Positions 1 through 64,000 of a stretch of DNA of 64,000 nucleotides are shown here, piece by piece. This DNA comes from Piromyces finnis finn (taxonomy: Eukaryota; Fungi; Neocallimastigomycota). The notes beneath the pieces were generated by a model that was given only the letters and a program-made list of their open reading frames with translations, searched no databases and was not told the origin of the DNA. A program made the position numbers and the translations under genes. The stretch is taken from contig MCFH01000067.1 of assembly GCA_002104945.1 (NCBI GenBank), forward strand, positions 124,001 to 188,000, given 5' to 3'. The number at the start of each line of letters is the position of its first letter. Position 1 is the stretch's first letter.

Positions 1-288
1 ATATATAATATAAATGATTGTTTTCCTTCCTCTACTGATTCTTCAAACGATATCAAAAGAATATCTAATCATTCTAATACTGTTTATAATGCTCATCTTG
101 CACCAGTTGATGATACAATTAATAATAATAGAAATCATTCAAAATCTGTTAATTCAATTAATAATAGAAACAATAATTCACAAAATAATGAAACAAGAAA
201 TAACAATATTTTCAATTATAACATTTCTATCAATGAAGAAGACTTACTTCCAAGTTATAAAGAAGTAGTAAATGAAAAAAATACATAA
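1..288 (+). CDS. 3' end (Asn-rich cytoplasmic tail) of an LRR receptor-like family paralog, truncated by the window edge
   Basis: Frame 1 is open from 1 to TAA at 286-288 and ends NEEDLLPSYKEVVNEKNT. This matches the tails of the LRR-TM genes at 11955 (KGLLPSYEDVLNE) and 14829 (EEDLLPSYEDILNE). The ORF track shows a different, spurious frame. Confidence 0.75.
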   Translation: MYNINDCFPSSTDSSNDIKRISNHSNTVYNAHLAPVDDTINNNRNHSKSVNSINNRNNNSQNNETRNNNIFNYNISINEEDLLPSYKEVVNEKNT

Positions 289-3069
289 TAACACAATTAC
301 AATGTATAAATATTAATTATAATAATATAAATGAAAAAGACAACCAAGTTATTAATATTAATGTATAATAACATTGTAATATATATTTAAAAGAATTATA
401 ATTCTCTTTTTATATATTTATTTTAAATACCCAAACCTAATAATATTATGAGTTTTTTAAATCTATTTTAAAACTTTAAAAAAAAAAAAAAAGTATTAAT
501 TTTTGATTATTTTTTATTTTATTAAAGAATAAATAATAATACTTTTTAAATTTAACTATCAATTAGAATAAAACTACAAAAAAATAGAAATAAAGTAATT
601 AAATAATATAAATAACAAATGTTATTAGATATTTTATATTTAAATATAGTTATCTAATATTTATTTAAATATTAGTTTTTTTTCTTTCAAATTTAAATAA
701 ATTTAATATTATATTATCACTTTAATTTTTCAGTTAAAATGTTTTCAATATTTCGTATCGAGTAATAATTAATTTTTGATTTTTATTAACAAAATAAAAA
801 AAAAAGAAATAAGAATATAATAATAATATTAAATACATAAATATTATAAATATATAATATTTAGTATGTATAGGTATAATGAATATTTTGTAATCTCAAA
901 TCCAGATTTTAATCGAGTATTAAAATATAATTGACTTAATATTTTTATTTATATAATTTTATTTTTTTTTTTTAATTTTTTTATCCTTTATTCCTCAAGA
1001 TATAGATAATATATTAAACATGATAAAATTATAATTATTTGTTTTTACTTTATTTAAAAGAATAATATTATTAAAATGTATATATTGATTTATAATTTAT
1101 CGCTTTCTATTATAAACTGAATGTTATGAATAATTTAAATAGAATTATCCCTTAAGAGCTTGGAAATTTAAAAAAAATAATTATATAAATCCACAAATAA
1201 CAATTTTATTATAAATACGTTACATTACACGATGTTAAGAAAAATCATCTTATTAAATAATATTAATAATAATTAGTTTAGCTTTAGTAAAGGGGACTTT
1301 TCAAATTGAAAGAGTGAAGCGTATAAAAATAAAAAAAAAATTTTTAAATTGAAAGTTTAATTTTTTTTTTGTATTTTTTATTAAATTTTATTTTCAGTTG
1401 TGTAACATAAAAATTAACTAATGTATACATTGATGTATTACATTAAAATAAGATAAAATAGCGCTTTCTTTTTTTTTTTTTACATTTTATATATAAATAT
1501 TCATATTTTTTTATTGTTAATATTAGTACATAGATCTATAAGATCATATATAATTACTTTTTAATAGATTTAAGAGTCGAGTCATATTGACTCTTCATTG
1601 AATTTCATTAATTCTTGGTTAATTTTCTTTTGGTACTAGTAGTGATTTGTCCTTTTCTGTTTAATACATCGTCATAACTTTAAAGTATGAAATTTTCACT
1701 AACAACTAAATTGTTGTTATGTACATTATCTAATTATTTAGTACTATAACATGTCACTTTACTCTTTATTATAATTAATTATATCTATATAATTATAAAA
1801 ATCTGCATTATTTCTCTTTTTTTATATTATAATTTATAATTTCATATTTTAATTTCATTAAATATAAATAATTACCAAAATAATAATTTATTTAAATATT
1901 CTATTCAATTTCTTTAACTTTAAAATAAATTAGAAATTATTATATAAATAAAGTATAAAATGGATTAATTAAACTAGAATAAATTATTAACATTATTATT
2001 TATGTTTTCTCACATTTCTTTTCCCATTTCTTTTTTCCCATATTTTTTTTTTAGAAATAATGATAATTTAAACTTTTTTTTATTGAAATTAACCTTTTTT
2101 TTTTTTTTACCCAAAAAAATCCTTTAAATAAAAATTGATTTTTTTTGTTTGTTTGTTTTGTTTCTCATAAAACTTACTATAAATAATTAATTTTATTGGT
2201 TATTAATCATCTAAAATTTAAAATGAATTTATTCATAAACTTTTTAATCTTTTTATACTATTATTTACATTATTTTGTAAATAATAGTAAAAAGAGTTGT
2301 ATAATAATTGGAATAATTTAATTATTATCTCAATTTTTAAGGCATTTAATACATTTTATTTATAGGATTATTGAATTTTATAATAATTCATTATAAAAAC
2401 TTAAATATACTTTATTAAAGAATTTTATTTTTTTTTTTATTTATTTTATTAATGATTTAACTTTTTGTAAGTAGAAAAAATATATATTATTATATTATTA
2501 TTATATTATTACAAATAATAAATAATTATAACTAAAAATTAATTGAAATTTAAAAATAAAATAGATCAAAGGAATTTATTGAAATAAAAATTATAAAGTT
2601 AGATCTATACTTTTATTATTATTTAAAAATGAATAAAACAGTAATCTAGTTCATTTACATGAATTACTTTATTTTATATCAATATTTAGAAATAATGAAA
2701 TGAATAATTAAAATATATATATATATTTAAATAAAAAAAATTTATAATAATTATAACTTATAATTGTACTTCTTAATATGTATTTTTGATAATAATTATA
2801 TAAAAAAAATTACAAAATTAACATTTATAAGGTTTACTTTTTGATTTAAATCTCCAATATTAAAATTCGTTTTTAATTCATTTAAAATTAAACTTTAATA
2901 AAATAAAAATTTGATCTATTTTTATTTGTAATATGAAAATCCTTTTTTTCCTTTTCAATATAAATAGGTTGAAAATGTATTAAAAAAAAAAAAAAAACTA
3001 TTATTTATTATACCTTTAAAAAATATTATTTATTTTAAATATTAATTTAGAATTTTACTTTAATTAAAA

Positions 3070-6000
3070 ATGAAATTTCAACAAATCGGTGTTGTTCTTA
3101 CTTTTCTTTCATTAAATCTTAATGGTGCTTTATCTTTACCTGCTAATAAAATAGGAAGTAGAATTGATGAACTTGATCCACAAAAAATTGATGATATTTT
3201 TGGTATTAATGTAAATTTACGTAGACCAAATATAACTGCTATTCTTTCAAAAATTTCAGATAAAATACAAGAAGGAAAGGATAAAATTAAGAAATATAAA
3301 AAGGATGAAGTAAAATCTAATATTAATAAATTATTTTTCAATAAATACTTTAGTAATAGAGTATGAATTGATACCTAACAATTCATATTATTTTTTTTTT
3401 ATAAATTTTAGGTATGTATGACAGACGAATGTGTAGAATCTTCAAAAAAAATATTAAGTAGTATGGATACTACAGTTGATCCATGTGATGATTTCTATCA
3501 ATATGCTTGTGGTGGTTGGATGGTATTTATTTATTTTTATTTGTATATGAAATAAATAAAATATAGAAAAAAAATATTTATTAATACTTTGTTTTTTTAT
3601 TTTAATAAATAAAATAAAAAAATAGGAACAAAATGAAATTCCATCAAACTCTGTTAGTATAAGTACTTCCATTAAAGGAAATGCAAGAAACATGGTAAAT
3701 AATAATAATAATAATATGTTTTAAAAATTATAAAAAAGTAATAATTATTAATAATAATATATAATAAAAAATATTTATTTCTTTTCAATAAATATAGGAA
3801 ATTATTAAGAATATTCTTGAACGTGACTACAAGGTTAATGAAAATTTAAGTCCAGAAGAACAAGAATTAGATAAAAATTTATTTAATAAATTAAAAACAA
3901 TTTTCAATACTTGTATGGATGTTGATAAGATTAATGCCAAAGGAAAACAACCATTAATTGATTTATACGATAAATTAAAAATCTACGAAAATAGAGAAAA
4001 TTACAAGGATGTTAATAAATTCACTGAACAACTTGTTACTCTTAATAAGTATGGTATTTTCCCATTCTTTAAAATTGGTGGTCATACAGATTATGAAAAG
4101 GCAAATCATTACCTCATTGCTTTTCTTCAAAATGGTTTAACTTTAAGTAAAGACTATTACTCTTATGACGTTGTTTTGGTCGAATTAAGAAAATACATTA
4201 AAAATATATTAACTTTAATCTTTGATAGTACTGAAAGAGATATTGATGCTATGGCAGATTCTATTTTAGAATTTGAAAAAAAGGTTGCCAATGCTTATGT
4301 TCCAAGGTAAAAAAAAAATTAGATAATTCATTTTAATCTATTTGTTAAATTAATGTTAAATTTTTTTTTTTTTTTTTTATTTTTATTCAATTTTTTAAAA
4401 AAATATTATGATATTGTGATGTATTATGATAAATAGTGTAAAATTACAAAATCCACAATTTTATTATAATAAGCGCACTATTAAAGAATTATCTGAAAGA
4501 TATCCAAAAATCAATTGGAGTTTATTCTTTAAGCAAAGACTTGCTAACCATAATATTGATTTTGAATTTGATGATGAAACCATCTTTATTGATATGACAC
4601 CAGATTATTTAACAACTTTAAATGAAATTCTTGAAGAATCTGATGTTGATAGTATTGCTTACTATTTAGAATGGTATATTTTAAAAGCATAATAGAAATT
4701 GATAAAATTAATAATATACTAATAATTTTTTATTATATCCATTATTATATAATATCTAACATATATCTAAATAAATAATAATTAATAAAATTAGGAGAGT
4801 TATTGACAGATTCTATGAATACTTATCTAGTGATCTTCAAGGTCCAGTTAAAGAATTTAGCGATTTCTTATATGGTAAGTATTATAAAATATCAAATTAA
4901 ATTTAATATAGAATTATTATTTTAATTACAATGTATTTATTAAACATTATTTAATTACAATTTTTATTAATATTTTTATATAATAATTCTTTTTTACCTT
5001 TTTAATAAAAAAAAGGTGGAAGTGTTGAAACTCCATTATATGATAAATGTTCTTCAATGGTTGATGATATGATGGAAATGGCTGTTGGTAAATACTTTGT
5101 TGAAGAAGCCTTCGATTCTAATACTAAACCAGCTGTTAAAGAAGTATTCAAAAATATCAAGCAATCCATGATTGAAAGAATTCCACAAATGGAATGGCTT
5201 GATAAGGAAACTAGTGATTATGCTATTGAAAAGGTTAAAATGATTAAAGAAAATATTGCTTATCCAGATTATCTTATGGATCTTGAAAAGATGACTAAAA
5301 AGTATGAATATTTAGAACTTAATCCAGATGATTACCTTGGTAATGTTATCAGTTATCTTAACATGTACTACAGAAATGATTTAAATCGTATTGTTGAACC
5401 AACTTCAGACTGGCGTTACTCTCCACAAGTAAATATTTTCATAATAAATAAAATATATATTATATTTATGTTATATCATTTTTATAATTACATAATATAA
5501 TAATTTCTATAAATTATACTTTTTTAATTTTTTTTATATAAATTAGACCTTTAATGGTTTCTACTATCCACCAGATAATTCTATCAATATTCTTGCTGGT
5601 ATTTTACAATCTCCATTCTATGATTCTCATGAACCAGATTACATTAACTATGGTGGTCTTGGTATGCTTGTTGGTCATGAATTAACACATGCTTTTGATG
5701 GTACTGGTAGACAATTTGATAAGAATGGAAGTATGACTAATTGGGTTAGTATTATATAACAATTACAATGTATTATATAATATTTATATATATTGTTGAT
5801 ATATTTAAAAAATATTAATTTCGTAAAATTTTTATTTTTAAAATAATATAATATAGTGGACTTCATCAACAGCAGAAAACTTTAGTAATGCCTCTCAATG
5901 TTTCGTCAACCAGTAAATATTTTCAAAAATAAATATATATATATTTATTTATTTATTTATTATTTTAATAAAAAAACTAATTTTTTATAATAAAAAATAG

Positions 6001-6523
6001 ATATTCAAATTATACTATTGTAGGAAGTGATGGCAATAACTATAATGTTGATGGTGAAGTAAGTTATTATATATAAACATTAAAGCTATTATATTAAACT
6101 ATTATTATACTATATATTATAAATATTGAAAAAAATTTATTTTAATCATCATATATTTTATTTTTTATTATTTCATAGTTTACTCTTAATGAAAACATTT
6201 CTGATAATGGTGGTGTTGATCGTGCCTATGAAGCTTGGAAAATATCCATGAATAACGATGAAAAAGAAGCTAAAGAACGTAATAAGATACTTCCAGATTT
6301 CACTAAATATACTAGAGATCAATTATTCTTTATTTCATTTGGTCAAATTTGGTGTTCTAAAATGAGACCAGAAGTTGCTGTTCAAAGATTATCTCAAGAT
6401 AATCATGCTCCAAGTGAATGGCGTGTTAAGGGTGTCTTAAGAAATTCAAAATATTTCGCTAAAGCTTTCAATTGTCCAGTCAATTCACCAATGAATCCAG
6501 AACAAAAATGTTCAATTTGGTAA
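3070..6523 (+). CDS. Secreted M13 family (neprilysin/ECE-like) zinc metalloendopeptidase, 11 exons
   Basis: GT-AG exons traced at approximately 3070-3360, 3412-3522, 3626-3694, 3798-4306, 4437-4673, 4795-4874, 5016-5428, 5547-5744, 5857-5912, 6001-6058 and 6179-6523. Motifs: [15 protein letters not shown]; TFNGFY (NAFY equivalent); [11 protein letters not shown]; GHELTHAFD (HExxH at 5676-5690); [11 protein letters not shown]; HAPSEWRV; C-terminal [10 protein letters not shown]. Hydrophobic N-terminal signal peptide. Confidence 0.95.
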
Positions 6524-8129
6524 AATTAATTATTAAAAATGGAAAAGAGTTGTATTTATATATTTTCTAATAAATGTATATCTAAATATGTAAAAAATAG
6601 AATAATATAAGAGAATTATTAACTATTATATTATTTTAATAATAATAAAAATTAGAAGAAATAAATAAAATTCACATAATAAATAAAAAAATTAAATATA
6701 AGAATTTTTTTTATATTTTTTTATAAAATTTTTTATTTTTAAAAAGTAAAAAAGATTTTTTTCCTTTTTTTATTAAATTTTTTTAGACAATTTTTCGTTC
6801 AATTTATTGTTGTGAAACATTTTTTAGACTAGTAGTAATACACTTTTTATATTTATTTGATTTAAAATTTATAGATGATAATTAATATTAATATTATTAA
6901 TAATATTAATATAATAAATAATAAATATTAAAGTGATATAAAGAATTAGATGAATTCTGCAATTTGTACATGTGAAATTGACCTACCTAATAAATTAAAT
7001 GAAATAAAAAAGAAAACTAACATCAGGTAGGATAGTGTGGTGTACACTAAATTCTCCTATGAGTTTATAATTTTAATTAAATTAGTAATAAAGTTTAAAA
7101 ATATTTGATGTCATTAAAAAAAAAAAAGAGTTTATAATAATGGTTTTATTCGAAATTAGAAATGTTCTTTTATCATATCCATTCGATGTCTTATTACACC
7201 GAATAAATAATCCTTTTATTCTATTTATATTTAATAACATAATTTTAAAATATTCTGTATTAAAATTGATCTATATAAAAGTTTATTAGAATGCTTTTAT
7301 ATTTATTATTAAAATAAAGCAAAGGATTTTTAAAGTGTATATTGAAAATATTTTTATTTTTTATAACTATTTTTAAATATTTAGAAAAATAAAATATGTA
7401 TTTTATTCATATTTTTGTTATTGTAGTAAAAAATATGAAAATTATATACTTTAAAGCCATTTCTTTTTTTTTTTTTACTATTATCTCTAACCTTTTTATT
7501 ATTAAATACATTTTTTTATTTGATGTATCTCCAATACTTTATCATATTTACTTAAAAATAAAAAAAAGACACCAAATAAAATATTTTTTGGAGAAAATAA
7601 AGAACAATCTTTTTAAATGGGAACAAAACTTTTAACAACCAAAATATCCATGTTTTATTAATATAATAAATTCTTTATATTATAACAAAATACTGTTAAA
7701 ATATGTAAAATATATAAAATATGAAGGTATAAAATGTATTAAAATATTTTGTAGTAAGTTAAAGATGCAACCATCCACAATGTAAACAAGTAAACAAGTA
7801 AATAAAAATATTTTAATTTTAGGAAAATTTCATTTCTACAAAAATGTATGAATAAAAATGTACAATTATAATTAATAATGTACATTCTCATAATTTCAAT
7901 AAAAATTGTTTTGTTGAGAAGTTGAGAAAAAAGAATAAAATTTATTAAACTTTATATTTTTACATCAAAATATATATATATAATAATGATAAGAACCATA
8001 CAAAATGTTTTTTAACTATTTTGTGTCATAATCTAGTTTTGCAAAACACACTTTAAAAATATAAATTAATAAAAATAATCTTTAAATCATAGAAATAGAA
8101 CTTGAAAACTATTTTTAGAAATAATAAAA

Positions 8130-10195
8130 AAAAAAATTCATATATTATTATTGTTGGTTTATTCATATTTTCGTTTGGTAATATTATTAAATCTGCATAT
8201 CATTTACCTGAATCAACTTCTGTTAAAGTTGTACATGAATAATAAATCAATGTATCAAAATATATATTTTGAACAATAAGTTTAAATATTGCTTCTTTAT
8301 AATAATTTATATTTGAAGTTTTATTATGAAAATATTCAATTATAATAGCTACTTCACGTTATTCTTTTCCATTCCATGTATCATTTAATTGTTTTTTAGA
8401 TAATTCTACTTTTTCAAATAATTTTTTCCATTTATTATTTTCTGTGGATACCTTAAATGATGTATGTACTTCTTCATTAGGAATAAATAATTCCCAATTA
8501 ATTTATCAGATTTATTATCATAATCTTTTTTATATTCATAGGCTAAATATCCAAGATGAACAAGCTTTACTAAAACATCGTATTTATTATTATATTCTCC
8601 GCAATTTCTATTGAAATTAACAATATCCATGTCTAATTTTATTCTATTCTTTTTATCACTCATTAAATATACAATATCTTTTTTTAGTCCATCAAAATCC
8701 ATATCGATATATTTATAAAGGTTATCATACGATTCAGTTAAATGCCAATAGTTTCTAATACTATTGAATTCAAATGCTTTTATAATTGACAATGATGTAT
8801 ATATTTCATATGTTTTCCAATAATTCCTATTTTCATTTTTACTTCCATCTGTTAATCTGTAACCATTATATATTTCTTTAATATTATAATAAAAAATATT
8901 TACATATTCATCATCGAAATTTTTCTTTTTTTTAAATTTTTTGCATAATTCTTTCACTTCTTCAACTGTAAAGCCAACATATTTTGACATCCATCCACCT
9001 TCTACCATAGAAAAGTGATCAAAAATCCCTGTGATCTCAGAATTTAATCCATAACTCTTAAGAGGCAAAATTCCTGTCATATAAGTTAAATGTATGCTTT
9101 CTTCTCCTTTAATTAATGAAGTTAAAAATTTCAAGTACTCTATTGAATTTTTATTATTATCTCGAAATACTATATCCCATTCATCAATGACGAGAATATT
9201 ATGTCTACTCGTCTTTTCTAGTATTTCGTTCAATATTTCATTAATGCTGTTTTTATTATCACATTCAAAATCTGCTATAGAATTTTTTACTTCTTTTATA
9301 ATAGATGTTTTAATATTTTCTTTTCCTTCTTTTATACTTGTTTGATAAAGATAATTAAACATATTTAATTTTATTACATTAAATTTTCCTAAATATTTAT
9401 CTCAATTTTCTGATTTTGAAATTTTTTTATCCATAAAACTAGTTATTTTCGATTCTTTATAACTATAATAAGCTGAAAGCATATCTACTATTTTGGTTTT
9501 CCCAAATCTTCTAGGTCTTGAAATACAAATATTTTGTTTCTCTGAATTTATTATTTTATTTAGTTCAAGAATTAATTCTGTTTTATCAACATAAAATTCT
9601 CTTTGTGAAAATTTTTTAAAATCATTTTCACCAGGATTAAATATATTGTTTGTTTCCTCTTTCATATAATTCCACCAGTCAGCTTTAGAAATCAATTTAA
9701 ATAATCGATGTATTTCTTTATTTGGAATGGATATTTCATTATTATATTTATCATAATTTAAATACCCTAAATGGACAAGTTTCATTAGATTGTTTTTTCT
9801 TTTTGAAAATGAATAAATATCATTTTGATACAATAATGAATCTACTTTTATTTTTTTATCCCTTTCTGATTCTATTAATAAAGTAATAACATCTTTTAGA
9901 TTATCATAATTCTTTTGAATAAATTTAGCAAGTAAATCATAATAATTATCATCCATTTGATACCTCTTAACAATATTATTTTTTAAGGATTCTAAAATTA
10001 AATATGGAGAATATATTTTATATATTTCATTTGAAAAACTATCTATTAATTGATAACTGCCATAAGAGTCTTTTAAATTCTCATACTTTATTCTATTTCT
10101 ACCTCTATCTTTGTCATTTTCATACTTTGTTTCGTTTTTATGTATTAATGCTTTATTATTTATTATTTCATCTTCAGAGGTTTTTTGTGTGATTA
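8130..10195 (-). pseudogene. AAA-ATPase-like (PF09820-type) / PD-(D/E)XK nuclease gene of bacterial type, partly tandem-duplicated and disrupted
   Basis: Motifs FYVDKTELI, ICISRPRRFGKT (Walker A), LVIDEWD (Walker B), MTGILP, YVGFTVEEV and LVHLGYL. An in-frame TGA at 9402-9404 links the two tracked ORFs. After a frameshift near 8490 another frame reads LFIPNEEV...SKKQLNDTWNGKE*REVAIIIE...EVDSGK*YADLIILP...KPTIIIYE, a nuclease remnant. No introns. Confidence 0.85.
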
Positions 10196-11009
10196 TTTAC
10201 AAGTATATAATTCCTTTAAATATTGAAAAAGATTCATGATTAATTAATATTTTTATTTTCATAGCTTTTTTCTTTTATTTTGAAAAAAGCTATAAATAAA
10301 TTGAATGATATCCATTGTATCATATTATTAATAATATATCTTAATAATTAAAATAAAATATTTAATATAAAAATTGATACTTTATCATTATGGTATAATT
10401 CATAATACTATGTATAATATTATAGAGAGTATAAATTATAAATTGATGTTATAGAAATAGAAATATTACTATTATTATATTATAATAAAAAAAATCTTTT
10501 AAAAGGTAATATAATGTTAGTTTTATATATAATATATATGTATTACAATAAAGGTTTTAAAATAGTTATTGCCATTTTAAAAAATTATATAATTATATAA
10601 TCCATTAAATGAATAAATATTACTATATTAATGAAAATTAAGTTATTTATTTTGATTTTCTTTGAAATTAATAATATTTATATATATTTATGTCTTTTAT
10701 AACACCATTTTCACAAGGATCCTCTCCTCGTATACCACAATATACCTATGTCTATGAATATCCAAATTATAGAAAAATATTTATAAATTGTATCCTTATG
10801 CGTTACTGATATATCATCATTATAAATACAATGATTATCAATACATTTATTAAATAAACAATCAGAAACATTATATTTTAAAGAAATGTTAAAAAACTAG
10901 TATCACTATTAAGACAATAAACCATCACTTTATTTTTTTTGCTTTATCATTCTATATACAATACTCTACAATATTATATTTTAAATTGTAGTTTTAGGCT
11001 TTCATTCGG

Positions 11010-11642
<633 letters not shown>

Positions 11643-11898
11643 CTTTCATTCGGAAATTCAATAAAATTACCATAGTTATCACTATTTTGTAAAGTGATAC
11701 AATTTCTATTTCTACAATAACTTTTTTCATATTTTGCTCTTACCTGAATTTTCATATTTACATAATAATTTATCAGATATTAAATATTAATAATTATGTA
11801 TATCAAAGGAATATAAATATCTGTATAATTAAATCTATCGTTATCCTTATAATATTTTGTTTTTTTAAAAGGTAAAAAAAACGTTCAAAATGATCATA

Positions 11899-11930
11899 TT
11901 TGAAACAAAAAAGATTTTATTGGTTAAATA
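11899..11930 (+). promoter_or_regulatory. Conserved upstream motif with inverted CCAAT box, shared by both LRR genes
   Basis: TTTGAAACAAAAAAGATTTTATTGGTTAAA lies upstream of gene A. A near-identical TTTGAAACAAAAAAAATTTTTATTGGTTAAA lies at about 14722-14755, upstream of gene B. The flanks are diverged. Confidence 0.4.
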
Positions 11931-11954
11931 ATAAAATTAAAAAAAAAAAAAAAA

Positions 11955-12549
11955 ATGAAAACGCTTTTTTTGTTATTGCTAATCAATTTAACTTTTACAG
12001 CAAAGTTTATTTATTCTTAATTTGTAGAAGATTGTCGTATTGTAAATAAATTATTGGGAGAATTTGAGGAAAATGATTGTTGTTCTTCCCCTGGAATTAC
12101 TTGTGATAAAGGTTTCGTAGTGGCAATGTAATAATAAAGAGAAAGGCTACTTTTTTTTTTTTTTTTCATTTTATTTCTATTCAATAACCTAGATATTCAA
12201 TATTAATAATAATTAACAATTAATTAACAATAGAGAATTAAGAAATGTTAACGTCATATTGCCTGGTGGTTCAATTCCACCTGAAATTGGAAATTTATCA
12301 AACTTGATAAAATTGTAATTATCCATTTTATAAAGGAAAATTTAAAAATTCTTTATTTATATACATCAATTTATATTTATTTTTTTTTTCAATGTTTTAC
12401 AAAATAATAAATAGAGATCTTTTCAATAAAGGTTTTTCTGGTTCCATTCCTCCAGAGCTCGGAAATTTATCCAATTTGAAAGTTTTGTAAAGATTGTTTA
12501 TATTATTATATAATTTATAAAACCTATAATTTCTTATTTTTAAAATTAC

Positions 12550-12581
<32 letters not shown>

Positions 12582-14426
12582 GAATTCTCCAAAAAAATGC
12601 TTTAACTGGTCCCATTCCACCTGAACTTGGAAATTTAACAAAATTGACTTGGTTGTAAATATTTTTTAATAATATTTATTTAAATCTCTCTATAAATTTT
12701 TATTCCTCCAATGAATCATAAAATAATTACATTATTTTCTTTTTTTTTTTTTTATTTTTCATTTCTAAAAATACATTATTAATTAAAAAATAGAAATTTA
12801 GTGGATAATAAATTAAGTGGTTCTATTCCACCTGAACTTGGAAATTTAACAGAATTGGATTCACCGTAATGAATTTATATATACTATCTGTTTAATCTAT
12901 TTATTTATTTTTAAATTCTTAATTTATTAAAATAAAAAAAATATAAAATAATGTTATTTATTCTAATTAGAAATATAAAACTCTTTCATTAATTAAAAAA
13001 AAAAAAAAATAGACGATTAAGTGATAATTATTTAAGTGGTTCCCTTCCACCTGAACTTGGAAAGTTATCAAGCTTGAGAACTTTGTAAATGATTTTTATA
13101 ATATTATTTGTTTATCTATTCATTATATTAATTCTTATTTTAAATGAAACAAAAAAAAAAAAAAATTATATTATTTACATTATTTTTTATTCTTTTTTAA
13201 AATTATTATAAATATGTTATTAATAGATGGATAGAAAATAATAACTTTAGTGGTTCCATTCCACCTGAGCTTGGAAATTTATTAAAATTGAGATGGATGT
13301 AATTAATAATATTTGTTTATATATAATCATTGCTTCTTTATTAATAATTAATTAATTATTTATTTATAAAATAAAAATAATTCATGACCACTTAAAAACA
13401 ACAACAACAACAACAACAACAACTAAAATTGAATAATATCTAATAAATCATGTATGATATTCAGAAATATTAGTAATAACGGATTTAGTAGTACTATGCC
13501 ACAAGAAATATTAAATCGTCCATATGATGAATTGTAAGTAATTTCTTTTTTTTTATATAAATAGATGTACTTTTTATATCGTTGCTCAATATGATTATAT
13601 TGAAAATAGTTTATAGTTTTAAATTATGTTGATTATCATTTTAATGATTATATATAAAATGAATACAAAAAGTTTTTTATTTTAAAATAAATATTAATAT
13701 TAATTATTTGTACTGTCTATATATAGTAAATTTTATAATTATGATGATAGTACCAAACAAGTTCCCGAAAAAGAAGAATCAGATAAATTAATTATTGATA
13801 ATGATTTAAATAAGGATACTTTAAATAAGGATACTAAATCCGATAAGGGTGGTAGTAATACATTATTAGCAATAGTTATTGTGTTTGGAATAATTGGTAT
13901 TGTTTCAAGCATTTTATTATTCCTCGTTATAAAAAAAAATAAAAAGTTAAAAGATAATGATAAAAATAATGTAAGAAATAGTTCTTTATCGACTGTAAAT
14001 AATGTTCACATTAATCCATCTATAATTTCAGGAAATGATGAAAATACAACACTTGATATTGTTTCTACCCCAGTTCTTTCTTTTAATAATAATTATAACA
14101 GTACTATTACGGAAATAAATACTAATAATGCTATTACTACTATTCATGATGATGATGATGATGATGATTCAATAGTAATTAATTCTACTATTACTACAAA
14201 TAACAGATATAGTGTTCCTTTAAATTCTACGAATAATATAAACCATGTAATGACAATGAATAGCATTGGAGAAAAGGGTTTACTTCCAAGTTATGAAGAT
14301 GTTTTAAATGAAGATGGAAAGCATAACACGGAAAAATATCCACTGTCTGACGATAAATCCAAAATTCAAACTATAAAAAATGAAAAAAATAAGGAACCAC
14401 TTCATTCATCAAAAAAGAAATATTAA
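11955..14426 (+). pseudogene. LRR receptor-like protein A (signal peptide, Cys cap, 7 LRR exons, TM, cytoplasmic tail) with in-frame stop at codon 22
   Basis: Exon 1 from 11955 (MKTLFLLLLINLTFTAKFIYS*FVEDC...DCCSSPGITC). LRR exons at 12234-12314, 12415-12486, 12583-12654, 12794-12865, 13013-13084, 13227-13298 and 13465-13533, each with consensus LxxNxLSGSIPPELGNLxxL. Last exon 13727-14426 encodes TM LLAIVIVFGIIGIVSSILLFLVI. TAA at 12018-12020. Confidence 0.85.
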
Positions 14427-14828
14427 AAATAATTTTTAAAAATAAAAAAAATGAAAAAGTATACTTTGAAAGTATATTAAAAATAATAAAAAATTTCATA
14501 GTAAAAAATGAAAAAAAAAAAAAAATAAAAAAATAAAAAATATTTAAATATAGTTTTAAATAAAAAAAAATAAAAAATAGAAATTTATTTAATTTGAATT
14601 TTTTTTTTTTTTTTTTTAATTTTATTAAAATAAAAAGGCGGATTTTTTTTTTTTTTACATTTTTTTTTAAAAATAAAAAAAGTCCAAAAATCGTCCGCTT
14701 TTTTTAAAAAAGTTTGAAAATTTGAAACAAAAAAAATTTTATTGGTTAAAAAAAAAGAATTTAATTAATAAAAAATATATAAATTTGAAAAAGTAAAAAA
14801 GTTAAAAAAAAAAATAAAAATTTGAAAA

Positions 14829-16561
14829 ATGAAAAAGTTGGTTTTGTTATTGCTGTTCAATTTAACTTTTACAATAAACGGTGTCTTTTCAGTATTTGTA
14901 AATGATTGTAGTGCAGTAAATAAATTGTTAGGAGAATCTGATAATTATGATTGTTGCACTCATAATGGAATTACATGTGAAAACGGATTCGTAGCAGTAA
15001 TGTAATGATAAAAACAAAAAGTTCACTTTTTTTTTTTTTTATTTCTACTTAATAGTATAAATAAATGAATATTTATTTTTAATAATTAATTAAACAATAG
15101 AAATTTAAGTAATGGTTTGTATGGTGGTTCAATTCCTCCTGAACTTGGAAATTTGACACGTTTAGTTTATCTGTAATTATTCTTTTTCATTTATATAGGA
15201 AGGAAGAATTAAAAGTTATTTATATATTTATATATACACTAATCTATATATTTTATTATAATGTTTTACGATATGATAAATAGAGATCTTAGTGATCAAG
15301 GTTATCATGGTTCCCTTCCTTCAGAGCTCGGGAATTTATCAAATTTGCAATATATGTGAAGATTGTTTATATGTTATTTGCATAATATAAATGATAATAT
15401 AAATTTTATTCTAATTTTTTTTTTTTTTTTTTTTAAAAAATTATTAAAAATATTCATTATCATTATTATATAAAATAATAATAAAAAAAAAGATATCTTA
15501 GTAATAATGCTTTTACTGGTTCAATACCATCTGAATTTGGAAATTTATTAAAATTGGAAATTTTGTACCTATTTATTGATATAATTTAATATTATAAAAA
15601 AAATAAAAATAAAAATTATTAAACTTTCCTTTAAAAATATACAATTATTTTATTAACTAAATAAATAGATCATTAAGAGATAATCTTTTAAGTGGCTTTA
15701 TCCCTCCTGAACTTGGAAGGTTAAACTTAGAATATTTGTAAAGTATCTTTTACTATTTGAATATATAAATAAATATAATTTTTTATAATTTTTTTTTGTA
15801 TTTATAATATTTATATAATTATATTTTTAAACAATTCATGATCAACTAAAACAAACAACAACTAAAACTTGATAATATTTAACTTTTTATTATATTCAGA
15901 GATATTAGGAATAACGGATTTAGTGGTTCTATACCTCAAGAAATATTAAATAATAATATTTCTAAATTGTATTTAATTTACTTTTTTTTTTATTTTATTT
16001 ATTATATAATAGTTTATATATATTATAATTATATTAGTTGTATTAAAACATTTTTATTCAAATATTCATCATTTAATATAATATAGTTTTCATGATAATT
16101 ATAATGATAAAAATAAACAAGTTGTAGAAAAAGAAGAAAAGAATGATTTAAATAAAGATGCTAAATCCGATAATGGTACAAATCCATTTTTAATAATAGC
16201 CATTGTATTTGGAATAATTAGTATTATTTTGACCATCCTGATATTCCTTGTTTTAAGGAAAAATAGAGATTTAAAAAAGAAAAATAATGAAAGAAATAGC
16301 TTTTCTACTTTAAATAAGGTTCACATTAACTCAACTTCAATTTCTGGAAATGGAGAAAGTTCAACTAATCTTCCAGATATTCCTTTAAATTCTGTAAATG
16401 AGTCAAACTATATAAAATCATTAAATCATACAAATAATAATAATACTATCATTGGAGGAGAAGAAGATTTACTTCCAAGTTATGAAGATATATTAAATGA
16501 AAATGGTGAACATAACACTGGTAATATGCATGACTCAACCTCTAACTTCATTAAAGAATAA
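14829..16561 (+). CDS. LRR receptor-like protein B (signal peptide, Cys cap, 5 LRR exons, TM, Asn-rich tail); appears intact
   Basis: Exon 1 at 14829-15001 (MKKLVLLLLFNLTF...DCCTHNGITC). Five 69-72 nt LRR exons starting at 15101 (e.g. NLSNGLYGGSIPPELGNLTRLVYL; DLSDQGYHGSLPSELGNLSNLQYM). Last exon 16087-16561 encodes TM FLIIAIVFGIISIILTILIFLVL and LLPSY. Confidence 0.9.
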
Positions 16562-19500
16562 ATACTAAAAGCAATTTTTAAATTTTTATTATTAATATTA
16601 TTAATCAAAAAATGAAAAAATAAAAAAATAAAATAGATATACATTGAAAGTATATGAATAATAATAAAAACTTTATAGTAAAATAAAAGAAAAATAGTAA
16701 ATAACAATAATAAATTCTTTAATAATAAAAAAAAATAAAAATAAGAAAATAATAAAAGTGATATAATCAAATATTTAATTAAACAAATAAAAAAATAAAT
16801 GATTTTATATAGAAAAGGAAAAAAAAAATACTTTATAAATTGAAAGATGTTTTATTATTTTAATTTTGTTTTATTTTTAAGATAAAAAAAAACGTTATCT
16901 TCATGCCTACTAAATTCTACTCTTTTTTTAAAAAATAAAAAATAAAAAAATATAAAAAAAATTATGTTTTTTATATTTTTTTAAACTAATAATAATATAA
17001 TTGAGATTTTTAAGTTAGTTTGAAAATAATTCTGTGGATTTAATCCATAGGAAAAGAATTTTCAAATATCTTTTACATATATTTTTCCAAAATCAGAAGA
17101 AGGAAAGTGATAATAATAATTCTTATTTCAAATTATTTTAGCATTATCATAAAAAAGATTTAATATTAGTAATATATGCAAAAAGTAAGGATTACGTCTT
17201 CAATAATACTATATATATCAAATATCTCTAAAATACTTAAAATAGCATATCACAAATGAAAAAAAAAAATACAAATTCAAAATAAAAAAAGTAAAAAAAA
17301 AAGTAATTCAAGCAAAGTTTAAGATAAATCACAAAATTTCTAAAATATATTTAATTTAAATGATAAAAAAAAAAAAAAGAGATTAATGTAGAAAAATTAT
17401 TAAAATACTTTTAACAGAAATTTAGAAATTTTTGGGATTTAAAAAATTTTTTAGAAAAAAAAAAAGAAAAGAAAAATTCTTCTTGTTGATGCCAACAATG
17501 TAAAATATTTCAATATTAGAAAATTAAGCATTGGAATTCTTAACAATAATTAGAAGATCACCCACAATTTAGTATCCAAATTTTAAAACAATCATTGAAA
17601 CAATAATATTAATTGTATAATTAAGTAATTAATATCAAGATGAAGGTCATTAATAATAATCCTATTATAGTATTTTTTATTATTTTTATTTTTTAAAATG
17701 TATTGTATTATATTAAATAAACAAACCACAATATATATGTATAAATATGTAGTTTGAATAGAATGTAACCATGGTAGTTCTTTATCATAATTTACATTAA
17801 AAAGTTGACAACCTAAATCAACGACTCTTAACAAAGGAATGTAAAAACATTTATATATAAAAAATAAAAAAGAATTCCATTTCCTATTCTAATTTAATTT
17901 AAAAGAAGATTTAATTAAAAATTTATTAAATATAAAAATGTATTATTTTTATAAAGTATAACTATACCTATCGTTATAATTACATGAAAATACCCTATCC
18001 CCATAAAACTTTTATGGCGGTGTTATTACTAAAATCATGATGATTAATAAGGATTTATTCTACCCATAAATAAATATAATTTTTATTTTATTTATTATTA
18101 ACAAAATATTTACTAAAAAGCATTATATTTTGAAAATTTTTAATTATTGAAAAACATGATTTGTTTAAAATATTTATTATCATTAAAAAAATACAAAATA
18201 GAATAATTCTCATTTCAATTCATAAATTGTAAATATAATATATATCTTTATTTAATCATAATCATTATAAGTTAAGAATTCAATTTGTTATTAAAAGTTT
18301 TGTAACCACTAAATTGTTATTACAATAAATACTTTATTATTAAAGTATAATAATTGCATTTGTCTTTCAATAGGATTCGATGTTACATTTTATCAAAAGA
18401 AAAAATTATTAGTTGTGCTGTTAAATCCTTTCTTATTTTTTCTTCATCATTGACGTCCTTGGCTATCCCATTAAACTTTTTGAACATTGATCATTGTTGG
18501 CCAATAATATAAGGTATTACTATGGGCTGAAGTGCAGTGAGCATGAAAATTTACTATAAATTCTCAGTTTAATTTGATCCTTGTATTCTTTCCACTCGAA
18601 TTATTATTTTTTATTTTATGTTTTAATTATTCAAAATAATAGTTAAATTACATTTAAAATAGCATTTAATCCATAAATTCATTAATTTATTTATTGGAAC
18701 ATAAAACCTGTTAAATATCATATTTAAATCATAATTAACATAATTTTATTTCTAATACTCCTTCAAAGAAATTAGAATATTCGAAAATGCCATATTTTCC
18801 AATTTTCGAATTTTGCAGAATTTTAACAAAAGAATCAACATAATGACTGCTCAATGTACAATATTTCAATCAATAATAATTAATGTAATTAAAACAATTA
18901 ATATATTAAAATAATGAATTTAAATAAATTATATTATACAAGTAATATATAGAGTAATATAAATATTATTTTTTGTTGAATATTAAATATTTTATAATTA
19001 TTAAAAATAATAAATATCATTTTAAACTTGAAATGATTAAAAGTCACCTATGAAAGTTATATTTAATTCAAGTGAACGTCTCAAAATCCGACCCAATGTT
19101 TAATTGTACCTGTCAGGAAGGGGGATGTCTGACCTGACAAAAAACAAGAATCTTTTCTAAATCATTTATAATGTTGTATATAAACTATGAATGAAGAACT
19201 ATAAAATTATAAAACTAAAAAATATTTATAACATTTATTTTTAATATTCATTTTAATTTTTATATATAAATAATAACTATTTTTATTATTTTTTTATTGG
19301 AATTATACTTTTTTTCAAAACTTTTTATATTTTAAATAATTCTTTAAATTTTTAAAAAAATTAAAAATATTTTTATTAAATAATTTTTAAATACAAAAAT
19401 AAAAAAGTATATATATTAAAATATATATCCAATAAAAAATAATAAAAAATAGTTATATTATTATATATAAAAATTAAATGAATATTATAAAATAAATGTT

Positions 19501-22173
19501 ATAAATATTTTTTAGTTTTATAATTTTATAGTTCTTCATTCATAGTTTATATACAACATTATAAATGATTTAGAAAAGATTCTTGTTTTTTGTCAGGGTC
19601 AGACATCCCCCTTCCTGACAGGTAAATTAAACATGTGGGTCGGATTTTGAGACGTTCACTTGAATTAAATATAACTTTCATAGGTGACTTTTAATCATTT
19701 CAAGTTTAAAATGATATTTATTATTTTTAATAATTATAAAATATTTAATATTCAACAAAATAATATTTATATTACTCTATATATTACTTGTATAATATAA
19801 TTTATTTAAATTCATTATTTTAATATATTAATTGTTTTAATTACATTAATTATTATTGATTGAAATATTGTACATTGAGCAGTCCAATTATGTTGATTCT
19901 TTTGTTAAAATTCTGCAAATTCGAAAATTGGAAAATATGGCATTTTCGAATATTCTAATTTCTTTGAAGGAGTATTAGAAATAAAAATTATGTTAATTAT
20001 GATTTAAATATGATATTTAACAGGTTTTATGTTCCAATAAATAAATTAATGAATTTATGGATTAAATGCTATTTTAAATGTAATTTAACTATTATTTTGA
20101 ATAATTAAACATAAAATAAAAATAATAATTCGAGTGGAAAGAATACAAGGATCAAATTAAACTGAGAATTTATAGTAAATTTTCATGCTCACTGCACTTC
20201 AGCCCATAGTAATACCTTATATTATTGGCCAACAATGATCAATGTTCAAAAAGTTTAATGGGATAGCCAAGGACGTCAATGATGAAGAAAAAATAAGAAA
20301 GGATTTAAACAGCACAACTAATAATTTTTTCTTTTGATAAAATGTAACATCGAATCCTATTGAAAGACAAATGCAATTATTATACTTTAATAATAAAGTA
20401 TTTATTGTAATAACAATTTAGTGGTTACAAAACTTTTAATAACAAATTGAATTCTTAACTTATAATTGATTATGATTAAATAAAGATATATATTATATTT
20501 ACAATTTATGAATTGAAATGAGAATTATTCTATTTTGTATTTTTTTTAATGATAATAAATATTTTAAAACAAATCATGTTTTTCAATAATTAAAAATTTT
20601 CAAAATATAATGCTTTTTTAGTAAATATTTGTTAATAATAATAAAATAAAAATTATATTTATTTATGGGTAGAATAAATCCTTATTAATCATCATGATTT
20701 TAGTAATAACACCGCCATAAAAGTTTTTATGGGGATAGGGTATTTTCATGTAATTATAACGATAGGTATAGTTATACTTTATAAAAATAATACATTTTTT
20801 ATATTTAATAAATTTTTAATTAAATCTTCTTTTAAATTAAATTAGAATAGGAAATGGAATTCTTTTTTATTTTTTATATATAAATGTTTTTACATTCCTT
20901 TTGTTAAGAGTCGTTGATTTAGGTTGTCAACTTTTTAATGTAAATTATGATAAAGAACTACCATGGTTACATTCTATTCAAACTACATATATTTATACAT
21001 ATATATTGTGGTTTGTTTATTTAATATAATACAATACATTTTAAAAATAAAAATAATAAAAAAATACTATAATAGGATTATTATTAATGACCTTATCTTG
21101 ATATTAATTACTTAATTATACAATTAATATTATTGTTTCAATGATTGTTTTAAAAATTTGGATACTAAATTGTGGGTGATCTTCTAATTATTGTTAAGAA
21201 TTCCAATGCTTAATTTTCTAATATTGAAATATTTTACATTGGTTGGCATCAACAAGAAGAATTTTTCTTTTCTTTTTTTTTTTCTAAAAAATTTTTTAAA
21301 TCCCAAAATTTCTAAATTCTGTTAAAAGTATTTTAATAATTTTTCTACATTAATCTCTTTTTTTTTTTTTATCATTTAAATTAAATATATTTTAGAAATT
21401 TTGTGATTTATCTTAAACTTTGCTTGAATTACTTTTTTTTTTACTTTTTTTATTTTGAATTTGTATTTTTTTTTTCATTTGTGATATGCTATTTTAAGTA
21501 TTTTAGAGATATTTGATATATATAGTATTATTGAAGACGTAATCCTTACTTTTTTGCATATATTACTAATATTAAATCTTTTTTATGATAATGCTAAAAT
21601 AATTTGAAATAAGAATTATTATTATCACTTTCCTTCTTCTGATTTTGGAAAAATATATGTAAAAGATATTTGAAAATTCTTTTCCTATGGATTAAATCCA
21701 CAGAATTATTTTCAAACTAACTTAAAAATCTCAATTATATTATTATTAGTTTAAAAAAATATAAAAAACATAATTTTTTTTATATTTTTTTATTTTTTAT
21801 TTTTTAAAAAAAGAGTAGAATTTAGTAGGCATGAAGATAACGTTTTTTTTTATCTTAAAAATAAAACAAAATTAAAATAATAAAACATCTTTCAATTTAT
21901 AAAGTATTTTTTTTTTCCTTTTCTATATAAAAATCATTTATTTTTTTATTTGTTTAATTAAATATTTGATTATATCACTTTTATTATTTTCTTATTTTTA
22001 TTTTTTTTTTATTATTAAAGAATTTATTATTGTTATTTACTATTTTTCTTTTATTTTACTATAAAGTTTTTATTATTATTCATATACTTTCAATGTATAT
22101 CTATTTATTTTTTTATTTTTTCATTTTTTGATTAATAATATTAATAATAAAAATTTAAAATTGCTTTTAGTAT

Positions 22174-23901
22174 TTATTCTTTAATGAAGTTAGAGGTTGA
22201 GTCATGCATATTACCAGTGTTATGTTCACCATTTTCATTTAATATATCTTCATAACTTGGAAGTAAATCTTCTTCTCCTCCAATGATAGTATTATTATTA
22301 TTTGTATGATTAATGATTTTATATAGTTTGACTCATTTACAGAATTTAAAGGAATATCTGGAAGATTAGTTGAACTTTTCTCCATTTCCAGAAATTGAAG
22401 TTGAGTTAATGTGAACCTTATTTAAAGTAGAAAAGCTATTCTTTCATTATTTTTCTTTTTTAAATCTCTATTTTTCCTTAAAACAAGGAATATCAGGATG
22501 GTCAAAATAATACTAATTATTCCAAATACAATGGCTATTATTAAAAATGGATTTGTACCATTATCGGATTTAGCATCTTTATTTAAATCATTCTTTTCTT
22601 CTTTTTCTACAACTTGTTTATTTTTATCATTATAATTATCATGAAAACTATATTATATTAAATGATGAATATTTGAATAAAAATGTTTTAATACAACTAA
22701 TATAATTATAATATATATAAACTATTATATAATAAATAAAATAAAAAAAAAAGTAAATTAAATACAATTTAGAAATATTATTATTTAATATTTCTTGAGG
22801 TATAGAACCACTAAATCCGTTATTCCTAATATCTCTGAATATAATAAAAAGTTAAATATTATCAAGTTTTAGTTGTTGTTTGTTTTAGTTGATCATGAAT
22901 TTGTTTAAAAATATAATTATATAAATATTATAAATACAAAAAAAAATTATAAAAATTATATTTATTTATATATTCAATAGTAAAAGATACTTTACAAATA
23001 TTCTAAGTTTAACCTTCCAAGTTCAGGAGGGATAAAGCCACTTAAAAGATTATCTCTTAATGATCTATTTATTTAGTTAATAAAATAATTGTATATTTTT
23101 AAAGGAAAGTTTAATAATTTTTATTTTTATTTTTTTATAATATTAAATTATATCAATAAATAGGTACAAAATTTCCAATTTTAATAAATTTCCAAATTCA
23201 GATGGTATTGAACCAGTAAAAGCATTATTACTAAGATATCTTTTTTTTTATTTTATTTTATATAATAATGATAATGAATATTTTTAATAATTTTTTAAAA
23301 AAAAAAAAAAAAAAATTAGAATAAAATTTATATTATCATTATATTATGCAAATAACATATAAACAATCTTCACATATATTGCAAATTTGATAAATTCCCG
23401 AGCTCTGAAGGAAGGGAACCATGATAACCTTGATCACTAAGATCTCTATTTATCATATCGTAAAACATTATAATAAAATATATAGATTAGTGTATATATA
23501 AATATATAAATAACTTTTAATTCTTCCTTCCTATATAAATGAAAAAGAATAATTACAGATAAACTAAACGTGTCAAATTTTCCAAGTTCAGGAGGAATTG
23601 AACCACCATACAAACCATTACTTAAATTTCTATTGTTTAATTAATTATTAAAAATAAATATTCATTTATTTATACTATTAAGTAGAAATAAAAAAAAAAA
23701 AAAGTGAACTTTTTGTTTTTATCATTACATTACTGCTACGAATCCGTTTTCACATGTAATTCCATTATGAGTGCAACAATCATAATTATCAGATTCTCCT
23801 AACAATTTATTTACTGCACTACAATCATTTACAAATACTGAAAAGACACCGTTTATTGTAAAAGTTAAATTGAACAGCAATAACAAAACCAACTTTTTCA
23901 T
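22174..23901 (-). pseudogene. Inverted copy of LRR gene B (with indels)
   Basis: Reverse complement of 14829-16561, with a few 1-bp deletions in the last exon. Confidence 0.8.
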
Positions 23902-24296
23902 TTTTCAAATTTTTATTTTTTTTTTTAACTTTTTTACTTTTTCAAATTTATATATTTTTTATTAATTAAATTCTTTTTTTTAACCAATAAAATTTTTTTT
24001 GTTTCAAATTTTCAAACTTTTTTAAAAAAAGCGGACGATTTTTGGACTTTTTTTATTTTAAAAAAAAATGTAAAAAAAAAAAAAAAATCCGCCTTTTTAT
24101 TTTAATAAAATTAAAAAAAAAAAAAAAAAAATTCAAATTAAATAAATTTCTATTTTTTATTTTTTTTTATTTAAAACTATATTTAAATATTTTTTATTTT
24201 TTTTTTTTTTTTTTTTCATTTTTTTACTATGAAATTTTTATTATTTTAATATACTTTCAAAGTATACTTTTTCATTTTTTTATTTTTAAAATATTT

Positions 24297-25260
24297 TTAA
24301 TATTTCTTTTTGATGAATGAAGTGGTTCCTTATTTTTTTCATTTTTTATAGTTTGAATTTTGGATTTATCGTCAGACAGTGGATATTTTTCCGTGTTATG
24401 CTTTCCATCTTCATTTAAACATCTTCATACTTGGAAGTAACCCTTTTCTCCAATGCTATTCATTGTCATTACATGGTTTATATTATTCGTAGAATTTAAA
24501 GGAACACTATATCTGTTATTTGTAGTAATAGTAGAATTAATTACTATTGAATCATCATCATCATCATCATCATGAATAGTAGTAATAGCATTATTAGTAT
24601 TTATTTCCGTAATAGTACTGTTATAATTATTATTAAAAGAAAAACTGGGGTAGAAACAATATCAAGTGTTGTATTTTCATCATTTCCTGAAATTATAGAT
24701 GATTAATGTGAACATTATTTACAGTCGATAAGAACTATTTCTTACATTATTTTTATCATTATCTTTTAACTTTTTATTTTTTTTTATAACGAGGAATAAT
24801 AAAATGCTTGAAACAATACCAATTATTCCAAACACAATAACTATTGCTAATAAATGTATTACTACCACCCTTATCGGATTTAGTATCCTTATTTAAAGTA
24901 TCCTTATTTAAATCATTATCAATAATTAATTTATCTGATTCTTCTTTTTCGGGAACTTTTTGGTACTATCATCATAATTATAAAATTTACTATATATAGG
25001 ACAGTACAAATAATTAATATTAATTATTGTATTTTAAAATAAAAAACTTTTTTATTCATTTTTATATATTAATCATTAAAAATGATAATCAACATAATTT
25101 AAAACTATAAAACTATTTTCAATATAATCATATTGAGCAACGATATAAAAAGTACATCTATTTATATAAAAAAAAAAAGAAATTACTTACAATTCATCAT
25201 ATGGACGATTTAATATTTCTTGGGCATAGTACTACTAAATCCGTTATTACATATTTCTGA
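24297..25260 (-). pseudogene. Inverted partial copy (last two exons) of LRR gene A
   Basis: Reverse complement of about 13465-14426, with many single-base deletions. Confidence 0.8.
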
Positions 25261-25499
25261 ATATCATACATATTTATTAGATATTATTCAATTTTAGTTG
25301 TTGTTGTTTGTTGTTGTTGTTGTTTTTAAGTGGTCATGAATTATTTTTTTTTATAAATAAATAATTAATTATTATTAATAAAAATATATTATTCATTTTA
25401 ATTAATTATTTATAAAATAAAGAATAATCAGACTTAAAAACACAACAACAACAACACAACAACTAAAATTGAATAATATCTAATAAACATGTATGATAT

Positions 25500-26421
25500 C
25501 AGAAATATAGTAATAACGGATTTAGTAGTACTATCCACAAGAAATATTTAAATCGTCCATATGATGAATTGTAAGTAATTTCTTTTTTTTTTATATAATA
25601 GATGTATTTATATATTTGCTCAATGATTATATTGAATTTTATAGTTTTAATTATGTTGATTATCATTTTATGATTATATATAAATGAATACAAAAGTTTT
25701 TTTTTTTATATATTAATATTAATTATTTTTACTGCTATATATATTTTAATTATGATTAGTACCAAACAAGTTCCGAAAAAGAAGAATCAGATAAATTAAT
25801 TATTGATAATGATTTAATAGGTACTTTAAATAAGGATACTAAATCCGATAAGGGTGGTAGTAAACATTATTAGCATAGTTATTGTGTTTGGAATAATTGG
25901 TATTGTTTCAAGCATTTTATTATTCCTCGTTATAAAAAAAAATAAAAGTTAAAAGATAATGATAAAATAATGTAAGAAATAGTTCTTATCGACTGTAAAT
26001 AATGTTCACATTAATCCATCTATAATTTCAGGAAATGATGAAATACACACTTGATATTGTTTCTACCCCAGTTCTTTCTTTTAATAATAATTATAACAGT
26101 ACTATTACGGAAATAAATACTATAATGCTATATTACTATTCATGATGATGATGATGATGATGATTCAATAGTAATTAATTCTACTATTACTACAAATAAA
26201 CAGATATAGTGTTCCTTTAATTCTACGAATAATATAAACCATGTAATGACAATGAATAGCATTGGAGAAAAGGGTTTACTTCCAAGTTATGAAGATGTTT
26301 TAAATGAAGATGGAAGCATAACACGGAAAAATATCCACTGTCTGACGATAAATCCAAAATTCAAACTATAAAAAATGAAAAAAATAAGGAACCACTTCAT
26401 TCATCAAAAAAGAAATATTAA
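25500..26421 (+). pseudogene. Third, partial copy (last two exons) of LRR gene A, indel-rich
   Basis: Matches 13465-14426 with dense 1-bp deletions; lacks the 5' exons. Confidence 0.8.
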
Positions 26422-26821
26422 AAATAATTTTTAAAAATAAAAAAAATGAAAAAGTATACTTTGAAAGTATATTAAAAATAATAAAAATTTCATAGTAAAA
26501 AAATGAAAAAAAAAAAAAAATAAAAAAATAAAAAATATTTAAATATAGTTTTAAATAAAAAAAATAAAAAATAGAAATTTATTTAATTTGAATTTTTTTT
26601 TTTTTTTTTTTAATTTTATTAAAATAAAAAGGCGGATTTTTTTTTTTTTACATTTTTTTTTAAAAAAAAAAAAAGTCCAAAAATCGTCCGCTTTTTTTAA
26701 AAAAGTTTGAAAATTTGAAACAAAAAAAATTTTATTGGTTAAAAAAAAAGAATTTAATTAATAAAAAATATATAAATTTGAAAAAGTAAAAAAGTTAAAA
26801 AAAAAAATAAAAATTTGAAAA

Positions 26822-28554
26822 ATGAAAAAGTTGGTTTTGTTATTGCTGTTCAATTTAACTTTTACAATAAACGGTGTCTTTTCAGTATTTGTAAATGATT
26901 GTAGTGCAGTAAATAAATTGTTAGGGAGAATCTGATAATTATGATTGTTGCACTCATAATGGAATTACATGTGAAAACGGATTCGTAGCAGTAATGTAAT
27001 GATAAAAACAAAAAGTTCACTTTTTTTTTTTTTTATTTCTACTTAATAGTATAAATAAATGAATATTTATTTTTAATAATTAATTAAACAATAGAAATTT
27101 AAGTAATGGTTTGGTATGGTGGTTCAATTCCTCCTGAACTTGGAATTTGACACGTTTAGTTTATCTGTAATTATTCTTTTTCATTTATATAGGAAGGAAG
27201 AATTAAAAGTTATTTATATATTTATATATACACTAATCTATATATTTTATTATAATGTTTTACGATATGATAAATAGAGATCTTAGTGATCAAGGTTATC
27301 ATGGTTCCCTTCCTTCAGAGCTCGGGAATTTATCAAATTTGCAATATATGTGAAGATTGTTTATATGTTATTTGCATAATATAAATGATAATATAAATTT
27401 TATTCTAATTTTTTTTTTTTTTTTTTTTTTAAAAAATTATTAAAAATATTCATTATCATTATTATATAAAATAATAATAAAAAAAAAGATATCTTAGTAA
27501 TAATGCTTTTACTGGTTCAATACCATCTGAATTTGGAAATTTATTAAAATTGGAAATTTTGTACCTATTTATTGATATAATTTAATATTATAAAAAATAA
27601 AATAAAAATTATTAAACTTTCCTTTAAAATATACAATTATTTTATTAACTAAATAAATAGATCATTAAGAGATAATCTTTTAAGTGGCTTTATCCCTCCT
27701 GAACTTGGAAGGTTAAACTTAGAATATTTGTAAAGTATCTTTTACTATTTGAATATATAAATAAATATAATTTTTTATAATTTTTTTTTTGTATTTATAA
27801 TATTTATATAATTATATTTTTAAACAATTCATGATCAACTAAAACAAACAACAACTAAAACTTGATAATATTTAACTTTTTATTATATTCAGAGATATTA
27901 GGAATAACGGATTTAGTGGTTCTATACCTCAAGAAATATTAAATAATAATATTTCTAAATTGTATTTAATTTACTTTTTTTTTTATTTTATTTATTATAT
28001 AATAGTTTATATATATTATAATTATATTAGTTGTATTAAAACATTTTTATTCAAATATTCATCATTTAATATAATATAGTTTTCATGATAATTATAATGA
28101 TAAAAATAAACAAGTTGTAGAAAAAGAAGAAAAGAATGATTTAAATAAAGATGCTAAATCCGATAATGGTACAAATCCATTTTTAATAATAGCCATTGTA
28201 TTTGGAATAATTAGTATTATTTTGACCATCCTGATATTCCTTGTTTTAAGGAAAAATAGAGATTTAAAAAAGAAAAATAATGAAAGAAATAGCTTTTCTA
28301 CTTTAAATAAGGTTCACATTAACTCAACTTCAATTTCTGGAAATGGAGAAAGTTCAACTAATCTTCCAGATATTCCTTTAAATTCTGTAAATGAGTCAAA
28401 CTATATAAAATCATTAAATCATACAAATAATAATAATACTATCATTGGAGGAGAAGAAGATTTACTTCCAAGTTATGAAGATATATTAAATGAAAATGGT
28501 GAACATAACACTGGTAATATGCATGACTCAACCTCTAACTTCATTAAAGAATAA
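26822..28554 (+). CDS. Third copy of LRR gene B
   Basis: Direct repeat of 14829-16561. Small indels in exons 1-2 (e.g. TTAGGGAGAA, TTGGTATGGT) look like read errors; the last exon ORF is identical. Confidence 0.65.
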
Positions 28555-31500
28555 ATACTAAAAGCAATTTTTAAATTTTTATTATTAATATTATTAATCA
28601 AAAAATGAAAAAATAAAAAAATAAAATAGATATACATTGAAAGTATATGAATAATAATAAAAACTTTATAGTAAAATAAAAGAAAAATAGTAAATAACAA
28701 TAATAAATTCTTTAATAATAAAAAAAAAATAAAAATAAGAAAATAATAAAAGTGATATAATCAAATATTTAATTAAACAAATAAAAAAATAAATGATTTT
28801 ATATAGAAAAGGAAAAAAAAAATACTTTATAAATTGAAAGATGTTTTATTATTTTAATTTTGTTTTATTTTTAAGATAAAAAAAACGTTATCTTCATGCC
28901 TACTAAATTCTACTCTTTTTTTAAAAAATAAAAAATAAAAAAATATAAAAAAAATTATGTTTTTTATATTTTTTTTAAACTAATAATAATATAATTGAGA
29001 TTTTTAAGTTAGTTTGAAAATAATTCTGTGGATTTAATCCATAGGAAAAGAATTTTCAAATATCTTTTACATATATTTTTCCAAAATCAGAAGAAGGAAA
29101 GTGATAATAATAATTCTTATTTCAAATTATTTTAGCATTATCATAAAAAAGATTTAATATTAGTAATATATGCAAAAAGTAAGGATTACGTCTTCAATAA
29201 TACTATATATATCAAATATCTCTAAAATACTTAAAATAGCATATCACAAATGAAAAAAAAAATACAAATTCAAAATAAAAAAAGTAAAAAAAAAAGTAAT
29301 TCAAGCAAAGTTTAAGATAAATCACAAAATTTCTAAAATATATTTAATTTAAATGATAAAAAAAAAAAAAAGAGATTAATGTAGAAAAATTATTAAAATA
29401 CTTTTAACAGAAATTTAGAAATTTTTGGGATTTAAAAAATTTTTTAGAAAAAAAAAAGAAAAGAAAAATTCTTCTTGTTGATGCCAACAATGTAAAATAT
29501 TTCAATATTAGAAAATTAAGCATTGGAATTCTTAACAATAATTAGAAGATCACCCACAATTTAGTATCCAAATTTTAAAACAATCATTGAAACAATAATA
29601 TTAATTGTATAATTAAGTAATTAATATCAAGATGAAGGTCATTAATAATAATCCTATTATAGTATTTTTTTATTATTTTTATTTTTTAAAATGTATTGTA
29701 TTATATTAAATAAACAAACCACAATATATATGTATAAATATATGTAGTTTGAATAGAATGTAACCATGGTAGTTCTTTATCATAATTTACATTAAAAAGT
29801 TGACAACCTAAATCAACGACTCTTAACAAAAGGAATGTAAAAACATTTATATATAAAAAATAAAAAAGAATTCCATTTCCTATTCTAATTTAATTTAAAA
29901 GAAGATTTAATTAAAAATTTATTAAATATAAAAAATGTATTATTTTTATAAAGTATAACTATACCTATCGTTATAATTACATGAAAATACCCTATCCCCA
30001 TAAAAACTTTTATGGCGGTGTTATTACTAAAATCATGATGATTAATAAGGATTTATTCTACCCATAAATAAATATAATTTTTATTTTATTTATTATTAAC
30101 AAAATATTTACTAAAAAAGCATTATATTTTGAAAATTTTTAATTATTGAAAAACATGATTTGTTTTAAAATATTTATTATCATTAAAAAAATACAAAATA
30201 GAATAATTCTCATTTCAATTCATAAATTGTAAATATAATATATATCTTTATTTAATCATAATCAATTATAAGTTAAGAATTCAATTTGTTATTAAAAGTT
30301 TTGTAACCACTAAATTGTTATTACAATAAATACTTTATTATTAAAGTATAATAATTGCATTTGTCTTTCAATAGGATTCGATGTTACATTTTATCAAAAG
30401 AAAAAATTATTAGTTGTGCTGTTAAATCCTTTCTTATTTTTTCTTCATCATTGACGTCCTTGGCTATCCCATTAAACTTTTTGAACATTGATCATTGTTG
30501 GCCAATAATATAAGGTATTACTATGGGCTGAAGTGCAGTGAGCATGAAAATTTACTATAAATTCTCAGTTTAATTTGATCCTTGTATTCTTTCCACTCGA
30601 ATTATTATTTTTATTTTATGTTTAATTATTCAAAATAATAGTTAAATTACATTTAAAATAGCATTTAATCCATAAATTCATTAATTTATTTATTGGAACA
30701 TAAAACCTGTTAAATATCATATTTAAATCATAATTAACATAATTTTATTTCTAATACTCCTTCAAAGAAATTAGAATATTCGAAAATGCCATATTTTCCA
30801 ATTTTCGAATTTGCAGAATTTTAACAAAAGAATCAACATAATTGACTGCTCAATGTACAATATTTCAATCAATAATAATTAATGTAATTAAAACAATTAA
30901 TATATTAAAATAATGAATTTAAATAAATTATATTATACAAGTAATATATAGAGTAATATAAATATTATTTTGTTGAATATTAAATATTTTATAATTATTA
31001 AAAATAATAAATATCATTTTAAACTTGAAATGATTAAAAGTCACCTATGAAAGTTATATTTAATTCAAGTGAACGTCTCAAAATCCGACCCACATGTTTA
31101 ATTGTACCTGTCAGGAAGGGGGATGTCTGACCCTGACAAAAAACAAGAATCTTTTCTAAATCATTTATAATGTTGTATATAAACTATGAATGAAGAACTA
31201 TAAAATTATAAAACTAAAAATATTTATAACATTTATTTTATAATATTCATTTTAATTTTTATATATAATAATATAACTATTTTTTATTATTTTTTTATTG
31301 GAATTATACTTTTATTGTCAAAACTTTTTATATTTTAAATAATTCTTTAAAAACTGCTATTTAAAACCAAATTGAAAAATTATTTTTATTTAAAAGAATT
31401 ATTTATTATACAAAAAATAAAAAAGTATATATATTTATAAAATAAAATATAAAGAATACAGTTTCATATATCAATAAAAAAAAAAAGGGAATAAGAATAT

Positions 31501-33463
31501 GAAATAAAATAATTAATTTTATAAAGTCAACTTCTTTTTAAAATTAATGAATTATTAGTTAATGTGAGTTTATTTTATTTTAAAATAATATTGAAATATA
31601 TAGAATTATAGAATTAGAAAAAGTTATTTATTTTTAAATACTATTTTTTTTATATAAAAAATAACTAAAACTTTTTATAACAAAAAAAAATTGTTAAAGC
31701 ATTGATAATTAGTTATTAATACTTATTATTATAAAGCATCATTTCTAAAAGTTAATATGTTTTAATAACTTTTTATAAAAAAACTATTACTTAGCCATTA
31801 TATATTTATTGTACGATCCATTTTTGATATATTTAATGTATACATTTACATACAATAATTTTAATTTAAAATAAAAACACTACAATTAGGTAATGTAATT
31901 TCAATTACATTATTAGGAATAGTATTAGTATCAGTGTCTGCTTGTGGAAATGAATTTATCACAATAAAGTAAGGTATATTTTGCAATATAAAATAAAATA
32001 ATTTTATAGATTAACATCATATATTATATATTAATTAATTAATAATAAAAGAATTCAAATTGCTTTTTTATTAATTACCCTCCTTTTAACTAATAAAAAT
32101 ATTATTTCTAGTAAAATTATATATATTATTTTTATAAAATGATTTGATGTTTTTTGTAATATTTTATATATTTTATTTTAGTCACATAAAAATAATAATG
32201 ATTTGAATTTAAAAAAAAATAATTAAAATAGTAAGTATATATGTTTTTATTTCCTGTTTATAAAGATTATTTTCTATTTTCTATTATTATTATTATTATA
32301 ATAGTAATTAAATATTATTGTTCAATTGCTGTTGTAAATTGTTTTTATTAATAATGATAATGGTAATAAATTATATAATAAATAAAACGAATTAAAATAT
32401 AAAAAAAAAAAAATAGGTTATTTCCAAAACACAATTTAATAAGGTTTTAAAATGAATATAATAAAACTTGTTTTTCGATTTTCGTTATTCCAGTATGATA
32501 GAAAAAAAAAAATCATACTACCTATTCTAATAATTTAAATAATAATAAGAATGTCAAGTTTAATAAATATTAATAACAACCCCCCAAAAAAAAAAAAAAA
32601 TTATTTTTTTTAAAGGTATAAATTTCAAAAGGATAATTATAAATGGTAATATTATTTTATAATAATTAGTAATAATAACTTTTAGTAAACGTATTTTAAT
32701 TTTGAAGAAGAAGAAGAAAAAAAAAAGTAATTTCATCTTTAAATTTTTTTTTTAAAGATATATTTGTATATAAATATATATAAATTAAATATTATATATA
32801 TAATATATATAATATTTAATTTATTCTTTATTATTATTATTTATTTTCATTATTTTCATTTTAGAATTATAGCATTAAAAACTTTTTTTTTTTTTTTTTT
32901 TTTCCTAATGAAACACTAAACTAATAAACTGATTTTATGTATAAAGTGATTTTTTATTATTATTATTATTATTATTTTATTCTAAATTAAAAAGATCTTT
33001 CTGGTTAATATCCAATTATTATTAAACTTTAAAAAGACAATGAAATAATAATGAATATAATCATTGTTTTTCGTTTATATTATAAATAATGTTTTATTTT
33101 GCTTTCCTAGTTTTGTAATAATAAAACTAATGATTTTTATTTAATATATATTATTTATTTTTATTTAAATGATTATTAAAAGAGATTTTGTTATAAAATT
33201 ATTAATCTTTTAAATGATTTTTCTTCTATTTATTGAAAGCTACTCAAAAAATTTATAAATATAGCCAAAATAATAAATAATAAGATGCAAAAATAATAAA
33301 CTTTAGTTTATGGAATGTTATGTATATAAATATAAATATTCTAAAAATGAAAAAAAGATTTTATAATTTGGTTTTTTTTTTTTATATTGGTGCTACCCAA
33401 TTTTTATTAATATAATGATGTATATATCACTTTATGAATTCTCTCTTTATTCCTTCATTTATT

Positions 33464-36400
33464 CTATTTTTTTAAGCTTATAATAAAGTTTCCATCTATC
33501 ATTTCCTCTTCATCTACCATTTCCTCTTCATTATCATCCCAATAACTGTATAAAGATTGCTCACCACACATCTTATTCAGGGTATCAACAGTATTGGCAA
33601 TTCTATGACATGTTAATGGTTGCTCTGACTTGCACTCAATATTATGGATTTGCCCAACTTGTAAATCCAATGATAGTATAGGATCAAACATGGGTATGAT
33701 ATTAACAAAATTTCGTATTAATTTATTTAATTCAATGCCATAAGTTTTGTAGGAATAACCTAAACCAGGGGACGAAAAAGTAATAGCAGGAATATCTAAA
33801 TGAGCTGAGATAACACCAGCTACACCACCACCAAGAGAATGGCCAGTAAGATACAAAGTATAATCAGTATTCATTTTTAAATCATAAATATGTTTTTCAA
33901 CATCAACCCAATATAAAAGTCGAGAATTTGTAAATTGTTTTACAATAAAATTAACTAATGAAGCGACAAATTCTCTCGGCCAGTATTTTATAAAGGTTCC
34001 AAAAAAGCCGAATAATTGAAGCAAAACAGACGCACTCCAAATATAAATATCTTGAAAAATATCTTCAAAGGTAGAAGTTCCTCTAATTGCAACAACAATA
34101 ATTTTTTTTTTCCTCATTAACAAAATCGATGAAATGAACACCGCCTTTTGAGTGAATGCTATTATCCCCTATAATAAAATTATTATTAGAAGATTTTGGT
34201 CGATTATACAACCAAAAATGGAACACACCGTCAATTGTTTTAAAATAGCAGGCTTGAGCTAATGATGAAAATTCATTAATAGTAATACCATCAATATTCC
34301 ATTGACAAATTGCTGGTTTTTGATTATAAATATTAGGACTATCTAAAAATGGTACCGTTTTATATTTTCTTGAATGGTCTAGAAATATACTAATTAAAAT
34401 AGAGGCAATGATTACTATTATGGTTACAAATAAAATTGCATAACCATTATGACGTGCACGAGCATTCCGTTTATATTGTGTTTCTGTTGTAGCCGTCTTA
34501 TAGAGTTGTACCGTAGGTTCCTTCCTATTGTCATAGGTAATATCATCATATAAATCATTGGTATATTCATTCCCCTTCTTCCCTTGATTAAAATATATAT
34601 TATTATATGAACAACTTTCATGGTCCTTTTTCATTGGAATAGCATTAGGTGATGGTGTATACTTACCTTCCTTACCTAATACATCATATAAATTTTCATT
34701 TTCATGGTCATTATATACCAGTGAAATATCCATGATAGGAATATCTTTTTTCGATTTTTTACTAATGAAACCTTTCCTTTTATCAAAATGCTTATAGGAT
34801 ATCCTTGGTTGAATATTAATATTTGGTTTGAAAAGATCAAGAAAGGTTTTTCTTTCAACATTTTCATCATCCCATGTATTTCTGGGATCAGGATAGATGC
34901 TAAAGTTTGAATAAGCTATAACAATAAAAGCCATTGGTATATAGTTATTTGTTATGGTAATACGAATAATAATAACCAGACAAAACTCGAATATTAATAG
35001 TAAAATAAAAATAATTTTCCTTATTTTCATGGACATAAAACCAGAGCTCGCTGGAATTACTTGAATGACATCTTGACCGAGTAATGCTATCAAAAAAATT
35101 GAATGCGTAAAAATGTCAACCAAAAGACTATTCGTTGTTTTGACATTTGAACTATCAATGTTATTAGAATATTTATAGTAATTTAAAAATGCCATAGAAC
35201 CAACTCCTATAATATTCTTTATGAACCGAACAAAGAAAACGGTTAAACATCCCTTCCATAATTTAAAATTTTCCTTATTCCAAGGTAATATAGCTTCAAT
35301 ATTCTTATCATCAGTATTCATTGTAGTATTAAAATTGTCATTTTTGTTATCTATGTTTTCAACGTCAAATTTAATATTTCCATTCTCACCTCCTATACAT
35401 TCACTTTTATTATTTATCCTATTTGTATTTGCATTATTATGCAAACTATTATATATGTCATTATCATCACCATTAGAATCAAAATGTATACGATCTAAAT
35501 TATTTTCTTTTTCTACAAAAGTTTTTAAACAATTTTCCTTGTTATTTTCTACAGGATCATCATTAATTTTTTTTATATTTTTAATATTATTTTGATTATA
35601 AAAGTATTGTATGAATTTTTCTCTACTAATGATATATTCCTTAAACGCTTCATTGACTTGTTTTCCTATCTTTAATTTATTATGTAGATCATTGTTCTCA
35701 AGTTTTCTTTTTGGAAAAATCTTCATTTTTACAATTAATCTATGAACTTTATTTCTAAAACGAACAGGAATAAGAACTAGAATTATTCCAAACAAAAAAC
35801 TTAATTTTTTTACATTTGAATCAAAAGATCCAAAAAAAAAAGAAGCGATTGAAATTCCTACAAACATTTTAATTAAATGATCTAATACATAATTAATATA
35901 ATTAGTATTAAATTTAAGCTTATTTGTATTACAGTATACTATTCTAAGATAACTTGTTTGATTATAAATACGATCTTTAATATCTACAAAAGATGGTGCA
36001 TTATAATAGTATTCGTCTAGTCTTTTAAAAAACTTTAAATATAAAATACCACGTGAAAAAAAATTTAAACTCAATATCGTAATGGCACCACCACCAACAA
36101 ACATTAGGCAAACAATTTCGGTGATCTTCCAATAACCAAAACATATACTAATTAATAGGAATGGAAGATGTAGTATAAATATAAATATTACAAATACTGT
36201 CATATTAACTTTCTCATACCAGTCCTTTGGGTGTGTTTTATATCTATCAGGAAGAGTCATGTAGGTAAGTTTTTGACTTATGAAATAACCTAGTACTCTT
36301 TTAATAAAAATATCATTCATGGATGAACCAAATTTACTATTTATTATCGTACGAATTAATCTTAAATATGTTCTCCAAATTGATCTATTAATTTTGTATA

Positions 36401-37180
36401 AGGAATCAAAATAATACATAAAAAATAACATTTGTACAAATGAATTTATTTTATCAATTTGAACACAAACATAACCAACATTGATTGTAATACATAGCAA
36501 AATTACAGTTAATAATATAATACCAGCTGTTGCAAATACGCCTATCAATATTTTTAGGATTCCAATAATTATATTATATCTATGCAATCGTACATCTGGA
36601 CCACGAGGACCATTTATCACATCATCAAAAATACTGGGTATAAATAAATTTTGAATATCCTCTTTGATAAATTGATCTCTTGAATTATATTTACTATTAA
36701 ATTTTATTGAATCGGATTCACTATCTTCTGAATTATTTTTTACGAAAATGTCTATTTTATCACCATCAAAATTATTATTATTATTTATATTATCAAATGT
36801 ATCATTGGTATTCAAAGCATGGCTTCCTTTTTCAATTTTAATATTATCATTAGATAAAGTTTCATTATTAAACTTTAAATTTTTTTGTCATTTGTAATAT
36901 CATTTTCGTTTATAGTTTCTTTATCTTTCTTCATTTCCCTCTCTTCAAGTATAAAGTTACTCTTATTTCCAAAGTTTATATTCTTTTTATAAATCATATC
37001 TTCATTTCTATTATGTTCATTCCTATTATCTTTACTCCATTTTATATATTTTGCGTCTTCTTTTATATATGAAGTATCAATTTCATTCTCATTCTCTAGT
37101 GTATTTATTTTCATAATCCTATCGTCCTTGTACTCTTTTTCAGTATTATTATGGCACTTGTTGTTGCTATTCATATTCAT
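33464..37180 (-). CDS. Large intronless multi-pass membrane protein with C-terminal class-3 lipase (Atg15-like) domain, ~1240 aa, split by two homopolymer indels
   Basis: The three tracked ORFs join if an A is added to the A7 run at about 36880-36886 (DKK-NLKFNNE) and one is removed from the A10 run at 34102-34111 (VNEEKK-IIVVAIRGTS). Lipase motifs: AIRGT, LTGHSLGGG, ITFSSPG, DPILSLD, CHRI. Several hydrophobic TM segments lie upstream. Confidence 0.85.
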
Positions 37181-39597
37181 ACTTTTATCGTTGAGATAAA
37201 TTTACAACATCACTTTCGGCGGTAAATATTTTTATAAATTTTAATAAATACTAAAACTTTTTTTAATAAAAAAAAAGAAAGAAAGAGATAATTAATAAAA
37301 AATGAAAATTGTTTCTTTATATATTTTATTGGCTAAAATATTAAAGTTTTATGAATTTCTTATCTTTTTCTGTTTTTATTTATTTATTTGTTTGTTTGTT
37401 TGTTTGTTTGTTTATTATATTTATTTATTATATTTTAAATATACTTTTATATTTATTGTAATAGAAATATTTAAAAATAGTTGTATTGTACCTTAGAATA
37501 GTAATAATTATAGAGTAGCCTTTTTTTTATTTATTTTATTTTAATTCTCTTTCCAGCTTTTGTATCTTTTATAGTAGTAGGAATTATAGAATATATAAAA
37601 TGTCTTTTATATCCATAGGAGGAGAATGAACATTCTTCCACCCACAAAAAACTATGTAAATACGGAAGATCCAATTAGAATGATGATTTAATATAAAAAA
37701 TGAAAATCTGTGGTGGATTACTATGATTTAATATATTGACATAATATTATCATTTTATATTTATTAAAGTTTAATTCCATGCTAAATTTATTATTTTATA
37801 TTAAAAAAATGGTTATCTACAAACTCTAAAAAGATAAAATAGGAATTAATAATAAAATGATGAATTGAGTTTTATTCATTCCTCTTTCAAATAATAAAGC
37901 AAAAAAAGTATAATTTGCAATGTTCAATAATCTTTATTTCTTTCTTACTATTTTAATATTAATTCATTAATGTCAAAATTATTATTTTAGTTCATTTAAT
38001 TCAATCTTTACAGATTTTTCTTTTTCTTTTTTTTCTTTTCTTTTTTTTTTTTTTCACCAATCAATATCAAAATTTAATTTTATTCCATGTAATGTTTTAA
38101 TGTACGTAAAATTATTTATATATACAAATAATAAAGACTTTTTTTTATTATATAGAATTTTTAAAATAGACAAATTTTCTTTTAGAAATTTGTCTATTCT
38201 TTAGTAAATAGTAATTATTATTCCTTCTTATTTTTTAAATATTTCAATAGTAAAATTATTTTTTAATTATTTTATTATAACACTTTTTATTACAAGGCAA
38301 AGAGAAAAATTTTACTTTTTTCTAAACAACTACAAATAATGAATAAATTTGAAAAATTTTGAATGTAACCATTTAATATATGTATTAATTTAAATTAATA
38401 TATGAGCCAATTAATTCATTTTTCCAATTAAATTAATATTTCACAAATCAAAGAAATTCTCCTCCCAAAAAAAAGAGTTTAACTCTCAATAAAATCTTTA
38501 AGATATTTTTCAATATTATAATATTAAGAAAGTGACTTAATATTTTTTGTTAAGTCAAGTATTTTCCTTTTTAGTTTTTGATGCATTGAGGGTAATTGAA
38601 CAGAATCTTTTGAATCCATATGGATAATAGTTTTTATCTCTTTACTAGAGGTTTTGGAGGTATCGCTGTTATCCCAATTAACTTCAAGTTCAAATGACAA
38701 AACAGCATAGTAGTTATTAGAAAGAATGAAAAAATATTTAGTTTTTCATATATAGCATGACTATTTAAGATCTTTCTAGATCTTTTAAAATCACCTTTTT
38801 TTTTAGCAAGAAAGAGAATACTTCTTACTTGTATTTAATTTATTAAATTTTCATTAAATTAAGTAATAATACGAATTGATAATTAATGGATAATATTAAT
38901 ATAATTATATATATAAATAAAATTATAAATATAAAAAGATAAAATATAAAAAATTATTCTGGTTGCATAATAGTTTGATGAATTATTGCAAATAAGTAAT
39001 TGATTGATTTTTATTCCATAAACTTCCGATATATTTGCTTTCTTCTAATGTTCTTTGTTTTGTTCCTAACATCCACTATTAATTTTGTAGAGAGATGAAT
39101 TCATTTATAATTTATACATTTAATTAGAATCAGTTAAATTTTATAAATTAATAAAAATTATTAGTTTTTTCTTATCTGACACTGACATGAAAGTAAAGAC
39201 AATTATTACCATAGCATTCTTTTAAATAGTCACAATGACATTTTATAATACTATTAATATTTATGATATCCTTTTAATACTCTTTAAATATTCTTCCAAT
39301 TTGTTTTTTATTTAAATATTATTTTTTACATTACTCATAGTTTTAGTATATAAAATGATTAAATTCTTAATTTATTTAATTATAAAATTGAAAAAAATGA
39401 CACTTTTTAAATTTTCATATTATTGATGTATTTTTCTTTATTTTTGATTTTTAATAAAAAAAAACGAATCTATTAGAATTTATCAGTCGTTATTTATCAT
39501 TTATATTTATTATTTATATTATATATTAAAAAGCGCTTTAAAAAGATTTTTATTATTACTTTTAATATTTAAATCTGTTCCTTTTTCATTTAAATAT

Positions 39598-40650
39598 TTA
39601 ACTATCTACATAATGTATTGGTGTATGTCCATAGTCATCTTGAATATTAATATTTATTTTTTCATTTTTAATTAAATGTTTTACTCTTGTTTCATTTCCT
39701 TTATCACATGCATAATGTAATAATGTCCAACCTTCATTATTTTGTTTATATATAGTTATATTATTCTTTTCAGTAGAATTACTATATTTATTATTTTTTA
39801 ACAAATAAATAATTGGTATTACTTCTGAAGATTCAATATTATCGTTTATTTTCATTTCTATGATAGCTTTACATAAAAATTATAAAATTTCATTTTCTTT
39901 ATTTAAATAGTTTTCAATGTTTTTACTACCTTTTTTCTATTGCTAAATCCAAAGGTGTTTTTCCATTATCATCTTGAATATATATATTTCACTATCAATT
40001 AAATATTTTGCTATATCATAATTTTCATCATCAATACGTGCAAAATGAAGTAGAATTTGTCCATTATTATCTTTAACATTTAAATTTGTACCATTAAAAA
40101 TTAAATAATTCATTAAATTTTTATTTTTTATTAAATATGTATATTGTAGTGGAGTAAATCCATTTTTATTACTAATATTTGTATATGCATTATTTGAAAT
40201 TAAATACTTTGTAATATTTTCATTGTTCTTTTTACATGCAATATGTAATGGCGTATCATCTTCATTATTACTTATATTTATATATACTTTATTATCAATT
40301 AAATATTTTACTATATTAATATTTTCAATTTTACAAGCAATGTGCAATGGATTATCACTATCATTATTGCTTATATTTTATAGGCCTCATTATTAATTAG
40401 ATACTTCACAATATTTTCATATCCTTTTATGCAAGCATAACGAAATGGAGTCCATTTGTTATTATCTTGTTTGTTGATATCTATACTTCTTTTTCCATTA
40501 TCCATTAAATATTTAATAATTTTGACATTTTCTTTTTATGCCTTATGTCCATCCTTGTGTTTTGAATATTGATATCTCATTATTAATTAAATATTTCACA
40601 ATATCTTCACTTCCTTTTTTACATGCATAATGAAAAAGAACATTTATAAA
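39598..40650 (-). pseudogene. Ankyrin-repeat protein pseudogene
   Basis: Repeats GWTLLHYAC, GHTPIHY, DTPLHIACKK, GFTPLQY and, upstream in shifted frames, KWTPFRYACIKG and FHYACKKGSEDIVKYLI. Several frameshifts and stops. Confidence 0.85.
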
Positions 40651-41834
40651 AATCAAATAATAAAATACTTTAAAATTGTTACTGCATTTTTACATGTATT
40701 ATATGTATTATATAATTTTATAACTTTTATTTTATATACATTTTTTTAATATTATTACATTTGTAATTAAAAGATATTTGAGATAAAACATATATAATTA
40801 TTTTTCTATATATTAAATATAATAAAAAATTTATTATGTAATTGTATATAAAAAAAACGAAAAAGTGTCCTAGACTTTTTTGATTAATTATTTTTTTGCA
40901 AGTCTTATTTAATATTTTTGTTAATATTATTTATTAATAACACTAATAAAAGATAATTACAAAGTACATAAATAGTTCATATATTTATTCTCTATTTATA
41001 CTAAGAATTGTGACGTATAATTTAATACGAGAATATTCCATGACTAGTTTTAGTAGTATTACATAATTCTATTCTACATATTTCTAGATTTAAGTTAAAT
41101 TATTAATGTTTAACTTTAACTATTTTTAAATAGGTATAAATATATTTTTAAATCAAAATTTTTTTTTATAATTTACTATTTTGTAAAATCAGGTTTAATA
41201 ACAGTTATTAATTATTGATACTTTTGCATTATTTTATAATTGAACTAGTATTTAAAAAAACTTTACAATTAGGGTAAATACTAATAATCGAATTTGGAAA
41301 TAAATGTAAGGAAATAGTTGGTCATTTTTAAATTTTATATATTCATTAAATATTAAGTTAATTTAAAATTATTTCAATATTGGCCTTTTTCTTGCTTCCA
41401 AATATCATTTATGTATTTATTTTTTTATATACATTATCTATTAAATTAATAAACCCAAAAAGTATACTTAATTCAAGCACAACAAATATGAAAAGTCATA
41501 TTTAGAAATGAATATTCATTTTATTTTTATTTAACTTTAATATATTTACCAAATAAATATATAAAAAAGAATTATGTATATAATATTATTAAATTTGATT
41601 TTTGGATTTTCATTTTAAAGAAATAGTTATATTTATTATTTTTTTATCATTGTATTAATTAATTATATTTAATACCTTTAATTATGAAATATTTTATATA
41701 ACTGATATTTAAATTTGTTAAAACTATTCTATTTTTTAAAATTAAATATTTCAAGAAAAATAAAAAGTATTTATATATAAAATATTTAAATATTATATAT
41801 AAATATTATTGTTTAAGTTACACGAAAATACCTT

Positions 41835-42564
41835 TTATTTAATTTTAGAATAATTTAATAATAATATACTTTTTTATTTAAATTTAGAATAGTTTAATAA
41901 TTTTAACTGAGTTTTAAAAATAGATGTGTTTATAGTTCAATAGGAAATATATTAAGAATAGTATTGATAATATTAAACTAATTTATAGATAATACATGGA
42001 CTTTATTCAATTTTGAGTTTACTCAAACTGAATTAAAAGTATAATGAATTAGTTTTAGTTTAGTTTTGTTATTTTATTATTTAGTTAGATTAGTTTTGTT
42101 TATTTTATATTAAATATATGTTTATTTAAATAGCATAATATATTAGAATATAATTATGAAAAAATATAAATACATGTAATTTTTATTTGTTAAATCAATG
42201 TAATTGTTATTTTAAATTTTGATAATTTATAAAAGTAAAAGTTGTGATAAAAAATATTTTTTTATTTTTTTGTTTTCGTGTTTAGTTGTTTTATTGTTAA
42301 ATATATAATCTGTTTTAAGATTAATATTTTACAATAGAATAGTATATTAAAATATATTTTACAAAAAATATAAATATATGTAAAAAAATTTCATAATTAA
42401 AACAACGTAATTGTTATTGACTATTATTTAGTTAATAACTAGATAAAACTAATAAAAAGAGATATTTTAAATAATTTGTTTTCTAGTTTCTTTTTATTTA
42501 TTTTGTGTTTTTGTTTTATTGTAAAATTTTATAATCTGTTTTAATTTTTTATAAAATTTTTACA
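41835..42564. mobile_element. Partial copy of the ~790-bp solo-LTR family R
   Basis: Homologous to 45521-46306 in the opposite orientation; ends ...TTTTACA at 42564, directly against the Gypsy RNase H tail. Confidence 0.65.
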
Positions 42565-45091
42565 GCTGCGTACAACTTTGAAATAATATATCGGCCAGGA
42601 AAAATGAATGGTAGAGCCGATATACTCTCAAGGATGGTATCTCCAGAACAAGTACATCTGGAGATGGAAAAAGCTAGCCTCCTTCGACCAGAATAAGTAA
42701 AGGAATTTCCACCCATGGAAGAAGAGTGCTATGCGGTGTTAGAAGTAAGCTTTGTAGGAGAACTTAAACAAGCTTACAATACAGATGAGCTCGCAAGAGA
42801 AATTAGAGAAGATCTTAATGCAAAAAGAGGCCACAAGCTCATCAAGAAGAAGTGGTTGGAAGTAAATGGGTTGATTGTTAGGAAAGATGCACCTGAACGT
42901 ATATATGTACCAAAGGTATTAAGTGTAAAGAAATGTGTCTTTAACAATAAAAAACAAATTATAATATTTACTAAATAACTTAGTAATATTTAAAATATTC
43001 TGTAAATTATTAATTTATAAAAATATTATTAAAACCACATAGAATTTAACTTAATAAGTTAGTGTTTAATAATATAATTATTTATTAATAAAATCTCGAT
43101 TTTTTAAAATATTTGGGAAAATTCACTCGTATTTATACTAAAAATTTTTTAAATTAATTTATAAAATTTTTTCAACTTAAAATTCTTAACCAATCAATAA
43201 TCTTCATATAAAATAAAATTTAAAAATAAAATAAAATAAAATTATAATTTTTAAAATAGTATCTATGAGGTCTCGAACTAGTGTCATTCAGACTCAAAGT
43301 CTTAGCTATTTCTAGTATTCGTTACATTAAGGGAAACAATCATCAAACTCAACCACGATAGTGAAACATCAGGTCATCTGGGTAATGATAAAACTTATGA
43401 CCTGATAGCCAGAAACTACTACTGGCCCAAAATGAAAGATGACGTTGCGGGTTATATTAAAGCTTGTACCATATGTTGTACTCAAAAGGACAACAGGCAT
43501 AAGCCGTACGGTAGCGCTACTAGGGTAAAAGTTGCAGACTTACCTTGGCAATAATTAGAAATCGACTTCCTGACGGACCTATCTATCAAGGAACGAAGAA
43601 AACTAGGTAGTGATCCTTCAGAACCACTAGAAGTCACTCGTAGGAATTGTATCATGGTTTGTAGTAATAAGCTTACCAAGATGATACACTTGGGATTTAA
43701 GAGTATGCCTACTGCAAAAGAAACAGCATTAGTATACTTACAACATGTGTTCAAACTACATGGTTGTCCTAAATCAGTTACGACTGACCTTGGTGTTTAG
43801 TTCACCAGTAAGTTGTGGAAGAACTTTATTGGGCTCTTTGGCGTAGAAGTAAACCTTGCTACTACCAGTCATCATAAAACGGTTGGTCAGGTAGAACCCA
43901 ATAACTCCAACGTTAGTATGTACCTGAGGTGCTTTGTGAAGACCTTTGATGACGACGAATGGTTGAAGTACTTATACCAACTCTTGGAAGAGTAAGAGGC
44001 AAAATAGTTTTATTTTTAAGGATTGAATTTTTCTATAGAAAAGGTAATATTAATTTTTCTGATGTTGATCCCAATGAACCAACAAAAGAATCTGACAAAG
44101 AATATGTTCCAATAGGATTTTATAGAAATATAGATGATAAAGGAAAATGTAATTCTTTCCCCATTTTTATTATTTTTGAATTTAATAATGAAGTTTGTAA
44201 AGTGGAAGAAAAGGAAAATTTCCGTTATCAAGATAATTACCAACTTACCCCAGATATAAAATGGTCGTTAGTTGAAAGTATACTATTAGAAAAAAGTGGA
44301 TTTAATGATAAAAATAATGGTCTAACTCATACAATGAATTTTATGAATACTGCCTTTTTAAATAATCTCCTTATATCAAGCGGTGCAAATTATATTAATA
44401 CAAAATTATCAAATTTTCTTAATTTTCATGAAGTACCAAATGAATATGTTATACGAGCAGTATATAATTCAAATTTTGAAACTAAATCTTCGATTGTTAA
44501 ATTTATGGATTATAATTTTGATTATGAAATCGATGAATTATTGGAAGGATTTGTACATGTCTATGATTTTTTTGCGATGTTTATGAAGATGTTAAAAATT
44601 TCGCGGAGGATGTTGGAGATTTTGTGAAGGACAGCATTTCTTATATTATTGGAGGGTTGTTTAATTCGGATTCAACTGATCCCTCTTCCCTTCTACAGGC
44701 TACAAGCCAGAAAATACGGACCCTTCAAGGTTATTGGAATTGATAAAAGCAAGCTTAACTACCGCCTGGACATTAGTAAATCACCTTTCCCTAACGTCTA
44801 TCCTGTGTTTTACATTAGTGAGTTGGAACCATACCACAATAAACCAGAAGAACCAATACCGGTACCAGAAGACTACCAGAAAATTATCAAAATCCTTAAT
44901 GCCAGAAGAAAAAAGGACAACTACCAGTATCTAGCTACCTTTAGTGACTTTAGGCAAGAGTGGGTTAATGCTGATATCATTGACAAGAATGCCCACTATG
45001 ATAAACTATTAAAAGAATTCCAAGATAAATGTTACCAGGAATTCATGGTTAGAGTCCAAAACCCTTCCTAAGTTTTCTCTTTAGGGGGCAT
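42565..45091 (+). mobile_element. Decayed Ty3/Gypsy chromovirus pol (RNase H end, integrase, chromodomain, PPT)
   Basis: YNFEIIYRPGKMNGRADILSR; zinc finger H..SGHLGNDKTYDLIARNYYWP..CTIC; core DFLTDL, LHGCPKSVTTD, HHKTVGQVE; KYGPFKV..VYPVFYISELEPY; chromo-like IIKILNARRK..YQYLATFSDF..EWV. PPT AGGGGGCA at 45083-45090. Stops are present, plus an AT-rich insert at about 42950-43265. Confidence 0.9.
43975..44672 (+). pseudogene. C-terminal fragment of a bacterial-type PI-PLC X-domain protein embedded in the Gypsy integrase region
   Basis: IPTLGRVRGKIVLFLR matches the PI-PLC PTLGxxRGKIVL motif. It is followed by QDNYQL..KW, MNF..., A.YIN.KL..FL and MDY. After a T7 run another frame reads DVYEDVKNFAEDVGDFVKDSISYIIGGLFNSD. 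Recognised by motif only. Confidence 0.7.
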
Positions 45092-46378
45092 TGTAAGAAA
45101 TATTTGTGACCATAAGTTTTCCTATAAATATTTCAATTGAAACCATATATTCTGGTTAACATTTATTGGCCAGAATTATGCATAACCATATATTAATGGT
45201 TATTAATTAAATAGGAAGTTTATTTATTTTACCCAATCAAGTAGTAAAGTAAATAAACCAATATAGTTAAATAGTACAGTGTAAACAAACATTAAATACT
45301 TTAGCGTTAGTATTACAGTAAATTAATAATTATAATAATAATTAATGTATAATAATTATAATTAATAAATAAAAGATATAATTAAAAAAAATTATTTAAG
45401 GAAATTTATTTCATAATAATATTTATTTGTTTATATTTATTTTTGTGTTATAATATTTATTTTAGTTCTTTTATTATTTTTTTTATAAAACTTTAGTTAT
45501 TAACTCGTATAGAGAGGTAATGTAAAAATATAAAATTTAAAACAGATTTTATATCTAAAACAAAACAATTTTTATTAACACAAAAATAAAAAATAAACAT
45601 TAGATTTTTATTTTAAGAAAACATTTTATTTAAACTCTTAAAAATATTATTAACTATATAATAGTTAATAATTAAAAAATTGAAAATAACAATTACATCG
45701 ATTTAATAAACAAAAACTACATGTATTTATATTTTTTCATAATTATATTCTAGTATATTATTCTATTTAAATAAACATATATTTAATATAAAATAAACAA
45801 AACTAATCTAATTAAATAATAAAATAATAAAACTAAACTAAAACTAATTCATTATACTTTTAATTCAATTTGAGTAAACTCAAAATTGAATAAAGCTCAT
45901 GTATTTTCTATAAATTAATTTAATATTATCAATACTATTCTTAATATATTTCCTATTGAACTATAAACAAATCTATTTTTAAAACTAAGTTAAAATTATT
46001 AAACTATTCTAAATTTAAATAAAAAAGTATAATCTATTCTAAAATTAAATAAAAAGTATTTAAAAAAATATTTTAATTATTTAAAATATTTGAAATATTT
46101 AAATTTAGTTAAAATTCTTTTATTCCTTAAATTTAAATATTTATCTTAATTTAAATTTAACGGAATTATTATAAAATAATTTATTATTAAATTATTCCAT
46201 AATTTATTCAAAAATTTTATAATCAATTTTACTAAATATTAATTTATTATTTAATAATTAATAATTAATTATTAAATAATCTAAAGATATATATTATATC
46301 TTTACAGGTAATAACTAACTTAACTTATTAACTAATAATATAATAAACCTTTAACAAACAATACTTGATATCGTTACA
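45092..46378 (+). mobile_element. Probable 3' LTR of the Gypsy element, interrupted by a solo LTR
   Basis: Begins TGTAAG immediately after the PPT. After removing 45521-46311, the sequence runs on through AATAAA to ...GATATCGTTACA at 46378. Confidence 0.5.
45521..46306. mobile_element. Solo LTR family R, 786 bp, 5-bp TSD GGTAA
   Basis: Termini TGTAAA...TTTACA; GGTAA at 45516-45520 and 46307-46311. Confidence 0.85.
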
Positions 46379-46447
46379 TCCAGGGAGTCTAAAGTTCTAT
46401 CGCCTTTTATCGAAAGAGCCCATTTTTTGGAAGGTCCATGAAGTTTG

Positions 46448-47174
46448 TGTAAAGATATAAAGTATATCTTTAAATTATTTAATAATTAATTAATAATTAT
46501 TGAATAATAATTTTGATATTTTAATGAAAAAATTGTTTATAAAATTTATTGTATAAATTTTATGGAATAATTAAATAAATATTAATTTTAAAATATCAAA
46601 GTTAGAAATGAAATTTGGATAAATATTTAAATTAATGGATAATTAAATTTAAATATTTTAAATATTCAAATTAAATCTTAAAAAGTTTTTATTTAATTAA
46701 AATTAGTTTAATAACTTTAGCGTAGTTTTAAATTAGTATTTTTAATTATAAATATATAATAAATAGTATTATTAATATTTAATTAATATATAGGTAATAC
46801 ATGGACTGTATTCAATTTGCAGTTTACTCAAATTGAATCAAAAGTGTATTTAATTAGTTTTAGTTTAGTTTTATTATTTTATTATTTAATTAAATTAGTA
46901 TTAAATTAGTTTTGTTTATTTTATATTGAATATATGTATAATTAAATAGAATAGTATATTAAAATATAATTTACAAAAAATATAAATACATGTAAAATTT
47001 CTTGATTAAAACGATGTAATTGTTATTGACTATTATTTAGTTAATAACTAAATAAAATTAATAAAAGAGATATTTTTTTAAATATAATTTATTTTCTTGT
47101 TTTTTCTTTATTTTGTGTTGTTGTTTTATTGTAAAAAATTTTATAATCTGTTTTACATTTATAAAACTTTTACA
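46448..47174. mobile_element. Solo LTR family R copy (opposite orientation, diverged, no TSD seen)
   Basis: Starts TGTAAAGATAT and ends CTTTTACA; homologous to 45521-46306. Confidence 0.7.
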
Positions 47175-47264
47175 ATATCTAATCTATTATAATAACAATA
47201 CAAAATATAAAATATGGTTTATAAAAATTGGTTTATAAAATATCTTTTTATTATAATAGAATTT

Positions 47265-47752
47265 TATTAATAACAATTACATTGATCAAATGATGAAAAA
47301 CATCTTCTATTTATATTTTTCCTAAATGCATTTATATTATATTATAACCATTTATTTAAAATATATTATTATTTAAAATTTATACTAAAATCTTAATTAT
47401 TAATAAAATATTTTAAGTTATAACTATTTTAATAAAATACAATTGGCAATTCAAATTAAATACTATTCAATTTGAATATGTATCCATGTATTATTAAAAT
47501 ATTAATAATTTAATAATTATATACTATATATCTATTTCTATCAAAAAGAATACTAAAACTAGGAGTTTAACTTGAGAAATTTAATTTATTTGTTAAATAT
47601 TAATAATTTATTTTGTTTTAAACTTTACTTATTAATAAGTAAATTATGTCTCATTTTCTTTTTCTGTAATATAATTCGTGTAACCTAAACAATAATATTT
47701 ATGACTTAAGTTACATTAAAGATATCAAATTGTGGCGTTTGATATTTTTACA
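47265..47752. mobile_element. Repeat family S (LTR-like relative of family R) with terminal hairpin
   Basis: Homologous to 54681-55172, to pieces at 49250-49430 and 49800-49938, and to mirror copies in the right arm. Ends GATATCAA-N10-TTGATAT...TTTACA. Confidence 0.55.
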
Positions 47753-48039
47753 TTATTTAGATGAGCTACAAATATTTGACTTTTAATTACACTTTTTATT
47801 CTGTTTTTATTCATAAATTTATGTTAGTATTAAATATTTCTTAATGTTTTGTTGTAGTTATTGTTGCTTTTGGAAAGTTTCTCCTCTTGAATTAATATTC
47901 TTTGTTTTCATTAAATAGATAGTACGATCACTATCAAAAAAAAAAAAAAAAAGAATTTGATGTAGTTATTTCTACAATTTAACAAACTGTTTCAATTATT
48001 TTTATGTATTAATAAAATAATATTATAATTAAACATAAA

Positions 48040-48340
48040 TATAATAAAACAATCATTATTATTAAAAGTAATGATATAAAAATAAATAAATATAATAAAA
48101 CAATTATTATTAAAAGTAATGATATAAAAATAAATAAATATAATAAAACAATCATTATTATTAAAAGTAATGATATAAAAATAAATAAATATAATAAAAC
48201 AATCATTATTATTAAAAGTAATGATATAAAAATAAATAAATATAATAAAACAATCATTATTATTAAAAGTAATGATATAAAAATAAATAAATATAATAAA
48301 ACAATCATTATTATTAAAAGTAATGATATAAAAATAAAAA
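48040..48340. repeat. 51-bp minisatellite, ~6 units
   Basis: Unit TATAATAAAACAATCATTATTATTAAAAGTAATGATATAAAAATAAATAAA; one unit is 3 bp shorter. Confidence 0.9.
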
Positions 48341-48482
48341 AAAAATAACAATTAATCATTTTTGATTTAAAGTGTTTTTATGTTTTTTTTTATGTTAAAA
48401 TTATATATTATAATTAATCATTCATTATATATATTGAAAAGTTGATTTTTTTATTAATGTCAATGACAATGAAAAAAGTACT

Positions 48483-49020
48483 ATGTCAATTACTTATGAG
48501 TCAGAACAAGACCTCTTTGAAGAGGTTGAAATTCAAGATGAAATGGTTCAACTCACCAATTTAATTAAAGAAAACGAATTTGACGTAGTTATTACAACAA
48601 TTGAATGCAATGTTTCAATTGAGTTTTTTAAATATAAAGTAAATTAATATCAGCAAATTCGCCGTTTTCAAAATGGTGAAATTAAATTGCCACTATATTC
48701 TGCAATTTCAAAAAATCATTTTAAATTAGAATTCATTATCAGTAAAGAAGGTGATATTAATTTTACTCAATAATATTAACATCGCAAAATTAGATTGAAA
48801 AAAATTTACTAACCACTAAAGTCTTTCATGTATTTCCCACTTGGCGAAAGAATATTTATGCTATAAAAAATTTCCTAGAGTGGTACACTCTGGCATTGAA
48901 ATATAATAATTGTGAATTCATGATATATGTTCTTGACGAAAGCATATCAGATCAAAAGGTGAAATTTATTTTAAAAGAATTAAAAAGAATTGGTAATGCC
49001 TATATTATCTATGACAATTA
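48483..49020 (+). pseudogene. Degraded ankyrin-like gene fragment (mirror copy at about 50560-51096, minus strand)
   Basis: Reads MSITYESEQDLFEEVEIQDEM..., then LPLYSAISKNHFKLEFIISKEGDINF, resembling ankyrin PLxxAIxxNxFxIxxxL..GADIN. Multiple stops. Confidence 0.45.
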
Positions 49021-49936
49021 AAAATCAAGAATTTAAATATTTTAATAAATATGATTATTACAATGAATAGATATCTAGTAATAATTTTTAAATTATTTTT
49101 TTTTTGTTGTATTAATAAAAAAAAATATGTGATAATTTAATTTCAAAAATAAACTATAAATAAAATATAAATATAAAATAAAATATAATAAAATTAAAAT
49201 ATAAAAATAAAATATTTCTTAAAGTATATGTAAATATATCAAACGTCACAGCTTGATATCTTTAATGTAACTTAAGCCATAAATATTGCTGTTTAAGTTA
49301 CATAAATTATATTACAGAAAAAGAAAATATACTTTTTATTAATTATAGTTTAAACCAAAATAAATTACTAATTTATTTTTAATTTTTGACAAATAGATTT
49401 CTAATGTTATTTTCATTAATATTATCAAAATTATCTTTTAAAAAATTTTATTAATAAATCTTATTTAAATAATTTTTTTTCATTTAAATTTAGAATAGTT
49501 TAATAATTTTAACTTAGTTTTAAAAATAGATTTATTTATATTTCAATAGGAAATATATTAATAGTATTGATAATATTAAATTAATTTATAGAAAATACAT
49601 GGGCTTTATTAAAATATTTATTTCGTATTAATTAAAATATTTTAATAAATATTTTAATTAATACGAAATAAAGTTAAAATATTTAATATTAATGAGTTTT
49701 GGAGGTAAAAATAAATAATTTATGGTTGATTAATTAGTAATATAAAAGTATCGCATTAAATTCACTGTGGCGTAAAATGTGGCTTATCAATTTTTATAGG
49801 TTTATATTACAGAAAAATAAAATAGAGCATAATTTATTTATTAATTATTAAAGTTTAAAACAAAACAAATTGTTAATTTATTTTTAATGTTTAACAAATA
49901 AATTAAATTTCTCAATTTAAATCCCTAGTTTTAGTA

Positions 49937-50217
49937 TTGTACGATATTTCCAATCATAATGCTAAGCCTCATATAGTCAGCACGATCACGTGATAAATGA
50001 CCCCTAAATGGTTTTACACTTAAATTGATTAAGGAATGTTGCTTGTGTATTTGGCATAGCCTAAGTCATCACTTATAAAGTTATAATTTAAAATGCATCA
50101 TGTACACTTTGACCCTTTCAGGCCGTCTAGACGAGTGTTAATATCATAATAGAAAATTGGAAAGTGCATTAATACTTACCTGAATATCTTAACCCAACCA
50201 TAGCAAAACCCAATGGG
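49937..50217 (-). mobile_element. Internal fragment of the tRNA-Ala SINE
   Basis: Aligns to about 11273-11548 of the full copy (GTACGATATTTC...ATACTTACCTGAATATC...AACCCAACC); lacks head and tail. Confidence 0.85.
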
Positions 50218-51239
50218 TTTAAACTTTAATAATTAATAAAAAGTATATTTTCTTTTTCTGTAATATAATTTATGTAACTTAAACAGCAATATTTATGGCT
50301 TAAGTTACATTAAAGATATCAAGCTGTGACGTTTGATATATTTACATATACTTTAAGAAATATTTTATTTTTATATTTTAATTTTATTATATTTTATTTT
50401 ATATTTATATTTTATTTATAGTTTATTTTTGAAATTAAATTATCACATATTTTTTTTTATTAATACAACAAAAAAAAAATAATTTAAAAATTATTACTAG
50501 ATATCTATTCATTGTAATAATCATATTTATTAAAATATTTAAATTCTTGATTTTTAATTGTCATAGATAATATAGGCATTACCAATTCTTTTTAATTCTT
50601 TTAAAATAAATTTCACCTTTTGATCTGATATGCTTTCGTCAAGAACATATATCATGAATTCACAATTATTATATTTCAATGCCAGAGTGTACCACTCTAG
50701 GAAATTTTTTATAGCATAAATATTCTTTCGCCAAGTGGGAAATACATGAAAGACTTTAGTGGTTAGTAAATTTTTTTCAATCTAATTTTGCGATGTTAAT
50801 ATTATTGAGTAAAATTAATATCACCTTCTTTACTGATAATGAATTCTAATTTAAAATGATTTTTTGAAATTGCAGAATATAGTGGCAATTTAATTTCACC
50901 ATTTTGAAAACGGCGAATTTGCTGATATTAATTTACTTTATATTTAAAAAACTCAATTGAAACATTGCATTCAATTGTTGTAATAACTACGTCAAATTCG
51001 TTTTCTTTAATTAAATTGGTGAGTTGAACCATTTCATCTTGAATTTCAACCTCTTCAAAGAGGTCTTGTTCTGACTCATAAGTAATTGACATAGTACTTT
51101 TTTCATTGTCATTGACATTAATAAAAAAATCAACTTTTCAATATATATAATGAATGATTAATTATAATATATAATTTTAACATAAAAAAAAACATAAAAA
51201 CACTTTAAATCAAAAATGATTAATTGTTATTTTTTTTTT

Positions 51240-51690
51240 ATTTTTATATCATTACTTTTAATAATAATGATTGTTTTATTATATTTATTTATTTTTATAT
51301 CATTACTTTTAATAATAATGATTGTTTTATTATATTTATTTATTTTTATATCATTACTTTTAATAATAATGATTGTTTTATTATATTTATTTATTTTTAT
51401 ATCATTACTTTTAATAATAATGATTGTTTTATTATATTTATTTATTTTTATATCATTACTTTTAATAATAATGATTGTTTTATTATATTTATTTATTTTT
51501 ATATCATTACTTTTAATAATAATGATTGTTTTATTATATTTATTTATTTTTATATCATTACTTTTAATAATAATGATTGTTTTATTATATTTATTTATTT
51601 TTATATCATTACTTTTAATAATAATTGTTTTATTATATTTATTTATTTTTATATCATTACTTTTAATAATAATGATTGTTTTATTATATT
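51240..51690. repeat. 51-bp minisatellite, ~9 units (mirror of 48040-48340)
   Basis: Reverse complement of the same unit; ORF-track translations show the 17-aa periodicity. Confidence 0.9.
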
Positions 51691-52606
51691 TATGTTTAAT
51701 TATAATATTATTTTATTAATACATAAAAATAATTGAAACAGTTTGTTAAATTGTAGAAATAACTACATCAAATTCTTTTTTTTTTTTTTTTTGATAGTGA
51801 TCGTACTATCTATTTAATGAAAACAAAGAATATTAATTCAAGAGGAGAAACTTTCCAAAAGCAACAATAACTACAACAAAACATTAAGAAATATTTAATA
51901 CTAACATAAATTTATGAATAAAAACAGAATAAAAAGTGTAATTAAAAGTCAAATATTTGTAGCTCATCTAAATAATGTAAAAATATCAAACGCCACAATT
52001 TGATATCTTTAATGTAACTTAAGTCATAAATATTATTGTTTAGGTTACACGAATTATATTACAGAAAAAGAAAATGAGACATAATTTACTTATTAATAAG
52101 TAAAGTTTAAAACAAAATAAATTATTAATATTTAACAAATAAATTAAATTTCTCAAGTTAAACTCCTAGTTTTAGTATTCTTTTTGATAGAAATAGATAT
52201 ATAGTATATAATTATTAAATTATTAATATTTTAATAATACATGGATACATATTCAAATTGAATAGTATTTAATTTGAATTGCCAATTGTATTTTATTAAA
52301 ATAGTTATAACTTAAAATATTTTATTAATAATTAAGATTTTAGTATAAATTTTAAATAATAATATATTTTAAATAAATGGTTATAATATAATATAAATGC
52401 ATTTAGGAAAAATATAAATAGAAGATGTTTTTCGTCATTTGATCAATGTAATTGTTATTAATAAAATTCTATTATAATAAAAAGATATTTTATAAACCAA
52501 TTTTTATTTATTTTATTCATAAATTTTGTGTTATTGTAATAGAATATAAATCAATTTCATATAACGTCAAATCAAGAAATTGGAAATTACAAGAGTTAGG
52601 GGTTAG

Positions 52607-53150
52607 TTTTTTTTAACTTCCGAGTGTATTTCTCCCATCAATCAGAATAAGCTCCATGGTGGTTCTTAGAGAAACATTGGCTCTTTCATATTGCTAGATG
52701 GTTGTGATACTCCTGGTCTGTCATACAGAATCTTCATCTTCGACTCTCACTTAATTCATGTATATTAGATGCATGCCATTTTACGATATTTCCAACCATA
52801 ATGCTAAGCCTCATATAGTCAACATGATCACGTGATAAAGTCCTCTAAATGTTTACACTTAAATTGATTAAGGAATGTTGCCTGTGTATTTGGCATAGCC
52901 TAAATCATCACTTATAAAGTTCTAATTTGAAATGCATCATGTACACTTTGACCCTTTCAGGCCGGCTAGAAGAGAGTTAATATCATAGTAGAAAATTAGA
53001 AAGTGCATTAATACTTACCTGAATATCTTAACCCAACCCATAGCAAAACTAATTGGGAAAATCCACAGACATTAACATCTGCGAATCGAACTAAAAGCTT
53101 ATGGAAACGTCTTAACAACCATTAACAACCAGGGTAAAAACTGTAACGAT
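52607..53150 (-). mobile_element. Older near-full-length copy of the tRNA-Ala SINE
   Basis: Colinear with 11100-11642. Short T8 tail, ~10-nt deletion in the anticodon region, degenerate B-box, no TSD visible. Confidence 0.85.
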
Positions 53151-53329
53151 TTACACTATCAAATGATAAAATGAAAAGCTTTTTTTAATCAATCAAAAGA
53201 TAATATTTAATTCTGGAATATCAATTTCTAAAAATAATTTGATTACGTTGATTATTCCAGAATTAAATAGTTATTAATAAAATTTATATTATTGTATATT
53301 TGTAACTTTTAATAAACCAGTAGATAGCA

Positions 53330-53891
53330 AAAGTAAAAGTAGAGTTAGTATTGATACATATATCTCAGGACGAGTTTTTTATAAAAATTCTAAATTGGTA
53401 TTGTACATGTATAATCAGTTAAGAAATACTTATTTTACACCACCACTGGAAGATGTATTTGGAATTTTTAAATATGTCAAGTGATATTAAAGTTGTAATG
53501 ATAGGTGACATGCCGTATAAAAATACCTGTGATATTTCTGATAACATTAGTAACCAAAAATTCTAGTCCACCATTATTACTGGATTGTATTTACAAAAAT
53601 TCGGAAAATACAGTAGTTTCTTTTCAGCGACTGTATAATCATCGTTTAGATAAATGATTAGCAAATGGAATATTTTTATCTTTTGTTTTAAGAACTATTG
53701 CTAATCCTTTGCCTTATCATTATCATTTGTTATGGGAACAATTTATTAATAATTTAGTACAATATATTTCAAATGACTATCCTGTTGTTTTTATGTTATT
53801 TGGTTCAAAAGTAATTTCAGTTCGAAAGTCCATTAATGAAATTAAGTCATCGGTGATGAAAGTTCCACATCTGATTTATGAATATACTAGT
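53330..53891 (+). pseudogene. Divergent family-1 uracil-DNA glycosylase pseudogene
   Basis: Across frameshifts: YFTPPLEDVFGIFKY; DIKVVMIGDMPY (53483-53518, cf. VKVVILGQDPY); SPP; LDK*LANGIF (cf. WAxQGVL); HYHLLWEQFINNLVQYIS (cf. H..GWExFT); VVFMLFG (cf. VFLLWG); VMKVPH. Cut at the 3' end by a family R LTR. Confidence 0.75.
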
Positions 53892-54680
53892 TGTAAAGAT
53901 ATAATATATATATCTTTAGATTATTTAATAATTAACTATTAATTATTAAATAATAAATTAATATTTATTAAAATTAACTATGAAATTTTTAATATTCAAT
54001 GGAATAATTTAATAATAAATTGTTTTATAATAATTCCGTTAAAATTAAATTAAGATAAATATTTAAATTTAAGGAATAAAAGAATTTTAACTAAATTTAA
54101 ATATTTCAAATATTTTAAATAATTAAAATATTTTTTTAAATACTTTTTATTTAATTTTAGAATAGATTATACTTTTTTATTTAAATTTAGAATAGTTTAA
54201 TAATTTTAACTTAGTTTTAAAAATAGATTTGTTTATAGTTCAATAGGAAATATATTAAGAATAGTATTGATAATATTAAATTAATTTATAGATAATACAT
54301 GGACTTTATTCAATTTTGAGTTTACTCAAATTGAATTAAAAGTATAATGAATTAGTTTTAGTTTAGTTTTATTATTTTATTATTTAATTAGATTAGTTTT
54401 GTTTATTTTATATTAAATATATGTTTATTTAAATAGAATAATATACTAGAATATAATTATGAAGAAATATAAATACATGTAATTTTTATTTGTTAAATCA
54501 ATGTAATTGTTATTTTAAATTTTTTAATTATTAACTATTATATAGTTAATAATCTTTTTAAGAGTTTTAAATAAAATGATTTTTAAAATAAAAATTTAAT
54601 GTTTTATTTTTTTATTTTTGTGTTAATAAAAATTGTTTTGTTTTAAGTATAAAATCTGTTTTAAATTTTATACTTTTACA
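53892..54680. mobile_element. Solo LTR family R, 789 bp, no matching TSD
   Basis: TGTAAAGATAT...CTTTTACA; flanks CTAGT and ATAAC differ. Confidence 0.75.
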
Positions 54681-55172
54681 ATAACAATTACATCGATCAA
54701 AATGATGAAAAATATCTTCTATTTATATTTTTCCTAAATACATTTATATTATATTATAACTATTTATTTCTTATATATTATTATTTAAAATCTACACTAA
54801 AATCTTAATTATTAATAAATATTTAAACTATAACTATTTTTAGTAAAATACAATTGGCAATTCAAATTAAGTACTATTCAATTTGATTATGTGCCCATGT
54901 ATTATTGATATATTAATCATTTATTATTTATATATTATTTATCTATTTCTATGAAAAAAACAATACTAAAACTAGGGATTTAAATTGAGAATTTTAATTT
55001 ACTTGTTAAACATTAAAAATAAATAATTTATTTTGTTTTAAACTTTAATTATTAATAAATAAATTATGTCTCATTTTCTTTTTCTGTAATATAAATTGTG
55101 TAACTTAAACAATAATACTTGTGGCTTAAGTTACATTAAAGATATCAAGTTGAGGCATTTGATATCTTTACA
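54681..55172. mobile_element. Repeat family S copy
   Basis: Homologous to 47265-47752; hairpin AAAGATATCAA (55138-55148) / TTGATATCTTT (55159-55169), then ACA. Confidence 0.55.
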
Positions 55173-55782
55173 GAATATACAAATAAAATATTCTTAAAGA
55201 AAATCTAATTTGAGGGAGAGTGTGAACATTTATGGACACATAATTTTATTTATCTATATCATATATTTAAGAACATACGTGACTAACTTATAAAAACATA
55301 AACATGTATTAAAAGTGTTGTAGACGTAATGCTTACGTGTTGTAGAGATAGTTATTTTTTATTTATTTTATTTTATTTTCTACGGTCACATGACCGTACA
55401 TCTTATTATATAACTGTAATATTTACAATATAACTTTTTCTCTTTGTTAACTTATTAATAAAATTATTTATTAATTAAATTTATTTCACTTTATTATTAT
55501 TATTATTATTATTATTAGTAGTAGTAGTAGTAGTATTATAAAAATTAATATAATGTTTATTAAATTTATTAATATTATAATTACTTTTTTAAAAACGTAT
55601 ATTTCTTTTTTTTTTAAATTAATTAAAATATTTTATTAATTTAAATATGTATAGTATATATAACATATATATTTTTTATTTATTAATAGTAATATATATT
55701 TATAAATTGATTTTTAAAAAACAATAAAATATAAATTATTAGAAAAAAATTATTATTTATTATTTTTTTAAATAATACATTT

Positions 55783-56130
55783 ATGAAGTTAATTAATATT
55801 ATACTTTATATATTCTTTGCTAATAGTATTTTAGTAAATGAATCCAAAATATTTTGTCGGCATAATCATCAAGGTGTAACTAAAGTTTATGATCCTGCTT
55901 ATTTCGACATAGATGGTAATGTTGTATTCGCTAAAAAAATAGAATATGTAAAGGTTTTAGGGCCTACTTGGTATGGAGTTTCTTGGTATGATAATAGTAC
56001 TATGGTTAATAGTATTGGTATTTATTATGATATTTCATCAATCCAAGAAAATTTAAGAAAAAGATCTAATAAAAATAACAACAAAAAAAATAATAAAAAT
56101 AAAAATTATCTTTTTTCTTTTAATTGTTGA
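55783..56130 (+). CDS. Small putative secreted protein of unknown family (115 aa)
   Basis: ATG after an AT-rich leader. Hydrophobic N-terminus MKLINIILYIFFANSIL; Tyr/Trp/Gly-containing core with higher GC than the flanks; N/K-rich tail. Confidence 0.5.
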   Translation: MKLINIILYIFFANSILVNESKIFCRHNHQGVTKVYDPAYFDIDGNVVFAKKIEYVKVLGPTWYGVSWYDNSTMVNSIGIYYDISSIQENLRKRSNKNNNKKNNKNKNYLFSFNC

Positions 56131-56929
56131 AACTATATTTAAAAATTTATTGATGTTACTATTTAATAATTATAGAAGAAAAAAAAATCAATTGAATTAG
56201 AATATAATAAATTTTAGTAAATTTAAAGTAAAATAAAAAGAGCTACAAATTTACTTGAGGATGTTCTTTAATATAATAATTAAAGTTTCATAAAAGTTTA
56301 ACGAACTCAGTAATATATACTGTGTGGGATAGGTCTCTACCTAAAGAATTAAATGAATTGAAAAAAGAAGTATCAGGTATGATAATGTAGTGTCCCCTAA
56401 ACTTTTTCACGAGTCCTTTATATTTAATTAAAATATTAATATTTTCCTCTTTCTATCCTAAATTTGGTTACATATTTTATTATATAAATATATAAATGAT
56501 TAATGCATTTAATAAAAATAGAATACTATTATTTAAATATTATATAATAATAAGAATTATTTATAAAAAATATAAAAATATTAAAAGTATCATTTTAAAT
56601 ATTTTATTTTTCATTATTTACTAAAATAAAATAATATATTTTTACTATTATACCAGCCGGATAATAATATTATTAATAATGAAATAATTATAGAATTTGT
56701 TATAATATCATAACTTTATAAACTTTAATTATTAATGATTAATAATACATTAGTAATAATTAGTAATTCACATGTTCTAAAAATATTCATGTACATGATT
56801 TATTAGTAATAGATTAAGCCACATATTTTAGTATAAATTTATTAAATTTTGTATTAATTCTTTGTAATTACCTATTTATATTTATTATAAATAAACTTTA
56901 TTAATAAAATCAACCTAAAAATAACAGAT

Positions 56930-59900
56930 TAAGAGTCTCAACTTAAACTACAGACATGTCTTCAACCAGCATCAACTTTTCCTATGACAAGCTAGTAGGT
57001 TGTGAAAACTTCCCCATCTGGTACATCACAATCTGCGATTATCTTAAATCCTTAAAATTGAATTTGTACATTGAAACCAATGTTACAAGTACCATTACCG
57101 ATCTTACTACCGAAATGGATCACAATGTCAATGATGCGAAGGCTAGCATCATTATTCTGACGAATGTAATAGACAAAATCAAATATTACATTAAGGATTG
57201 TGCTACCGCTTATGAAAAAATGGAAAAATTGAAATCTTTATATGAAGTTGATAAGGCCACCTTTTGTGGTATGTGGATGAAAAGACTATACTCAATCCGT
57301 GCAAAATCTGTCCGTGACACAACGGAAATAATAAACGAAATTCTGGAATTATCTAAGCTGTTAAAGGAATCATCAATGGAGCCTCCAAACATTGAACAAA
57401 TCAACATAATGTATGATGCATTACCAAAGGAACTCAAATCAATTGTTACCTATAGTTCTTCTAATACGGCTGAGGAATTTTATGAAGAAATTAAAGATAA
57501 ATATTCTATTCCTTCTTATCGAATGGATAGGGGTGAACCTTTTTATACTAATCTCAATACGACCCGTTACGAGAATGACTCAATTTACAGGAATAATCGA
57601 TCAAATCAAGAATATGAAGATAAAATGGATATTGACAATATTGAAAGAAGGAGAAATGACATATCATATATTATATACAAAAACATTCAAAAATCAACTA
57701 AAACCTGTATTATTTGCAACAAACAAGGACACTTGGCAAAAGACTGCTACTTTAATCCTTGCAGTACAAATAAAAGAAATAGTAGATCTTTAAACTATTT
57801 CAATAACAACAATAACAACAATAACTTAAAAAATAAAATGAACAATAAAAGAAACACCAACAACAAAGAAAATTATAACAGAAAACAAAGCAAGAATTAT
57901 AACACAATTAGCAATATTGAAAAGGAATATACACCTTCTTATGAAGAATTCAATTTTATGTATGGCAACAATATAGACAGTATAGAATATGATAAGGAAA
58001 AAATACTTGATAAACTATGCAATAACAACATAAATTATTGTTCAGAAAATGATACACACTTAACTAGCGAAATGAACATATTAAATACAAAATGTGTTAG
58101 ATCATAACACTTCTATTGACACTAATGGAAATGAAACATGTAAGTATGTAGCAAAGGATAAAACAAATGAAATTTCAAACAATAACCCATCAAATAATTC
58201 TAGTTTAGAAGAATAAACCATATTATTAAATAATTCAATAACAAGCCACAATATTCACAAAGTTATATTAGTATGTCACAATACTTAACAAATAACATAT
58301 TACCAAAACAAAATTCTTCATTTAATATCAACCCTGAAAGATTCATTTTCGAATATGATCCAAATGGCTATGTTATAATTTTACCTACTAACGATTATGA
58401 TACAACAACGATTTACAACAATAAAAAGGAAGTTCTATTACATAATGAAGATACAAATAAACATCAAAATGAATCTTATAATGATCTTAATAAACTACAA
58501 AATTTAAAACATAATATAACTTCATTAATTGAAAACTCACCAAAGAGAATAGAAACTGAGCAACATGACAAAAATAATAATCACAATTTTAAACACAATG
58601 TGTCTTCTTTATATAACCCACCTAAAAGAATAGAATTAGAAGAAAATAATATTAACAAGCCACAGCAAATAATTAATAACAAGCCACAGTTGCATGACAA
58701 TAAACAAATTAATTCAATTAATACCAGAGTGTAATAATCCATTAACATATGAACAAGCTATTAGTAACTCTGATAAAGAAAAATGGATGAAAGTAATAAA
58801 AGAAGAATTAGATAACCTATACAACAATAAGATTATGACTGTTGTTAAATCAGTCCCAAATAATAAACCAATTGTTTCTACCAAATGGGTATTCACTAAA
58901 AAGACAAACGAAAATAATGAAATCATTAAATACAAAGCACGAGTAGTAGCCCGAGGATTTTCTCAAAAATACGGAACTGATTTTGATCTTACATATTCAC
59001 CAACATTGATTTCTGACAGCCTAAAATTAATTATCTCTCTAGCCGCTAAATTTGAATGGAATATACAACAATTGGACATAAAATCATCATATTTAAATGC
59101 AAATTTAGACAAAAATTATATTCTACCATACCTAAGTGTAAAATATTAATCTTAAAACAGATTATATATTTAACAATAAAACAACTAAACACGAAAACAA
59201 AAAAATAAAAGAATATTTTTTATCACAACTTTTACTTTTATTAATTATCAAAATTTAAAATAACAATTACATTGATTTAACAAATAAAAATTACACGTAT
59301 TTATATTTTTTTCATAATTATATTCTAGTATATTATTCTATTTAAATAAACATATATTTAATATAAAATAAATAACACTAATCTAACTAAATAATAAAAT
59401 AACAAAACTAAACTAAAACTAATTCATTATACTTTTAATTCAGTTTGAGTAAACTCAAAATTGAATAAAGTCCATGTATTATCTATAAATTAGTTTAATA
59501 TTATCAATACTATTCTTAATATATTTCCTATTGAAATATAAACAAATCTATTTATAAAACTAAGTTAAATTATTAAGCTATTCTAAATTTAAATAAAAAG
59601 TATTTAAAAAATATTTTAATTATTTAAAATATTTGAAGTAATTAAATTTAATTAAAATTCTTTTATTCCTTAAATTTAAATATTTATCTTAATTTAAATT
59701 TAACGGAATTATTATAAAATAATTTATTATTAAATTATTCCATGAAATTTATTCAAAAAATTTTATAATTAATTTTATTAAATATAAATTTTATACGGAC
59801 TTCGTCAATCTGGAGGACAATGGTATAAGACAATTACAAATTTTATAATTAACAATGGATTTTATCAATTAAATTCTAAACAATGTATATTTACAAAATC

Positions 59901-60655
59901 AAATAATAATGATATATGTTTCTTTTATGTTGTAGTAATTTAATATTAGTTTATTTATAATTTATTATATTAGGTGAAAAAAATATTTTATTACTATTAT
60001 AAACTTCTCTCTTATTAATAATTTCACTTAATATTTTCTTATTAAAACTCTTCTCTCTCTAATTATTAATTATTTTACATGAATATTTTTATATTATAAA
60101 ATTCCTATAATATAATTGAATATCAATTATATAATGTAATGTATTCATAATATATGAATAATAATTAAATAGGATATAGTATAATATATTTTACATTTTA
60201 TATGAAATATTACTATATAAGGAAAGGTAATGTAATACAAATAAGTATTACAATAAAATTAATACTAATATATAATATTAATATTTAAGAATATAATGAA
60301 ATATGTACATGAATTCTATAACTAATATATAAATAATGTATTATAATATATATCAATTATTAAATTATTATTATGAAATATTATATATAAATTTTTAAAT
60401 ATGAAATTGAATATTTTAAATAATAAAAATTATTTTAAATATGGCTAATATGTAGCTAGACATATTAATTTCATATCAATAAGAATATAGAATATCACGT
60501 GTATCAGAAATATATGTCGATTATATGATAATCACGGGATTCGATAATGATATAAATTTTATAATAAATAAAATTACATCAAAATTTAAAATTTCTAATT
60601 GTGAACCAGCAAAATACATTTTAGGAATTATAATAGAAATAGAAAATAATTCATT
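56930..60655 (+). mobile_element. Decayed Ty1/Copia retrotransposon (gag, RT pieces), with nested insertions
   Basis: Gag KLVGCENFPIW and zinc knuckle CIICNKQGHLAKDC. RT PLTYEQA..KW, STKWVF, YKARVVARGFSQ, TYSP, QLDIKSSYLN. Resumes LYGLRQSGGQWY at about 59791 and IYVDYMIITG...KFKISNCEPAKYILGI at about 60510-60645. No recognisable protease or integrase. Confidence 0.92.
59137..59785. mobile_element. Truncated family R LTR inserted in the Copia RT
   Basis: Starts TGTAAAATATTAATC and is homologous to 41835-42564 in reverse; RT coding resumes after it. Confidence 0.7.
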
Positions 60656-60706
60656 ATTAGTTTTGTTTATTTTATATTGAATATATGTATAATTAAATAG
60701 AATAGT

Positions 60707-61495
60707 TGTAAAAGTATAAAATTTAAAACAGATTTCATACTTAAAACAAAACAATTTTTATTAACACAAAAATAAAAAAATAAAACATTAAATTTTTATT
60801 TAAAAAAAACATTTTTATTTAAACTCTTAAAAATATTATTAACTATATAATAGTTAATAATTAAAAAATTGAAAATAACAATTACATCGATTTAACAAAT
60901 AAAAATTACATGTATTTATATTTTTTCATAATTATATTCTAATATATTATTCTATTTAAATAAACATATATTTAATATAAAATAAACAAAACTAATTTAA
61001 TTAAATAATAAAATAACAGAACTAAACTAAACTAATTCATTATACTTTTAATTCAATTTGAGTAAACTCAAAATTGAATAAAGCCCATGTATTTTCTATA
61101 AATTAATTTAATATTATCAATACTATTCTTAATATATTTCCTATTGAAATATAAATAAATCTATTTTTAAAACTAAGTTAAAATTATTAAACTATTCTAA
61201 ATTTAAATAAAAAAGTATAATCTATTCTAAAATTAAATAAAAAGTATTTGAAAAATATTTTAATTATTTAAAATATTTGAAATATTTAAATTTAATTAAA
61301 ATTCTTTTATTCCTTAAACTTAAATATTTATCTTAATTTAAATTTAACGGAATTATTATAAAATAATTTATTATTAAATTATTCCATAAAATTTACTCAA
61401 AAATTTTATAATCAGTTTTACTAAATATTAATTTATTATTTAATAATTAATAATTAATTATTAAATAATCTAAAGATATATATTATATCTTTACA
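60707..61495. mobile_element. Solo LTR family R, 789 bp, 5-bp TSD ATAGT, inserted into another family R copy
   Basis: TGTAAAAG...CTTTACA; ATAGT at 60702-60706 and 61496-61500. Joining the flanks restores the family R sequence seen at about 46910-47060. Confidence 0.88.
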
Positions 61496-61631
61496 ATAGT
61501 ATATTAAAATATAATCTACAAAAAATATAAATACATGAAAAATTTCGTAATTTAAAACGATGTAATTGTTATTGATTATTATTTAGTTAATAACTAAATA
61601 AAATTAATAAAAGAGATATTTTAAATATATT

Positions 61632-62831
61632 TTGTTCGAATACATCAACGAATTCCAACGCATTAGCCAAAATTCGAATTTCAACGAAGCAGCTAAAATA
61701 TACATGTTCACAAAAGGATTACATCCAAAAATGCGTGAACATTTAGCTGTAGTTAATCTAAACCCCATTCAGTTAGAGCGTCTTTATTCCAATGTCCTTA
61801 GTATTAAAAATCTTACTAAAAGAAGTGATATCAGTGAATACTACATGACGCATCAAAACAGAAGAAATTACAACCAAAATGATCCTATGGATGTAGATTT
61901 ATATAGGATCAGTTAAGGTCAAAGAAAGGTTAATTACTTCCCTCCCCATAAAAGTAATTATAACAAAAATAAAACAAACCGCATTAAGGCCAAGAAGAAC
62001 GGTGTTTGCTTTACTTGTGGAAAGTCTAGACACTTTCAATTCAATTGTCCAAACAAAAAGAAACCGAAAAATGTGAAAATTATAGAGAGATGCTATTCAG
62101 AAGATGATGCTAGCCCTTCAATCAAGAGAATTAAAAAAGAAAATCTTAATCCCAAGGGAACTTCAAATATGTTCGAGATCCATAAAGATAAAAAGAAAAA
62201 TATCATCGATTTTTATATCAAAACCAATGATATCGATGAAGTCAAGGTTAAGGTGCTTATTGATTCTGGTTCCGATCTCAATTTCATCCACCCTGAATTC
62301 GCCCGAATCAATAATATTAAACTTTCAAATATTGCCGAATCTTTCAAGGTTTCTGGTTTAGGGCAAGGTACTTCTACTGTGAAAAAGAAATCCGAAAAAT
62401 GCATCCTTCGTTTGAGAAATCACTACGAACTCATCCAATTATATGCAATTAGAATTCCTGAAGTTGATATAATTCTTGGTGTACCTTGGATAAAAAAACA
62501 TTTCCCTGTTTACTACCACGATTCTTCCAAAATTGCCTTTAGCTCTATATATTGTGCCAGACATTGTAATGCGGAAAGAAGAAAGAACAAGAGTAATGCA
62601 AAGGAAACCAAGAAAGAAAAAATATCATCAAGAAAAGGAAAAGAAGCTACTCAAGACGACGAAGATGAACAATCCTCTCATAGTGACCTTGGTTCATGCA
62701 ATCATTATGAACCCTCCTATAGCGACTCCAGTGACGATGAAGAAACTTTAAGTATTAGAGGCAGTAGAACCTCCGTTAAAACCATTAGTAATCTAGATAG
62801 TTTTAATAAAATTAAATTTAGTGATAGTTTA

Positions 62832-62885
<54 letters not shown>

Positions 62886-63860
62886 TGTAATCCTAAATGT
62901 AAATATGATAATATTAATTGTATTGATGAAAATTTAAATAAAGATAATAATTCGGTCACCGAACCAAAAAAATACTCATTTTCTAAAAAAGTGTTTAATA
63001 ATAACAATTCATGTGTATTAAATTCAGATAGTAACTGTAATGATTTATCTTGTAATATTATTAATAAATGTAAAACTGAAAATAATAATTTGAATAAAGT
63101 TAAAAAATCTGTCGAAATCCAAAACAATATTTATTATTTAAAGAGGTTTTTAATGAAAAGAATTGTAATATTTTACCTCCACATCGTGAATACGATTATG
63201 AAATCAAATTAAAGGATAATTCTAACTTGTTTTATGGTCCTCTTTATCCTTTAACAGAGACAGAGAGAGATGAATTAAAAAGTTACATCAATAAAAATTT
63301 AGAAAAAGGTTTCATTAGGAAATCTTCATCTCCTGCCGGAGCACCAGTCTTATTTGTCAAAAAGAAAGATAGAGTGAAGGGTGCAAAATACTTTACTAAG
63401 TTGGACTTAAAGTCTGCTTGTAATTTCGTAAGAATCAAAGAGGGTGATGAATACAATACTGCCTTTAGAACAAGATATGGGTATTTTGAATATCTCGTCA
63501 TGCCTTTTGGTTTAAAGAATGCACCAGCTACTTTTCAACATTTCATAAATGATGTCCTTAGTGATTATTTGGATGATTTTAATATATTTAAATATTCTGG
63601 AAGAACATCATGAACATGTTAAGAAAGTATTGAAAAAATTATTAGAAAATAATTTATATGTAAAGTTAGAAAAGTGTGAGTTTGATGTTTCAGAAACCAC
63701 TTTTCTTGGTTATGTATTATCCAAAGATGGTCTGAAAATGGATAGAGATAAAGTTAAAGCTATCCTCGACTGGCCTGTTCATACGAATGTTAAAGAAGTT
63801 CAATCCTTTTATTGGATTATGCAATTATTATAGAACTTTTATTAAAGACTTTTCTAATTT
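61632..63860 (+). mobile_element. Decayed Ty3/Gypsy gag-pol (gag, zinc knuckle, protease, RT)
   Basis: Gag YINEF..MFTKGL..PMDVD; CFTCGKSRHFQFNC; protease VLIDSGSDLNFI and ILGVPW; RT PPHREYD.., [56 protein letters not shown]. Internal deletions and frameshifts. Confidence 0.93.
62833..62885. repeat. (AAT)n microsatellite encoding poly-Asn in the Gypsy protease-RT linker
   Basis: Direct reading of the sequence. Confidence 0.9.
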
Positions 63861-64000
63861 TATAATTATATGGAATTGCATTGTTTTGTTTAAAATAGTA
63901 GGTCAAGTATTTTTTGAAAATCATAAAACTATTTAATGGACGAGGTATTTTATTACCATATTTTCTTTTTCCATTGAAAATAAATGATGTGTAAATGGTT

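Follow-up and report, generated by a model that had tools for sequence, protein, structure and literature searches.

In the gut fungus Piromyces finnis, two neighbouring LRR genes, here termed A and B, encode predicted membrane-anchored proteins with a plant-style LRR outer part. They are probably tandem paralogues within a small branch, confined to one lineage, of type I single-pass membrane LRR proteins, a family that looks old in zoosporic fungi. New is the observation that P. finnis and Catenaria anguillulae (Blastocladiomycota) have the gene layout in common, together with Cys caps that are homologous; given its presence in Catenaria as well, this kind of gene looks like an old one in zoosporic fungi and not like a gut-fungus novelty. 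Membrane LRR receptors were found to be nearly absent in Fungi in a 2010 survey that did not include gut-fungus genomes (PMC2939053), and ‘LRR-RLK’ orthogroups are described as expanded in chytrids in a 2026 paper (PMC13618815). No publication dealing with LRR receptor-like proteins in Neocallimastigomycota or in Blastocladiomycota turned up. Gut fungi do have such proteins: kinase-less, SERK-sized, plant-type and membrane-anchored. The locus itself is ordinary, with one intact gene, one broken gene and no sign of shuffling, and fragmentary public models already exist. Its practical value lies in the correction of the gene model and in drawing attention to a probable misassembly.

Gene models and exon layout

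Exon models of A and B were derived from a search across splice-site combinations, and splicing, translation and dN/dS were computed by local scripts. Single exons of A and B or public protein ids served as queries for searches. Positions refer to the window, i.e. the whole 64 000 nt stretch of DNA that was analysed.

11899–11928, + strand: 30 nt upstream motif before A, 29/30 common with 14721–14750 before B
11955–14426, + strand: gene A, LRR receptor-like, 9 exons (cap exon, seven one-LRR exons, membrane helix and tail exon)
11955–12127, 12234–12314 (81 nt) and 12415–12486 (72 nt), + strand: exons 1–3 of A
12018–12020, + strand: in-frame TAA at codon 22 of A, just past a signal-peptide-like segment; the aligned codon of B is GTA
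12234–13533, + strand: the seven LRR exons of A (81 nt, five of 72 nt, 69 nt)
12583–12654, 12794–12865, 13013–13084 and 13227–13298 (72 nt each), + strand: exons 4–7 of A
13465–13533 (69 nt) and 13727–14426, + strand: exons 8–9 of A
13863–13931, + strand: membrane helix of A, motif IVFGII, then KKNKK
14271–14312, + strand: conserved cytoplasmic motif of A, ExxLLPSYEDVLNE
14829–16561, + strand: gene B, intact, LRR receptor-like, 7 exons and 333 codons (cap, five one-LRR exons, membrane helix and tail)
14829–15001, 15101–15172, 15284–15355 and 15493–15564 (the last three 72 nt each), + strand: exons 1–4 of B
15101–15968, + strand: the five LRR exons of B (three of 72 nt, two of 69 nt), collinear with A1, A2, A3, A5/A6 and A7
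15669–15737 and 15900–15968 (69 nt each) and 16087–16561, + strand: exons 5–7 of B
16187–16255, + strand: membrane helix of B, motif IVFGII, then RKNRDLKKK
16460–16501, + strand: cytoplasmic motif of B, EEDLLPSYEDILNE, the same motif as in A

These models agree with the original prediction that every LRR is its own 69–81 nt exon between phase 2 introns at one position, seven times in A and five times in B. All 14 introns of the two genes are GT..AG introns in phase 2, 96–193 nt long, and each cuts the codon of the first Leu in xxLxLxx. Stop codons in the local DNA have a frequency of 0.088 per codon, at which 333 open codons have a probability of ~5e-14; thus, the frame of gene B is not a product of chance. 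The 30 nt upstream motif, which contains an inverted CCAAT, is a candidate promoter element common to both genes.

The spliced frame of A comprises 460 codons and is interrupted by a single stop, the TAA at codon 22, which is present in both contigs of the assembly, the coding sequence being identical between the two copies. All 438 codons downstream of it are open (chance ~3e-18), and the break in A is therefore either recent or a consensus error. No in-frame ATG downstream of the stop was read in the sequence of exon 1. A 23 nt ‘intron’ that would remove the stop was rejected, as it is too short and breaks the frame.

Public annotation divides A into models of 128 and 259 aa. P0001 (BCR36DRAFT_464208) corresponds to the last two exons of A. 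For B, the public model P0002 (BCR36DRAFT_374611, ‘L domain-like protein’) is truncated and starts at an intronic ATG. No protein spanning the whole of B was found among proteins of 139–443 aa.

Repeats, cap and tail

The repeats of A and B are of the 24-residue class LxxLxLxxNxLSGxIPxxLGxLxx, as set out in a register table of the eight full 72 nt repeats. Invariant in these eight are G16, P19, E21, G23, L1 and L4, and most variable are positions 5, 6, 8, 10 and 13. The strong variation at x positions pointed out in the original prediction is real, but of a kind that any LRR shows. Pfam LRR_1, LRR_8 and LRR_4 score above cut-off for the public protein P0003, and LRR_1 does so for gene B.

Together with their introns, repeats A3–A6 make up an array of tandem cassettes with a period of roughly 210–230 nt; the exons are 67–75 % identical among themselves, and the introns after A3, A4 and A5 are 65–71 % identical. 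Between A and B, identity reaches 78 % for exons A2 and B2 and 81 % for A7 and B5, 72 % for the introns after A1 and B1, and 68 % for those after A6 and B4. The best exon and intron matches are collinear, a protein alignment was also made, and the extra repeats of A are adjacent duplicates. A thus has the order of B plus two extra exon-and-intron cassettes gained by tandem duplication, with the order unshuffled. Frame-preserving gain and loss of cassettes, as originally proposed, is seen in the repeat numbers of the two paralogues (seven and five), but the collinear order and the local origin of the extra copies speak against the exon swapping among paralogues proposed alongside it.

Nei–Gojobori dN/dS between A and B is high, at 0.74 overall and ~1.0 in the LRRs, and these values are as compatible with relaxed constraint as they are with function. 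From this one pair, it is 1.9 at exposed positions (15 codons) and 0.54 at scaffold positions (56 codons).

Both proteins combine a hydrophobic stretch at the N-terminus and a charged linker with one strong membrane helix, K/R residues behind it and a low-complexity tail. Each contains four Cys, all inside the N-terminal cap, which carries a plant-like CC-x5-C motif; a C-terminal Cys cap after the last LRR is absent from both. The cap has no Pfam match to LRRNT_2 (PF08263) even at E 10. In hhalign, the two P. finnis caps alone match LRRNT_2-type caps with a probability of 7 %, and the fungal cap profile with Catenaria caps added does so with a probability of 90 % (E 1.5e-6). No kinase family was found by Pfam in the last exons of A and B, and the predicted single membrane helix with a kinase-less tail is supported by hydropathy, by the basic residues behind the helix and by Pfam. 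The tail exons gave only sub-threshold Pfam matches, to single-pass membrane families, every score of the tail against the ESM Atlas was below 0.9, and tblastn of the tail against JGI metagenomes gave no match. The cap Cys and the tail motif are conserved among paralogues. The [LP]PSY-E-[DE]-V tail motif has the pattern of PY/LPxY and YxxPhi signals and, judged by this pattern, may be a sorting or ubiquitin-ligase motif.

Copy number and state of the family

A further member of the family and apparent copies of parts of the locus lie elsewhere in the window.

1–288, + strand: 3′ end of a third family member, its body before the window; C-terminal motif at 235–276
19400–31435: the 6 kb unit 13337–19400 repeated in two further passes, the first reverse and the second forward, carrying B′, B″ and copies of the last two exons of A

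Defined by membrane anchor and tail, the subfamily consists of four loci: the gene ending at 1–288, A, B and paralogue C, a 5′-truncated copy on a different contig. The profile of membrane anchor and tail found P. finnis proteins only, among 1.84 billion representatives. One match of the tail profile, the ENA protein P0122, was rejected, as its tandem repeats were matched in seven separate stretches without LRR or membrane-anchor likeness. The third tail had been listed with the tandem pair; A, B and a family tail at 1–288 are all real, but the third gene is not adjacent, lying ~11.6 kb from A beyond a peptidase M13 gene, an AAA-ATPase-like gene and a SINE.

The B-like copies B′ (~22.2–23.9 kb, − strand) and B″ (~26.9–28.6 kb, + strand) differ from B by indels only, with 0 substitutions, and on this ground the fold-back at 19.4–31.4 kb is probably an assembly artefact; it is also missing from the second contig. 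B′ and B″ were accordingly rejected as genuine paralogues and regarded as repeated passes of one 6 kb unit. The probable misassembly has yielded spurious annotated proteins.

It is highly improbable that the locus is part of a diversifying surface-receptor repertoire, as had been proposed, with symmetric one-repeat exons exchanged between genes or left out in splicing to give many ligand specificities. Every LRR exon is a multiple of 3 nt with phase 2 introns on both sides, such that any skip would stay in frame, the repeat number does vary, dN/dS is above 1 at exposed positions, and alternative splicing is reported for brown-alga ROCO genes, which have 72 bp LRR exons (PMC11378527). However, only about four loci carry the A/B tail, one of them broken by a nonsense mutation (A) and one truncated (C), the apparent further copies are probably artefactual, the order of A and B is collinear with the extra repeats as local tandem copies, and the dN/dS of 1.9 comes from just 15 codons. 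A functionless, decaying remnant cluster, with A a pseudogene and B an unexpressed relic yet to gain a stop, is less improbable but still unlikely. It would account for the TAA of A in both contigs, a Pro in place of a conserved Leu at the A4/A5 junction, the overall dN/dS, the truncation of C and the failure to find a protein spanning the full length of B. Against it, the frame of B is still open and its 12 splice sites are canonical in a stretch of DNA where 8.8 % of codons are stops, paralogues conserve both the cap Cys and the tail motif, dN/dS is lower at scaffold positions, and the upstream motif is retained.

Under the preferred explanation of a small branch of an old membrane LRR family, the locus would have evolved by birth and death: genes were duplicated in tandem, cassettes recombined unequally, which symmetric exons allow without loss of frame, and copies decayed. 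The working member of the pair would be B. By analogy with a SERK-sized plant ectodomain, the concave face of its ectodomain may serve at the cell surface as the binding site of a ligand or partner, and the tail may act via partners or trafficking. Variety would build up over evolutionary time, without splicing or somatic shuffling.

Relation to plant, Catenaria and other LRR systems

Among solved structures, plant ectodomains are the closest matches. By sequence, 40 of the 40 top matches listed are from plants (GSO1, FLS2, MIK2, PEPR1, ERL, BRI1), as are 50 of the 50 top Foldseek matches listed for the predicted model of P0003, with SERK2 first. This model (block-mean pLDDT 91–97 for residues 21–110; 77.7 for the whole model) is 44 % identical to OsSERK2 over 96 columns, with an rmsd of 1.3 Å. 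LRR matches at a comparable identity (~40–57 %) were also found in Bacteroidota, Cytophagales, cyanobacteria, diatoms and Catenaria. The assignment to the plant-type LRR class is thus upheld by the 24-residue repeats and the closest matches, but the class is not plant-specific as had been stated. Rice LRR-kinase genes have one repeat per 72 nt exon, with a phase 2 intron in the first Leu of xxLxLxx (PMC3050792); position and phase in A and B equal those reported, in keeping with the layout of plant LRR kinases that had been invoked.

SERK/BAK1 and ERECTA resemble A and B in the 24-residue repeats, the small ectodomain of ~5 repeats behind a Cys cap, the 72 nt exons and the phase 2 introns. In contrast to them, A and B have no kinase domain, Ser-Pro hinge or C-terminal Cys cap, their cap is shorter and fails Pfam LRRNT_2, and their tail is unrelated and lineage-specific. 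With plant RLPs of the Cf-9 and RXEG1 type they have in common a signal-peptide-like N-terminus, a CC-x5-C Cys cap, plant-type extracellular LRRs and, beyond these, a charged segment next to the membrane, one membrane helix and a kinase-less tail. Unlike these RLPs, A and B have far fewer repeats, no island domain, no C-cap, intron-rich genes and a tail of 100–190 residues (~25 in RLPs). The likeness to RLPs does not by itself establish common descent.

Catenaria P0085 (BCR44DRAFT_1444112) has a cap exon, seven 72 nt one-LRR exons and a 54 nt exon that holds part of an eighth repeat; every intron is in phase 2 at the same Leu. A membrane helix follows, and in the tail behind it Pfam finds no kinase domain. 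In Catenaria P0062 (BCR44DRAFT_1437553) the LRR blocks are 72 or 75 nt with one repeat apiece, and its cap aligns with that of B at 39 % identity (E 3e-6; 4/4 Cys aligned). The gene layout is thus matched exon for exon behind a homologous four-Cys cap, and the Catenaria membrane helix contains VFGII, as within IVFGII of A and B. Unlike A and B, the Catenaria proteins have a Cys-rich C-cap, 8–9 repeats and unrelated tails without the PSY motif, and are encoded in a GC-rich genome. Both bear the UniRef label ‘non-specific serine/threonine kinase’, but Pfam gives LRR families only.

Recent transfer, in which gut fungi took an intron-bearing plant LRR receptor gene from ingested plant material, would be in line with plant ectodomains being the best matches in both sequence and structure, with introns at the position and in the phase of rice, and with the plant-like CC-x5-C motif. 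It is nevertheless hardly probable at all, given that Catenaria, a blastoclad that is free-living or associated with nematodes, also has the layout and a homologous cap, and that this LRR class is widespread in bacteria and diatoms. Composition and introns of A and B are moreover fully native (GC ~18 %), and the two proteins lack a kinase as well as any plant-like C-cap or tail.

The exon-per-repeat layout and Cys cap are common to gut fungus and blastoclad, and the intron position is that reported for rice. A tentative and rather doubtful extension is that plants and zoosporic fungi (Neocallimastigomycota, Blastocladiomycota) may have kept, in the plant-type LRR ectodomain, a single receptor cassette of ancestral eukaryotes (a shortened LRRNT_2-like cap, 24-residue repeats and the phase 2 Leu intron), which Dikarya would have lost. 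On this view, the kinase-less LRR membrane proteins of fungi would be true homologues of plant RLP/RLK ectodomains, gene structure included. If the layout does reflect common descent, it bears on the origin of plant receptor ectodomains and on surface sensing by zoosporic fungi. However, the intron position common to A/B, plants and Catenaria could be convergent, since cassette duplication propagates one intron.

Exon-shuffled LRR ROCO genes in brown algae were reportedly described by Zambounis in 2012. Like A and B, the brown-alga ROCO genes (PMC11378527) and the arrays of 90 bp LRR exons in Tetrahymena (PMC6564038) have one LRR per symmetric exon, reported there as phase 2, and change repeat number by cassette duplication. 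Those families are large with exon order reported as shuffled, whereas A and B are few in copy and collinear, and the brown-alga ROCO proteins are cytoplasmic, whereas A and B are predicted to be extracellular.

Gene models and exon layout

As originally described, genes A and B are real; they form a pair of a known kind, with one of the two broken. Exon models were obtained by trying every AG/GT combination near the boundaries of the original prediction and seeking open spliced frames, in a window with a G+C content of approximately 18 %:

11955–14426: gene A, 9 exons (open-frame splice search)
14829–16561: gene B, 7 exons (open-frame splice search)

The search returned the predicted seven LRR exons in A (A1–A7; 81, 72 ×5 and 69 nt) and five in B (B1–B5; 72 ×3 and 69 ×2 nt), with a single LRR in each. 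All introns (14/14) are GT..AG, 96–193 nt long and in phase 2, and each interrupts the codon for the first Leu in xxLxLxx; the predicted layout, one LRR per symmetric exon of 69–81 nt with phase-2 introns at a fixed Leu, is thereby borne out. In the eight 72 nt repeats aligned in register, L1, L4, G16, P19, E21 and G23 are invariant and positions 5, 6, 8, 10 and 13 are the most variable. Both proteins start with a hydrophobic segment, have four Cys confined to the cap and contain a single strong membrane helix with basic residues after it. No catalytic domain was found in either by Pfam, and the Cys cap, single helix and kinase-less tail are as predicted. The 333 open codons of B are not a chance occurrence, because 8.8 % of codons are stops in the window DNA.

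The last exon of A is 100 % identical to BCR36DRAFT_464208 of Piromyces finnis, and BCR36DRAFT_374611 is the public counterpart of B. Public annotation divides A into two models of 128 and 259 aa, starts B (253 aa) at an intronic ATG, and lacks the cap exon in every A/B model. The donor site of BCR36DRAFT_374611 in the fourth LRR exon (15717–15737) lies 18 nt upstream of that used for B′, an additional copy of B (public protein P0003), and removes LNLEYL from the fourth repeat; the difference might reflect alternative 5′ splicing or a decision of the gene caller. Additionally, a 30 nt motif, TTTGAAACAAAAAA[G/A]ATTTTATTGGTTAAA, is located upstream of both A (11899–11928, 27 nt from the ATG) and B (14721–14750, 79 nt from the ATG). 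The two copies are identical at 29/30 positions and contain an inverted CCAAT, and the motif is a candidate promoter element of the A/B subfamily.

Repeat class and comparison with Catenaria

Searches and folds used single exons and public protein identifiers. The best solved-structure matches of the BCR36DRAFT_374611 LRR part are plant LRR-kinase ectodomains (GSO1, FLS2, MIK2, PEPR1, ERL and BRI1). Likewise, the AlphaFold model of P0003, with a block-mean pLDDT of 91–97 across residues 21–110 (the LRRs) and a helix at 148–180, has SERK ectodomains as its top Foldseek matches, and its best 50 matches are all from plants. Intron position and phase are also those reported for rice LRR-kinase genes, whose introns ‘split the first Leu of xxLxLxx with phase 2’ between one-repeat 72 nt exons (PMC3050792). 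One-repeat exons are given as phase 2 also in brown-alga ROCO genes (PMC11378527), Tetrahymena (PMC6564038) and gonadotropin receptors. The plant-type class is not confined to plants: its neighbours among database proteins of 139–443 aa include members of Bacteroidota, cyanobacteria, diatoms and, in the blastoclad fungi, Catenaria.

Two Catenaria anguillulae proteins were aligned to their genomic loci. BCR44DRAFT_1444112 has a cap exon, seven 72 nt one-repeat exons, a 54 nt exon with a partial eighth repeat, and a last exon that encodes a Cys-rich C-cap, membrane helix and tail; all its introns are in phase 2 at the same Leu as in A and B, and Pfam finds LRR families alone. BCR44DRAFT_1437553 shows 72 or 75 nt blocks with a single repeat in each, and its cap matches that of B (39 % identity, E 3e-6) with four of four Cys aligned. 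Against LRRNT_2-type caps, hhalign gave a probability of only 7 % for the two P. finnis caps alone, which thus fail to connect, and of 90 % (E 1.5e-6) for the four fungal caps pooled, which do; Pfam LRRNT_2 was not matched in any cap search. Because Catenaria has the same layout and a matching cap, the layout spans two phyla of zoosporic fungi and is no invention of gut fungi. This common layout is what is new here, modestly. UniRef names both Catenaria proteins ‘non-specific serine/threonine kinase’, with only LRR families given by Pfam. A second LRR gene lies ~1 kb downstream at one Catenaria locus (L004), and thus Catenaria LRR genes also occur in tandem.

Assembly of the locus and the stop codon in gene A

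The locus is assembled twice in GCA_002104945.1, on MCFH01000067.1 (the contig that holds the window) and on MCFH01000119.1. Additional B-like sequence occurs in the window because a unit of ~6 kb (13337–19400) recurs as a reverse copy to 25382 and then a forward copy at 25387–31435, with turns at ~19400 and 25382/25387; P0003 and BCR36DRAFT_374610 are annotated on the extra passes. The three passes are mutually equidistant; their differences are mainly one-base indels, most of them at homopolymers, and there are 0 substitutions in 1002 bases of B′ and B″ (the two extra copies) coding sequence. MCFH01000119.1 has a single copy of the unit, joined directly to the sequence of window 31435 onwards. 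From these comparisons, the two extra passes within 13337–31435 most likely arose by fold-back misassembly.

The predicted third gene, ending at 1–288, carries the same C-terminal motif as A and B, but is not adjacent to A: a peptidase M13 gene, an AAA-ATPase-like gene and a SINE lie between them. The SINE (10999–11655) is missing from the second contig, where 8189–8201 of locus L001 is an empty site with a single copy of the 13 bp target CTTTCATTCGGAA; the flanks show 0 substitutions over ~16 kb between contigs. Either the insertion is very recent or polymorphic, or two read populations were assembled separately.

Codon 22 of gene A (12018–12020) is an in-frame TAA; the corresponding codon of B is GTA. 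Across window 11643–17000 the sole differences of the second contig are six one-base homopolymer indels, none in exons, and the stop codon is therefore on both contigs. No alternative splice or start bypasses it. All 438 codons downstream are open; thus, the stop is either a recent break or a shared consensus error. At the A4/A5 junction (12864–13015) the split codon encodes Pro, in a β-strand position held by Leu or Ile in all other repeats, possibly a further mark of decay in gene A.

Cassette number, selection and the tail

Introns included, the cap exon and cassettes 1–3 of A align with those of B, and cassettes 6–7 and the tail of A with the last two cassettes and tail of B, both at 65–70 % in DNA comparison. 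The top exon pairs are A2–B2 (78 %) and A7–B5 (81 %), and the top intron pairs those after A1 and B1 (72 %) and after A6 and B4 (68 %). Exons A3–A6 are mutually similar, as are the introns following A3–A5. B4 lacks one codon. Its exon most resembles A5, and its downstream intron the one after A6. Either A would have gained two adjacent cassettes or B lost two, and the pattern points to unequal recombination of cassettes in the course of evolution, which symmetric exons make frame-safe. The predicted gain and loss of repeats without frameshift is consistent with the in-frame difference in cassette number, but the predicted swapping is not seen: exon order is collinear. Exchange of exons between A and B was rejected, given this collinear order and the adjacency of the extra cassettes.

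The Nei–Gojobori dN/dS of the A–B pair was 0.74 overall and ~1.0 for the LRRs. The five exposed positions (15 codons only, with A broken) gave 1.9, and the scaffold positions (56 codons only, with A broken) gave 0.54. With so few codons and one partner broken, relaxed and diversifying selection are indistinguishable. Among 1.84 billion representatives, a profile built from the membrane helix and tail matched P. finnis proteins only, namely A, one copy of B, BCR36DRAFT_375507 and a fold-back duplicate of the tail of A. Tail searches of JGI metagenomes (tblastn) and the ESM Atlas found nothing. Collinear exons, few tail relatives and a broken A leave the proposed diversifying receptor repertoire with no support.

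B, whose ectodomain is about as large as that of SERK, probably serves as a binding protein at the cell surface. In the cytoplasmic part, the one element that is conserved, ExxLL-[LP]PSY-x-[DE]-[VI], fits the patterns of a PY motif and a YxxΦ sorting signal. PY motifs are ligands of WW domains in Rsp5/Nedd4 ligases. Because the element has both forms, regulation of B by trafficking, or signalling via partners, is the favoured reading of the tail. The motif reads LPSY in A, B and the upstream gene (the one ending at 1–288), and PPSY in BCR36DRAFT_375507, which lies on another contig:

MCFH01000100.1, locus L003, 8001–11510: truncated paralogue (BCR36DRAFT_375507), last three LRR cassettes and tail only

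The public model of this paralogue joins the truncated LRR gene to an unrelated N-terminal ORF upstream, and one intron at the locus contains a long trinucleotide-like repeat.
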